Shown one piece after another: positions 1-53,037 of a stretch of DNA of 53,037 bases; the stretch's first letter is position 1, and each line of letters opens with the position of its first letter. The position numbers and the translations under genes were made by a program. The stretch comes from a virus (Duplodnaviria; Caudoviricetes). The notes under the pieces are model-generated. The model saw only the letters and a program-made list of their open reading frames with translations, made no database searches and was not told where the DNA came from. Location of the stretch: positions 1-53,037 of IMG/VR virus record IMGVR_UViG_3300032330_001444; one strand, written 5' to 3'.

Positions 1-630
1 AACCGACGGATCAAGTGGTACAAGTGGAAGTAGCGGATCGAGCGGTACTAGTGGAACTGCCGGTAGCAGCGGTACAACCGGTGCAACTACAGCATCTAGA
101 TCGAGCGGTACAAGCGGAAGCAGTGGTACAAGCGGTGTGACCACAACCGACGGATCAAGTGGTACAAGTGGAAGTAGCGGATCGAGCGGTACCAGTGGAA
201 CTTCTGGTAGCAGCGGCACAACCGGTGCAACTACAGCATCTAGATCAAGCGGTACAAGCGGAAGCACCGGTACAAGCGGTGTGACCACAACAGATGGAGC
301 TTCACAAACAAGTGGTAGTAGTGGTACAAGTGGTAGTAGTGGTACAAGCGGAAGTAGCGGTACAAGCGGTACAAGCAGCACAAATAAATCAAGCGGTACA
401 AGCGGAAGCAGTGGTACAAGTGGTGCAACTACGACTTCTGGTGGTTCACAACCAAGTGGTAGTAGTGGTACAAGTGGTAGTAGTGGTACAAGTGGTAGTA
501 GTGGTACAAGTGGTGGATCTGGAAGTAGTGGTACCACCGGAACAAGTGGAAGTAGTGGTACTACAGGTACCAGTGGATTAAGCACGCCTAATGGCACGGC
601 TGGTATATCCGGAACAAGTGGAACCGGAGT
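1..630 (+). repeat. Coding tandem repeat: 9/18-nt SGT/SGS units nested in a ~144-nt (48-aa) higher-order repeat
   Basis: aaccgacggatcaagtggtacaagtggaagtagcggatcgagcggtac occurs at 1 and 145, with a degenerate copy at 289; (agtggtagtagtggtaca)n around 455-510. Confidence 0.9.
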
Positions 631-1087
631 TGTTGGTAACTTTACCGACAGTCCTTTGAAGTTGATTAAAAACACCAGTGCTACGTTAGTTGACAGTGTT
701 GCTTTTCTTACTGTAACAAACACTACACCTACTGGAACTTTAACTGTAGCTGGTACTGTGAGTGCTACTACATTAACTGAAACTTCTACGAAAGAATCTA
801 AGACTGATATTAGACCGTTAGTACCTCCTCATTTGTCTAAATTGATGCAATTGACACCTGTATATTTTAAATATAAAAATACTGGAGATGAGTCTATTGG
901 ATTTATAGCTGAAGAGATGTTGAAGATATATCCTGAATTTGTCAGTTATAATTCAGATGGTAAGATTGATGGTATTAATTATACTAAATTAACGGCTGTA
1001 TTGGTTCAGGGTATTAAAGAGTTGGTTACTATTGTTGATAAACAACAAAATCAAATTGATATAATTAATAATAAATTGGGATTATAA
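1..1087 (+). CDS. Tail fibre/fibril-like protein (5'-truncated) with Ser/Gly/Thr repeats and C-terminal peptidase S74 intramolecular chaperone domain
   Basis: Frame is open from position 2 (TDGSSGTSG...), so the start lies upstream of the window. C-terminus TS.KESKTDI..L..LMQLTPVYFKYK..IGFIAEE..INY..LTAVLVQGIKEL plus coiled coil matches the S74 chaperone pattern. Confidence 0.8.
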   Translation, partial: TDGSSGTSGSSGSSGTSGTAGSSGTTGATTASRSSGTSGSSGTSGVTTTDGSSGTSGSSGSSGTSGTSGSSGTTGATTASRSSGTSGSTGTSGVTTTDGASQTSGSSGTSGSSGTSGSSGTSGTSSTNKSSGTSGSSGTSGATTTSGGSQPSGSSGTSGSSGTSGSSGTSGGSGSSGTTGTSGSSGTTGTSGLSTPNGTAGISGTSGTGVVGNFTDSPLKLIKNTSATLVDSVAFLTVTNTTPTGTLTVAGTVSATTLTETSTKESKTDIRPLVPPHLSKLMQLTPVYFKYKNTGDESIGFIAEEMLKIYPEFVSYNSDGKIDGINYTKLTAVLVQGIKELVTIVDKQQNQIDIINNKLGL

Positions 1088-1102
1088 TATATTTATTGAC
1101 GT

Positions 1103-1711
1103 ATGGCTACTTTACAAGCAACAAAAGTTACATCTTCACTTGACGTTCAATCAAATACATTTGTTAAATTAGGACAAGCATATGTAAGTTCTGGGGGTCC
1201 GTATACCCATATTGGACTAAATAATTATTATAATGGAACTGCTTGGATTGGTTCAGGTCCGGTTGTACAATTGGTTAATAATACTTTAAATTTTTTAACA
1301 AATCCGGCTTCGGTTGTAACAACGCCTTTTTCAACCGATTCGACTCTTACAAAAATTACATCTACTTCAGCTACGGTTGCATCTGGTACAACTACAATTT
1401 CAGGTTCAACATTAAATTGTACTAATTTGACAGCGACAATTGCTGCGGTCACAAATAGTACTACAAATAGCACTTTGGGAATAGGCGCGGCCGCTGGTAC
1501 TGCTGCGACAGATGGAAAATTACTTGTAAATGCGGCTGCAGTAACTAAACCATTTTTAGAAGTTACCAATTGTTTAGGCGATGGATCGATCAGTACTGCT
1601 ACAAAATCAGTTTTTAAAGGATATCTTGGTATAAAAATTGGTAACAATGTTGGACCAGCGACAGCTGTTTCACCTGGTACTTATTATTTAAGATTATGGA
1701 ATAACACATGA
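1103..1711 (+). CDS. Thr/Ser-rich beta-structured virion protein (fibre-associated, putative)
   Basis: Small-residue-rich composition, directly after the fibre gene, TATTTATT motif at 1090-1097. Confidence 0.5.
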   Translation: MATLQATKVTSSLDVQSNTFVKLGQAYVSSGGPYTHIGLNNYYNGTAWIGSGPVVQLVNNTLNFLTNPASVVTTPFSTDSTLTKITSTSATVASGTTTISGSTLNCTNLTATIAAVTNSTTNSTLGIGAAAGTAATDGKLLVNAAAVTKPFLEVTNCLGDGSISTATKSVFKGYLGIKIGNNVGPATAVSPGTYYLRLWNNT

Positions 1712-1992
1712 ATGGAATTAAATTTAAAATTATTAGATACGCAGACCACAGATATCAAGGTGAACCAGCTAAAATTGTTGGGTTTAATGTTATTCGTGAA
1801 GACGACGAATCTATGTCGATATATCACGAAGTTATTTTGACATCATCGGTATCTGGCTCACAATTTGTTGGAAAAACAAATGAAGAATGTGTTGACACAG
1901 CTTTTTATTTATTAAGTGGATCGATGGCATCATCCGCTAATAAATTAATGAACTCACAGGATGTTATAGGAAGTTATTATATACCGAATTGA
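1708..1992 (+). CDS. Hypothetical protein
   Basis: 94-aa ORF with 4-nt overlaps to both neighbours. Confidence 0.6.
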   Translation: MNGIKFKIIRYADHRYQGEPAKIVGFNVIREDDESMSIYHEVILTSSVSGSQFVGKTNEECVDTAFYLLSGSMASSANKLMNSQDVIGSYYIPN

Positions 1993-3011
1993 AAAATATA
2001 ACTTTAAGTTCTAAGTATAATTCAGTTTCTGGTTATGGCGAACTGTTGTATACGTTGTTAACAGATCTTCCGAATGTTGGTTACAATGTTATACCACGAA
2101 CATATAGTGGCATTTCTGATAGATATATTGAATTTTTCGATAAGACACATACATTTAATCCAAGTTTGTTAGATTTGTCGGTTCTTTGTATGTCCAATGA
2201 CATTTCTATTGAAAATGTTTTGACTCATCTGAGTTTTGATAGACCTCGTATTTTATTGACTATGTGGGAGAGTACTAGAGTTAATGATCTTGTGATTGAA
2301 ATATTAAGTAGATTTAGTCATATAATTGTCCCAAATAGTTACAATCGAAATAATTTTATTGATCAAGGATTGAACACAAAGATCGATGTAGTGCCTTTGT
2401 TTTGTGATACTGAAAACTACGTTTACAAAGATCGTTTTACGAGAGATAAATTTGTGTTTGGTATATCAAATGAAGATCCACGTAAGAATTTAAACAAAGT
2501 TGTCATGTGTTTTCTAAAAGCTTTTAACGGCGTAAAAAATGTAGAGTTGCAAATAAAAACATGTACATCTGTACCTGAAAAGGTATTGGATTCACGAATT
2601 AAGTATATAAGTGTAAAATATACTAAAGAAGAATTGCGGGATTGGTATCATAGTTTAGATGTGTATGTAAGTGGAACAACATGTGAGGGATGGGGAATGA
2701 TGCAACAAGAGAGTTTATGTTGTGGTAGGCCTATTATATACACAAGTTATGGAGGACTGAAAGAGTTTGTTAATAATGAAATTGGTTTCGAGATAAAATA
2801 CAACGAGGTTTATAGTACCGGTTGTTGGGGCAAACATGGAGCTAAATGGGCCGAGTTTAGTGAAATTGATATGATTGATAAAATGATATATTGTTATACT
2901 AACAGACAAGAGGTTATTAGTAAAGGAAAAAAAGCTGCGGTATTAGCTAACAAATATACCAAAGAATTATTTATAAAAAATTTATCGACAATATTGAATC
3001 AATATGTATAA
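1989..3011 (+). CDS. GT-B glycosyltransferase, GT4/Glycos_transf_1-like
   Basis: SGYG near N-terminus, MWE, RKN, and the EGWG..QQE..CCGRPII (EX7E) motif. Confidence 0.85.
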   Translation: MKNITLSSKYNSVSGYGELLYTLLTDLPNVGYNVIPRTYSGISDRYIEFFDKTHTFNPSLLDLSVLCMSNDISIENVLTHLSFDRPRILLTMWESTRVNDLVIEILSRFSHIIVPNSYNRNNFIDQGLNTKIDVVPLFCDTENYVYKDRFTRDKFVFGISNEDPRKNLNKVVMCFLKAFNGVKNVELQIKTCTSVPEKVLDSRIKYISVKYTKEELRDWYHSLDVYVSGTTCEGWGMMQQESLCCGRPIIYTSYGGLKEFVNNEIGFEIKYNEVYSTGCWGKHGAKWAEFSEIDMIDKMIYCYTNRQEVISKGKKAAVLANKYTKELFIKNLSTILNQYV

Positions 3012-3016
3012 ATGTT

Positions 3017-3217
3017 ATGGAACAAAATATAATATCTACAAAACCGTTGTTTGAGTTTAGTGATTTGGAGCTTAAAGCTATTGCTTTTGATCACCATGAA
3101 GCTATAAAAAACTATGAAAATAGCTTAAACTTAATAAGAACTGAATTGAATAGAAGAGTTCATTCGAAAGTTATTGCTACTGTAAATGAGGAATCTTTAA
3201 CAAATCTTTTTAAGTAA
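3017..3217 (+). CDS. Small coiled-coil hypothetical protein
   Basis: 66-aa ORF in operon position, helical ELKAIAFD...IRTELNRR. Confidence 0.55.
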   Translation: MEQNIISTKPLFEFSDLELKAIAFDHHEAIKNYENSLNLIRTELNRRVHSKVIATVNEESLTNLFK

Positions 3218-3232
3218 ATTTATTATTATAAC

Positions 3233-3261
3233 TTGACATCCTGTATTATACAAAGTATAAG
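3233..3261 (+). promoter_or_regulatory. Sigma70-type promoter
   Basis: TTGACA (3233-3238), 17-nt spacer, TATAAG (3256-3261). Confidence 0.55.
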
Positions 3262-3357
3262 CATATTAAGCGCTTGTGGTACTTAAATGATTATTTTATA
3301 TAAATGCTTATATAAAGTTATTAATTAAAGTGCTAATAATGCTTATATTTATTATAA

Positions 3358-4527
3358 ATGATTAGTAATAATTACAAAATATATGTGGATATGGATGGAG
3401 TGCTTAGTGATTGGGAAGCTCAATTTAAGCGCTATAGTGGTGGTGTACCTGTAAGTACTTATGATAGTTTATATGGCAAAAAGAATAGTTATAAGTTAGT
3501 AAATAAAAATAGTCCTGACTATTATGCTAGTATGCCATGGATGAAAGATGGTAAGTTACTTTATAATTTTGTACAAAGTTTTCCCCAAGTAGAAATATTA
3601 AGTCATGCGCCTGATGCTAAATCAAAAGCTGGCAAACAACAATGGCTTAAAAATAAAAATATAACTTGGCCAGCAAATTTGGTATCTAATAGAAAAGATA
3701 AAAGTAAATTTGCAAATAACAATAGTATTTTGATTGATGACCGTGAAGATGTAGTGAATGATTTTATAAATGCAGGCGGTAAAGCGATTCTTCATACTGA
3801 TAGTATTAAAACTATAAATCAACTAAAAGAACTGATGGGTATCAAGGAAAGTCATAGAATTTATAATAGTATACTTAACCCAGCAATTTGGGCAACTGAA
3901 GACAATGTTAAGACTGAAGTGTTAAACGCGCTTTTGGATATCGCAAATACTTTCTATAAAGACACTGAACTGACAGTTCCGTTAGAAGATATATATTTTC
4001 TTGGTAGTACTGCTGGATATAATTGGACTCCCACCAGTGATATAGATTTACACTTGGTGGTGAATTTTGATAAAATAGGCGATGACGAAGAATTGGTTAA
4101 AAATTATGTTGACGGATTGAAAAACAAGTGGAATCAATCACATGATATTAAGATAGGAAATCATCCTGTTGAGGTTTATATTCAAGATAAAAAAGAGATT
4201 AATAAAAGTCAAGCTGTATATAGTTTGATGAAAAACTCTTGGGTAAAAAAGCCAAAACATGAAGATATACAGATCGATAAAGATGCTATCAAAAAGAAGT
4301 ACAAACAGTTGGTACAATCAATAGATAAAGCTATACAAGATCAAGATATAGATAAAATCAAAAAGCTAATTAAGCGTTTATATGATATGCGCCAGACTGG
4401 TTTGGATAAAAGTGGGGAATATAGTACCGAGAACTTAGTGTTTAAACTTTTAAGATCAACTGGGTATATAAACAAATTAAGAGATACAGTTACACAATTA
4501 ACTGACAAAGAATTATCTAAAATATAA
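3358..4527 (+). CDS. Fusion of HAD 5'(3')-deoxyribonucleotidase-like domain and Pol-beta-superfamily nucleotidyltransferase
   Basis: N-terminal YVDMDGVLSDW...ILIDDR (HAD motifs I and IV); C-terminal FLGS.AGYNW...SDIDLHLVV...VEVY.Q (GS-DxD-E Pol-beta signature). Confidence 0.8.
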   Translation: MISNNYKIYVDMDGVLSDWEAQFKRYSGGVPVSTYDSLYGKKNSYKLVNKNSPDYYASMPWMKDGKLLYNFVQSFPQVEILSHAPDAKSKAGKQQWLKNKNITWPANLVSNRKDKSKFANNNSILIDDREDVVNDFINAGGKAILHTDSIKTINQLKELMGIKESHRIYNSILNPAIWATEDNVKTEVLNALLDIANTFYKDTELTVPLEDIYFLGSTAGYNWTPTSDIDLHLVVNFDKIGDDEELVKNYVDGLKNKWNQSHDIKIGNHPVEVYIQDKKEINKSQAVYSLMKNSWVKKPKHEDIQIDKDAIKKKYKQLVQSIDKAIQDQDIDKIKKLIKRLYDMRQTGLDKSGEYSTENLVFKLLRSTGYINKLRDTVTQLTDKELSKI

Positions 4528-4588
4528 AAAACTTTGTATAAAATCAAATTGTACAATATTTATATCTATAACATAACAAGGTAAAAAT

Positions 4589-5080
4589 ATGGCAGAACTA
4601 CTAAATCCTAACGAAATATTCGCAACAGCATTTGAACCAAAAGTTAAAAATAGGTTTATTTTGTACGTTGACGGCATTCCATCTTTTATCATCAAGAAGA
4701 CTGATAGACCAAAACTAAGTCAAGCATCTAAAGAATTGGATCATATCAACATCAAGACATTCTACAAAGGAAAGAGTGTTTGGCAAGCCATCACTATGGA
4801 ACTTTACGATCCAATCGTACCAAGTGGTGCTCAAGCCGTAATGGAATGGGTACGTTTGCATCACGAATCTGTAACTGGGCGTGATGGTTATCAAGATTTC
4901 TATAAGAAAGATCTTACCGTTAATGTTCTTGGTCCAGTAGGCGATAAAGTCGAAGAATGGAGTCTACGTGGATGCTTTATCACTGAAGCTAGCTTTGGCG
5001 ACATGGATTGGAGCAATGATGGTGAAGCGTTGACAATTAGCTTGACTGTACAGATGGACTACGCAATCTTACAATATTGA
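4589..5080 (+). CDS. Tail tube protein (T4 gp19-like)
   Basis: 163 aa; FEPK..NRF, YKGK..W..ITMELYDPI, VMEW, LGPVGD.VEEW...G.FI, DW, DYA..QY pattern of myovirus tube proteins. Confidence 0.85.
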   Translation: MAELLNPNEIFATAFEPKVKNRFILYVDGIPSFIIKKTDRPKLSQASKELDHINIKTFYKGKSVWQAITMELYDPIVPSGAQAVMEWVRLHHESVTGRDGYQDFYKKDLTVNVLGPVGDKVEEWSLRGCFITEASFGDMDWSNDGEALTISLTVQMDYAILQY

Positions 5081-5136
5081 CATTGTACTCTGATTATACT
5101 ATTCTGAAAATACTATAATCAAAACGAAGTGTTCTT

Positions 5137-5170
5137 AAAATCTCTTACTATTTATTTAGTAGGAGATTTT
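5137..5170 (+). promoter_or_regulatory. RBS-sequestering hairpin containing a late-type TATTTATT motif upstream of the HNH gene
   Basis: AAAATCTCTTACTA (5137-5150) pairs with TAGTAGGAGATTTT (5157-5170; one G-U). AGGAG is in the 3' arm; TATTTATT at 5149-5156. Confidence 0.75.
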
Positions 5171-5172
5171 TT

Positions 5173-5988
5173 ATGATCATATGTGAAATAGATGGAAAAG
5201 AGTTTAAAAACGGCGGGGTATTTGCTAGATATTTAAAAAAACAATACGGATTAACCTATCAAAAATATTACCATCAGTACATACTAAAATCGGATGAGAT
5301 TCCAAAATGTAAATGTGGGTGTGGTGAAGAATTAGAGTGGAAAAATACTGGGTATAGAAAATATAAAGGGAATCATGGATTGATTCTACGATTGGCAACA
5401 AATAATCCGTGGGGACACAATAAAGATGCACAAATAAAATCCGCTGAAACTCGTAGAAAACAATACGCGTCGGGAGAAAGACATGGATGGTGTTACGGCT
5501 TAAGCAAAGAAACGGATGATAGAGTTAAAAACTTAGCAAATAAAACAAAAAATACAATATTAAATAATAAAGATGAATTAAAAAGAAGAAGTGAATTTAT
5601 GAAAAAACAAAGGAGAGACGGTGATTTACCTACTTTGTACAAAGAGCAATCTTCACAATGGAAAGGAGGCGTATCGTCTGTGCAAATTGTGGCTAGAAAT
5701 GATAAAAGGTTATATGAACAGTGGAAATATCCTATCTTAACAAGAGATCAATTTAAGTGTGTTGAATGTGGTCACAATAAAGATTTACATGTACATCATA
5801 ATGGTGAGAGATATAGTGATATAATAAAAAAAGTAATGACAATAGATGATTATGAAAATCTAGATAATTATGATGTAAAAAAAAGAATAACTGATAAAAT
5901 ATTAGATTATCATCTTAAAAACAACGTGTCGGGAGTTACGCTTTGTAAATCGTGTCACAACAAATTACATCCCAGTTTAAACTTTTGA
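5173..5988 (+). CDS. Free-standing HNH homing endonuclease (mobile element) with Zn-finger/NUMOD-like N-terminal modules
   Basis: CKCGCG, WKGG, and C-terminal RD.FKCVECG...LHVHH...GVTLCKSCHNKLH. Confidence 0.85.
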   Translation: MIICEIDGKEFKNGGVFARYLKKQYGLTYQKYYHQYILKSDEIPKCKCGCGEELEWKNTGYRKYKGNHGLILRLATNNPWGHNKDAQIKSAETRRKQYASGERHGWCYGLSKETDDRVKNLANKTKNTILNNKDELKRRSEFMKKQRRDGDLPTLYKEQSSQWKGGVSSVQIVARNDKRLYEQWKYPILTRDQFKCVECGHNKDLHVHHNGERYSDIIKKVMTIDDYENLDNYDVKKRITDKILDYHLKNNVSGVTLCKSCHNKLHPSLNF

Positions 5989-6003
5989 TATATTTATTAG
6001 TAT

Positions 6004-6912
6004 ATGGATCTAGGCAAGAAAATATTTGTAATATACCCAGGCAGATTTCATCCCTGGCATAAAGGTCACAAAGGTGTGTATAATTATCTAAGCAGCAAGT
6101 ACGGTGGCAATGACGTTTATATAACAACAACAGATGTAGTTGAGTTACCTAAGTCTCCATTTAGTTTTGATGAAAAAGTCAAAATGATGACTTTAACTGG
6201 GGTACCTATAAATAAAATAATTAAAGTAAAAAACAATTATAACCTACAAAGTTTAGTTAATCAAATTCCAATTGACATCAACAGAGATAGTATTATATTT
6301 GCGGTTAGTGAAAAAGATATGGCAGAAGATCCGAGATTTAGCAAATTCACTAAAAAAGATGGTTCTCCATCTTATTTACAGCCAATTCCTAAGAATTTAA
6401 CCAAGTTACAACCAGCTATAAATCACGGATATATTGACACTGTACCAACAACAGATTTTACCGTATTGGGTAAACCAGCTAGAAGTGCTAGCGAATTAAG
6501 ATCTCAATATGCTAAATTAAATCCTCAACAAAGAAAGTCTTTTATTGCGGATTTGTTTGGTAAGTATGACGACGGTGTATATAACATTATGAATAACAAA
6601 TTAGCATCCAGTGGAAGTTTAACAGAAAAGCAAAAGAGTATATTAAAGAAATTGATTGTGGGTATGATGAAAGAGGATGAGTCCAAAGTCAAAAACATGA
6701 AGAAGTTGGCTGATATGGCTTTATACAAACAAAGACAGGCTGAAGAAGATGATGCTAATGAAAAGTTAGATTCAGCTGAAGCTCAACAAGATGCTGCTGT
6801 ATCTGATGAAGATAAAAAGAAATCGGATGATTCAGTAAAAAAAGCTAAAGATATGGTAAAACGTGCTAATATGATGTCCCAAGCAGCTAAACATCAAATG
6901 CAATCAAGTTAA
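6004..6912 (+). CDS. HxGH-class (cytidylyltransferase-like) nucleotidyltransferase with charged helical C-terminal tail
   Basis: IYPGRFHPWHKGH motif, SPFSFDEK, AVSEKD, SASELR. Confidence 0.75.
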   Translation: MDLGKKIFVIYPGRFHPWHKGHKGVYNYLSSKYGGNDVYITTTDVVELPKSPFSFDEKVKMMTLTGVPINKIIKVKNNYNLQSLVNQIPIDINRDSIIFAVSEKDMAEDPRFSKFTKKDGSPSYLQPIPKNLTKLQPAINHGYIDTVPTTDFTVLGKPARSASELRSQYAKLNPQQRKSFIADLFGKYDDGVYNIMNNKLASSGSLTEKQKSILKKLIVGMMKEDESKVKNMKKLADMALYKQRQAEEDDANEKLDSAEAQQDAAVSDEDKKKSDDSVKKAKDMVKRANMMSQAAKHQMQSS

Positions 6913-6961
6913 ATATAATTACTAAAAAGTTATATAAAGTTCTATATATTGTTATAACGTT

Positions 6962-7777
6962 ATGAGTGACGAAATTATAATTACACGAAGTACTTCATCC
7001 AAAGAGTTTAGTACACAACAAACTTATCCTACTGAAATAATCGATTTGCCTAGTCAAGGAAAGTTTTATGATACGTCCAACCCTTTATCAAAAGGTGTAG
7101 TTGAGATGAAATTTATGACTGCAAAAGAAGAAGATATTCTTACTAGTCCAAATTTGTTAAAAAAAGGATTAGCAGTTGATAAACTTCTTGAGTCACTTAT
7201 AGTGGACAAGTCAATTAACTTGGATACATTATTATCAGGGGATAAAAATGCATTAATATTTGCTGCACGACGTTTGGCGTATGGGGATAACTACGGTCCC
7301 CTTGACATTCAATGTCCTAAATGTACAACTAAAAATAAAGTAAATGTAGATCTTGCGCAAATTCAGAACAAATCGACAGAATCTGAACTAACCGTAGATG
7401 GTAACAATGAATTTACGTATACACTACCTACAAGCAAGTTCGTGGTTACATTTAAACCATTAACTTCTGCTGATGAAAAATCGATTGAACGAGACAATCT
7501 AGCTCTATCTAAGATAAAAAAAGATTCTTCTAGTGAAGTTACCAGTAGACTTAGATATATGATTACCAGCATTAACGGTGAACGAGACAGAGGTAAGCTT
7601 AAAGCTTTGATTGAGAATTTATTTGCAAAAGACAGCCTAGCTTTAAGACAACATATTAAGTCGGTTACCCCGGATATAGACAGTAGTTTTAACTTTGTAT
7701 GTGAACAATGTACACATGAAGAAAGGGTAGCCGTACCAATTACGGCCCAATTTTTTTGGCCTGACACCGGAGTATAG
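6962..7777 (+). CDS. Baseplate hub/tail assembly chaperone (T4 gp26-like)
   Basis: LPSQG..Y, MTAKEEDIL, GD..AL..AAR..AYG..Y, CPKC and CEQC Zn motifs, FFWP end; immediately upstream of the tape measure gene. Confidence 0.75.
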   Translation: MSDEIIITRSTSSKEFSTQQTYPTEIIDLPSQGKFYDTSNPLSKGVVEMKFMTAKEEDILTSPNLLKKGLAVDKLLESLIVDKSINLDTLLSGDKNALIFAARRLAYGDNYGPLDIQCPKCTTKNKVNVDLAQIQNKSTESELTVDGNNEFTYTLPTSKFVVTFKPLTSADEKSIERDNLALSKIKKDSSSEVTSRLRYMITSINGERDRGKLKALIENLFAKDSLALRQHIKSVTPDIDSSFNFVCEQCTHEERVAVPITAQFFWPDTGV

Positions 7778-7985
7778 ACTCCAATTGCAAGAAATAATCT
7801 TTGATATGTGTTATTATGGAAACGGCGCGTTTTCGCCTATCATAGTTTACTCTTTGCCTATCTATTTAAGAAACTTTTATTACAAAAAACTTATCGACGT
7901 TAAGACCAAAGAAAATGATGCTGCAAAAAAATCAAGTCAGTCTCCTCAACGTTCTAACAAAATAGATAAGCCAAGTTTTAAATAA
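7752..7985 (+). CDS. Tail assembly chaperone C-terminal extension (probable frameshift product; listed as 7785..7985)
   Basis: The +1 frame is open from 7731 and reads FFGLTPEYRLQLQEIIFDMCYYGNG across the TTTTTTT run at 7751-7757; the only alternative listed start is a weak TTG. Confidence 0.65.
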   Translation, partial: FFGLTPEYRLQLQEIIFDMCYYGNGAFSPIIVYSLPIYLRNFYYKKLIDVKTKENDAAKKSSQSPQRSNKIDKPSFK

Positions 7986-8005
7986 ACCGTATATTTATAT
8001 AATAT

Positions 8006-10501
8006 ATGGCAGCAAATCCAAATAACGTAGATAATAGCATAAGTGACGCTATCAAGTCTCTAGAAAAATTACGTGGAAGTACACGGGCGTATGTGGAGAC
8101 TTGGGATGATGTAGGTAAGAAGATTAAAAATGCATTTAATCCTATTATTAATATAAATAAAAGTATTGAAGAATCACAGAAAAGACAAATAGCTTTACAA
8201 GTTGAAATAACTAAGCTAGAAAAGAAGGTGAGACCAGGTGTTCTTGATAGCAATTCTTTAAAACTAAAAGGTGCAAAAGATCAATTAGCAAAAGAAAAAT
8301 CCATTGAAGACAGCAAACACATACAGTCTCAATTGATAAAATTAACAATTGATGGTATTAAAATTTTATTGAAATATTATGATCGATATGATGTATTATT
8401 AAGCGAAAACGCTAAATTACAAGGCACATCAAAGGACGAAATACACAATCAATACAAAGCCGTACAAACTCTTAATAAATCAATTGATTCAAATAAATTA
8501 TCTAATCAAGAAATTTTATCAACTGTTACTGCTATACGTAAAAATTACGACGCAATCGCTTCAGACGCGTTGATAAAAATTGCAGACGGCGCAGCTGCAA
8601 TATCTCGGGCAACTGGTTTATCTGCGGATGAGTCTGCCAAATTTTATGAAACAATGGCTGAAATCGGAGGCACTAGTCTTCAGTCACAAAAAAATATGGA
8701 AGGAATTGCTAACTTGGCAGCAAAAGCGGCGGGAGTTCCTCTTGGTAAGTTAATAAAAGATGTTGCGAGTGCATCGACGGGTGTGCGTTTAATTTTTAAA
8801 GGAAATACAACCGAACTTATTAAACAGGCAGCCGAACTCAGAAAGATAGGATCTAGTTTAGATAATGCTGCTAAATCCGCTGAAAGTCTTTTGAATTTTG
8901 AATCGTCAATTGGTTCTGAATTAAAGTTAAGTGCTTTATTGGGTCAAAATATTAATTTTAATGAATCTCGTAGACTCTTTTTTGCTGGTAAAGTTGTAGA
9001 AGCAGAAAAGGCATTACAAAAAGAATTAGAAAGAGTCGGTGATTTAGATAAATTAAATTATTTTCAACGTAAAACTTTAGCAGAAGCAACAGGCAAAGAC
9101 TTTTCAGAGTTGCAAAAAATTCAAACACAGAAAAAGAGTCTTTTAGAAGCCGAACGTGAATTTCCAGAATTGGCAAAAGAAAGACTAAAAGCGGAAGAAG
9201 ATCTCGCTAAAATACAAAAGTCAGCATCTGAACAAAGAAAAGAAGAGCTTGCTTTGATTTTAAAAACGAAGATTGCAGAAACTCAGGTTAAACAAATAGA
9301 ACAAGCTAGAGCTGAAATATTCTATAATTTTGGTCGTATACTGAAACCAATTGCAGATTCTATAACAAAAATAGAATTATCTGTATTAAGATTTATTGGA
9401 TCTATTACAAGCGCGGGTAATGATACTGAAAAATTAGCGTATATTATTATGGGAAGTGTTACTGTAATGATTGGTGCGTTTTTCTTATTACAGAAAGGAG
9501 CTTCGGCCGCATTAAATGTTCTTTCTTCCGGTGTAGGAAATGCGGCTGCATCCGTTGGCACCGGAGTTGGAAACGGTTTGAGTAACGCTTCGCGCGGCAT
9601 TAGTACATTCGGAAAGGCATTGGCTGGATTTCCTATGAGTGCAATTGGAAAACTAGCATTAATAATGGGAATTTTAACCGTGTCTGTTATCGGAATGGCA
9701 TATGCCTTTAGTTTACTAGGAAACACCAGCGTTGGCCAAATACTTGCATTTTCAGCAGCTTTAGTAATATTAGGAGCTTCACTAGCTATTGCCGGCGCAT
9801 TGTTGACTGGCCCACAAATTGTAGGTGTATATTTGTTTGCTGGTGCATTAGTAGTATTAGGAATTGCTGCAATGGAGATGGGATTTGCTATGAAAATGGC
9901 AGGTCCAGCGTTAGAATCTATAGGCAAAACATTAAGTACACTGGCAAGTATCGTGGGTGGAGTAATTATAAAGGCATTTGATACCATGTTATCGGTATTT
10001 CAATCATTGCCGTCTGTTATAACAAGTGTAGCTACAAGTTTGGTAACAATATCAAATATTGGATTTGTAAAATTAACAGCTGCAGCTGCTGGGGTGACAT
10101 CTTTATCGACCTCAATAAAGTCTTTGGGTGAAAATCTTATAAATTTTCCAATAAGTCAACTTACTAATATGGTTTCACAATTAACATTATTGAGTCAATC
10201 TGCAGATGGTTTGTCATTTGCTGTAAATTCTTTGAAAGACTTATCGGCCATGGATTTACCAAGTTTGGATATGAATCTAAAGGGAGCGGAAAGTTTATCA
10301 AAGTCAGCTGAATCTAAAGAAAAACAAACGAATGAACTAAAAGAAGGACTTGTGGTAGTTGCGCAAAAAATTGAATTATTAACATCATTAATGGCAAATG
10401 GTGGTATTGCTGTAAATCTTGACGGTCAAAGAGTTAATGCTGCTTTATCTACAACAATGTTAAAATCTGGTGGATTTGGACAAGCAACAACTAGAGCTTG
10501 A
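8006..10501 (+). CDS. Tail tape measure protein
   Basis: 831 aa, Ala/Leu-rich helical, hydrophobic Gly/Ala-rich segments in the C-terminal half, V.LDG.RV end; follows the chaperone pair. Confidence 0.8.
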   Translation: MAANPNNVDNSISDAIKSLEKLRGSTRAYVETWDDVGKKIKNAFNPIININKSIEESQKRQIALQVEITKLEKKVRPGVLDSNSLKLKGAKDQLAKEKSIEDSKHIQSQLIKLTIDGIKILLKYYDRYDVLLSENAKLQGTSKDEIHNQYKAVQTLNKSIDSNKLSNQEILSTVTAIRKNYDAIASDALIKIADGAAAISRATGLSADESAKFYETMAEIGGTSLQSQKNMEGIANLAAKAAGVPLGKLIKDVASASTGVRLIFKGNTTELIKQAAELRKIGSSLDNAAKSAESLLNFESSIGSELKLSALLGQNINFNESRRLFFAGKVVEAEKALQKELERVGDLDKLNYFQRKTLAEATGKDFSELQKIQTQKKSLLEAEREFPELAKERLKAEEDLAKIQKSASEQRKEELALILKTKIAETQVKQIEQARAEIFYNFGRILKPIADSITKIELSVLRFIGSITSAGNDTEKLAYIIMGSVTVMIGAFFLLQKGASAALNVLSSGVGNAAASVGTGVGNGLSNASRGISTFGKALAGFPMSAIGKLALIMGILTVSVIGMAYAFSLLGNTSVGQILAFSAALVILGASLAIAGALLTGPQIVGVYLFAGALVVLGIAAMEMGFAMKMAGPALESIGKTLSTLASIVGGVIIKAFDTMLSVFQSLPSVITSVATSLVTISNIGFVKLTAAAAGVTSLSTSIKSLGENLINFPISQLTNMVSQLTLLSQSADGLSFAVNSLKDLSAMDLPSLDMNLKGAESLSKSAESKEKQTNELKEGLVVVAQKIELLTSLMANGGIAVNLDGQRVNAALSTTMLKSGGFGQATTRA

Positions 10502-10516
10502 TACTATTTATAATCA

Positions 10517-13108
10517 ATGGCAAATAGTAATACATACGCTGAAGGATACGGTAATGCTGGTACGCAAATTACCACATATGATAATATTCAGGGAGCTGGA
10601 TTAAGACTACCAGTTCCAACCCAAGACTTTATCAATATCAGATCTCCTGGTAAAATCGAAAGATTATTTACCACGGCGGGAAACAGTACTGTATTATATA
10701 ATCAAAATAAACCACAAGATCTATATCTAAAAGGTCCAATGGCTAGTCAAATGTTTATATACAAAAACATTGAAGAAGGCCAACGAAACAAAGTTACTAC
10801 AGTATTTCAAGCATCAAGGCAAGATGGTACAAGAGTAAGAAAATTTCTAGGAAGCTCTGCTGGTACTCGTTTTATATTAAAACAACTTGTATTACAAGGA
10901 TTTCAACCATTTGATGAAACCAAAGTATACAATCCAGCTTCTCCAATTATAGCTGCACTTAGACTTGCATCATTTGGATTGGTTGATAGACCAACCAGAC
11001 ACTTAGATACAAGTAACATAGTTGGTGGATTATTAGGCGGAAGTGGATTGGGTTCTATAGCTAGAACAGTTGGTGGTTTATTTGGTGGAGGCGGACCAGC
11101 TGTACCATCTCCCCCAAGAAGTAGTGTGGCTAGTGGAGCCAGTGGCGGATTTGGGGTTTCAACATTTACATCTTTATTGGGAGGAGCAGATAACTCGGAT
11201 AGAGTAGTAGCCCCTCTAGCTAGACCAGATGTAAGAGATTTATTGAGAGGTCAAACTGCTACAAATGCTTATAACGCTCCTAGATATAGTAAATTAGTAT
11301 CCGCTGGAGGAGGGGGATTCTTTAAAAAATTGTTAGGAGCAGCAGGCAGTTTCTTACAAAATAATACTTTATTGGGTGGTATTGTACCTCCCAAACAACC
11401 ATGGAAAGCTAATTATCGTGCAGACGAACAAACATATGATTTGTATCTAAATGCTGGTGCGTTGTTTGACGATTCTGGTATTACCCCAACGAAAAGTGGC
11501 GGCATTTTAAGTGGATTGAAGAAAACATTGGGTATAGGAACAAATCAAAAATTCACTGGATTAAAGGTAAAACAAAGATTTTATCATGGAACTACCAATC
11601 CGTCTTCGATGCTTAGAAACGATTTTTATATAAAAACATATGGAAATCAAGAACAACAAAAATCAGTTGGTGTTGTTACATTTCAAGGAAGTGTCAATTC
11701 TAGTAACGTAAATCCAGTGCCAAGTTCTGATTTTCAAGATCAAGCACTTAATAGATTTAAAGGCGAGGTTAAAGTAGATGGGGTACCTACGATTAGATTA
11801 AAATACACTGATGTAGTTAAAGCTGACAGAGACACAGGTACGTTTATAGAACAAAGCGATCAGTTATTAAACTATAAAGTGTTGATTGAAAATTCAAAAC
11901 TTTTACCAGATACATTTAGTGATCAAACAAAGACTCCAACTGATTTAATTATTGCCAATTTAAATAAAGTTGTTGATAATATAGCTGGTAACCCTGCAAA
12001 CAATTTATATAATGTTGATTTCAATGGTTTAAAAAATGCAAGACCATTACAATTTGCTAAATACGATCAACCAGTAGCTGTTGGTATGGATTATCTAAAA
12101 GACGTAAAGACTACATATACTGATAAATTTAGCACAGATGCAAATCAACTGAACTTTCCAACAAGATTGGGAAGAAAAGCTGGTAAAGATAGATTTATAC
12201 AACCAACCCACAACGTTGATTATGTAAACTCATTGGATGTATTAAATCAAGCTCAATTTGATAAGCAATACGGAGATGGATCTGATTATAAAGGTTTCGG
12301 TCCTGATATTATTAAGTTTTATTTCTATGATATTGTCAATCAAAAATACATACCATTTAGCGCAACTGTGAAAGGTATACAAGATAGTAATACGGCTGAA
12401 TGGGAAACAATAGAATATTTAGGTAGACCAGACAAACTATATTACTATAAAGGATTTACCCGAGAAGTAAGTTTCAACTTTACAGTAAATGCACACAGCG
12501 TCAAAGAATTGATGCCTATGTGGTCAAGAATAAACTATTTGACTAGTTTGACAAAACCAGCTAATTACACTGAAGCTGCGACCGGTGGTTTTATGGTTCC
12601 TCCGATGGTACAATTAACGCTTGGAGATTTTTATAAAAATCACTTTGTTGTTATTAAGAGTTGCAATGTCAATATACCAGACGATGCTTCTTGGGAGACA
12701 ATTCCTGAGAATATGAGTTCTCCAAACGATATGTGGAGTTGGGGATCCAATAGAGCATATAAGTGGGCTAGTAACGATAATTTATTAAGCCCTAGAGGCG
12801 ATAAAGATAGTTCTCTTGGCAGATTTGCACAATTTCCAAGAACAGCAGATATTAGCATTCAAATGGCAGTTATGGAAAAAGACAGACCAAAAGCAGGAAG
12901 ATCTGCTTGGGGAAATGCTCCAGTTGCGATTGTTAACGGGGGAGACTTTTACGGAACTGTTAATAGAAACAGAGTAGATCTTTATAGAGATTACAATTTC
13001 TCAACGAATATAAGATACGACACAGATTTAGAAGCGTTTTCTGCTGCTACTCAACAACTAACTGGTCAACAACCAACTGTTACAGTACAACAACCAAATA
13101 ACCCATGA
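10517..13108 (+). CDS. Baseplate/tail-tube initiator-like protein
   Basis: C-terminal PF.A...I.DS..AEW....YLGR.D..Y.YKGF.R.VSF.F and PPMVQLT.GD motifs, typical of gp48/gp54-like tube-fold domains; follows the tape measure gene. Confidence 0.6.
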   Translation: MANSNTYAEGYGNAGTQITTYDNIQGAGLRLPVPTQDFINIRSPGKIERLFTTAGNSTVLYNQNKPQDLYLKGPMASQMFIYKNIEEGQRNKVTTVFQASRQDGTRVRKFLGSSAGTRFILKQLVLQGFQPFDETKVYNPASPIIAALRLASFGLVDRPTRHLDTSNIVGGLLGGSGLGSIARTVGGLFGGGGPAVPSPPRSSVASGASGGFGVSTFTSLLGGADNSDRVVAPLARPDVRDLLRGQTATNAYNAPRYSKLVSAGGGGFFKKLLGAAGSFLQNNTLLGGIVPPKQPWKANYRADEQTYDLYLNAGALFDDSGITPTKSGGILSGLKKTLGIGTNQKFTGLKVKQRFYHGTTNPSSMLRNDFYIKTYGNQEQQKSVGVVTFQGSVNSSNVNPVPSSDFQDQALNRFKGEVKVDGVPTIRLKYTDVVKADRDTGTFIEQSDQLLNYKVLIENSKLLPDTFSDQTKTPTDLIIANLNKVVDNIAGNPANNLYNVDFNGLKNARPLQFAKYDQPVAVGMDYLKDVKTTYTDKFSTDANQLNFPTRLGRKAGKDRFIQPTHNVDYVNSLDVLNQAQFDKQYGDGSDYKGFGPDIIKFYFYDIVNQKYIPFSATVKGIQDSNTAEWETIEYLGRPDKLYYYKGFTREVSFNFTVNAHSVKELMPMWSRINYLTSLTKPANYTEAATGGFMVPPMVQLTLGDFYKNHFVVIKSCNVNIPDDASWETIPENMSSPNDMWSWGSNRAYKWASNDNLLSPRGDKDSSLGRFAQFPRTADISIQMAVMEKDRPKAGRSAWGNAPVAIVNGGDFYGTVNRNRVDLYRDYNFSTNIRYDTDLEAFSAATQQLTGQQPTVTVQQPNNP

Positions 13109-13395
13109 GATATCAATTTACTCCAGTAGAAAAAAGATGGGATGGTAAAAACGTTTATAAAACTACATATTATCCAGATATACCTGAGTCATATGATGAT
13201 TTTTACATTACCGCAAGTGAAACTGACTATTTAGATAGTATAGCTAAGAAATACTACGGCGATGAAAATTTGTGGTGGATAATTGCTAAAGCAAATAAAT
13301 TGCCTGGTTATCAATTATCAGTAGGAGTTAGTAGACAGTTACGCATTCCTGCTAATGTTGCTAGTATACTAAATCAATTGAAGAACTTAAATTAA
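13105..13395 (+). CDS. LysM-like baseplate wedge protein (gp53/tail X-like)
   Basis: DYLDSIAKKYYGDENLWWIIAKAN...QLRIP. Confidence 0.8.
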   Translation: MRYQFTPVEKRWDGKNVYKTTYYPDIPESYDDFYITASETDYLDSIAKKYYGDENLWWIIAKANKLPGYQLSVGVSRQLRIPANVASILNQLKNLN

Positions 13396-13399
13396 TGTT

Positions 13400-16300
13400 A
13401 TGGCAAAAAACGGAGAAATTACAGATACAACTCCATTATGGTGGGAAATACAAAATATTCCAACTGAAGTTGTAAGAGAATTAAGAAGAAGAAGTAATAC
13501 CAACAATATTGGTATGAACATTCCTACTCCATTTATAAACACTACTTTTAATTTTGAACAAAACTATAAAGACTATAAAGGACCAATGACCCCATGGGTC
13601 AGAGTATTCAGTAATGGTACCGGAAAGTCTATAAATGGAATGGTTCCGAGAAGTGCTTATTTAAACAAAAAATATGTAGAAAAAGATTATAATGGTTTTA
13701 TTCTAAAAGGAGGCGATGGTTTTTTTGACGCATTCGGATATAGTCAAAATAAACCACTTACCGATAAATTTGCAATTATAGGATATGAAGCTGATGGAAT
13801 TACTCCTCATTATATAGACAATACTTATCGAAGTCAATTGAACTACGAAACGATGGAAAATACACGAAATTTTCCGCAGAATAGTCAAATATCTCCTATA
13901 ATTCCTCCGCCAGGAATAGTAAGTGTTAGTGTAAAACAAAGCAAAGAACTTTTGACTTATGCCAGTATTAAGTTTAAATGTTATGGCATTGCACAACTTG
14001 AATATTTAACTCCGTTCTTTTTTACAGCTGGAATTAATCTCTTCGTTGAATTTGGTTGGAATCTTTTTAATCAAAAATCACTTGTTAATCTTGCTAATTT
14101 AAAAGAGTGTTGGGAGTTGGTATATAAACCACAAACTGCTTTGGATCGTTCAAATAAATCCAATGGTAATTATGGATGTGTAACTGGAATTATAACAAAG
14201 TATTCATTTACCACAACCGATGGATTTGTTTATGATTGCAATGTTGATATGACATCCAGACAAGGAATGTTTGCTGGAATGAGAACTGATAATAATGCTA
14301 AAATAGCAACAACAACTTCAGCTAATGCAAATGATCAAAACAACATTGAATTTTTAGATTTAAGAACATTTGTACGTACTTATTTGCCCTCTATAAATGA
14401 TGTAATGAGAGAAAGTCAAACTATTTCTCCAAACGTAAATAATAGTCAAGCAAACTTTTTGAATTATATAGTCGATAAAATTAATATGATTCCAAAAAAC
14501 AAAATTGAAAAAGATGCACTTGCGAATCAAGAACAGTTGGCTAAGAGCAAACAAAATGTACAAGCTATTGTTACTACAAAATTTGCAGGAAGTAATTCTA
14601 CTTTATTTTATGGTGGTAAACCTGAAGATAGAGTTTTTGCTGGAAGATTAGAAGAATATTATAGAGCTAAAAAGAAACCAGATGGAAAATCAGATGTTAT
14701 AAATTATGGATCTGTAAAACCAGATGCACAAATATACACACAGTTATCATTTGTTGACGATAAAACAGATTTTGATGCAAAAGATGGTGCAACAGAAGTC
14801 TGGATGCAATTAGACTTTGTATTTGAATTGGTAAATCTATTCATGGCAAATTCAAATAGTAAACAATTCTTGGTAGATATTAGTGATATAATCATAAGCG
14901 CACATCCAAATTTGATATCTTGTGACAAAAATGTATTGATACCAAATCCAATTTCTCCAAAAATAAACAGAGGATCTCCGTATAAAAAAGGTAATCCAAA
15001 TAGCGGATATCTTAAAGGAGAAAATGCAGCTGCTTTTTCTACAATACAAGATGCATTTGCTGAGAAAATTTTTGGCGAGACATTTGCTTATAACACAACG
15101 TCTGGAAATGCATTTTTAAACCAACAACAAGATATTACAGTACCTCGTAATGATCAACTTGAACAAAAATACAAGAAAGCTGTTGATGAAGGAACTCTTA
15201 CAGAATTTTACAGAGACTTAAAAATTGAAGAGAGTTTGTACTTTGCTGCAAATGCTGCAAAAAAGACGTTTAAAACAAGTGGTAGATATAGAGATAATAT
15301 TGATAGTGTGATCAATTATTTATATTATCATAGTGTGAATTCTAACAAAGAAGCATCAGCATCATTTCCATTTGCGGAAGATGTGCAAGTTATTCGACCA
15401 AACAAATTCAAACAGCCTACAAAAGTTCCATACAAAAAATATTATTTTGGGTATTTAAAAAACATTTATATTAGCAAAACCAAGTTTATTGATATTGTAA
15501 ATTCATCTGAAACCAAAAATTACAAACAATTTATTAACGCAATTCTAAATACTATAAATGATGCAACTGATGGTTTTTGGAAATTTGATATTGTGGAAGG
15601 AAAAGATCAAAACGACAATTCTACACTATCTATAGTAGATAAAAATATGGTTAACTTTGACATATTACGTGAAGTGTATATGTTTGAGTTGGGTAGAACA
15701 AACAACGTTATAAAGAGCATAAATTTCGATGTTAGTTTAACAAATGAACAAGCTATAAACGTTATGTTTGGCGGACAAAACTCGAAGAATTCAAAAACCA
15801 ATATAACCGATAAAATAAGTAAAGCTCAGAGTGTGGATCAACTAAACGCTGCTTTGTATGATTTGAACAATATACCATTTATGAAGTTTGTTGATAGAAT
15901 GGATAAATTTCAACTTGGTTTAATGGCATCACAACAAAGTGGATCTATTGCTACTGCTAACACATTGGTACCTGGTACTACATCTGGAATAGAAAATGAC
16001 AATAATGCGATAGCTGATTTACAATCTTATGGACCAAAGGAAAAAAGCGGAGTGTTGTGTATTACAACAAAACAAGTATCAGGAACTTATATTGGAGGAT
16101 TGAAGAGTGGGGCTGATTCAAACGCATTTACAGAATTAACGGATGATACCAGAAATAGAAAGAATCATAAGTATTTGTGTTTACCATCTGATATGAAATG
16201 TAAATTAACACAAATGATGAATGATGATGACTTTAAAAACAATAGTGCAAAATATAGTGGCGTTGCTGATAACTTTACTGTAACTATAAAGTTTGATGGA

Positions 16301-16486
16301 ATATTCTCATTTAGAAATTTACAAGTATTTGCAATAAGCAATCTTCCTAAGCCATATGTGCCTGGAAACGTTATATTTCAAATATTGGAAGTGGATCATG
16401 AAATAAGCAATGGTAAATGGGAAACCACTGTTAATGCATTGGTTAGATGTATTGGTTCGTCTAAACTAGAATATGTAACTGTATGA
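13400..16486 (+). CDS. Large baseplate hub protein (putative)
   Basis: 1028 aa in the baseplate module; PPPGI.SV.V, VEFGW, and a C-terminal DGI..F....F....LP..Y....FQI.EV.H.I..GKWET pattern. Confidence 0.55.
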   Translation: MAKNGEITDTTPLWWEIQNIPTEVVRELRRRSNTNNIGMNIPTPFINTTFNFEQNYKDYKGPMTPWVRVFSNGTGKSINGMVPRSAYLNKKYVEKDYNGFILKGGDGFFDAFGYSQNKPLTDKFAIIGYEADGITPHYIDNTYRSQLNYETMENTRNFPQNSQISPIIPPPGIVSVSVKQSKELLTYASIKFKCYGIAQLEYLTPFFFTAGINLFVEFGWNLFNQKSLVNLANLKECWELVYKPQTALDRSNKSNGNYGCVTGIITKYSFTTTDGFVYDCNVDMTSRQGMFAGMRTDNNAKIATTTSANANDQNNIEFLDLRTFVRTYLPSINDVMRESQTISPNVNNSQANFLNYIVDKINMIPKNKIEKDALANQEQLAKSKQNVQAIVTTKFAGSNSTLFYGGKPEDRVFAGRLEEYYRAKKKPDGKSDVINYGSVKPDAQIYTQLSFVDDKTDFDAKDGATEVWMQLDFVFELVNLFMANSNSKQFLVDISDIIISAHPNLISCDKNVLIPNPISPKINRGSPYKKGNPNSGYLKGENAAAFSTIQDAFAEKIFGETFAYNTTSGNAFLNQQQDITVPRNDQLEQKYKKAVDEGTLTEFYRDLKIEESLYFAANAAKKTFKTSGRYRDNIDSVINYLYYHSVNSNKEASASFPFAEDVQVIRPNKFKQPTKVPYKKYYFGYLKNIYISKTKFIDIVNSSETKNYKQFINAILNTINDATDGFWKFDIVEGKDQNDNSTLSIVDKNMVNFDILREVYMFELGRTNNVIKSINFDVSLTNEQAINVMFGGQNSKNSKTNITDKISKAQSVDQLNAALYDLNNIPFMKFVDRMDKFQLGLMASQQSGSIATANTLVPGTTSGIENDNNAIADLQSYGPKEKSGVLCITTKQVSGTYIGGLKSGADSNAFTELTDDTRNRKNHKYLCLPSDMKCKLTQMMNDDDFKNNSAKYSGVADNFTVTIKFDGIFSFRNLQVFAISNLPKPYVPGNVIFQILEVDHEISNGKWETTVNALVRCIGSSKLEYVTV

Positions 16487-16869
16487 TATACGATACTCCA
16501 AATAGTGTTAAAAACATAGTAGGACTTGGTAGTTTTGATTTTGCAAAACCTGCTACCTATATTCCTAATATAACGCAAAATGATTATGATCGTGGTTATA
16601 TTGATAGATTCTTTGTTGCTAGAATTAATTATTTTGATATTATAGAAACGAACTACAAAGACTATAATGTAGCTAATACTAGTTATTTTATAAAAACCAA
16701 GATAGATTGGAAAATAACAGGTCCAGAGTTTAACACATATATTGGTAAAACACTTCAAGAAACAGGCGTAGTTAACTACAATAATTTTAGAATTCGTGAT
16801 GCTCAATTATACATTAAAAATATTAATATTATTTTGAATAACCCAAAACAATTTTGGCGTGGGTTTTAA
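16483..16869 (+). CDS. Hypothetical phage protein (baseplate-module associated)
   Basis: 128 aa, DYDRGYI.RFF and I.WKITG motifs; ATGA overlap with the upstream gene. Confidence 0.6.
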   Translation: MIYDTPNSVKNIVGLGSFDFAKPATYIPNITQNDYDRGYIDRFFVARINYFDIIETNYKDYNVANTSYFIKTKIDWKITGPEFNTYIGKTLQETGVVNYNNFRIRDAQLYIKNINIILNNPKQFWRGF

Positions 16870-16871
16870 TC

Positions 16872-16899
16872 TTGACTCTATACAATTATAGGGTAAAGT
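16872..16899 (+). promoter_or_regulatory. Sigma70-type promoter, probably giving a leaderless polymerase mRNA
   Basis: TTGACT-N16-TAAAGT; the GTG start at 16906 lies 7 nt after the -10 box. Confidence 0.5.
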
Positions 16900-16905
16900 G
16901 AGAGT

Positions 16906-18204
16906 GTGAAGTACAGTTCCAAAATCTATTTAAAACTAATAACTAAAGATAATAATTGTCATAATAAGAACAATTCGATTATCGCTGCATTTGTTTATGA
17001 TTTTGGAACCCAACGTAAACATTACTATAACTTCACACATGGAGATGTGATTGCAGATTCGACGTTCGAAGATTTTAAGAAAGAAATAGAATCGAGGAAA
17101 TACACGATATATGTAAATAATAAAAAAACATATAAATACTGGTTGAATTGTAAACTAATAGATGTGAATTTATTTGGTTTTATAAAAAATAACGAAACAA
17201 TTGACGAGTGTTCTTCCACAACCAAAGATTATTTGAATAGATCGCATCGTAACATTAATGATTTTAACTTAATAGTTCCGTACATAAGTCATCAAGAATG
17301 TTTTGATGATGAAGTAGAATTAATATGTGATCTACACGAAGCTGATACAGATACTTACTGTTTTAAGTTTTTCAATGATATTATTACAGATACATTATTT
17401 GAAGTTGAAAAGAATGGTTTAAAAGTTGATGTGGATATATTTAAACAGCACTTTAAAGCTCGTACATATGATGGATTTGTGTATACTAGTTATAACATTT
17501 ACAATCCAACGGGTAGGCCAAGTAATGCTTATGATAACATAAATTATGTAGCTCTAAAGAAAGATGATGGTTCACGTAATAGTTTTGTGTCGAGATATGG
17601 AGCCAATGGTCATTTAATGATGATTGATTTTACTGGATTTCATCCATACATCGTGGCGAATTTGATTGATTATAAAGTTCCCGAAGAAGAGACTATTTAT
17701 GAACATCTTGGAAAACAATACTTTAATGTAGACGAAGTTACGTCGGATATTATTGCTAAGTCCAAGAAATTGACTATGGTTAATCTATATGGACAGATTT
17801 CTCAACAATATTGTGATATACCATATTTTGCTAAAGTGGAGACTTTAAAGAATAAGTACTGGGAAACATTTCAGAAAAAAGGATACATAACTACTCCCAT
17901 CTATAAAAGAAAGATATCAGACAAACACATTTTAGATCCAAACAAAAACAAATTATTTGCTTATATTATTCAAGCTGCTGAAACTGAACATGGAATCGAT
18001 AGTTTGGGTAAATGTATTAAGTTTGTAAGCAATAAGAGAATAGTACCAATTCTGTATGTATATGATTCTATTGTATTCGACATACATAATGATGAAGATA
18101 ATCAGAACGTATTAGACTTAATTGAGATTTTCAAGAACAAACGGTTCAAAGTAAAGACTTATCGGGGAAATAATTACAATGATTTGAAATTAGTCAATTT
18201 ATAA
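16906..18204 (+). CDS. polA: Short, divergent family A DNA polymerase
   Basis: TGRPSN...N, motif A MIDFTGFHP, motif B SKKLTMVNLYG, IIQAAE, motif C LYVYDSIVFD; 432 aa with no recognisable intact exonuclease domain. Confidence 0.8.
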   Translation: MKYSSKIYLKLITKDNNCHNKNNSIIAAFVYDFGTQRKHYYNFTHGDVIADSTFEDFKKEIESRKYTIYVNNKKTYKYWLNCKLIDVNLFGFIKNNETIDECSSTTKDYLNRSHRNINDFNLIVPYISHQECFDDEVELICDLHEADTDTYCFKFFNDIITDTLFEVEKNGLKVDVDIFKQHFKARTYDGFVYTSYNIYNPTGRPSNAYDNINYVALKKDDGSRNSFVSRYGANGHLMMIDFTGFHPYIVANLIDYKVPEEETIYEHLGKQYFNVDEVTSDIIAKSKKLTMVNLYGQISQQYCDIPYFAKVETLKNKYWETFQKKGYITTPIYKRKISDKHILDPNKNKLFAYIIQAAETEHGIDSLGKCIKFVSNKRIVPILYVYDSIVFDIHNDEDNQNVLDLIEIFKNKRFKVKTYRGNNYNDLKLVNL

Positions 18205-18231
18205 ATATATTTATATCTATATTTATAATAG

Positions 18232-20403
18232 ATGAACTTTAAATCACTGATTAACGATATTTGTTGTGACGGTCGTATTAAGGACGGGGTTTTTGACGTT
18301 AAAAATCAAGAACATGTTTTTGTATTGCAAGAATACCTAGAAAAGCTTGGATACGATGTTAATTTTGTAGTCGATAAAACTTCTAATCTATTTGAAGCTG
18401 GTAGATTCCCAGATCGACAAGCATATAACAAAGACGGTATACTTGTCACATTTCCGAGCAAAGAATATCGTGATCGTGCTGTAAATAAAGGCACTCATTT
18501 TGCTGAAAATCCTAAAAAAGCTCAAGCAAATATTTTTACAGAACCCCCTGTGGATATTAAAGCGGGTGGAGATGCAAAATCTGATACGTCAAAAGAAGAT
18601 GACAAAGAAGAAACTGTTCCAATTGATCAAGCATTAGACAGAAAGATAGTTGATACAGATCAAGATAAAAGAACACCTAAAGAAAAACAATTAGATGCAC
18701 TAGCTATACAATCTGTGTTGATTGGTCAAACTCCGTTAGTAAATTATAGCGTAGACGAAGCTAAAAGATGTGGATTTTATAAAAAAGGTTTTAATTGGTA
18801 CGACACCGAAGGTAACTTGATTGGGGAACAAGTATATGACGAATCAAGAAAAACCACAGTAATAAAAAAAAGTATAAGTGAATCAACTGCTTTAAAATAT
18901 AACAAAGACTTGTTTAAAATTGCAAAAGACATTTTATTTTATGAGCCGGTAGCTGGAACAGATGATGCTGGAAAAACTATACCACCTGAACTTTATTTCC
19001 AAAAAGTATTCGAAACTACTAATTTCGATACGTTTAAATTTCCAAGAGGAAGAGATGTACAATTTACATTTGTTGACTTTGACAAATATCTATCCACAAA
19101 CAATGTAAATTTAGTACCAGCTTCTACATATGTAAAAATTAGAAGTTTATCAGATGAACGGTTAATTCAGTATAATAAGAACGACGCACAAACAATTGCA
19201 GTATTGTCTGCTTTGTATAAAAAGTACAAAAACAAGTTTGTATCTAAAGCTAATAGTGATATGGATAAATCTTGTCCTGCTAGAGAGATGGAAAACTATA
19301 TAGGCGAAGAATTTAATACCCCTCAAGGATCAAAAAACGCAGTTGCTAAAAAGATTGCGGATAAATTAAAAACAGGTAAATACAAAGAAATTAGCGCTCC
19401 AGTCAAAGCTATAGAAATACTTGGTTCTACCGGATGTAAATTATCCGAAGAGTTTGCGGGTATATCAAAGATATCTAAAACCGATTTAATCATTAACGGC
19501 AACATAAAATGTAGTGCAAAAAAAGCTGGCGGAGCACAAATTGCATCTTCACAACATAAAGAATTAACTACTGTTATTTCCGCTGTATTAAAAGATTTTC
19601 CCGATATTAAAAACAAGATAGTTGCAAATATTACACAAACACTTGCTCAGTTGATGGAGAAGTCGTTTTACTATGATCATGCAGCTGTTATAAATAAAAA
19701 CTTGACAACGTTGTCAACCACCAATGATCAAAAGAAAACTAAGGATGCTGTAAATAATTTAGTATCGTTGATTAAAAGTCCAGATGCAGTTAACGAAATC
19801 AACATAGAAGAAAAAGAAATGCATCAGATGTTGGGTGAATTAAATAAGATTTTTACCGAAGATAAATACAAAAAAGCATTGTTGAGAGAATTTTCTACCG
19901 GCGAAAAAAGATTTGCTGCTGGGGAAAAATGTGTAGCTGATCACATTATGACATGGGATTGTCAAGGAGATTGCTTGATTTACACAGTAAATGAATTCAT
20001 TGACGATAACTATAATAAAATTAAATTCGGTGTACGTGATAGAGGAAATGAACGTGGTGGATCACTTAGAATTGGTATTCTAAAAGAAGAATATGATGAA
20101 ACTGACTATCTTTTATTGGAAAATCAAATAATAGAAGAAAGTTTAATGTCATTTATTAATAATTTAGGAGCTGAATTTAAAAACATAGTACAAAACAGTT
20201 CGGAGTTTGTAAAAAATCTATCTGCATCCGCTAAAAGTGCATTAAATGTGTTCTATAACAAAATAAAAGAATTTTTCAAACGAATGGTTATAAAAATATC
20301 AATTACCGTTAAACAAATTTTAGATAAAGGGTTTGAGTATTTTGCAAATTATTTTGATATGGAGCCTGAAATTGACGGTAAATTTGAATTTGAAATACCA
20401 TGA
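18232..20403 (+). CDS. Large late protein with a putative PD-(D/E)xK-like nuclease segment
   Basis: Two TATTTATA motifs upstream; SKTDLII....KCSAKK.GG.Q motif resembles restriction-fold active sites. Confidence 0.45.
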   Translation: MNFKSLINDICCDGRIKDGVFDVKNQEHVFVLQEYLEKLGYDVNFVVDKTSNLFEAGRFPDRQAYNKDGILVTFPSKEYRDRAVNKGTHFAENPKKAQANIFTEPPVDIKAGGDAKSDTSKEDDKEETVPIDQALDRKIVDTDQDKRTPKEKQLDALAIQSVLIGQTPLVNYSVDEAKRCGFYKKGFNWYDTEGNLIGEQVYDESRKTTVIKKSISESTALKYNKDLFKIAKDILFYEPVAGTDDAGKTIPPELYFQKVFETTNFDTFKFPRGRDVQFTFVDFDKYLSTNNVNLVPASTYVKIRSLSDERLIQYNKNDAQTIAVLSALYKKYKNKFVSKANSDMDKSCPAREMENYIGEEFNTPQGSKNAVAKKIADKLKTGKYKEISAPVKAIEILGSTGCKLSEEFAGISKISKTDLIINGNIKCSAKKAGGAQIASSQHKELTTVISAVLKDFPDIKNKIVANITQTLAQLMEKSFYYDHAAVINKNLTTLSTTNDQKKTKDAVNNLVSLIKSPDAVNEINIEEKEMHQMLGELNKIFTEDKYKKALLREFSTGEKRFAAGEKCVADHIMTWDCQGDCLIYTVNEFIDDNYNKIKFGVRDRGNERGGSLRIGILKEEYDETDYLLLENQIIEESLMSFINNLGAEFKNIVQNSSEFVKNLSASAKSALNVFYNKIKEFFKRMVIKISITVKQILDKGFEYFANYFDMEPEIDGKFEFEIP

Positions 20404-20792
20404 TACAAAAACAATTGCTTTGTACATTTTCTAATAGTACTCAATACACAGATGTATTGAACGAAATACCACAACAATATAAATTAATCGATAACAAGAT
20501 CTTTATATTTGCGAATGAAAACAACCCTCGGGAACTATATCTAACATTCAACGTAGAAAAAGGTGAACATATTAATCGATATAAAGGTACCATAAGTATT
20601 CATCGCAAAAAACAAACAAATACACTCTATACACTCAACGCGATGAATAAGTTAATTGCTGATGAAAATGGTGGAGTATTTGATAAAAGCTTTCAGTTAA
20701 ATTGGGAACTATATAAAAACAGTATTATACTAACCAACGAAATTGGTGTAAAAATAGTTTCATTAAAGTTGTTTTCTATCTACAATGTTTGA
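20400..20792 (+). CDS. Hypothetical phage protein
   Basis: 130 aa, QLLCTF, IHRKKQTNTLYTLNAMN; ATGA overlap. Confidence 0.7.
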   Translation: MIQKQLLCTFSNSTQYTDVLNEIPQQYKLIDNKIFIFANENNPRELYLTFNVEKGEHINRYKGTISIHRKKQTNTLYTLNAMNKLIADENGGVFDKSFQLNWELYKNSIILTNEIGVKIVSLKLFSIYNV

Positions 20793-20806
20793 TATATATT
20801 TTTGAC

Positions 20807-20835
20807 TTGATTTCGGTTTGTACTTAGTGTACACT
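20807..20835 (+). promoter_or_regulatory. Sigma70-type promoter for SSB
   Basis: TTGATT-N17-TACACT. Confidence 0.5.
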
Positions 20836-20915
20836 GATTTTAGGTTGGTTATAAACCGAGTCGAGTGATTCGGTTAAAATAATTAACTAATTAACAATTA
20901 AAAATTAAATAAATT

Positions 20916-21749
20916 ATGGCATTAGACATTAGTAAGCTAAAGAGTCGTTTGAACTCTCTTTCAAACACAAATCAAAAATCTAACTTGATTTGGAAGCCAA
21001 AGCCAGGCAAACAAGTGGTTCGTATCGTTCCCTACAAGTATGAACCTGATAATCCGTTTATTGAATTAAAGTTCCATTATAACATCAACAACAAGACTTA
21101 TCTATCTCCTGATAGTTTTGGTCGTCCTGATCCAATCGTTGAGTTTAGCAACCGTTTGAAGAAGACTGGTTCCAAGGAAGATTGGCAGATGGGTCGTAAG
21201 ATGGAACCCAAGATGCGTACTTTTGCTCCTGTAATCGTTCGTGGTGAAGAGCATGAAGGCGTTAAGTTCTGGGGATTTGGTAAGCAAGTTTATCAAGAAC
21301 TTCTTTCAATCATCAGTGATCCTGATTTCGGTGATATTACCGATCTAACTAGTGGTCGTGATATTGTAGTTGAGTTTAAGACAGCTGAAGGCGGAGCAAG
21401 TTTCCCAGAAACTAGCATTCGTGTTAAGCCAAATGTTAGTGTTGCTGTCGATCCAAAGAACGCACAGTTGCTTGAGGCACTAAAGTCACAAGTAAACATT
21501 CTGGATCTATTTCCAGAACTATCATATGAAGAACTCAAGGAAGTTATGGATAAATGGTTGAATCCAGATGCTGAAACTGCAGATGGTACTGTTCCAACAG
21601 CATCCGCTGCAACTTCTGCTGCTGATGACGATGAAGCTCCATTTGCTACACCAGCAAAGGCTGCTTCAACGCCTTCCTCGCCAACTGCTGCTAAAGCAAA
21701 GGGTAAGGATAATGTAGAACAAGCATTTGATGACTTGTTTAACTCCTAA
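20916..21749 (+). CDS. Single-stranded DNA-binding protein (T4 gp32-like)
   Basis: WKP..G...VRIVP, PF.E..FHY, FWGFGK.VY..L, DITD...GRDI, acidic C-terminal tail ending FDDLFNS; adjacent to recA. Confidence 0.8.
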   Translation: MALDISKLKSRLNSLSNTNQKSNLIWKPKPGKQVVRIVPYKYEPDNPFIELKFHYNINNKTYLSPDSFGRPDPIVEFSNRLKKTGSKEDWQMGRKMEPKMRTFAPVIVRGEEHEGVKFWGFGKQVYQELLSIISDPDFGDITDLTSGRDIVVEFKTAEGGASFPETSIRVKPNVSVAVDPKNAQLLEALKSQVNILDLFPELSYEELKEVMDKWLNPDAETADGTVPTASAATSAADDDEAPFATPAKAASTPSSPTAAKAKGKDNVEQAFDDLFNS

Positions 21750-21760
21750 AAAATAAAAAT

Positions 21761-21795
21761 AAGCCGGTGGAGTTTTTATACCCCACCGGCTTTCT
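21761..21795 (+). terminator. Rho-independent terminator-like hairpin
   Basis: AAGCCGGTGG / CCACCGGCTT stem with a short T tract after SSB. Confidence 0.6.
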
Positions 21796-21808
21796 AGTTA
21801 TATACGTT

Positions 21809-22951
21809 ATGGCAAAAAAAAGTGTTACAAAAGATACAACGGGTCAACGTGACGAATTAGTTGAGTTGTTAGCAAATGAACTAAACAAAGCAAATAAAGA
21901 CGGTGGCAAGATTGCTTATTTCCTAGATGAACAGGAAAATCCAGCGGAAATTAGCGATTGGATTAGTACAGGTTCTTCTATTCTGGATCTAGCAATTAGT
22001 AACCGTCCTCATGGAGGTTTGCCTGTTGGTAAGATGATTGAATTCAACGGATTGGAAGGAACTGGTAAAAGTCTAGTTTCTGCACACGTTGTTGCTGACA
22101 CTCAAAGAAAAGGTGGAGTCGCTGTAGTAATTGATACTGAAAACGCAGCTGCGCCTGAGTTCTGGAAGAGTCTTGGTGTAGACTTGTCTAAGTTACTATA
22201 TGTTCAATGTGAAACCGTTGAAGATATTTTTGCTCAGATGGAGAAGATGATCGCAATTGTTCGTAAGAGCAACAAAGATCGTATTCTAACAATTATTGTT
22301 GATTCTGTAGCAGCAGCATCAACAAAGGCAGAACTTGAGAGTGACCATGGTAAGGATGGTTACGCAACTGGTAAATCAATCATTATCAGTAAAGCGATGC
22401 GTAAGATTACTACTATGATCGGTCGTCAGAAGGTTCTTACTGTATTCACTAACCAATTACGTCAGAACCTAAATGCTATGGCATTTGGTGACAAGTACGT
22501 GGTAAGTGGTGGTAAAGCACTTGCTTATCATTGTAGTGTTCGTGTTCGTCTTAACAACACCGGTAAACTCAAGAGGGGTGAGGAAATCATCGGTAATGAG
22601 TGTAAAGCAGTTGTTGTGAAGAACCGTATGGGACCACCACAACGTCAAGCAAATTTCGATATCTATTTTGATAGCGGTATTGCTGATTATGGTAGTTGGG
22701 TTAAAGTTCTAAAAGAACAAGGTCTAATTAAACAAGGTGGTGCTTATTACACATACAAGAAGGACAATGGATCGGAATGGAAGTTTCAATCCAAAGACTT
22801 TGTAACCACAATGCAGACTGACAAAGAATTGGGTGAAGAAATTTACTTGAAGATTTGTGATGCTGTAATTATGAAATACAAAGATCCTAATAGTCAAATC
22901 GTTGAGGATGCTGTAGTAGATACAGAAGAAGAAACTGCTGGTAACGAATAA
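21809..22951 (+). CDS. recA: RecA/UvsX recombinase (ATG at 21809 preferred over the GTG at 21767, which lies in the terminator)
   Basis: ISTGS..LD.AI, GGLP.G, Walker A GLEGTGKS, IDTE, IVDSVAA, FTNQLR, GGKAL.Y..SVR. Confidence 0.92.
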   Translation: MAKKSVTKDTTGQRDELVELLANELNKANKDGGKIAYFLDEQENPAEISDWISTGSSILDLAISNRPHGGLPVGKMIEFNGLEGTGKSLVSAHVVADTQRKGGVAVVIDTENAAAPEFWKSLGVDLSKLLYVQCETVEDIFAQMEKMIAIVRKSNKDRILTIIVDSVAAASTKAELESDHGKDGYATGKSIIISKAMRKITTMIGRQKVLTVFTNQLRQNLNAMAFGDKYVVSGGKALAYHCSVRVRLNNTGKLKRGEEIIGNECKAVVVKNRMGPPQRQANFDIYFDSGIADYGSWVKVLKEQGLIKQGGAYYTYKKDNGSEWKFQSKDFVTTMQTDKELGEEIYLKICDAVIMKYKDPNSQIVEDAVVDTEEETAGNE

Positions 22952-22964
22952 TAATACATTAATT

Positions 22965-23010
22965 GTTTTCCACACAGTCTAATATAGATGACTGTGTGGA
23001 AAACTTTCAT
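22965..23010 (+). terminator. Perfect 15-bp inverted repeat (terminator or regulatory hairpin)
   Basis: GTTTTCCACACAGTC (22965-22979) / GACTGTGTGGAAAAC (22990-23004), followed by TTTCATT. Confidence 0.65.
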
Positions 23011-23045
23011 TCGACTAAGATTTATTTAATACAAACATTCATTAA

Positions 23046-23174
23046 ATGAGCAACTTTGACAACAAAGAAATGAAGAAGTTATTTTCTTTATTTCAAAACA
23101 TAGAAAGCGATTCCGTCACCGGAGGACTTAAAAAATCACTTAATAGTGATGTCCTTTTGGTTGACGGATTGTAG
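23046..23174 (+). CDS. N-terminal 42-aa segment of the 5'-3' exonuclease (ends ...SDVLLVDGL*)
   Basis: Read by hand from ATG 23046: MSNFDNKEMKKLFSLFQNIESDSVTGGLKKSLNSDVLLVDGL-TAG; not in the ORF track. Confidence 0.8.
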   Translation: MSNFDNKEMKKLFSLFQNIESDSVTGGLKKSLNSDVLLVDGL

Positions 23175-24118
23175 TGAATACTTACATTAGAAGTTTTATG
23201 GCTATTCCTTCACTCAATGAAGATGGACTACATACTGGTGGTATTGCTGGATTTCTGAAGAGTATTGGATATGCAATTAAATTGCTTTCTCCTACCAGAG
23301 TTATTATTGTATTTGATGGTAAAGGCGGTAGCCAGAAACGTAGAAAGATTTATCCAGATTACAAAAATGGCAGAAAGACAGATATTAAACTTAATCGTAA
23401 TTATGAAGAATTATCTTCTTCACAAATTGAATCGGTTAATTTTAAAAAAGAATTGATTCGTACTGTAAATTATTTGGATACATTGCCTGTAACAGTTATG
23501 GCAATTGATCAAATAGAAGCAGACGATACAATTGCTTATCTGGCTAAAGATACTTTTAAAGACAACAATGTAACCATTATGTCTACAGATAAAGATTTCC
23601 TGCAGTTGGCAAGTGACAAAATTAAAATCTGGAGTCCAACCAAGAAGAAAGTTTTTGGATGTAAAGAAATATTGGATGAATATGGTATCACTTGTAACAA
23701 CTTCATCTTTTATAGAATTATGGAAGGTGATGTTAGTGATAATATTCCTGGTTTGGATGGTGTTGGATTGAAAAGAGTGGTTAAAGCATTTCCGTTTTTA
23801 TCAGATGGAAATCAAGCTTGTTTACAACAAATTTATAACTACTCTGAAAATCATCGGGGAGAATATAAAATTTATGAAACTGTATTGAGTAATAAACTAT
23901 TGATTGGTCGCAATTATGAATTGATGCAGTTACATAATACACAGATTCAATCTTTTACACAACTACGTGTAGAAGAAATAATAAATACTCCCGTTAGAAA
24001 AATTGATAAAATTAGTTTCTCAAAACTAATTACAGAAGACAAAATGTGGAACAACATTCCTAATTACCATATCTGGTTAAATGATTGTTTCGGTAAATTA
24101 AATAGTTTCGTAGAATAA
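23174..24118 (+). CDS. 5'-3' flap exonuclease / T4 RNase H-like, main body (gene interrupted)
   Basis: NTYIRSF, VFDGKGG...R...Y..YK..R, EADD.IA, STDKDFLQL, GDVSDNIPG..GVG.K. Confidence 0.88.
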   Translation: MNTYIRSFMAIPSLNEDGLHTGGIAGFLKSIGYAIKLLSPTRVIIVFDGKGGSQKRRKIYPDYKNGRKTDIKLNRNYEELSSSQIESVNFKKELIRTVNYLDTLPVTVMAIDQIEADDTIAYLAKDTFKDNNVTIMSTDKDFLQLASDKIKIWSPTKKKVFGCKEILDEYGITCNNFIFYRIMEGDVSDNIPGLDGVGLKRVVKAFPFLSDGNQACLQQIYNYSENHRGEYKIYETVLSNKLLIGRNYELMQLHNTQIQSFTQLRVEEIINTPVRKIDKISFSKLITEDKMWNNIPNYHIWLNDCFGKLNSFVE

Positions 24119-24139
24119 AAAAATGTCGGTTAATAAAAG

Positions 24140-24168
24140 TTGAAGATCACTGAATTCAGTGGTATAGT
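24140..24168 (+). promoter_or_regulatory. Sigma70-type extended -10 promoter
   Basis: TTGAAG-N17-TATAGT preceded by TGG. Confidence 0.55.
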
Positions 24169-24179
24169 AGAGTTATCTT

Positions 24180-25562
24180 ATGGAAAACAAAAAAGCAATT
24201 GATTCATTAACAAAATACGGCCGTGACTTCCAAATCAAGTGTATTTCATGCTTAATATCTGATCGTTCGTTTATTGAACGCATCAACGATATTATCGAAG
24301 TAGATTTTTTTGAAAGTGATGCAAATAAGTGGGTTGTAAAAGAAAGTATTAAGTATTTTAACGAATACAAAGATCTTCCAACTTTAACAGTTTTTAAAAT
24401 TAAAGTTGATGAAGTGAATGATGAACTTCTAAAGAGAAGTATCGTTGATAATCTCAAATTAGTTTATCAAAAAGTAAGTGATAACGATTTGAAATTTGTT
24501 AAAGAACAGTTCTTGGAGTTCTGCAAAAACCAGAAATTAAAGAACGCAATTATTGAAAGTGCAGATTTATTAGCACTCGGTCAATATGAAAAGATCAAAA
24601 ACGTAGTTGATCATGCAATGAAAGCTGGTATGGAACGTAATATCGGCCACGATTATACCGAAGACGTTGAAAAACGTATGAGTGTAATGAGTCGTAATTG
24701 TGTCAAGACTAATTGGACTGAAATTGATACAATCATGGACGGTGGATTGGCTGCTGGCGAACTAGGTATTATTACAGCTTGTGCTGGTAGTGGTAAGAGT
24801 TGGGTACTATCTAAGTTGGGCGCTGAAGCAATGAAGCAGGGTAAGAATGTAGTTCATTTTACTCTTGAATTGAATGAAAATTATGTGGGTCTTCGTTATG
24901 ACGCTTGTTTTACTGGAATTGATTTCCAAAACATTCGTAACAACGTTGATATCGTAAAGCAGAAGATTGCGGATGTTCCGGGTAAACTAAAGATCAAATA
25001 CTTTCCAATCAAGACAGTTAGTGCTTATAGTTTGAAAGCACATTGTGAACGATTGGCTGTACTTGGTACTAAAGTAGATATGATTATTGTTGACTATGCT
25101 GATATTCTACGTCCGTCACAGAGTGAACGTAACAGTAACAGTTACAGTGAAGCTGGTGGTATTTATGAAGAACTTCGTGGTGTAGCTGGTGAATTGCAAG
25201 TTCCTATTTGGAGTGCTTCACAGAGTAACCGAGCTGCTATGGATGAAGATATTATTCAAGCCAACAATATTGCTGATAGTTATCGTAAGATTATGACAGC
25301 TGACTTCGTTATGAGTCTAAGTCGTAAAGTTAACGATAAACAGGCAAATACAGCCCGATTCCACGTAATCAAGAATCGTTTCGGTCCAGATGGTTTGACA
25401 TTTCCAAGTAAAATGAACGCTGGTTGTGGTCATATCGAAATCTATGGAGAAAATAGCCGTGAGGGTATGAGTATCTTGAATGAGATGATGGATGGTGAAA
25501 ATCAAGTCAAGAAAGCTCTAAAATCCAAGTGGAACGTGCATAATAACGATGACGAAGAATAA
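24180..25562 (+). CDS. dnaB: Replicative DNA helicase (DnaB/T4 gp41-like)
   Basis: GGL..GEL, Walker A AGSGKS, TLEL, IIVDYAD, SASQ.NR, ADS..K...AD, KNRFGPDG. Confidence 0.9.
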   Translation: MENKKAIDSLTKYGRDFQIKCISCLISDRSFIERINDIIEVDFFESDANKWVVKESIKYFNEYKDLPTLTVFKIKVDEVNDELLKRSIVDNLKLVYQKVSDNDLKFVKEQFLEFCKNQKLKNAIIESADLLALGQYEKIKNVVDHAMKAGMERNIGHDYTEDVEKRMSVMSRNCVKTNWTEIDTIMDGGLAAGELGIITACAGSGKSWVLSKLGAEAMKQGKNVVHFTLELNENYVGLRYDACFTGIDFQNIRNNVDIVKQKIADVPGKLKIKYFPIKTVSAYSLKAHCERLAVLGTKVDMIIVDYADILRPSQSERNSNSYSEAGGIYEELRGVAGELQVPIWSASQSNRAAMDEDIIQANNIADSYRKIMTADFVMSLSRKVNDKQANTARFHVIKNRFGPDGLTFPSKMNAGCGHIEIYGENSREGMSILNEMMDGENQVKKALKSKWNVHNNDDEE

Positions 25563-25664
25563 TTGATAGTATGTAACACACAAAAAGCGTACAAATAAAT
25601 TATTAAAAAAGTTATAATCTAAACACAAAATGAACTATCTACAAGATAGTTATTTTTTACCCAT

Positions 25665-27950
25665 ATGAATAAAGAAATTTTTATAAAGAAAAGAAATGGT
25701 AACACTGAAAAGTTCAACGCAGATAAAATCAATAAGATTTTACAATGGGCTACAGAAGACATAAAAGGTGTTGGTTTTGAAGAAGTAGCGATGAATGCAC
25801 ATTTGTCGTTCTTTGATGGAATGACATCCAAAGACATTCACGCAATGTTAATTGAAGCTTCCGCAAATCTTATTACAGAAGAGAAGCCTAATTATCAATT
25901 CGTAGCGTCTCGTTTGTTGAATTATCAATTGAGAAAGAATGTTTGGGGTGGTAAAAATCCTCCTAAACTACATGATCTAGTTAAAACTAATATTGATGCA
26001 TTGGTTTATGACTCATCTATTCTTGATTGGTATAGTAAACAAGAGTTTGATAAGCTAGATGAATATCTAAAGCATGATCGTGATTTTAATTTCACGTATG
26101 CTGGTATAAAACAGTTGTGTGATAAGTATTTGGTACAAAACAGAGTTACCAAAGTAATTTATGAAACTCCACAGTTTGCTTATATGCTTATTGCAATGAC
26201 ATTCTTTAAGGATTATAAAGAAAATAGAATTGAGTATGTAAAGAAAGCATATAACTATTTTAGTAAGCATAAGATCAATTTACCCACACCAATTATGGCA
26301 GGCGTAAGAACTCCTATGAAGAGTTATGCTAGTTGTTCTCTATTCACTGTAGATGATGATCTTCGTAGTATTTTCAGCAACAATAGCGCTGTTGGATTTG
26401 CTACAGCTAGTCGATATGGCATTGGTTTGAATTTATCAAGACTACGTGCTACTAATGCTCCTATTCGTAATGGCGAAGTGGTACACACAGGTCCAATTCC
26501 ATTTGCTAAAGCATTTGAATCTACTGTGAAGAGTTGTCATCAAAATGGTATTCGTGGTGGTAGTGCAACTGTAAACTTTGCTTGGTTCCATTATGATATT
26601 CTAGATATTCTCGTACTAAAAAATAATCAAGGTACTGACGATAACCGAGTTCGTAAGTTGGATTATTGCGTTGGTTTGGATAAGTTAATCTTTGAACGTT
26701 TCTTGAAGAATCAAGATGTAACACTATTTAGTTATCACGAATGTCCATCACTATGGAATACTTTTGGTATGGAAGGCTTTAAAGAAAAGTATGAAAAGGC
26801 TGAAGCTAACAAGAACATTAAGTTCAAGAAGAAGGTACCTGCTCGTGAATTGATGGGACTACTTGCCAAAGAACGTCTTGAAACAGGACGTATTTATACA
26901 ATGTTCGTTGATCACGCAAATGAACACGGTAGTTGGTTGGATCAAGTGGATACAAGTAATTTATGTCTTGAAGTCAATCACCCATTGATTCCTATTTATG
27001 ATGTTAATGATCCAAATGGAGAAATTGGCGTTTGTGTATTGGCAGCATTGAATTGGTTGGAAATTAAAGATGATACTGAAATGGAAAATGTTTGTGATAT
27101 CATTGTCAGAATGTTGGATGCTTTGATTGATCATCAAGAATATTTCGTACCAGCAGCAAAGAATTTTGCTACTAAACGTCGTAGTCTTGGTGTAGGCGTA
27201 AGTAACTTGGCCGCTCTGTTGGCTAAAGAAGGATTAAAGTATTGGGATGCCAAGGCTCCAAACTTTGTAGCTCAATGGATGGAAAAGACAAGTTATTATC
27301 TAATCAAGGCCAGTGTTGAAATGGCAAAAGAGTTGGGTAAGTGTGAGAAGTTTGATCGTACCAAGTTTAGTCAAGGCATTCTTCCAATTGATACTTATAA
27401 GAGGGACGTTGATGAATTTATCACTGAACCTCTACATATGGATTGGGAAGCTCTAAGAGAAGAAATCAAGAAGTATGGTATGAGACACAGTACATTGACA
27501 GCGTGCATGCCTGTAGAATCTAGTAGTGTAATTCAAAGTAGTACCAATGGTATTGAACCACCACGTAGTGCTATTAGTTTCAAAGGAAGTAAGAGTAACA
27601 TTTTGCCTGTGGTAGTTCCCAATATCGACAAGTACAAGGATAATTATACTTTTGCTTTTGATATGCCAAGTAATGAAGGATATTTGAAGGTTGCATCTGC
27701 TATTCAGAAGTTCACAGATATGAGTATCAGCACCAACACTTACTATATTCCGTCACGTTATGAGAAGAATAAAGTGCCTGTAGAGGTTGTTATTAAAGAT
27801 ATTTTGTTGGCATATAAGTATGGATTGAAGAATCTATATTATGCTAATACAGATGACGGTGATAAGCAAACAGCTATGGAAACAAAAACTGTTGAAACAA
27901 AACCAGTAGTACAAGAATCCGGTTGTGAAAGCGGTGCTTGTGCTCTATAA
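25665..27950 (+). CDS. nrdA: Ribonucleotide reductase class Ia alpha subunit with ATP cone
   Basis: IKKRNG..E.F ATP cone, YETPQ, LPTP.MAG.RT, ASC, SNLCLE, MPVESSS, TNGIEP, LYY, C-terminal GCESGACAL. Confidence 0.95.
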   Translation: MNKEIFIKKRNGNTEKFNADKINKILQWATEDIKGVGFEEVAMNAHLSFFDGMTSKDIHAMLIEASANLITEEKPNYQFVASRLLNYQLRKNVWGGKNPPKLHDLVKTNIDALVYDSSILDWYSKQEFDKLDEYLKHDRDFNFTYAGIKQLCDKYLVQNRVTKVIYETPQFAYMLIAMTFFKDYKENRIEYVKKAYNYFSKHKINLPTPIMAGVRTPMKSYASCSLFTVDDDLRSIFSNNSAVGFATASRYGIGLNLSRLRATNAPIRNGEVVHTGPIPFAKAFESTVKSCHQNGIRGGSATVNFAWFHYDILDILVLKNNQGTDDNRVRKLDYCVGLDKLIFERFLKNQDVTLFSYHECPSLWNTFGMEGFKEKYEKAEANKNIKFKKKVPARELMGLLAKERLETGRIYTMFVDHANEHGSWLDQVDTSNLCLEVNHPLIPIYDVNDPNGEIGVCVLAALNWLEIKDDTEMENVCDIIVRMLDALIDHQEYFVPAAKNFATKRRSLGVGVSNLAALLAKEGLKYWDAKAPNFVAQWMEKTSYYLIKASVEMAKELGKCEKFDRTKFSQGILPIDTYKRDVDEFITEPLHMDWEALREEIKKYGMRHSTLTACMPVESSSVIQSSTNGIEPPRSAISFKGSKSNILPVVVPNIDKYKDNYTFAFDMPSNEGYLKVASAIQKFTDMSISTNTYYIPSRYEKNKVPVEVVIKDILLAYKYGLKNLYYANTDDGDKQTAMETKTVETKPVVQESGCESGACAL

Positions 27951-27961
27951 TAGGAGGACAT

Positions 27962-29020
27962 ATGAAGACAGTACTAAATAAGAAAAACATAGATCAGTTA
28001 CGAAACCCAATGTTCTTGGGAGAAGATCTATCGCTACAACGATATGATCAAATCAAGTATCCTAAGTTTTACGATCTGTATGATCAACAGCTAAACTTCT
28101 TTTGGCGGCCACAAGAAGTGTCACTGGTAAAAGATATCAGTGATTACAAGAATCTTTCTCCTGAAGAACGATTTGTTTTTGATAGTAATTTAAAGTTTCA
28201 AACTATGACTGATAGTATGTTGAGTCGTAGTATTCACGAACTAATGAAGCACGTTACAAATAGTGAATTGGAAATTTGTATGAATGCATGGAGTTTCTTT
28301 GAAACTATTCATAGTAACAGTTATACATACATCCTCAACAATGTTTATCCAGATGCTACCAAGTTTTTTGACAGTGTTTTGGAAGACCAAGAAATTGTTA
28401 AGAGAGCTACTGCAATCAGTAAGAAATATGATGAACTATTGTCATCATCGGATGATGTTAAACAACAATTGTTTGATGCGGTATTGGCAACTCAAATTAC
28501 TGAAGGGTTGATATTCTATGTATCATTTGCTTGTAGTTTTTATTTTGGATATCGTGGAAAGATGGAGGGTAATAGTAAGATTATTAAGTTTATTAGTAGA
28601 GATGAAAATTTACACGTTGCTATTACTCAAAACATTATGAAGAACTGGATTAATAATCCAGATGAAGGATTCCAAGATATTGTCAAAAAAAATGAAGATA
28701 AGATATATGCTGCTTATGAAATGGCAGTGAATGCGGAAAAAGACTGGGCGGATTATCTATTTAGTAAAGGTAGTTTGATTGGTTTAACCGCAGAAAGTTT
28801 GAAACATTATATTGAGTGGTTGGCTAATAATAGATTAACCAGTCTAGGATATAAGAAATTGTATCCTACTGCCAAAGTTAATCCATTGGCTGGATGGTTG
28901 GATAGTTATTATGATAGCAAGAAGTTACAGGTAGCCCCCCAAGAAACTGAATTGAGCAGCTATGTTAAAGGCGTGGATAATACCATTAGTGAGGGAGCGT
29001 TTGACGACTTCAAACTATAA
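27962..29020 (+). CDS. nrdB: Ribonucleotide reductase class Ia beta subunit
   Basis: FFWRPQE, ETIHS.SY, EG..FY.SF, RDE.LH, VAPQE.E.SSY; AGGAGG RBS before ATG 27962. Confidence 0.95.
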   Translation: MKTVLNKKNIDQLRNPMFLGEDLSLQRYDQIKYPKFYDLYDQQLNFFWRPQEVSLVKDISDYKNLSPEERFVFDSNLKFQTMTDSMLSRSIHELMKHVTNSELEICMNAWSFFETIHSNSYTYILNNVYPDATKFFDSVLEDQEIVKRATAISKKYDELLSSSDDVKQQLFDAVLATQITEGLIFYVSFACSFYFGYRGKMEGNSKIIKFISRDENLHVAITQNIMKNWINNPDEGFQDIVKKNEDKIYAAYEMAVNAEKDWADYLFSKGSLIGLTAESLKHYIEWLANNRLTSLGYKKLYPTAKVNPLAGWLDSYYDSKKLQVAPQETELSSYVKGVDNTISEGAFDDFKL

Positions 29021-29047
29021 TTGCAATTGTAAATAAATAAAAAATGT

Positions 29048-29080
29048 AACGGGTACTTTAAATAGTATCCGTTTTTTATT
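29048..29080 (+). terminator. Rho-independent terminator after nrdB
   Basis: AACGGGTACT / AGTATCCGTT stem plus T tract. Confidence 0.7.
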
Positions 29081-29101
29081 ATATTTATATTCATCTTTAT
29101 T

Positions 29102-29656
29102 ATGGAAAACGTATTTACATATCTGGAAAAAATATTAGTAATAAGCGCAGCTGGTGGTGTTCTTTTTGGAGCATTCAAGTGGGTATTTACTTTAAATCGT
29201 AATGTACAAGAGATTTTGAAAGAAGTTAAACCCAATTCGGGCACTTCTTTGAAAGATCAAGTTGCTAAAATAGAAAGTCGGGTATGTCATGATAGTAATT
29301 TAATTAATACTATATGCATGCGTCAGAAGTGGATATTGGATAATAGACCTGAACCAATATTTGAATGTGATACCGATGGTAAATGTATGTGGGTAAATGA
29401 GAAATATTGTCAATTATTGAAACATGATGTGGAATATTTCTTGGGTAATGGATGGAAAAATGGTGTGCATGGAGAAGATTTAGAAATGGTAGAAAAAGAG
29501 TGGGAAAGAGCTATAAGAGATAAAAGAAGTAGTATCAGTGAACATAGAGTGGTAGATAGAGAGGGTAAAGTATATAATGTTAAAGTATTAGCTACAAGAA
29601 ACGATAGTTATGGGTATATAGGACACATCGAAGTATTAGCTGATAAAAAAGATTAA
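29102..29656 (+). CDS. Membrane-anchored PAS-domain protein
   Basis: N-terminal hydrophobic helix; C-terminal IFECD.DG.C.WVN..YC.L......LG.GW...VH.EDL..V...W....EHR....G is a PAS/PAC fold. Confidence 0.8.
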   Translation: MENVFTYLEKILVISAAGGVLFGAFKWVFTLNRNVQEILKEVKPNSGTSLKDQVAKIESRVCHDSNLINTICMRQKWILDNRPEPIFECDTDGKCMWVNEKYCQLLKHDVEYFLGNGWKNGVHGEDLEMVEKEWERAIRDKRSSISEHRVVDREGKVYNVKVLATRNDSYGYIGHIEVLADKKD

Positions 29657-29693
29657 TAATTGACCATCAGATACTATTTATATGTATATTAAT

Positions 29694-30329
29694 ATGAAGT
29701 CTTCCAAACAATTAGTCAATAAACTCGTAAAAGAAACACTAGAACAAAAGTATACCAACGCTTCTGCTTCATGGAGTGATTTAATTGAAGAATTATCTAA
29801 AGAAATTAAGAAGCCAATTGAACTAGATGATGCTGGTAACTATAATGTATGTGAATGTGAACCATATCATATTAGTATCAGACCAATTGTACACGGTATC
29901 TGTGACGTACAAGCATTCAAAGATTATAGTGACAGAACCAAGAAACTCTTCATGAAGTTTGATGATGTAAAGAAATTCGTTAAAGAATATTTATCATCAA
30001 AAGACTTAAATTATGTAGATAGTGCTTTAACTAAAGTTGTAGATAATAGTAAGGATAAACAAGGTGGTAAAAAGGCTGATACACAATCTGAAAAAGAAGA
30101 AAACGTAGTAAATCCACAAAAAGGATTTAAAATTGTTAAAAACGTTAAGGTGGATTCAATGAACAAAGAAGTTGATGATCCTACTCAACCAATGCAAGTA
30201 GTTGGAAAGTTTCTTAAATCTTCTGAATATAAGAGTGTTAATCCAAAATATACACCTCCTACTTTACCAAAAGCTTTACAAAAATTGGTTGTTAAATATA
30301 CCAAGGGTGGTAAAACCAAAAAGAAGTAA
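29694..30329 (+). CDS. Hypothetical late protein, Lys-rich (ATG 29694 likely; ORF track starts at 29682)
   Basis: TATTTATA at 29675-29682; N-terminal LVNKLVKETLE. Confidence 0.6.
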   Translation: MKSSKQLVNKLVKETLEQKYTNASASWSDLIEELSKEIKKPIELDDAGNYNVCECEPYHISIRPIVHGICDVQAFKDYSDRTKKLFMKFDDVKKFVKEYLSSKDLNYVDSALTKVVDNSKDKQGGKKADTQSEKEENVVNPQKGFKIVKNVKVDSMNKEVDDPTQPMQVVGKFLKSSEYKSVNPKYTPPTLPKALQKLVVKYTKGGKTKKK

Positions 30330-30358
30330 TTGACATTTTCTGAATTTTGATATACTAT
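30330..30358 (+). promoter_or_regulatory. Sigma70-type promoter
   Basis: TTGACA-N17-TACTAT. Confidence 0.6.
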
Positions 30359-30385
30359 AAAAGTATATCTAAAAAAAGGATACAT

Positions 30386-30709
30386 ATGAAGAAATTAATT
30401 ACTATCGCAACATTGAGTGCAACTCTAGCTTCTCAAACATTTGCTGGCGATAGAGAATGGGCAACGGTTGGTAAGGTTTTAACAGGCGTTGTTGTAATTG
30501 AGGCAGTTGGAAGAATCGTTAATCCCCCAACACAAGTTGTATATGTTCAACCACAACCTGTAGTTTATACACATCCTCTAGTAGTACAACCTCAACCAAT
30601 TGTTTATTATCAACCTGCTCCTGTTGTATATTATCAACCACAGCCAGTGGTAGTTGTGTATGGATCATGGGGTCGTCCAGTACATCATTATCATCACCAT
30701 CATCATTGA
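30386..30709 (+). CDS. Secreted/membrane Pro-Val-Tyr-Gln-repeat protein with poly-His tail
   Basis: AAGGA RBS then MKKLITIATLSATLASQTFA signal peptide, GDREWATVGKVLTG, (VVYxQPQP)n, HHYHHHHH. Confidence 0.75.
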   Translation: MKKLITIATLSATLASQTFAGDREWATVGKVLTGVVVIEAVGRIVNPPTQVVYVQPQPVVYTHPLVVQPQPIVYYQPAPVVYYQPQPVVVVYGSWGRPVHHYHHHHH

Positions 30710-30731
30710 TAAAATAATTTTAAAATAACCC

Positions 30732-30760
30732 AAACCACCGTAACTGGTGGTTTTTTTATT
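30732..30760 (+). terminator. Rho-independent terminator
   Basis: AAACCACC-gtaact-GGTGGTTT followed by a T tract. Confidence 0.75.
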
Positions 30761-30767
30761 TTTGTGG

Positions 30768-30795
30768 TTGACTTCTTATAAGTTCGTGGTAAGAT
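30768..30795 (+). promoter_or_regulatory. Sigma70-type extended -10 promoter
   Basis: TTGACT-N16-TAAGAT preceded by TGG. Confidence 0.65.
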
Positions 30796-30817
30796 GGTTT
30801 TACGGTAAGAAACACAT

Positions 30818-31789
30818 ATGAAAAATAAAAACTCACTAAATCTGGTTACTGGTAAGGACTTCAATATCAAGGCTTATCTTGATACTTGTGTAAATCTACG
30901 TCCGTCTTCTTTGATTATGGACGATCTCAAGTGGAAGTATATGGTACGCAGTGCTATTCGTGGCAAGAACATTCTGCTTCTTGGTCCAACTGGTTGTGGT
31001 AAGACTCTGGCAGCACAAACTGTTGCTAAGGCTATTGGTCGTGAAGATAACTTCTTCTATTTTAATCTGGGTGCTACACAAGATGCTCGTAGTGCTTTGA
31101 TTGGTAATACTCACTTTGATAAGAAGACTGGTACTCTATTCAAGGAGTCTAGTTTCATCAAGGCTATTCGTACTCCTAATGCCATCATTCTTCTTGACGA
31201 AATTAGTCGTAGTCACCATGATGGTGTTAATATTCTAATGACCGTTCTAGATGATCTACAGCGTTATCTTCGTTTGGATGAAAAAGACGATTGTGAAGTT
31301 GTTAAGGTTGCTGACGGCGTTACATTTATTGCTACTGCTAACGTAGGTAACGAATATACTGCTACCCGTGTAATGGATCGTGCTCTACTTTCACGTTTTC
31401 CGGTTAAGATTGAAGTAACTCCACTTGATAAGGATAGTGAGTTTAATCTTCTGAAGAACCGTTTCGACATTTCGACGGAAAATCATCTTGATATTCTCAA
31501 AGCTGTTTGTGAAATTGCTGAACATACACGCAAACAAGTTAAGCAAGATGATAGTAAGCTAACAAATTTTATTCCTACACGTAGTACAGTTGAAATTGCT
31601 GAACTTATTGTTGACGGATTTAATTTGCTTGAAATTGCGGAGTCAACCATTTATCCTAACTTCAGTGATGATGGAGGTGTAGATAGTGAACGTACTTATA
31701 TTCGTCAGCTTGTACAAAAGTACATCAAGGTTGAATCTAAGGAAAAGCTATTTAATGATCCACTAAAGAGTGATCAGCCTCCTTTTTAA
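30818..31789 (+). CDS. MoxR/CbbQ/CobS-type AAA+ ATPase
   Basis: GPTGCGKT, IILLDE, ATAN, MDRALLSRF. Confidence 0.88.
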   Translation: MKNKNSLNLVTGKDFNIKAYLDTCVNLRPSSLIMDDLKWKYMVRSAIRGKNILLLGPTGCGKTLAAQTVAKAIGREDNFFYFNLGATQDARSALIGNTHFDKKTGTLFKESSFIKAIRTPNAIILLDEISRSHHDGVNILMTVLDDLQRYLRLDEKDDCEVVKVADGVTFIATANVGNEYTATRVMDRALLSRFPVKIEVTPLDKDSEFNLLKNRFDISTENHLDILKAVCEIAEHTRKQVKQDDSKLTNFIPTRSTVEIAELIVDGFNLLEIAESTIYPNFSDDGGVDSERTYIRQLVQKYIKVESKEKLFNDPLKSDQPPF

Positions 31790-31810
31790 TAACTAAACAA
31801 ACAAACTATT

Positions 31811-33889
31811 ATGAGTAACTACAGTGATTTCTGGCTTAAAGACAACCATTATGAATGGGATTGGGAAGATGAGCTAGATGCGGCTATTGAAGAAGAATCT
31901 GGTACGGTTGCTACTGTTGACGACGAAGATCGTCTCAGCGACAATACCGCTCGATTGATTCGTCTGTCTTCGGCTCGTCGTGCTGTTGCTAACTATGTTA
32001 GTATTCTGACAAACCAGAATATTCCTGTAGTATTCAATGATAGTGCTGTAAATTGTACTGATGGTAAGCTAGTCTATATCAGTAGCGATATTACCAAGAA
32101 GGATAATTTTGATGTGGCTGTCGGACTAGCCTTACATGAAGGCAGCCACATCAAATATTCTGATTTTGAATTGTTTAAGACTGTATGGATGAATGTTCCC
32201 CGTGACATTTATAACTATACTGAAAAGTTAAGCATTTCAAAAGATGAAGTGGGTAAGACTTGTCAGACTATTCTAAACTATGTAGAGGATCGTTTTATCG
32301 ATTATACTGTACATCGTAATGCTCCTGGCTATCGTGGATACTACGATGCTTTGTACGACGAATACTTTAATAACAAGGTAATTAGTGATGCTTTGGATAG
32401 CGATATGTATCGTACACTAAGCATTGATTCTTATATGTACCGTATTATCAATCTTACAAATCCTAATACCAATCTTAAGGCTTTGCCTGGTTTGTATGAC
32501 ATTGCCAAAGAATTGGATCTTACCAATATTAGTCGTTTGACTACTCCAAAGGATCGGTTGAATGTTGCTTACAAGATTGCGGAAATTGTATTTAAAAATA
32601 TCAATGAACACAATCAAAAGCAAACTGGGCCTGGATTCGATCAAAATGATAGTGGTGTACCTGACGATTCTAATGGAATGCCCGGTGATGGTGAATCTGG
32701 TAAATCAACTGATGATGTACTTGGCGGTACTGAGTCTACTGTAACAAGTGATAATGCGGCTGTAACAAGTGATGTTGGTACAGATGCAAATATCAGCAAG
32801 ACCAAACAGAGCAAGATTGCTAAGAGTTTTGAGAAACAGAAAGACTTTCTTGCTGGTAAGATCAAAAAGAAGAAGGTTTCGAAACGTGAAAAGACGATGT
32901 TGGATGTTCTTGAAAAGAGTCAGATCGATCTTGTGCCTGTAGCTCAGGAGATGATGAAGGCCAGTGGATTTGTTGGAAGTGTAGAATGTATTTTGGTTAA
33001 GAATATGACCAAAGAACTTATTCTATCTGAAGAATTTCCGATGAGCATTGGTGCTAATAATGAAAGTAGCCGAGATGAACTACAAAAGAATGTGGACGAA
33101 GGAATTGTATTGGGTACAAAGCTAGGTCGTCGTCTTCAAATTCGTAATGAAATTAATATTGATAAGTTTACCCGTCGTAATTTGGGTAAGATCGATAAAC
33201 GTTTGATGCACGAATTGGGATTTGAAACTGATACCAATATATTTTACAGCACATTTACTACTAAATATAAGAAGGTAAACTTCCATATTAGTGTAGATGC
33301 TAGTACAAGTATGCGAGGTAAAAAGTGGAATCGTACAATCAAGTTATGTGTAGCACTAGCAAAAGCTACATCTATGATTGATAATGTTGATCTTACTATT
33401 AGTTTTCGTACTACTATGAGCTACAATCCATACATTGTGATTGCTTACAATTCTAAAGTAGACAAGTTTTCAAAGATTAAGAATTTGTTTTCTTATCTAA
33501 TTTCAGTAAATACTACTCCTGAAGGATTGTGCTTTGAAGCACTAATGAAGTTTTTACCAAAGGCTGATACTAATACAAATAGTTATTTTGTTAATATTAG
33601 TGATGGTGAACCGTGTTTCTATTACAATGACTCTTCTGCTGGTATTGCATTTTCTTATCGTGACAAATCAGCTTGTGAACACACACGTACTCAAGTAAGA
33701 AAGATTAAGGAATCTGGTTATAATATTATTTCCTATTTCGTATCTGACTATGATAGCTTCGGTATGGAAGTACTGCGTCAGAACTTTAAAACAATGTATG
33801 GTAATGATGCACATTTTATTAATGTGGAGAATCTGAATCAGATTGTTAAAACAGTCAATTGTAAAATGATGGATGCTATTGACATATAA
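31811..33889 (+). CDS. CobT-like protein: HExxH metallopeptidase-like N-domain, acidic linker, C-terminal VWA domain
   Basis: TDG, LHEGSH, N.VED..I; MIDAS DASTSM...TPEG...ISDGEP. Confidence 0.82.
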   Translation: MSNYSDFWLKDNHYEWDWEDELDAAIEEESGTVATVDDEDRLSDNTARLIRLSSARRAVANYVSILTNQNIPVVFNDSAVNCTDGKLVYISSDITKKDNFDVAVGLALHEGSHIKYSDFELFKTVWMNVPRDIYNYTEKLSISKDEVGKTCQTILNYVEDRFIDYTVHRNAPGYRGYYDALYDEYFNNKVISDALDSDMYRTLSIDSYMYRIINLTNPNTNLKALPGLYDIAKELDLTNISRLTTPKDRLNVAYKIAEIVFKNINEHNQKQTGPGFDQNDSGVPDDSNGMPGDGESGKSTDDVLGGTESTVTSDNAAVTSDVGTDANISKTKQSKIAKSFEKQKDFLAGKIKKKKVSKREKTMLDVLEKSQIDLVPVAQEMMKASGFVGSVECILVKNMTKELILSEEFPMSIGANNESSRDELQKNVDEGIVLGTKLGRRLQIRNEINIDKFTRRNLGKIDKRLMHELGFETDTNIFYSTFTTKYKKVNFHISVDASTSMRGKKWNRTIKLCVALAKATSMIDNVDLTISFRTTMSYNPYIVIAYNSKVDKFSKIKNLFSYLISVNTTPEGLCFEALMKFLPKADTNTNSYFVNISDGEPCFYYNDSSAGIAFSYRDKSACEHTRTQVRKIKESGYNIISYFVSDYDSFGMEVLRQNFKTMYGNDAHFINVENLNQIVKTVNCKMMDAIDI

Positions 33890-33906
33890 TATAAAGATGG
33901 TATAAT
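33879..33906 (+). promoter_or_regulatory. Consensus sigma70 promoter
   Basis: TTGACA-N16-TATAAT with TGG extension. Confidence 0.75.
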
Positions 33907-33953
33907 ATATTAACGGTTAAATTTATAACAACACAAACAAGAAAGGATAAAAT

Positions 33954-34349
33954 ATGAAAAAGACAGATCGTAAGAATAAGACAAACCTAACAGTAACATG
34001 GCCTTCAAATATCTTTACTATTAAAGAGTTGAATGTTCAGAATCCAGACTTTGTAGAAATTACACTACGAGTTCGTATGAAGAAAGCAATTGATAGTAGT
34101 GAAATTACTGAGATTGGCGTTCTGCATAATGGTAAAGGACGACCAACGTTAGTATTTGTGCATGGCACTCCTACTAAAGAACACATTGAAGAAGCGAAGA
34201 GTCGTCAAGTTATCTTGAAGAATCCTCCAACTGTCAATGTTATTAAAATCACAAACACTCCAACAGTTGTGGATATCTTTGACAGAAAGAGTGTTGAAAC
34301 AAGTATTAATGTACAGAGTGGTATGTCTAATAATACTATTGGTGCTTAA
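33954..34349 (+). CDS. Putative winged-helix DNA-binding protein
   Basis: FTIKEL....ITLRVRM.KAI....I..IG.....KGRP.LVF resembles a wHTH with a GRP wing; AAGGA RBS. Confidence 0.5.
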   Translation: MKKTDRKNKTNLTVTWPSNIFTIKELNVQNPDFVEITLRVRMKKAIDSSEITEIGVLHNGKGRPTLVFVHGTPTKEHIEEAKSRQVILKNPPTVNVIKITNTPTVVDIFDRKSVETSINVQSGMSNNTIGA

Positions 34350-34352
34350 TAG

Positions 34353-34592
34353 TTAAGGAACATATGACCAAAGCGGATTGTACTTAAGCAATCCGCTTTT
34401 TTCTTTTGTATAGTAATTGATAATAGCTTTCGGGGCTTTTTCTTTTATTGTACGTATATATGCCGATGTCATATTCCAACTTCCATAATAAAGTGGTTCA
34501 TCCATTTCACTATCTAATACTAAAAACTTAGTGGATGTTATTTCGAATATGTAAAACGTTTTATCTTTTAGATTGATTTTTTTAAATGCCAT
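34353..34592 (-). CDS. Hypothetical protein
   Basis: 79 aa; minus-strand TATTTATA (34604-34611) 11 nt upstream of its ATG. Confidence 0.55.
   Translation of the reverse strand: MAFKKINLKDKTFYIFEITSTKFLVLDSEMDEPLYYGSWNMTSAYIRTIKEKAPKAIINYYTKEKSGLLKYNPLWSYVP
34370..34406 (+). terminator. Terminator hairpin (overlaps the 3' end of the convergent minus-strand ORF)
   Basis: AAAGCGGATTG / CAATCCGCTTT plus T tract. Confidence 0.7.
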
Positions 34593-34610
34593 GATATACT
34601 AATTATAAAT

Positions 34611-35795
34611 ATGGATGCATTACAAGAATTTTTTGGAATTGAATCATTTGATTTCGAGACAAACAAAAAGAAACTCATAGATAATCTTAATTTTCTTAAA
34701 TCAATGACTGTTGAAGAACAGACGTTTTATAAGAAATGGCAAGAAATTCAATCCTATGATGGATCTGTAAACAAGTTAAACGAAGTAAAAGCTAAAATTT
34801 GGACTCCAACCGATTTTAACGATGAAAAGCTCACAATATCTGAAATAGAACAATGTAATCCAACGTTGGTTCATGTTGACTCAAAACGTGACAACGAAGA
34901 CTGGACATTGATTCGTATTTTTGGTCATACTATGTCGTTTGACCAAACTCCAGGTAGATTTCTTAAATTTCTTGTAACCGATGGAAATAAAGACAATCCC
35001 CGTTATATTGGCGCAATTAGTGTCTCAAGTGATGTAATTGCGATTAGTGATCGTGATTCTTATTTGGGATGGACTTCTGACAACAAGATTAAAGATAAGA
35101 AGTTAGCTCATAGTGCTATTGGCAGTTGCATTATGAGTACTCAACCGATTGGTTATAATTTTCTAGGGGGTAAATTGGTAGCTGCAATGATTACAACATC
35201 AACTGTTCGTGATCTTTGGAAAAAATTATATAATCAAACCCTTGTAGGCATGACTACTACATCGTTATATGGTAGTTATAGTATGTATAACAGTTTGAAA
35301 TGGTGGCATAAGTGTGGTAGTAGTGCTGGTAAGATTTCTATTAAACCAGATGAAGATATCTATAAAGTATGGCATGAATGGATAAAAGATAATCATGCTG
35401 AAAAGTATGATAAAGCTATGACTCAACGTGAAGGAGTATCTGGTCCTGTAACTGGGGCTAAAAGTAGGGTAATAGGTATGATTTTTAGTAAATGTGATAT
35501 TAAACAAAGTCATTATCAACATGGATATGAACGTGGGGTATATTATAGCTGTTTTTATGAAAATACTAAAGATTATCTACAAAATAAGATTGATGATGAT
35601 AAATTAGTTATGAAAGACTTGTTTAAACGTGATACTCAAGCTGTTTGTGAGTGGTGGATACCCAAAGCTATAGAACGTTATAAAAAGCTAAAGAGTGAAT
35701 CAAATTTAAAGACTAATGTACATTTCTATAACAATATGATTGGAATGTCATATGAAGAAGCTAAAAGTGTTTATTTTAAAGAAGTGGGAAGATAA
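34611..35795 (+). CDS. DUF4338 / Druantia DruA-like protein
   Basis: PGR.LKFLV.D, RD.YLGW, QP.GYNFLGGKLVA, TTTSLYG..S.YN motifs recalled for DUF4338. Confidence 0.65.
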   Translation: MDALQEFFGIESFDFETNKKKLIDNLNFLKSMTVEEQTFYKKWQEIQSYDGSVNKLNEVKAKIWTPTDFNDEKLTISEIEQCNPTLVHVDSKRDNEDWTLIRIFGHTMSFDQTPGRFLKFLVTDGNKDNPRYIGAISVSSDVIAISDRDSYLGWTSDNKIKDKKLAHSAIGSCIMSTQPIGYNFLGGKLVAAMITTSTVRDLWKKLYNQTLVGMTTTSLYGSYSMYNSLKWWHKCGSSAGKISIKPDEDIYKVWHEWIKDNHAEKYDKAMTQREGVSGPVTGAKSRVIGMIFSKCDIKQSHYQHGYERGVYYSCFYENTKDYLQNKIDDDKLVMKDLFKRDTQAVCEWWIPKAIERYKKLKSESNLKTNVHFYNNMIGMSYEEAKSVYFKEVGR

Positions 35796-35836
35796 TTGAT
35801 ATAAATGATACCCATGGTTAATATATATAGTTAATT

Positions 35837-37126
35837 ATGGGATTTACTTATATAGACACTTTAACAGGATCGTTGGAAGCAGATAATAAACCAGCCATTA
35901 AAATGGACATTCCAATTGGAAATGATTCATCAGCAGCTGGCACAAAATACTTTGAACTTCAACGATATAAAAATCCAATCTTTTATATAACTAAAGAAGG
36001 AGCTGTATTTGCTTCACAGTTTACCGGAAGCATCAAAGGTACATCTACAACCGCTTCGTTTTTAGCAAAAACTACACAAAATACAACAAATGGTTTGGGT
36101 TATTTTGATGGAACTGGATTAAAAAGTGCAGATGGATTATTATTCGATAACAATACTTCTGGTGTAAAATCTCTTAGTATTTCATCATCTTTACCGTTTA
36201 ATTATTTAAACGTCGCGAGTCGCGGATTAACTAGTGGAGGCGTTCAATATAATCAGGCCGCAATTAGTCTGTTTAATTTAAATAGTTCTGAAGCTTTCCC
36301 AAATCGTGACGGATGGATTATTTACTCTAATAGAAGTGGTAGTTTAACATTTACAATGCCGATTGGATCATACGAAATTTCCAGTTCAGGCGTTATATCT
36401 CGCGCGACAGCTGGTGAAACTATTATTTATGGTATGGTACAAAGAAGAAATGGTTTCTATTTTTGGCCATATATGGCTGGTAATACGCCAGCTAGAGATG
36501 GTGCCATTGGTATTGGTGTACAACCTCCATCTGAACCAACCGGATCATTCAACAAGTATTTAAGAGCTAAATTGCAGATAAATATGTTCAGTGGTAGTGG
36601 TGCAGGTGCATGGTCGCCACAAGCAACTGTTGAAAATAGATCTACTGCGATATTAGTCAATTATGGATCCGGAAGTGCTAATACTGGCATGACCCCTACA
36701 TTTTATGTTTCCGCAAGTGGAAATACTTATGCGAGGGGATGGATATCTTCAAGTGCTAATTATTATAGTTTTGGATTAGTTGGTACAGATGGTCCCTTGT
36801 ATACTAAAGGTGGTAAAATCACAAATGTTAATCCATCATCTGACGAAAGATTGAAGACTGGTATACAACCAGTAACATACGGTTTAAATGAAGTTTCTAA
36901 TTTAAATCCTGTAACATTTTATTGGACCGAAGATGCCAGTAAACATGATAGAAATAAAAAATATGGATTTATTGCTCAGCAAGTAGCATCTCATATTCCA
37001 GACTTAGTTGGTACCGACGAAAAGGGATATTATAATTTAGATACATTTTCAATGATTCCTATATTAGTCAAAGCTATAAAAGAGTTAAAAGCTGAAGTTG
37101 ATGATCTTAAAAGTAAATTGCCTTGA
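35837..37126 (+). CDS. Fibre/spike-like protein with C-terminal S74 chaperone domain
   Basis: SSDERLK..I, L.PV.F.W, YGFIAQQV, LVKAIKEL. Confidence 0.8.
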   Translation: MGFTYIDTLTGSLEADNKPAIKMDIPIGNDSSAAGTKYFELQRYKNPIFYITKEGAVFASQFTGSIKGTSTTASFLAKTTQNTTNGLGYFDGTGLKSADGLLFDNNTSGVKSLSISSSLPFNYLNVASRGLTSGGVQYNQAAISLFNLNSSEAFPNRDGWIIYSNRSGSLTFTMPIGSYEISSSGVISRATAGETIIYGMVQRRNGFYFWPYMAGNTPARDGAIGIGVQPPSEPTGSFNKYLRAKLQINMFSGSGAGAWSPQATVENRSTAILVNYGSGSANTGMTPTFYVSASGNTYARGWISSSANYYSFGLVGTDGPLYTKGGKITNVNPSSDERLKTGIQPVTYGLNEVSNLNPVTFYWTEDASKHDRNKKYGFIAQQVASHIPDLVGTDEKGYYNLDTFSMIPILVKAIKELKAEVDDLKSKLP

Positions 37127-37151
37127 CATTCTATAAAAAGTGTGGTATAAA
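37123..37151 (+). promoter_or_regulatory. Sigma70-type extended -10 promoter; likely leaderless uvsE mRNA
   Basis: TTGACA-N17-TATAAA with TGTGG; ATG 37158 lies 7 nt downstream. Confidence 0.65.
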
Positions 37152-37157
37152 CAGAGA

Positions 37158-38069
37158 ATGACAAAATCTCTGTGTTGTATTTCACTCAAACTCCAAGAGC
37201 AAAAAATCCGAGCTTCAACAATGACGAAGACTCGGTTTCTTGCATTAGAACGTAAAACTGCGGAAAAAACTGTAGCAGATCGTACACTAAACAATGTATA
37301 TGTGACACGTAAGACATTGGAGTACTGTGCTTTACACAAATGGAACTATCGTGTTAGTAGCGGTATGATGCCTTTGGAAACTCTTCCAGAAGCAAATCTT
37401 TCAATCGAAACCACATACAATTATACAAAAATTAAACAAGAGTTTGATTTGTGTGCGTCTGTTATCAAGAAAAATAACATTCGTTGTAGTACACATCCAG
37501 ATCAATTTGTTGTGCCAGCTAGTGCAAATCAAGCAGTTGTCAAAAAATCTATCATTGAATTGGAAGCTCATGGAAAAATGATGGATGCTATGGGTTTACC
37601 ACAAACATATGAATCTCCTATCAATATTCATATGAACTGTTATAAAGGCAATCTAGACGATATCGCATTGCGTTTTATTGATGTATATAACAGCATTTCT
37701 CCAAATGTGAAGAGTAGATTAGTCTTGGAATTAGAAGACAAACCTAATAGTTGGGGTTTAATTAAACTCTACGATTTGATTTATCAAAAAACAGGCATTC
37801 CTATTACATATGACTCACATCATTTTAGATTGAATAATCCAGAAAATATTTCTCCTGAAAAAGCTATCTTAATGTGTATGGAAACTTGGGGTAAATATAA
37901 ACCATTATTTCACTACAGTAATGGTAGATCCGGTCCAACGGACAGAGCACACTCAGATTATGTATATATTTTACATAAAGAACTATTTGAAAATGATGTT
38001 GATGTAGAGTTTGAGTTTAAAGCTAAAGATTATGCGATTGAACGGTTTGAAAAAGAATTCAAAATTTGA
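37158..38069 (+). CDS. uvsE: UV damage endonuclease UvsE/UVDE
   Basis: YRVSS, HPDQF, INIH, RLVLE.ED, PITYD.HH, TW...PLFHYS, AHSDY, E.KAKD.A. Confidence 0.9.
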   Translation: MTKSLCCISLKLQEQKIRASTMTKTRFLALERKTAEKTVADRTLNNVYVTRKTLEYCALHKWNYRVSSGMMPLETLPEANLSIETTYNYTKIKQEFDLCASVIKKNNIRCSTHPDQFVVPASANQAVVKKSIIELEAHGKMMDAMGLPQTYESPINIHMNCYKGNLDDIALRFIDVYNSISPNVKSRLVLELEDKPNSWGLIKLYDLIYQKTGIPITYDSHHFRLNNPENISPEKAILMCMETWGKYKPLFHYSNGRSGPTDRAHSDYVYILHKELFENDVDVEFEFKAKDYAIERFEKEFKI

Positions 38070-38080
38070 TCAAAAAGTTG

Positions 38081-38109
38081 TTGACGGATTAGTGATTAGA
38101 TGGTAAGAT
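38081..38109 (+). promoter_or_regulatory. Sigma70-type extended -10 promoter
   Basis: TTGACG-N17-TAAGAT with TGG. Confidence 0.65.
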
Positions 38110-38174
38110 AAATTTAAGTTAGTGATGAAACTAACGAAACAAAAAACAAACAAAAAAAGAAAGTAATAAATAAT

Positions 38175-38384
38175 ATGTATACACGTACAAATGCTCGTAA
38201 CAAGACTAACTTCGTAGGACATAACACCACTGGTGTTGAGATTTACCTCTCTACTCCGCTAGCGAAGGCCAAGAAGGCTTCACGTTTGACACTTCGCAGT
38301 GGCAAGACCCGAGTTGATCTTGATGGTCGTCAAATTAAGGCTCTACGTGATGTCTTGAATGCCGGATTTAATTCCAAGGCTTGA
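38175..38384 (+). CDS. Small basic early protein
   Basis: 69 aa, Arg/Lys-rich, own promoter and A-rich leader. Confidence 0.7.
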   Translation: MYTRTNARNKTNFVGHNTTGVEIYLSTPLAKAKKASRLTLRSGKTRVDLDGRQIKALRDVLNAGFNSKA

Positions 38385-38423
38385 TTTTTGATGATGGAGT
38401 CTATATAAAAAATATATATTTAT

Positions 38424-38675
38424 ATGGACTCTTTATCACATAATCATACAATGTTGTGGCTGCTAGGATTGCTAGCGGCCACTTTTTCTTTTATAAGTTT
38501 GTTTGTATCTTACAAAATAATCAAAAAATTTGACGATTTTCAAATTGCTACTTATGAAGCATTTGAATTATTGAATAATGACCGAGGTAGACTTTTAAAA
38601 GAAATTGAAGTGTTGCAAAGACGTAGTAGAATGATAAGCAATGAAACAAAAGAAAACAACAGACGAAAAGAATAA
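38424..38675 (+). CDS. Small membrane protein (TM helix plus coiled coil)
   Basis: MLWLLGLLAATFSFISLFVSY hydrophobic segment; TATTTATA at 38417-38424. Confidence 0.6.
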   Translation: MDSLSHNHTMLWLLGLLAATFSFISLFVSYKIIKKFDDFQIATYEAFELLNNDRGRLLKEIEVLQRRSRMISNETKENNRRKE

Positions 38676-39114
38676 GTCCCGTGGATTATTTGATCATGTG
38701 AGTCATATTCGGGAAGTAAAGAGTGATAACTATTATAATTCTCTTACTGATTCTGAAAAGAACACATTTAACAAATATATGTTGTTACGTGTATTGAGTA
38801 TGGATTCGGATATAATTGAGGAAATGGCATTTGTATCTAAATACTTTCAAAATATACCTAACGATCAATTCTATAAGTTGTTGATTGAAATTGTGCCAAA
38901 AGGAAGACGATTTTCTAAATATATAAAAAAATCGACTGGTAGTATTAATGATACAATTTTAACGTGTATATGTGACAAATTTAAGATCGGGCAAAAAGAT
39001 GCAATTGATTATTATAATATTTTTATGGCAGATGAACGTGGGACTAAAGACTTAATAAGTCTGATTGAATGTTTTGGATATGCTGAAAAAGAAATAGAAA
39101 AAATGTTTTCATAA
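38641..39114 (+). CDS. Clamp loader small subunit (T4 gp62-like), putative
   Basis: LFD....I..K....Y..L...EK..F..YM..R.LSM..D pattern; KG.RF.KY.K. Confidence 0.6.
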   Translation: MKQKKTTDEKNKSRGLFDHVSHIREVKSDNYYNSLTDSEKNTFNKYMLLRVLSMDSDIIEEMAFVSKYFQNIPNDQFYKLLIEIVPKGRRFSKYIKKSTGSINDTILTCICDKFKIGQKDAIDYYNIFMADERGTKDLISLIECFGYAEKEIEKMFS

Positions 39115-39115
39115 T

Positions 39116-39757
39116 ATGACTATAATTGGAATATCAGGCTACGCTCGTAGTGGTAAAGATTTATTTACAACGGTTGCTCAAACAGTTCTAAAAGAACATA
39201 AACTTAAATCTGAAAAGTTTGCTCTTGCTTATGAACTTAAAAATGATTTAAAAAGTCTTATTAAAAATAAGACGGGTATAGATGTTTTTACAGAAAAAAC
39301 GGAGGAGAAGAATATTATTAGACCATTATTAGTAGCATATGGAGATGTAATGCGTAAAACCAGTGAGGGTACATATTGGACTAATAAAGTTGCAGATCGT
39401 ATAGTTAAAAGTAAAGTTGATGTTGTGTTTATAACTGATATTCGATATGACGTTTACCCAGAAGATGAATGTACTTGGTTACGTAATAAAATGAATGGTA
39501 AATTGGTTCATATTACCAAGTTTAAACGTGGAACAGTACCACAGGCTAAAAGATTTAGCAAAGATAAAATTGTTAAGATATATGATGCTGCTCCAAACGA
39601 CCATGAGTTGTTAAATAACCCCAAAGTAAAAGCAAAAGCTAATTATGCTTTTGAATGGGAAGATTATAGTGATAAATTAAATGGCACTGCATTGGAAGAC
39701 AGTCCATATATCAGAGAAAAAGTAATAGAATCACTAAAAGCGATTAACGTAATTTAA
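39116..39757 (+). CDS. Deoxynucleoside monophosphate kinase (T4 gp1-like)
   Basis: IIGISGYARSGKD, R.LL..YG...R, ITDIRY..E. Confidence 0.8.
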   Translation: MTIIGISGYARSGKDLFTTVAQTVLKEHKLKSEKFALAYELKNDLKSLIKNKTGIDVFTEKTEEKNIIRPLLVAYGDVMRKTSEGTYWTNKVADRIVKSKVDVVFITDIRYDVYPEDECTWLRNKMNGKLVHITKFKRGTVPQAKRFSKDKIVKIYDAAPNDHELLNNPKVKAKANYAFEWEDYSDKLNGTALEDSPYIREKVIESLKAINVI

Positions 39758-40025
39758 TTGTCTTTATCACATGATTGCTGCCGTGAGAAAAGATAATTTC
39801 ATTATCGGTAGTTTTAGTACTAAAATAGTTGATTAAATCAGAGGCATGAGATGATACGAAGTTAATATACAACGTATTACATTCTTCATGCTTCTGATTT
39901 TTTCTTTGTTTTTGACAGTTACAGATTTTATTTGCTCCAGTTAAACAATCTTTTAATCTGTCTAGTGAAGCAATATTATCGGATCCTATTAAATTTATAA
40001 GTGATTGATAACTTCCTACATTCAT
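39744..40025 (-). CDS. Hypothetical Cys-containing protein
   Basis: 93 aa with C..CNC..C; converges on the kinase gene. Confidence 0.6.
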   Translation of the reverse strand: MNVGSYQSLINLIGSDNIASLDRLKDCLTGANKICNCQKQRKNQKHEECNTLYINFVSSHASDLINYFSTKTTDNEIIFSHGSNHVIKTIKLR

Positions 40026-40399
40026 AACAATTTTCTTATAATTAAATAAATAGTAAGAGAGCAGATATAGTTAATTGGCAACATTAATAAAGAAAACCAC
40101 TGTTGGTATCCAAATAAGAATGTTAGTATGTTTACCCCAAGTAAAGTTGTCCAAAAACACAAACATATCGGACAACTAAGCAATTTAGTTAAATAACCTG
40201 GGTAATTTTCGTATAAAAAATTAGGATAAGTAGACATTACATCTACTTCTAATTTGTACTTCTCAAACTCTGGTATTTTTAATAAATTACGCAGATTGGT
40301 TAGTTTTGAGATGGTTTGAACTATATCACTTTCAAACCAAACTACCATTATAAATGTGGTATAAAAAATAAAGGGTATATTAAAATGTGTTAGATTCAT
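40022..40399 (-). CDS. Membrane protein with CxxC motif (DUF1360-like)
   Basis: Three hydrophobic segments and LLSCPICLCFW; ATG 40399 overlaps the upstream stop. Confidence 0.55.
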   Translation of the reverse strand: MNLTHFNIPFIFYTTFIMVVWFESDIVQTISKLTNLRNLLKIPEFEKYKLEVDVMSTYPNFLYENYPGYLTKLLSCPICLCFWTTLLGVNILTFLFGYQQWFSLLMLPINYICSLTIYLIIRKLL

Positions 40400-41601
40400 T
40401 TTGTTAATTGATTTTTGTACCAATCTTCGTTTAGATCGATTAAACTTTTCCCGTAAGTATTTAAATTATTTATCTTTACTTTAAAGATGTCATATTCTAA
40501 TTCACCTACAACACCACTGTCTTCTAGTATTAATTGCAACATATTAAAGAATTCAAAACTTTGATTTGTTAATTTAACAGCGTCAAATTCAATAATAATA
40601 TCATTGGTTTTTCGATCTTCGTATCTCTTTAATTTTTTACTGAGATCAAATTTAGTATTTTTTTGTTCGGCTTGAATATAACGTTCATATGGAACATCTG
40701 TATAGATGGCATCACACCACGGTTCTAATAGTGCTAACTTGTATTCGTCACAATTTCTAACCACAAATCCCACGTTATATCTATTTGGAACAATTGGTTT
40801 CATCGTGTCATTGTGTTTAACAAAATGTCCCCATTTACGAATAAAGTTTCTTGCACTGCGATTGTTTTGTTCCAACCATTCGTTACTTTCTTTTCCTACT
40901 GTAGTTAGTGTTGGATTATATCTACTTCCTCTACATGTCATGTGATATACACATCCTTCCCATGTCTGTACGAACTTATATCCTTTTAATAGGAACCGAT
41001 TAAAGATATCACTGTCTTCTTTGCTTTGAGGAGCATATAGATCGTCGTGTCCGCCGATTGATTGGAAATCACTCTTATAAAGAGCCCATGGTGCAAAGAT
41101 TCCTTCTGTGGTTTTATCTTTTCTGTTCAAACGGGTATCATTGAACCATTTCAATAATCCAGCTTCATTAAACTCTTCTGGCTCAGTTCCAAATGCTTGT
41201 ACGATCTTTTCTGGGCCTGGAGGATGTAGTGGAGGTTCAATACGGGTTAGACTGACGATTGTACCTGGTTGAATATATTTCTCTACATATTTATCAAAGT
41301 TGGGACATGCGTACATGTCAGCGTGGTAGATCATCACCACATCATTTGTAGCAACTTCGTTTATAAGACGATCATATAGAATTGTATGACCCAATCTGGT
41401 TGGACCTTCGTTGCGGATAAATTTGAAGTACGGATCTTTTTGTGCTGTTTCTTTACACCATTCAAGCGTACCGTCATTACTAAAGTCGTCTGCAACACAG
41501 ATTTCATGTTCTTTATGACTTAGGTTTTTACGAATAGCTTCGTAACTCCATTTAAGATATTTTAGATTGTTTCTGCTTGGTTGGATAAAACTAATTTTCA
41601 T
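40396..41601 (-). CDS. GT2-family glycosyltransferase
   Basis: ISFI.P.RN, DDFSNDGT, HADM, GG.D..Y....EDSD...R. Confidence 0.85.
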   Translation of the reverse strand: MKISFIQPSRNNLKYLKWSYEAIRKNLSHKEHEICVADDFSNDGTLEWCKETAQKDPYFKFIRNEGPTRLGHTILYDRLINEVATNDVVMIYHADMYACPNFDKYVEKYIQPGTIVSLTRIEPPLHPPGPEKIVQAFGTEPEEFNEAGLLKWFNDTRLNRKDKTTEGIFAPWALYKSDFQSIGGHDDLYAPQSKEDSDIFNRFLLKGYKFVQTWEGCVYHMTCRGSRYNPTLTTVGKESNEWLEQNNRSARNFIRKWGHFVKHNDTMKPIVPNRYNVGFVVRNCDEYKLALLEPWCDAIYTDVPYERYIQAEQKNTKFDLSKKLKRYEDRKTNDIIIEFDAVKLTNQSFEFFNMLQLILEDSGVVGELEYDIFKVKINNLNTYGKSLIDLNEDWYKNQLTK

Positions 41602-42370
41602 GATAAAATTTTTTTAATTCGATTAATTGATCCGATAATTTTTTTATTGTATAATCGGTGTATAGACATTTATTAATCGCATCTACATTAATAGATATTA
41701 TATTTTTGTTGGTTTCAAATATTTTATTTATCATCACTAACAAATCGTATTTAGTAATTTTATCTGTGCCAATTTGTATTATATTTGGATAATTGTACCA
41801 ATTGTTGATGATAGAATAACACTGTTTTGCCCATTCCAATGTGGTAATTCCATTCCAATAATGGTTTGCATACCCATTAGCATTTTCTTTTTGCTTAAAA
41901 AACCACTCCATTAGTGATACTTTATTATTAATTTCTGGCCCTATAATAGATGTTCTAATTTGTTTTACATTAGACGTTGTTCTTAAAAATATAGATGCGT
42001 ATGCTTTGGATATTCCATAATCATCTAAAGCTGTGGGAAGTTCTTTTGATGAATAATAGGATTCTTTTGGAATTTTACCATCAAATTCACAATCTGTGGT
42101 TGGATGGATGATTCTTCCTTTAAAGTTACTAGACAAAAAAGATGGCAATAATATATTAACAGATTTGTATTGATCCCAATTTGGTTTTTTTTGAGGAATA
42201 CATCCAATGCAGTTTATTAAATAATCACACGGTGAATTTTTAATATAATCTTTGAAATCATCAGTTTCCCACTTTAAATCGGTAGTTACAACATCTTCAT
42301 TTTGAGACTTTAGATATTTAACTACCATATGTCCCAACATTCCGTTATGACCTAATACTAATATTTTCAT
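41591..42370 (-). CDS. RmlD-like NDP-4-keto-6-deoxysugar reductase
   Basis: ILVLG.NGMLG, INCIG, TTDC.FDG, YGISK, RTSIIG, W.G.TT. Confidence 0.8.
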   Translation of the reverse strand: MKILVLGHNGMLGHMVVKYLKSQNEDVVTTDLKWETDDFKDYIKNSPCDYLINCIGCIPQKKPNWDQYKSVNILLPSFLSSNFKGRIIHPTTDCEFDGKIPKESYYSSKELPTALDDYGISKAYASIFLRTTSNVKQIRTSIIGPEINNKVSLMEWFFKQKENANGYANHYWNGITTLEWAKQCYSIINNWYNYPNIIQIGTDKITKYDLLVMINKIFETNKNIISINVDAINKCLYTDYTIKKLSDQLIELKKFYHEN

Positions 42371-43296
42371 GGTTTAAAGTAATTAAATTTTTGCAATATG
42401 GTATTTAGTTCTTCTTTTGTTACACATACATTTTTGCTAGAATATTCATCGTTTGGAAATTTAACTTCGTTAAATGTATTTTTATAATGCATGTAATAAT
42501 AATTGTCTATTTGCTTTACTCTGGTTTGTTCTTCATTCGATATCATTATTTCATGGATTTTTTCCGAAATTCTAGGAACATCAATTGTATATTTTAATCC
42601 AAATAAGTCTTTATAAAGTTCAAACAAATCTAATATTTTGAAACTTTTGACGTTTGGTATTACGTTGTACCCGTTTACTTTTAGTCCTTCTTCGATTAAA
42701 TCAACAGCCTGATCAACTGTAATCATAAACCGAGTCATTTCGGTTGAATATAGTTTCAAACCATACCCATTTTGTATAGCATTCCATATCAATGGAATAA
42801 TACTTCCAGTTGAATTTAAAACATTTCCATATATTGCAGTGCTTAATTTAATTGAACTTTTATCAGTATTAACTATAAAACTTTCTCCGGCCACAAACTT
42901 CATTGATCCGTATAACGTTGTAGCCGATCTACTTTTATCTGACGAAATAAAACAAGAAGCTTCAAAATTGTTTTCTTCTGAAATTCTACGACTATTGATA
43001 GCACCACGAACAATTATTTCAAGACTTTCTTCTACGTTTTGATCAACAGCTTCAATTTGCTTTAAACTTGCCGCGAATATTCCTACATCATGTCCTTTAC
43101 TTGCTCTTTTTAACAAATCATAATTACGAACATCTCCTATTACACAGTTTATATTTGGGAATTGTTTTTTTAAATAATAATGTTTTGCTTCATCTCTACT
43201 GTATATAGTAATATTATTATTTTTATAATAACGGTTGACTATATGTTTTCCTAAAAAACCCGCTCCTCCTGTTATAAATATTTTTTTATTATTCAT
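42367..43296 (-). CDS. UDP-GlcNAc 4,6-dehydratase (PseB/FnlA/WbvB-like, Polysacc_synt_2)
   Basis: ITGGAGFLG, SRDE.K, GDVR, AA.LKQ, SDK, YGSMK, YGNV..S.GS.IP, MTRF, EK.HE. Confidence 0.85.
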   Translation of the reverse strand: MNNKKIFITGGAGFLGKHIVNRYYKNNNITIYSRDEAKHYYLKKQFPNINCVIGDVRNYDLLKRASKGHDVGIFAASLKQIEAVDQNVEESLEIIVRGAINSRRISEENNFEASCFISSDKSRSATTLYGSMKFVAGESFIVNTDKSSIKLSTAIYGNVLNSTGSIIPLIWNAIQNGYGLKLYSTEMTRFMITVDQAVDLIEEGLKVNGYNVIPNVKSFKILDLFELYKDLFGLKYTIDVPRISEKIHEIMISNEEQTRVKQIDNYYYMHYKNTFNEVKFPNDEYSSKNVCVTKEELNTILQKFNYFKP

Positions 43297-44270
43297 TAAA
43301 AAACCCTTTGTAATGTTTCAAATAGTTCTGTATAATTTTTATAGCCACGTTTTTCAATTTCTTTCTCTGAATCTCTTATAGGATATACATCACAATTTGA
43401 TAACTTTCTATAATATGAATTTTCGTTAAAGTAATTATCTCTCAATTCTTTGCTAGTGGTTATATATGAAATCACAGGAACTTCAAAATAACAACTTAGA
43501 ATGGTATTACCTCCTCCCATAGATATAAATCCTGAAGACTTCGAAAATAATTTTAATTGAAATTCATTATAACTTAGGTGTGGATATTTTGCGTGTAGAT
43601 CTTCAAATAAATGTACGTCGCTATATAGTTTACATAACTGTTTATCATCTATAATATTTCCATTATCATCCACTGCTTTTATTCCACATTTTTTAATTAT
43701 GTCTTGATCAATTCCCATTTGTTCATTTAAGTCTAATGGGAATTCTTTATTCTCAGGTCGTTTATAGACTACAACGTATCCTTTTGATTTTAAGTACGAA
43801 AATATGTCTTGTAAGAGGGGTATGTCAAAATATCCTAATGGAAACTTGCCATGTTCCATGTTAAATCTATTGCAGATGACAATGAATTTTTTATTTAATT
43901 CTACCTCGTTATTTATAGAATAGTGAGATTTTATTGGAGGAGCTATCCATTCTCTATAATCCAATACTCCATTTACTTTTAATTGTTCTTCGTGAGTTAA
44001 CTCGCTATAGTCTTTTCCTGTTATAGCAAATGCATTATGGTGAATCCATTTATTGGGAACGTCTTTTAGAGACATCAAATTGTCTACTGATCTATTTTTA
44101 TATATTTCTTTAACATTGTTTGTAAAAAAATAAAATGGCGACATTCCCTCAACAGTACTAACTGTACCTAATCTATTTTGTTTATGAAGATAATATGCAT
44201 ATGGAAGTGTACATGCTAATTCACATCCGAATTCGGGATTTCCATCGATGTTTTTCATAATTTCATTCAT
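43296..44270 (-). CDS. Putative glycosyltransferase/glycan-modifying protein
   Basis: EFG.EL...P, FISMGGG..IL..YF (GT-B-like C-lobe); cluster context. Confidence 0.45.
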   Translation of the reverse strand: MNEIMKNIDGNPEFGCELACTLPYAYYLHKQNRLGTVSTVEGMSPFYFFTNNVKEIYKNRSVDNLMSLKDVPNKWIHHNAFAITGKDYSELTHEEQLKVNGVLDYREWIAPPIKSHYSINNEVELNKKFIVICNRFNMEHGKFPLGYFDIPLLQDIFSYLKSKGYVVVYKRPENKEFPLDLNEQMGIDQDIIKKCGIKAVDDNGNIIDDKQLCKLYSDVHLFEDLHAKYPHLSYNEFQLKLFSKSSGFISMGGGNTILSCYFEVPVISYITTSKELRDNYFNENSYYRKLSNCDVYPIRDSEKEIEKRGYKNYTELFETLQRVF

Positions 44271-45012
44271 ATAAAGATTTGAATGTTTTTTCCATCCAAT
44301 AAATCGTTTGATTGTTGTCTTTATTATTTGGCATTGCGTTGAAGTGGTAAACGTATCCCAGATTAATATATGGCATATTAGGAGTCAAACCTTCTCTTCT
44401 ATGAAGATCTTGCATATTAAATTCATATGGAAGATATTTCATATCTATGTTTTCAATTTGGCACATGAAATTTAATACGGGTTGATCTGTACCGGTAAAG
44501 AAAGTTTCCTGCATTTTTACTAAACTAGCTTTGTTTAAAAAATAAAACTGTTTAATTTTTTCGAAAAATTCTTTGTGATTTTTATTTAAAATCATGAAAC
44601 CGGAATTGAAATACTTAGTAACATCGAAGTTATAATCGTTAAATATATACTTACGATAATTTTCGGCGCTTCTGAAAATCCAATCATAAGAACCTATATT
44701 AGGCACCACACAAAATTTATTATCGTCTAATTCAAAAAAATTAGGAGCATTTGGATGTACAATTGTATCGGCATCTACAATTATTATTTTATCAACGCCG
44801 ATATTAGATTGTTCTAATAAATCAAATATAAATATTTTGTGCCAATTGGGACGCAAATCGTCATATGGTAGAATGGGTTGATCTAATACAACTAATTTTG
44901 CATTATTTTTATCACACCATCTTTTCCAGGATTCTATACCATATTTGTAAGGCATTGTTCTTCCCGGTTTTTTATCTGTTTCTATATTAATTATGTAGAC
45001 TATATTATTCAT
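44263..45012 (-). CDS. GT-A glycosyltransferase (GT8/GT34-like)
   Basis: W.K, VDADT, YFNSG, DQP.LN, YHF. Confidence 0.8.
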   Translation of the reverse strand: MNNIVYIINIETDKKPGRTMPYKYGIESWKRWCDKNNAKLVVLDQPILPYDDLRPNWHKIFIFDLLEQSNIGVDKIIIVDADTIVHPNAPNFFELDDNKFCVVPNIGSYDWIFRSAENYRKYIFNDYNFDVTKYFNSGFMILNKNHKEFFEKIKQFYFLNKASLVKMQETFFTGTDQPVLNFMCQIENIDMKYLPYEFNMQDLHRREGLTPNMPYINLGYVYHFNAMPNNKDNNQTIYWMEKTFKSLYE

Positions 45013-45766
45013 ACAAATGTTTAGTTTGATGCCATATACTTTGAATTAAGTTATTTCTTTCTTCGATGGAACATCCCGTAAAGTGCCATATATAGGAATA
45101 TTTAACAAAAAATGGAGTTTTATCTTCATTCAATTGCCAATTATATTGCAACCAATCATTTTTAATAAGTCTCATTGTGTTAAATCGAAAGTCTAAATAT
45201 TTTTTGTTAACATTTAATTTGTTTAACATAAGATTTAATATGGTTTGATCTCTACCTGTATTTGGTATACTCCAGTTATCTAAACTTTGTTTGTTGTTAA
45301 TATAAAAATTTAATACCTCATCAAATATAAACTTGTGCTTATTAGTAAAAAACAAAACGCCGCTGTTAATATATTCGCTTATTTTAATTGGAACGTTTAA
45401 TTCTGGATATGTGTTTTTATATGCGTTTATACTGTTTGTTAGCCAGTTAATTGATTCATTATCGATTACTCCACAAAACTCATCGTTGTATAAATCGAAG
45501 AAATTTGGGGAATTCCAATTAGGCATTGTATCAAAATCTAACATACCTATTTTTTCATATTTGTCTCCTACGTAATTAAATACGCAGTGTTTATTCCATT
45601 TAGGATGTGGGATCTTATCTGTTAATTTATCTACAAATATAAAATCTATATTATGTTTTCTACAATATGACTCCCAAGCTTTTCTTGTTATATTATAGTA
45701 TTGACTATGATCAAACTTGGGATTTTTTTCATCAATCGCGAAGATTATAATACAATTTTTATTCAT
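45005..45766 (-). CDS. GT-A glycosyltransferase (GT8/GT34-like), paralogue of 44263..45012
   Basis: W.K, LDFDT, YINSG, DQT.LN, WHF. Confidence 0.8.
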   Translation of the reverse strand: MNKNCIIIFAIDEKNPKFDHSQYYNITRKAWESYCRKHNIDFIFVDKLTDKIPHPKWNKHCVFNYVGDKYEKIGMLDFDTMPNWNSPNFFDLYNDEFCGVIDNESINWLTNSINAYKNTYPELNVPIKISEYINSGVLFFTNKHKFIFDEVLNFYINNKQSLDNWSIPNTGRDQTILNLMLNKLNVNKKYLDFRFNTMRLIKNDWLQYNWQLNEDKTPFFVKYSYIWHFTGCSIEERNNLIQSIWHQTKHLYE

Positions 45767-46562
45767 TTTTCTTTAACATCTGTTCGTTACTGTCTAACAC
45801 GGTTTTTAATATGGAAAGATCTACACCAACTTTATCTCCCAGTTTAACCATTGCTTTGGTATCTTTGGGAAAACATTTTCCACCAAATCCACGTTCTCCT
45901 GTAAATACAGCTGTATGAGATTTTGTAGTTCTAGGATCCAATAACCACAAATCACGAACTTCATAGTAACTAGTACCTAACTTTTCACACAAATCATAAA
46001 TCTCATTACAATAAGCCACTTTCATAGCTAATTGGGTATTAGTGACATACTTCGTGATCTCGGCATTAATTGGTTCTGTGACTCTGTAAGTTTTACTTGG
46101 ACCAGTTATAGGCGTATAAATTTCGATTAGTTTATAACAGAGTTCTTTTTTACCACCAAATATGAAAAATGGGGTTTGTTTAACATCGGTGGTAAATCCA
46201 TCTGGAGTCCAATATTTTGATTCGCCTGCAAATTCAGGACTAAATACAATGTCTTTATTATAAGTTTTGATCAATCTATCAGTTGTGCCAATTTCAACTG
46301 TGCTTTTCAAAAGTATCAATGGTGTTGTTAACCATGAAATTGTGTCTTCCACAATACTTGTGTTACAACTTCCATCTTCGTTTTCAGGTGTAGGCACACA
46401 TACAACCGCTAAATCACATTTATTTATTTCCTCTTTGGTTACACTCATGATGTACGCAGGATCATGAATTATCGTTTCGTAGTGATCTTTAAAAAAGTTA
46501 TAGAATGCTTTACCGACATAACCATAACCAACGATACCAATTTTAGTCTTTAATTTGCTCAT
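45759..46562 (-). CDS. UDP-glucose/GDP-mannose dehydrogenase family (short form)
   Basis: GYGYVG, CVPTP, KSTV..GTT, FSPEF, AE..KY..N, GFGGKCFPKD. Confidence 0.88.
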   Translation of the reverse strand: MSKLKTKIGIVGYGYVGKAFYNFFKDHYETIIHDPAYIMSVTKEEINKCDLAVVCVPTPENEDGSCNTSIVEDTISWLTTPLILLKSTVEIGTTDRLIKTYNKDIVFSPEFAGESKYWTPDGFTTDVKQTPFFIFGGKKELCYKLIEIYTPITGPSKTYRVTEPINAEITKYVTNTQLAMKVAYCNEIYDLCEKLGTSYYEVRDLWLLDPRTTKSHTAVFTGERGFGGKCFPKDTKAMVKLGDKVGVDLSILKTVLDSNEQMLKKNE

Positions 46563-47499
46563 AAATTATATTCCAGTTTTGTAACCAAACATTCTCTGTA
46601 TAGAATATCTTATAATTATCCTTGGCGGTTTGTGAACAATAATTATAAAATTCTTTGTCGTCTCGTAGTCTAATTGCTAGACTATTTGCTAGTTCTATAT
46701 CTCCTATGTTGACGGATAACTGAGGATGTAAAGTTTCTTGAGTATCCAGTCCTTTATATCCAATACATGGTATACCTAAATAAGCGCAATTAAGAGCAAA
46801 TGTACCCGCCGCATGTGTACGCATTAAGTGTATGCCTACATTAAAATTGGCAAGTGTTTTAATCCACTCAGTCCACATCATGTATGGTAAATGATGTAAG
46901 CTGGGAAATTGTTCTTCATTTTCAATTTTTCTTCCCATGCTAGGGATAAAAGTTGGCTTGTTGAAGTTTTGTGCTACAAAGTAACTGTCTACACCACCAT
47001 ACCAACTACAGAAGTTTCCGCCTATAATAGGCATACCATTATTTTCACGGTGTATATTTTTAACGGTATCTTCTATCATCAAAGACTGTAAATTAAACGT
47101 GGGTTTCTTAAATATACCTTTGAAGTATGAAATATCACTCTTGTTATGAGTTAACAGAAAGTCCATTGAACTTAGAAAATTAATATAATTAACTTGATTT
47201 GTATAATTATAATCTTGATAATACCAGGCCGGACCTTCTTGCATTACTGTTATTTTTTTGCCAATAGCTTTGACTAGATCTAATAATCGGACAATATCAA
47301 AGTTTTCTAACTTTTTTGGTAATATTACAATAACAACGTCGTATTGGGAAACCGCTTTAGCTGGTTTACTCAGAAGATACTGAATAGGAAAATGATCCGC
47401 ATTTAATGCAAGTTGCCACGAAAATTCTGTACGGCAGTTTTCGAAGTCTCTGGGTAGTTTGCCAGAATGACCATTCTGACTAACAAAACAAATTTTCAT
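46543..47499 (-). CDS. Putative GT-B glycosyltransferase
   Basis: AAGTF.LNCAYLGIPCIG C-lobe motif; cluster context. Confidence 0.6.
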   Translation of the reverse strand: MKICFVSQNGHSGKLPRDFENCRTEFSWQLALNADHFPIQYLLSKPAKAVSQYDVVIVILPKKLENFDIVRLLDLVKAIGKKITVMQEGPAWYYQDYNYTNQVNYINFLSSMDFLLTHNKSDISYFKGIFKKPTFNLQSLMIEDTVKNIHRENNGMPIIGGNFCSWYGGVDSYFVAQNFNKPTFIPSMGRKIENEEQFPSLHHLPYMMWTEWIKTLANFNVGIHLMRTHAAGTFALNCAYLGIPCIGYKGLDTQETLHPQLSVNIGDIELANSLAIRLRDDKEFYNYCSQTAKDNYKIFYTENVWLQNWNIIYEQIKD

Positions 47500-48482
47500 A
47501 ATCTTTTTTTGAAATCTTCGTAAGTGTAAAAGTTTCCTGTATTATTAAATAAACTATTTAAATTGTGTTGTGACATTTCTTTAAAAATCTTCCACCAATC
47601 TCCTTTTTCTTTTCCACAAAATCCTCTTGGATTATTTTCATTCGCAATATACATACGTTTATTTGGATGTCTTCTAACGTGTACTTTTAAAATATTTTTG
47701 AATATAATTTGTATGTATTTATCCCCTAGTATTTTTTGTGCCATCATTGATAAACTTTCATCATCATTATGAATAAAGCAAGGCGGTATATTAACACCAC
47801 TTTTAATTAAATTACTGCTCAATACCAAACAAGAGCCATCTATTTTTGGATAATTTATCGTTTGTATATCAAGTTCTTTGATTTCTGAATTGATATTATT
47901 CATTTGATCTATGGTCATAAGTGACTTTGCTTGATTAATATTATCAACGTCTATGTCATCATATACATGATTTATAAATTTAGGATGAACCGTAACATCC
48001 CAACTATTATCCCACATTTTTCTATCAGCAAAACATGCTATAAATCTGTATATTCCTTGCGATCTTATAACAGGAGTTAGAGTTTCCAATCCAATTATTG
48101 CTTCTTTGGGAAACAAACTATCGGTTTCACCCCAAATTACATAATCAACTTTTTCACAATATTTTGTGTTGAATTCTCTTCTATAATTTGTTTGGGTATA
48201 AAATTCATCATCATTGTCAATTATTTTATAAGTCTTATTGAATTTTATGGGTATACGATTGTATTGTTCTATAAATTTTTCTATTAATTGTGATTTTGAT
48301 ATTTTACTAGTGTCTATTCTTTCAAAGAATTGAGATACATTAAAAGCAAAATCAAGATGTACGTTTTCTTCATTATTAACAGTATATAACATGTTTAATA
48401 ATCCGTCCATGTAGTATGATAGAATTTCTATCTCATAAAACATAACATGTACACCTATAGCGTATTTATTAATTATATTCAT
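47496..48482 (-). CDS. Putative GT-A glycosyltransferase
   Basis: VIWGETDSL (DxD-like), HNDD; cluster context. Confidence 0.5.
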   Translation of the reverse strand: MNIINKYAIGVHVMFYEIEILSYYMDGLLNMLYTVNNEENVHLDFAFNVSQFFERIDTSKISKSQLIEKFIEQYNRIPIKFNKTYKIIDNDDEFYTQTNYRREFNTKYCEKVDYVIWGETDSLFPKEAIIGLETLTPVIRSQGIYRFIACFADRKMWDNSWDVTVHPKFINHVYDDIDVDNINQAKSLMTIDQMNNINSEIKELDIQTINYPKIDGSCLVLSSNLIKSGVNIPPCFIHNDDESLSMMAQKILGDKYIQIIFKNILKVHVRRHPNKRMYIANENNPRGFCGKEKGDWWKIFKEMSQHNLNSLFNNTGNFYTYEDFKKRL

Positions 48483-48488
48483 GACTTT

Positions 48489-49154
48489 TTATCCCAAAAC
48501 TTTTATACATTTCGTCCACCCACGTTGTTTATCATGTTCAAGCCAACAAAAATTTAATACTTTGCACTTACATCCATTTAAAACGTTTTCTTCAAATTGA
48601 CTTTCTTGACCTGCCCATTTGTTTATTTTTAACTCATTGAAATATGTAAAATCTGTAGCTCTATATTTTTCATAATGATGTTTAGTAAATGCAAACGTGA
48701 ATCCGTTTATTAATGGAACAATACTTACACCAGTTCTTGCAGAATTCGCTCGTTGAGGTCCACCTAACGATCCATTTGTTAACGGTCCATATATGGAATT
48801 TAAACTATCGGGATCATTACATATATAATCAATAAAATTATTGATCGATTCGTTCATAAATACATCGTCACTTGTAACAATGATTATATCACATCCATCT
48901 TTATATGCCAAATCAATTCCAACATTATATGCATGAGTTATTCCTCCTATAGATTGATCTTGTATTTTTGTATAATTTACATTCTTATATTCATTTATAT
49001 TTGATGGATATTGACTTCCATTATCAATTATATAAATTATAAATTCATATTTTACGGAATTATTGATAGAATCCGTCATTTTTTTAATAAACTCATTTCC
49101 TCTTGGTCTAAATTCATCTGACCAATGCATAGGTGATGTGATGCCAATCTTCAT
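48489..49154 (-). CDS. GT2-like glycosyltransferase
   Basis: IIDNGS, GITHAYNVGI, SDDV, NGF, W.G.E. Confidence 0.75.
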   Translation of the reverse strand: MKIGITSPMHWSDEFRPRGNEFIKKMTDSINNSVKYEFIIYIIDNGSQYPSNINEYKNVNYTKIQDQSIGGITHAYNVGIDLAYKDGCDIIIVTSDDVFMNESINNFIDYICNDPDSLNSIYGPLTNGSLGGPQRANSARTGVSIVPLINGFTFAFTKHHYEKYRATDFTYFNELKINKWAGQESQFEENVLNGCKCKVLNFCWLEHDKQRGWTKCIKVLG

Positions 49155-50176
49155 TCTGTACTTACTCCTTTCAAGTTTTTAAATATATTGTAATAGTATA
49201 AAACTAATTTATACGGATTATATTCCTCGACATATTTTCTTTTAAAATTCTCTGTGTAAGTTTTTTGTATATTTTTATAATCTGATAAAACATATTCGAT
49301 CTTTTCGTTTATATCGGAAAAATCGTGTTTACATGGAACATATGTTTCGTATGGAATATATACATTTGGTAAAGTTTCTATGTGTGACATATCTGGTTTG
49401 ATTAAAACGCAACCAAACATAGCGGCTTCTAAATCTCTAGGTGTTATTTCCCCGAAGCCAAAAGGCGATAATATAATTTTACAATTATACATGGTATTCA
49501 GATATTCATCTCTATTCAATCGTTGACCTGGATTTAGTCTAACTGAATTGAAACTATTACTTACAGTATTGAATAGACAATTTCTGTGTTCATTGTATGG
49601 AGGTGACTGATTTACACCATGTTCAAAGTTATCACTATCTCTTCTTCCCAATAATAAACTAACATCATATTGTTTGTGTTCATTATAGTCAATCCAATCT
49701 GGTTGTAGGGTTGATAACCAATTAAAATGAGATAACTTAACTTTTTCAAATATGTCAAGCGAAGGAAGAGAATAATTGCCTTCACCCCAGTAAGTTCTGC
49801 CATTAATTGTTTTTCTTAGATAGTCGTTTTTATTCTTATAGAGTGTTGATTTAAATACATAGATTGGATTAGAACGTGATGCAACTTCATATACTCCTAT
49901 CATTGTTGCGGAGTCTTGTCCGTCAAAAATAAAATACGGTTCTTTAATTTTCGAAATAAAAGATAAACCATTTTCAACAGATTCCGACAATGACTTTTTT
50001 TTATCAATTATACTGGCTTGACCAACGAAAGAAAAATCGCAAGAGCCATCTGTTACAAACTCAACTCCAATTTCTCTAAATAATTCTGTATGAAATAAAA
50101 AAGGTCTGAATGTGGTTTCATTACGATGTTTATCCAATTCGTATAATTTAATTCGTAACATGTTATTTGTAGTCAA
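49151..50176 (-). CDS. GT-B glycosyltransferase (Glyco_trans_1_2-like); start possibly 50161
   Basis: EY...M...KI.LSPFG.GE...RD.EA...G.VLIKP. Confidence 0.7.
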   Translation of the reverse strand: MTTNNMLRIKLYELDKHRNETTFRPFLFHTELFREIGVEFVTDGSCDFSFVGQASIIDKKKSLSESVENGLSFISKIKEPYFIFDGQDSATMIGVYEVASRSNPIYVFKSTLYKNKNDYLRKTINGRTYWGEGNYSLPSLDIFEKVKLSHFNWLSTLQPDWIDYNEHKQYDVSLLLGRRDSDNFEHGVNQSPPYNEHRNCLFNTVSNSFNSVRLNPGQRLNRDEYLNTMYNCKIILSPFGFGEITPRDLEAAMFGCVLIKPDMSHIETLPNVYIPYETYVPCKHDFSDINEKIEYVLSDYKNIQKTYTENFKRKYVEEYNPYKLVLYYYNIFKNLKGVSTE

Positions 50177-51107
50177 CTACAAGATTATTATTGATAATAC
50201 TGTCAATGTCAACATTAGTTACATAACTAGGATGTTGTTTGATTGCTTCTGGGTGTGGCATATTAACAGCTGAAACATATCTATATGTTCCTGTTTTATC
50301 GGGTCTTACACATATTTGCGAATGTTTGAATTCTTTTATATAATTTATACCATTCATAAAATATTTCCAATAATATTCCGGTCTGTTGAGTTGATCAAAT
50401 CTCAACTGTAAATACTTTCCTTGTCTAAACCAAGCATAGTGATATGTAACTAAATCGGTGGGATATAATGATGGATATCGTTGTGATTCAAAATTGTTTA
50501 AAATTGATTTATAGTATTCATCTGTACCATATCTGATGCCAATTTTTCTATGTTTACCATCTTTCTGCATTAAAAATGGTTTTAAAGTACACATTTCAGC
50601 ATAATATTGATTTTCAACAAAATCAATCCAAATACTTTTAAATCCGGTATCAGGTGTTAACTGATCCATATAATTTTTTATTAATTCTTTGTTGCTTTCT
50701 AAGTGAAATACGTCGCCTTCAAATGGAAAAATATAATCTCCAACTTCGATATCAATATTTAAATCTTTAAAATTGCTACAAGCTTTTACATAGTGTTGAG
50801 TAGCGGATACTTCATTTGGATCATAGTCCATTTCATTGAGAATTATTTTTTTTCCATTATATTTTTTTTGTGATTCAAAAATAATTTCTTGCAGTTCTGG
50901 ATAATCAAAACCACGTTTTCCTTCTCCATTTAATGTATATTTTTCTTTGAATCCGGACATGTTCGTACAACTTTCTGGGCCATGCGGAAACATTCCTTCA
51001 TTATAGATTAATATGTCAGGATCAATCGTGTTAAAAATATTGTCTATTTGATGTTTAATTAAATGAGACTCGCAAAATACTGGAACTATAACAATTTTTT
51101 TATTCAT
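50163..51107 (-). CDS. GT-A-like glycosyltransferase
   Basis: IVIVPVF.E, EG, F.FEGDVF, YHYAW.R; cluster context. Confidence 0.55.
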   Translation of the reverse strand: MNKKIVIVPVFCESHLIKHQIDNIFNTIDPDILIYNEGMFPHGPESCTNMSGFKEKYTLNGEGKRGFDYPELQEIIFESQKKYNGKKIILNEMDYDPNEVSATQHYVKACSNFKDLNIDIEVGDYIFPFEGDVFHLESNKELIKNYMDQLTPDTGFKSIWIDFVENQYYAEMCTLKPFLMQKDGKHRKIGIRYGTDEYYKSILNNFESQRYPSLYPTDLVTYHYAWFRQGKYLQLRFDQLNRPEYYWKYFMNGINYIKEFKHSQICVRPDKTGTYRYVSAVNMPHPEAIKQHPSYVTNVDIDSIINNNLVVDYK

Positions 51108-51165
51108 ATAATTTATGGTTTAATCATCTCATCAATTAGTGTAAAATGTTTTGATGTATCTTTAT

Positions 51166-51804
51166 TCATACTGATTCTGAATTGTTTTTTATTATTAATA
51201 AACCAGGATTAGATTCAATATTTTTATATATTGTCCAATTTTTATTCTCAATTAAGAATTCATTGATTGCTCGGTTTAAATCATAGAATAAAACTGTGTC
51301 ATGAAATGCTATATATTTTCTTACATTATTCACATGCAAAGTTAATTCTTTTTTGAGATGTTCATATGAATGATTTGTATCAATAAATAAAAGATCGGTT
51401 TTTTCAATTTCTATTTTAGAAGTATCATTTTCCAATAAAACTAACTCTACGTTTTCTTTTTTAGCCAAATCTTTTAACGATTCTAACCATATATGGTCTA
51501 CGAATTTATGTACTAGGGGCACTTTTTTAAAAGTTATATCTATACATACTAATTTTTTAGGTCTAGCTTTTAAAAATGCCCAAGAACTATTTACTTCATT
51601 AACGCCCATTTCTGTGATATGATTGCATTCTTTGGACAGTTCATATAGTTCGTCCATATACAGATATATCCATTGTATAGAATTTTTTCCTCGTTGATAC
51701 GATGGATTTGATTTTATGAAATCAAAATTTTCTTCAATGGTGGGAAATATACCATAATCAAGTTTTTGAGATTCGGTTAATAGTTCGTATTTTATGATAT
51801 TCAT
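51166..51804 (-). CDS. Class I SAM-dependent methyltransferase (Methyltransf_24-like)
   Basis: ITEMGV, CIDI, DLLFIDTNHSY, IAFHDT. Confidence 0.8.
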   Translation of the reverse strand: MNIIKYELLTESQKLDYGIFPTIEENFDFIKSNPSYQRGKNSIQWIYLYMDELYELSKECNHITEMGVNEVNSSWAFLKARPKKLVCIDITFKKVPLVHKFVDHIWLESLKDLAKKENVELVLLENDTSKIEIEKTDLLFIDTNHSYEHLKKELTLHVNNVRKYIAFHDTVLFYDLNRAINEFLIENKNWTIYKNIESNPGLLIIKNNSESV

Positions 51805-51805
51805 A

Positions 51806-52474
51806 TTATTTATTTACATTTCTCCAACTTGCTTCTTTTTTGTGATATATGAAACAATTGTTTAATACTTTTATTATTGTTTGTTTCTCGGTTACCCATT
51901 TGGTCATGATGCTTTCGGCTCCACTCCATGGATGTTCTTTTTCATTCGAAAAAAGCAGTCCGTTCATTTGATGTTTATGGTAAAATTCTGTGGTAAAAAA
52001 CATGCAAAAACCATTTAATACATTTGGTTTTGTTCCAGATAAAATATACGCTGTTGGATCTAGTACATATTGTGCAATCTGCCAACCTGGATTATTTGTT
52101 TTTGATCCATAAATGGTTGTGGAAGATTGTCTATCCAACATTATATGGCCGTATAGATTATTATAACTAAGATCAAATTCCACGTCATTATTGGTATTAC
52201 ATATTAAAGCGGGGCCATATTGAACAGCTGCGTTTATGCCAATGTTCCAAGCGCCTGTTAATCCTCTTTCTTTTTGGTTTTCTACATAAATATAATCGAT
52301 ATTCAAATCTTTGAATTTATTTAAATCCGGTTTAATTGTAGATTGATTATCAACTAATATGATTTTATCTGGCTTTATTTCTTTGAGACTATCTAAACAG
52401 TTATATAAATAATAATTGCCATACTCGCAGAATTCAGGAGAACAATGAGTTGTTATAACAAATATTTTTTTCAT
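51806..52474 (-). CDS. GT2-like glycosyltransferase, paralogue of 48489..49154
   Basis: LVDNQS, GLTGAWNIGI, NNDV, NGF, W.G.E; ATG 52474 overlaps the upstream stop. Confidence 0.75.
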   Translation of the reverse strand: MKKIFVITTHCSPEFCEYGNYYLYNCLDSLKEIKPDKIILVDNQSTIKPDLNKFKDLNIDYIYVENQKERGLTGAWNIGINAAVQYGPALICNTNNDVEFDLSYNNLYGHIMLDRQSSTTIYGSKTNNPGWQIAQYVLDPTAYILSGTKPNVLNGFCMFFTTEFYHKHQMNGLLFSNEKEHPWSGAESIMTKWVTEKQTIIKVLNNCFIYHKKEASWRNVNK

Positions 52475-53037
52475 TTTGTTTTCCAAAAATTATATATTCC
52501 TTTTTCTACTTCATAGGATGGCCATATAAATTGATTTCTTTTTGGTTGGGTTTTTGCCCAATTCCACATATTCTTTAGACCATCTTCCAAATTGGTTTTG
52601 TGTTCAAATCCTAATATATCTATAGATTTTTTATAAGTTGAATATGCATGTTTAACTTCGTGTCTTTGTTCTAGATATAGTTTTGTTCCACCGCCCATTA
52701 CTTTTATCAATGTATCACACGCTTGATTGATAGATGTTTCATATATACCGCCCAAATTGATAATTTGTTTGGATGCTTCTGGTAAAGTAGCCGCTTTCCA
52801 TAGTGGAATGATACTGTCGTCTATATATGAAAATGCTCTTGTTTGTTCACCGTCACCGTAAATTGTAAGCGGTTTTCCGTTTAAATGTAAATTCATCCAA
52901 ATCCCCAAAACATTTCTGTATTTATCCCAGATATTTTGTTTCTTTCCATATACATTGTGCGGACGAATAATACACCAGTCTAATCCATGTTGTGTACCGG
53001 CAACTTTAATGTCCATTTCACATGCATATTTAGCTAC
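52471..53037 (-). CDS. NAD-dependent epimerase/dehydratase (5'-truncated by the window end)
   Basis: Frame open to the window edge (VAKYACEMD...), RPHNVYG, YGDGEQTRAFSYIDD, INLG, LEDGL. Confidence 0.88.
   Translation of the reverse strand, partial: VAKYACEMDIKVAGTQHGLDWCIIRPHNVYGKKQNIWDKYRNVLGIWMNLHLNGKPLTIYGDGEQTRAFSYIDDSIIPLWKAATLPEASKQIINLGGIYETSINQACDTLIKVMGGGTKLYLEQRHEVKHAYSTYKKSIDILGFEHKTNLEDGLKNMWNWAKTQPKRNQFIWPSYEVEKGIYNFWKTK

What the first reader, a model, noticed from the sequence alone, without database searches (positions are those of the whole stretch)
23046..24118. 5'-3' exonuclease gene split inside its first catalytic motif by a 5-nt TAGTG insert: stop-hopping, split enzyme or artefact
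Seen: an unannotated ORF from ATG 23046 ends ...GTT GAC GGA TTG TAG (VDGL*), and the downstream frame continues TG AAT ACT TAC ATT AGA AGT TTT (NTYIRSF). Removing exactly 5 nt restores VLLVDGLNTYIRSF. Established: flap/5'-3' exonucleases (T4 RNase H, PolI N-domain) start with an hhhDG.N motif whose Asp is an active-site residue, so the 314-aa ORF alone lacks it. Both halves otherwise look intact. TAG is followed in frame by TGA, so simple readthrough cannot rescue it. Inference, four options. (a) A +5 ribosomal hop: take-off on UUG before the UAG and landing on the near-cognate GUG at 23174-23176, like a miniature T4 gene 60 bypass. (b) Two translationally coupled polypeptides via the TAGTG stop/start overlap that assemble into one enzyme. 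(c) The remnant of an intron; one excision register (TGTAG) has group I-like U|...G| ends. (d) An assembly error or recent inactivation.
Basis: partly seen in the sequence, partly recalled or inferred. Interest (0 to 1): 0.8.

Follow-up and report, generated by a model that had tools for sequence, protein, structure and literature searches.

The report
Natural ribosome hop in phage nuclease gene
A lake phage's flap-nuclease gene is cut in its active-site motif by five extra bases that begin with a stop codon, and wild relatives suggest that ribosomes hop over this gap, which would be a natural case of a trick so far shown only in laboratory constructs.

Summary
ORF 23046-23171 ends VLLVDGL-TAG, and the rest of the 5'-3' exonuclease (NTYIRSF...) follows 5 nt later in the +2 frame. 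It is not an assembly error: the same TTG-TAG-TG junction stands in 36 viral contigs and in DNA contigs of two other runs.

It is one form of a family-wide architecture: a Leu/Phe codon, then a stop, then 2-4 more bases, then AAY-ACN. I found 74 distinct junction contexts, with gaps of 5 nt (17), 6 nt (49) and 7 nt (8) and all three stop codons. In 45 of 45 six-base inserts the middle codon is a stop. Both halves are under purifying selection.

A strong RNA hairpin ends exactly at the codon before the take-off codon in 43 of 44 interrupted versions, against 10 of 75 intact ones. In this clade 19 of 30 interrupted loci carry a homing-endonuclease gene just upstream; 0 of 49 intact loci do.

Best reading (about 0.7): a programmed +5 translational hop, part of a mobile cassette like T4 mobA/gene 60. 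No protein evidence exists. This scan noted the same system before on other DNA. I found no paper describing it.

The parts
23046..23171 (+). N-terminal coding part of the 5'-3' exonuclease (42 codons, MSNFDNKEMKK...VLLVDGL), carrying the first catalytic hhhDG motif
   Evidence: It is homologous to the N-termini of uninterrupted relatives. Between the two +5 lineages dN 0.19 and dS 1.2-1.5.
23112..23168 (+). RNA hairpin (57 nt) inside the coding sequence. Its 5' arm TCCGTCACCGGAGGAC pairs with GTCC..TTGG..TGACGGA, and its 3' arm ends at the Gly codon just before the take-off codon
   Evidence: 106 nt: MFE -30 kcal/mol, z -3.58. (66 nt: -25.7, z -4.98). An abutting hairpin is present in 5 of 5 +5, 31 of 32 +6 and 7 of 7 +7 distinct 60-mers, against 10 of 75 intact. 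Covariation.
23169..23171 (+). Proposed take-off codon TTG (Leu)
   Evidence: Sequence. The equivalent codon is CTN, TTG or TTC in all 74 distinct interrupted contexts.
23172..23176 (+). The 5-nt coding gap TAGTG. TAG is in frame with the N part, and an in-frame TGA follows at 23175-23177
   Evidence: Held without a gap in DNA contigs of X2 and X4 and in one RNA-library contig of X16.
23174..23176 (+). GTG: the proposed landing triplet, sharing its last two bases UG with the take-off UUG. Alternatively a restart codon
   Evidence: The second +5 lineage has CTG TAG TG, keeping the xUG...GUG relation.
23177..24118 (+). C-terminal coding part (313 codons, NTYIRSF... to TAA), holding the rest of the FEN N-domain and the H3TH-like domain
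   Evidence: Pfam PF02739 E 1.4e-27; PF01367 22.4 bits, below its cut-off. dN/dS 0.04-0.07 between +5 loci.
22952..23045 (+). Spacer between the recA-like gene and the exonuclease gene. At this place 19 of 30 +5 relatives carry a 310-aa homing-endonuclease-like gene; the window has none. It holds a 14-bp hairpin at 22966-23003
21809..22951 (+). RecA/UvsX-like recombinase gene, the conserved upstream neighbour (context). The likely start is ATG 21809, not the GTG 21767 of the ORF list
   Evidence: Relatives begin MAKK....
24180..25562 (+). DnaB-like replicative helicase gene, the conserved downstream neighbour (context)
   Evidence: Same gene order in Microcystis phage Mel-JY01 and Flavobacterium phage immuto.

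Best explanation
The gene encodes one full-length flap/5'-3' exonuclease that is made by a programmed translational hop. The ribosome reads to UUG (Leu, 23169-23171) and meets UAG in the A site. Peptidyl-tRNA-Leu lets go, and the mRNA moves 5 nt. The tRNA re-pairs on GUG (23174-23176, two of three bases), and decoding resumes at AAU. The product reads ...VLLVDGL-NTYIRSF..., the sequence of uninterrupted relatives. The hairpin at 23112-23168 must be melted while the ribosome sits on the take-off codon. Its refolding behind the ribosome probably pulls the mRNA forward, as proposed for the 5' stem-loop of T4 gene 60. The module of hairpin, stop and gap spreads among related phages by recombination. 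It often travels with a free-standing homing endonuclease gene inserted just upstream, so the gap probably also protects the carrier from cleavage at this conserved site. SHOWN: the sequence anatomy; the conservation and diversity of stop-led gaps; the hairpin and its covariation; purifying selection on both halves; the mosaic spread; the endonuclease linkage. INFERRED: that ribosomes hop; the landing triplet; the role of the hairpin; the immunity function; the efficiency.
For: (1) Family-wide architecture. There are 74 distinct junction contexts with gaps of 5 (17), 6 (49) or 7 nt (8). Each starts with a stop directly after a Leu/Phe codon and resumes at AAY ACN.
(2) With the middle codon left free, 45 of 45 exonuclease homologues with a 6-nt insert have a stop there (TAA, TAG or TGA). 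The 5 hits with a sense codon are unrelated DNA. Closely related genes differ by TAA against TGA.
(3) In 48 of 49 +6 contexts the flanking triplets share their first two bases (CTN-stop-CTN, TTG-TAG-TTA, TTC-TAA-TTA). The scan did not constrain the landing triplet. Intact genes use TTR and CTN about equally at this position: TTA 20 and TTG 13, against CTT 13, CTA 12, CTG 8 and CTC 7, of 77.
(4) All 65 of 65 complete +6 genes keep an open N part (31-48 codons) and C part (314-323 codons). Between interrupted genes, dN/dS of the C part is 0.03-0.11 at dS 0.02-0.7, and of the N part 0.12-0.32.
(5) The +5 form exists in two deeply diverged lineages, TTG TAG TG and CTG TAG TG. Between them the N part has dN 0.19 and dS 1.2-1.5, and both ORFs are intact.
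(6) Hairpin: median MFE is -25.0 (z -5.07) in 45 +6 genes against -9.6 (z -0.67) in 75 intact ones, Mann-Whitney p 4e-16. It abuts the take-off codon in 43 of 44 interrupted against 10 of 75 intact 60-mers. The Asp codon third base covaries with its partner in 28 of 28 sequences (GC 17, AU 11). For a 15-bp stem, 94.5% of cells are paired, 4 pairs have double changes, and 0 of 500 shuffles reach the score.
(7) The base after the stop is C in 41 of 45 +6 genes. From recall, this is a poor termination context in E. coli.
(8) The interrupted gene is the only PF02739 match in a 303-kb record rated 89% complete.
(9) Mosaic spread: between +5 loci the N module has dS 0-0.14 while the C part has dS 0.8-1.4, and +5 alleles sit in at least 7 clades next to near-identical intact alleles.
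(10) Endonuclease gene: present in 19 of 30 +5 loci, 0 of 49 intact and 0 of 2 +6 loci of this clade. PHROG 'homing endonuclease' 3.9e-11; Pfam REase fold below its cut-off. An HNH-type gene (PHROG 655, 2.8e-49) sits at the same place in another interrupted clade.
(11) Synthetic 'stop-hops', in which 9 nt specify one amino acid, are established in E. coli, and the 2016 review says no natural occurrence is known (passages read in PMC5009743).
Against: There is no protein, ribosome-profiling or reporter evidence, so translation across the gap is inferred only.

Landing pairing is imperfect. GUG matches UUG in two of three bases. One +6 form lands on GTA, and some +7 forms (CAAC, AAAA) share one base or none beyond position 3, so a simple matched-codon rule does not hold everywhere.

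A +2 shift (UUG to GUA, then GUG = Val) would also restore the frame, with one extra residue, and cannot be excluded.

GTG overlaps the stop in both +5 lineages, so restart is possible for this form.

Because the module spreads by homing, intact downstream ORFs in recently converted genomes are weak evidence for function. The selection argument rests on the older lineages.

My early patterns required YTN on both sides, so only the scan is unbiased for the landing triplet.

Hop efficiency in synthetic constructs was low (recalled, not read).

10 of 75 intact genes also have an abutting hairpin.
Confidence: 0.7

Rival explanations
1. Split enzyme. The 42-aa peptide carrying the catalytic Asp and a 314-aa protein restarted at GTG 23174 (TAGTG stop/start overlap) are made separately and assemble into an active nuclease.
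For: GTG overlaps the stop in both +5 lineages. A weak purine-rich stretch (GACGGA) lies 6-11 nt upstream. Split phage enzymes next to homing endonuclease genes are known: T4 gp39/gp60 and split NrdA (section 12 of the preprint 10.1101/2022.08.31.505936). Purifying selection on both parts fits this reading too.
Against: The 6- and 7-nt relatives have the same hairpin and stop but no start codon after the stop (CTN, TTA, GTA, CGTC, CAAC, AAAA). Even so, the NT[FY]IR codons right after the gap stay conserved. One mechanism for all forms is more economical. The hairpin would bury the region just upstream of GTG. The requirement for a stop plus same-box flanking triplets has no role in this model.
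Confidence: 0.1
2. Selfish scar. The gap is tolerated damage. A homing-endonuclease cassette drives an inactive or crippled exonuclease allele through the population, and the gene is dispensable or complemented by the host.
For: The module spreads horizontally into many backgrounds. Intact and interrupted alleles co-occur in one lake sample (X4). Many conversions look recent, so downstream ORFs would not yet have decayed. The preprint discusses the MobA element as possibly mildly deleterious.
Against: No further damage is seen in 65 of 65 complete +6 genes or in the complete +5 genes examined. dN/dS is low between interrupted genes, including an all-interrupted clade of 17 unique sequences. 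The stop changes only into other stops. The hairpin is maintained by covariation. The gene is the only FEN N-domain match in an 89%-complete 303-kb record. Many interrupted lineages have no endonuclease gene nearby.
Confidence: 0.07
3. RNA-level removal. The 5-7 nt are skipped or cut out of the transcript, for example by RNA polymerase realigning after the nascent hairpin forms, or by site-specific processing and ligation, so the mRNA that is translated is continuous.
For: A strong hairpin ends a few bases before the gap, as in an intrinsic terminator. Short repeats flank most gaps. Nothing here shows that the translated RNA still holds the gap.
Against: This model does not explain why the gap always begins with a stop codon in frame with the upstream part. 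One RNA-library contig (X16, 23041-23198) holds the 5 nt without a gap. This is weak evidence: only 22 nt lie to the right of the gap, DNA carry-over is possible, and contigs drop rare forms. I know of no precedent for a 5-7 nt transcript deletion of this kind (recall).
Confidence: 0.06
4. Stop-codon read-through or a changed genetic code, with a slightly longer loop in the enzyme.
For: The 6-nt forms are in frame, so read-through would give DGL-X-L-NT.
Against: This cannot work for the window. After TAG comes an in-frame TGA, and the homologous sequence is in another frame. All three stops occur at the site. No tRNA gene, and so no suppressor tRNA, is in the window. No other gene of the window shows an in-frame stop with long open frames and matching flanks. 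Every intact relative has the shorter spacing.
Confidence: 0.02

Closest known systems
Phage T4 gene 60 translational bypass with the mobA homing-endonuclease element (as described in the preprint 10.1101/2022.08.31.505936, abstract and section 12 read; Bonocora 2011 only as cited there)
   Same: A phage DNA-metabolism gene is interrupted in a conserved catalytic region. A stop codon follows the take-off codon directly. mRNA secondary structure is present and take-off and landing triplets are related. The interrupting module travels with a free-standing homing endonuclease gene inserted just upstream and persists after the endonuclease gene is lost. Different endonuclease families (HNH, VSR-like) take turns at the same site.
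   Different: The gap is 5-7 nt, not 50. The take-off codon is Leu (or Phe), not Gly GGA. The structure is a long hairpin wholly 5' of the take-off codon, not a stem-loop that includes it. No Shine-Dalgarno-like element in a gap this short is evident. No nascent-peptide signal was shown. The target gene (flap nuclease) and the phage group differ. There is no sequence homology to the gene 60 cassette.
Synthetic 'stop-hops' in E. coli (Weiss et al. 1987, known to me only through the review PMC5009743, passages read)
   Same: Matched codons flank a stop, so that 9 nt specify one amino acid. Hops of +5 and +6 are named in that paper's title. The slow-to-decode A-site stop is the trigger.
   Different: Those were laboratory constructs without stimulatory signals and of low efficiency. 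Here the arrangement is natural, is conserved over deep divergence, and is always joined to a dedicated hairpin. The review states that no natural occurrences are known.
prfB (RF2) programmed +1 frameshift at CUU UGA C (recalled)
   Same: P-site tRNA-Leu on CUU with a poorly terminated stop (stop followed by C) in the A site. CUU is the commonest take-off codon here (27 of 45).
   Different: That shift is +1 onto an overlapping codon and is stimulated by an upstream Shine-Dalgarno-like sequence. Here the shift is 5-7 nt onto a non-overlapping triplet, with a hairpin.
Mitochondrial 'byps' of Magnusiomyces capitatus and the candidate UUA-mediated bypass in Streptomyces phage terminase genes (PMC5009743 passages; PMC10732093 abstract and outline only)
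   Same: Short inserts inside coding sequence are rendered harmless at translation, with a hard-to-decode A-site codon.
   Different: Those inserts are longer (27-55 nt, recalled) and use an unused or rare sense codon rather than a stop. The organisms differ, and no abutting 5' hairpin or endonuclease cassette has been described for them as far as I read.

Membership tests
FEN / 5'-3' exonuclease (Pfam PF02739 + PF01367) | N-terminal resolvase-like nuclease domain | tested here: met
   PF02739 E 1.4e-27, 96.8 bits (cut-off 34.3), profile positions 10-164 on the 314-aa ORF. PHROG 107 exonuclease 4e-32.
FEN / 5'-3' exonuclease (Pfam PF02739 + PF01367) | First motif hhhDG with the active-site Asp on the same polypeptide | tested here: inconclusive
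   VLLVDG is present but lies in the separate 42-aa ORF. It is on one chain only if the gap is hopped.
FEN / 5'-3' exonuclease (Pfam PF02739 + PF01367) | C-terminal H3TH/SAM-fold domain | tested here: inconclusive
   PF01367 E 1.7e-4, 22.4 bits, below the cut-off of 40.
FEN / 5'-3' exonuclease (Pfam PF02739 + PF01367) | Nuclease activity | not testable with these tools
   Needs an enzyme assay.
Programmed translational bypass (gene 60 type) | Two ORFs that together match single-ORF homologues, with a short non-coding gap | tested here: met
Programmed translational bypass (gene 60 type) | Stop (or hungry) codon directly 3' of the take-off codon | tested here: met
   TAG at 23172-23174. A stop is there in all 74 distinct contexts and in 45 of 45 inserts when the codon was left free.
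Programmed translational bypass (gene 60 type) | Matched take-off and landing codons | tested here: inconclusive
   For the window, UUG against GUG gives 2 of 3 bases. +6 relatives use same-box triplets in 48 of 49 contexts. Some +7 forms are poorly matched.
Programmed translational bypass (gene 60 type) | Stimulatory mRNA structure | tested here: met
   A hairpin abuts the take-off codon, with covariation. Its position differs from the gene 60 take-off stem-loop.
Programmed translational bypass (gene 60 type) | Nascent-peptide signal | not tested
   N-terminal peptides differ widely between clades. No test was made.
Programmed translational bypass (gene 60 type) | A single polypeptide shown to span the gap | not testable with these tools
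   Needs mass spectrometry or a reporter assay.
Free-standing homing-endonuclease cassette | Endonuclease gene next to the protected target gene | tested here: not met
   The window has only a 94-nt spacer at 22952-23045. 19 of 30 +5 relatives have the 310-aa gene there. The window therefore carries the module without the endonuclease gene.
Free-standing homing-endonuclease cassette | Horizontal spread of the linked module into diverged genomes | tested here: met
   N-module dS is 0-0.14 against C-part dS 0.8-1.4. +5 alleles are scattered on the tree.
Free-standing homing-endonuclease cassette | The endonuclease cleaves the uninterrupted allele and spares the interrupted one | not testable with these tools
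   Needs a cleavage assay.

The most novel reading that the evidence does not exclude
The hairpin, stop and short gap together form a new class of recoding signal. A structure 5' of the ribosome acts as a spring that drags the mRNA forward by a set distance of 5-7 nt once a stop codon stalls decoding. Codon-anticodon re-pairing at landing would help but would not be required. Homing endonucleases of at least two families use this device as portable self-immunity inside a catalytic-site codon block. It may also throttle how much nuclease the phage makes.
Probability: 0.35. Interest if true: 0.9.

Novelty: new variant of a known kind. Interest (0 to 1): 0.85.

Why it matters
If ribosomes do hop here, this is a natural, conserved 'stop-hop'. 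The large 2016 recoding review says that no natural occurrence of this event is known (passage read). My four literature searches found no later report. It would be a second phage bypass system beside T4 gene 60.

The system has dozens of natural sequence variants: three gap lengths, all three stops, and many different hairpins. This makes the rules of short-range bypassing directly testable. It also repeats the gene 60 theme that a homing endonuclease and a recoding gap travel together, which suggests a general way for selfish nucleases to mark conserved active-site DNA without killing the gene.

In practice, gene callers will report these nucleases as N-terminally truncated ORFs, here a 314-aa ORF starting at GTG, plus an orphan peptide.

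Tried and rejected
- blastn of the region against cultured phage records found nothing. Protein-level relatives (Microcystis phage Mel-JY01 41%, Flavobacterium phage immuto 37%, an uncultured 484-kb phage 42%) are all uninterrupted, so I found no cultured carrier.
- No tRNA gene is in the window, so there is no suppressor tRNA here. The record is rated only 22% complete.
- A scan of the window for other in-frame stops with long open frames on both sides gave 7 places, none with matching flanking triplets.
- RNAalifold on mixed clades recovered only the 7-bp base of the hairpin, because the inner stems differ in register. I then counted a named 15-bp stem on one clade.
- I aligned the window's own hairpin class but did not count it separately.
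- RNA runs: X17 did not cover the junction. The X16 contig covers it with only 22 nt on the right, below the 31 needed to count as bridging. All laid runs were contigs, so they say nothing about expression level or transcript ends.
- A look-up of earlier findings by sequence found nothing.
- Record L226 was not held for the whole-record search.
- I did not run a complex or structure prediction for the two halves. Halves of a known fold would be expected to dock by likeness and would not separate hop from split enzyme.
- I considered a -1 frameshift and rejected it. The -1 frame is closed by TGA at 23162-23164, the remaining codons (GAC GGA TTG) are not slippery, and the product would carry two extra residues.
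- Supplementary files of the papers were not available. The clade tables of the gene 60 preprint might list related cassettes.
Full report
OBSERVATION. The window reads GTT GAC GGA TTG TAG TGA at 23160-23177. The ORF from ATG 23046 ends VLLVDGL, then TAG, then an in-frame TGA. The +2 frame reads GTG(23174) AAT ACT TAC ATT AGA AGT TTT and stays open for 314 codons to TAA 24116-24118. Pfam PF02739 (5'-3' exonuclease N-domain) matches the 314-aa ORF only from profile position 10 of 164 (E 1.4e-27). PF01367 is below its cut-off. The neighbours are a gp32-like SSB, a RecA/UvsX-like recombinase and a DnaB-like helicase. Microcystis phage Mel-JY01 and Flavobacterium phage immuto have the same gene order, and their exonuclease genes are uninterrupted. 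The window is a 53-kb viral record rated 22% complete.

NOT AN ARTEFACT. A protein-guided scan of viral contigs returned 80 loci. With the window that makes 81 sequences: 49 are intact (...GTT GAT GGC CTT AAT ACT = VDGLNT), 30 have exactly the window's TTG TAG TG AAT, and 2 have TTG TAG TTA AAT, an in-frame 6-nt insert. Pattern scans found the +5 junction in 36 viral contigs: 34, plus L445 and L447, where 6 of 42 hits were unrelated DNA. DNA contigs of two other runs, one from another study, hold the 5 nt without a gap. The same lake sample also holds an intact allele.

A FAMILY-WIDE ARCHITECTURE. One scan of metagenome contigs for Asp-Gly-YTN-TRR-YTN-Asn-Thr gave 43 loci.
- 38 are exonuclease homologues, many very distant from the window. 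All read DGL-stop-L-NT[FY]IR, with TAA, TAG or TGA. The other 5 are chance hits.
- With the middle codon left free in viral contigs, 45 of 45 exonuclease homologues with a 6-nt insert have a stop there. The 5 hits with a sense codon are unrelated DNA.
- A last scan left everything after the stop free, up to 12 nt. It added 7-nt gaps (CTC TAG CGTC, CTC TAA CGTC, CTC TGA CAAC, CTA TAG AAAA) and one +6 form landing on GTA.
- Over all loci held there are 74 distinct junction contexts: 17 of +5, 49 of +6 and 8 of +7.
- A scan allowing gaps up to 35 nt found nothing longer in homologues.
- Intact genes are also common.

WHAT THE VARIANTS SAY.
(i) The stop is kept as a stop. All three stops occur, and close relatives differ by TAA against TGA. 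This excludes a changed code and argues for selection on 'stop-ness'.
(ii) In 48 of 49 +6 contexts the triplets on either side of the stop share their first two bases: CTN/CTN, TTG/TTA, and once TTC(Phe)/TTA(Leu). Intact genes use TTR and CTN about equally at this codon: 33 TTR against 40 CTN of 77. My early patterns forced YTN on both sides, so only one search is unbiased for the landing triplet. It gave one exception, GTA.
(iii) In both +5 lineages (TTG TAG TG and CTG TAG TG) the take-off codon and the triplet before the resume codon share UG.
(iv) No start codon follows the stop in the +6 and +7 forms, so restart cannot be the general mechanism.
(v) The base after the stop is C in 41 of 45 +6 genes.
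(vi) Some +7 forms pair poorly at landing, so re-pairing is not an absolute rule.

SELECTION. All 65 complete +6 genes (of 83 loci; 45 unique sequences) keep an open N part of 31-48 codons and an open C part of 314-323 codons. Between interrupted genes, dN/dS of the C part is 0.03-0.11 for dS 0.02-0.7, and of the N part 0.12-0.32. On a family tree the interrupted state lies in a dozen or more places among intact genes. One clade of 17 unique sequences is wholly interrupted and shows all three stops. The window's +5 form and L445 (a 303-kb record) differ by dN 0.19 and dS 1.2-1.5 in the N part, the C part is saturated, and both are intact. The interrupted gene is the only PF02739 match in that 89%-complete record, and in three others rated 45-48% complete. 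The caveat is that the module moves horizontally, so recently converted genes say little. The argument rests on the old lineages.

THE HAIRPIN. Earlier notes of this scan mentioned a hairpin, and I tested this here.
- In the window, 23112-23168 folds into a long hairpin whose 3' arm ends at the Gly codon, one base before the take-off codon. For 106 nt the MFE is -30 kcal/mol with z -3.58. For 66 nt it is -25.7 with z -4.98.
- For 45 unique +6 genes the median is -25.0 kcal/mol (z -5.07), against -9.6 (z -0.67) for 75 intact genes, Mann-Whitney p 4e-16.
- A hairpin abutting the take-off position is found in 5 of 5 (+5), 31 of 32 (+6) and 7 of 7 (+7) distinct 60-mers, against 10 of 75 intact ones.
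- The arms differ completely between clades yet stay complementary. The synonymous third base of the Asp codon covaries with its partner in 28 of 28 sequences (GC 17, AU 11).
- In one clade a 15-bp stem has 94.5% of cells paired, 4 pairs with double changes, 0 of 500 shuffles reaching the covariation score, and 25-76% pairing when slid.
- The N-terminal codons have therefore been shaped to pair with the conserved hhhDG codons. This explains why the interrupted alleles of this clade share DSVTxGL...DVLLVDG.

MOBILITY. Between +5 loci the N module is almost identical (dS 0-0.14), while the rest of the gene has dS 0.8-1.4. On a tree of the downstream 942 nt the +5 alleles sit in at least 7 clades beside near-identical intact alleles.
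- In 19 of 30 +5 loci a 310-aa ORF lies between the recA-like gene and the exonuclease gene, and its stop overlaps the exonuclease ATG. It is absent from 49 of 49 intact loci and from both +6 loci of this clade.
- That ORF matches PHROG 559 'HNH endonuclease' (2.4e-16) and PHROG 3339 'homing endonuclease' (3.9e-11). It also matches the Pfam MTES_1575 restriction-endonuclease fold (1.6e-7, below cut-off) and NUMOD3 (0.012).
- Other interrupted clades carry, at the same place, a 199-211-aa gene of PHROG 655 'homing endonuclease' (2.8e-49; NUMOD3 over cut-off) or a 335-aa relative of the first type.
- A space of 400 nt or more between the RecA match and the exonuclease ATG occurs in 25 of 76 +6 loci. 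Duplicates between collections were not removed, and L306's value is overestimated. The same is seen in 1 of 78 intact loci.
- Many interrupted genes, the window among them, have no endonuclease gene.

MECHANISM. The most economical reading is a translational hop. The stop stalls the A site, peptidyl-tRNA-Leu unpairs, the mRNA moves 5-7 nt, the tRNA re-pairs more or less well, and decoding resumes at AAY. For the window this gives VLLVDGL-NTYIRSF, identical in spacing to all intact relatives.

The hairpin must be open while the ribosome holds the take-off codon. Its refolding as the mRNA leaves the ribosome would favour forward movement. That role is currently discussed for the 5' stem-loop of gene 60 (passage read in 10.1101/2024.12.09.627546).

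The link to homing endonucleases mirrors T4. There, according to section 12 of 10.1101/2022.08.31.505936, the bypass insert prevents self-cleavage by MobA, persists after loss of the endonuclease, and is found with VSR-like or GIY-YIG endonucleases in metagenomes.

All steps from 'the ribosome hops' onward are inference.

RIVALS. A split enzyme restarted at GTG remains possible for the +5 form only. A selfish inactive allele is contradicted by long-term selection, the maintained hairpin and the single-copy status. RNA-level removal does not explain the universal in-frame stop, and one RNA-library contig still holds the 5 nt (weak evidence). Read-through or a code change is excluded by the frame change. 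A +2 shift giving DGL-V-NTY is a sub-variant that I cannot exclude.

NOVELTY. The 2016 review states that in-frame stop hopping was shown with synthetic constructs and that 'no occurences are known' in nature (PMC5009743, passages read). My searches for stop-hop wording, bypassing with phage or exonuclease, and ribosome hopping or bypassing from 2017 on listed no paper describing this system. Subscription journals are not covered. Weiss 1987 and Bonocora 2011 were not read, only cited through others. This scan had already noted the same system on three other genomes. The present window adds the out-of-frame +5 form, its second lineage, and the mosaic evidence.

Noticed in passing
window 22966-23003: A perfect 14-bp hairpin (TTTTCCACACAGTC / GACTGTGTGGAAAA) lies between the recA-like gene and the exonuclease gene. 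Its 10-nt loop TAATATAGAT appears as its reverse complement in relatives L001 and L003 and in a contig of run X4. This suggests the loop flips by recombination between the arms, or an assembly ambiguity.
   Followed up: partly
window 21767-21809: The listed recA-like ORF starts at GTG 21767. Relatives begin MAKK..., so ATG 21809 is the likelier start.
   Followed up: partly
window 23177 (run X4): A contig of the same lake sample joins ...GTTGATGGCCTT directly to 23177. Intact and interrupted alleles therefore co-occur in one sample.
   Followed up: no
L355, L351, L361, L369, L329, L337 (intact genes): 10 of 75 intact genes also have a strong hairpin abutting the Asp-Gly codons. This may be precise loss of the gap after a 'hit and run', or hairpins that came before the gap.
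   Followed up: no
L013, L002, L078, L026 (intact alleles of the window's clade): The intact alleles have a different hairpin (GGTGTTGGAA.../...TTCTGACATCC, -17 to -22 kcal/mol) that ends about 15 nt before the Leu codon. Its meaning is unknown.
   Followed up: no
L306:1874 (viral contig): One variant reads TTC TAA TTA, so the take-off codon is Phe and the landing triplet a Leu codon. The first two bases match while the amino acids differ.
   Followed up: partly
L020:1696-1890, L241:1309-1503, L056:5167-5574, L240:1714-2382 and 5791-6024: Weak matches (24-38% identity) to the nuclease domain of the 310-aa endonuclease lie elsewhere in these loci, so further endonuclease genes or remnants may sit nearby.
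   Followed up: no
L025:2870-2992: One relative has the +5-type N-terminus (MSNFDNKEMKK...) and the upstream spacer, but an uninterrupted DGLNTY and no stable hairpin (-4.4 kcal/mol).
   Followed up: partly
X16 record 1: The RNA-library contig that covers 23041-23198 continues upstream into the 3' end of the endonuclease gene context, not the window's spacer. It therefore comes from an endonuclease-carrying relative and may reflect co-transcription, or DNA carry-over.
   Followed up: no
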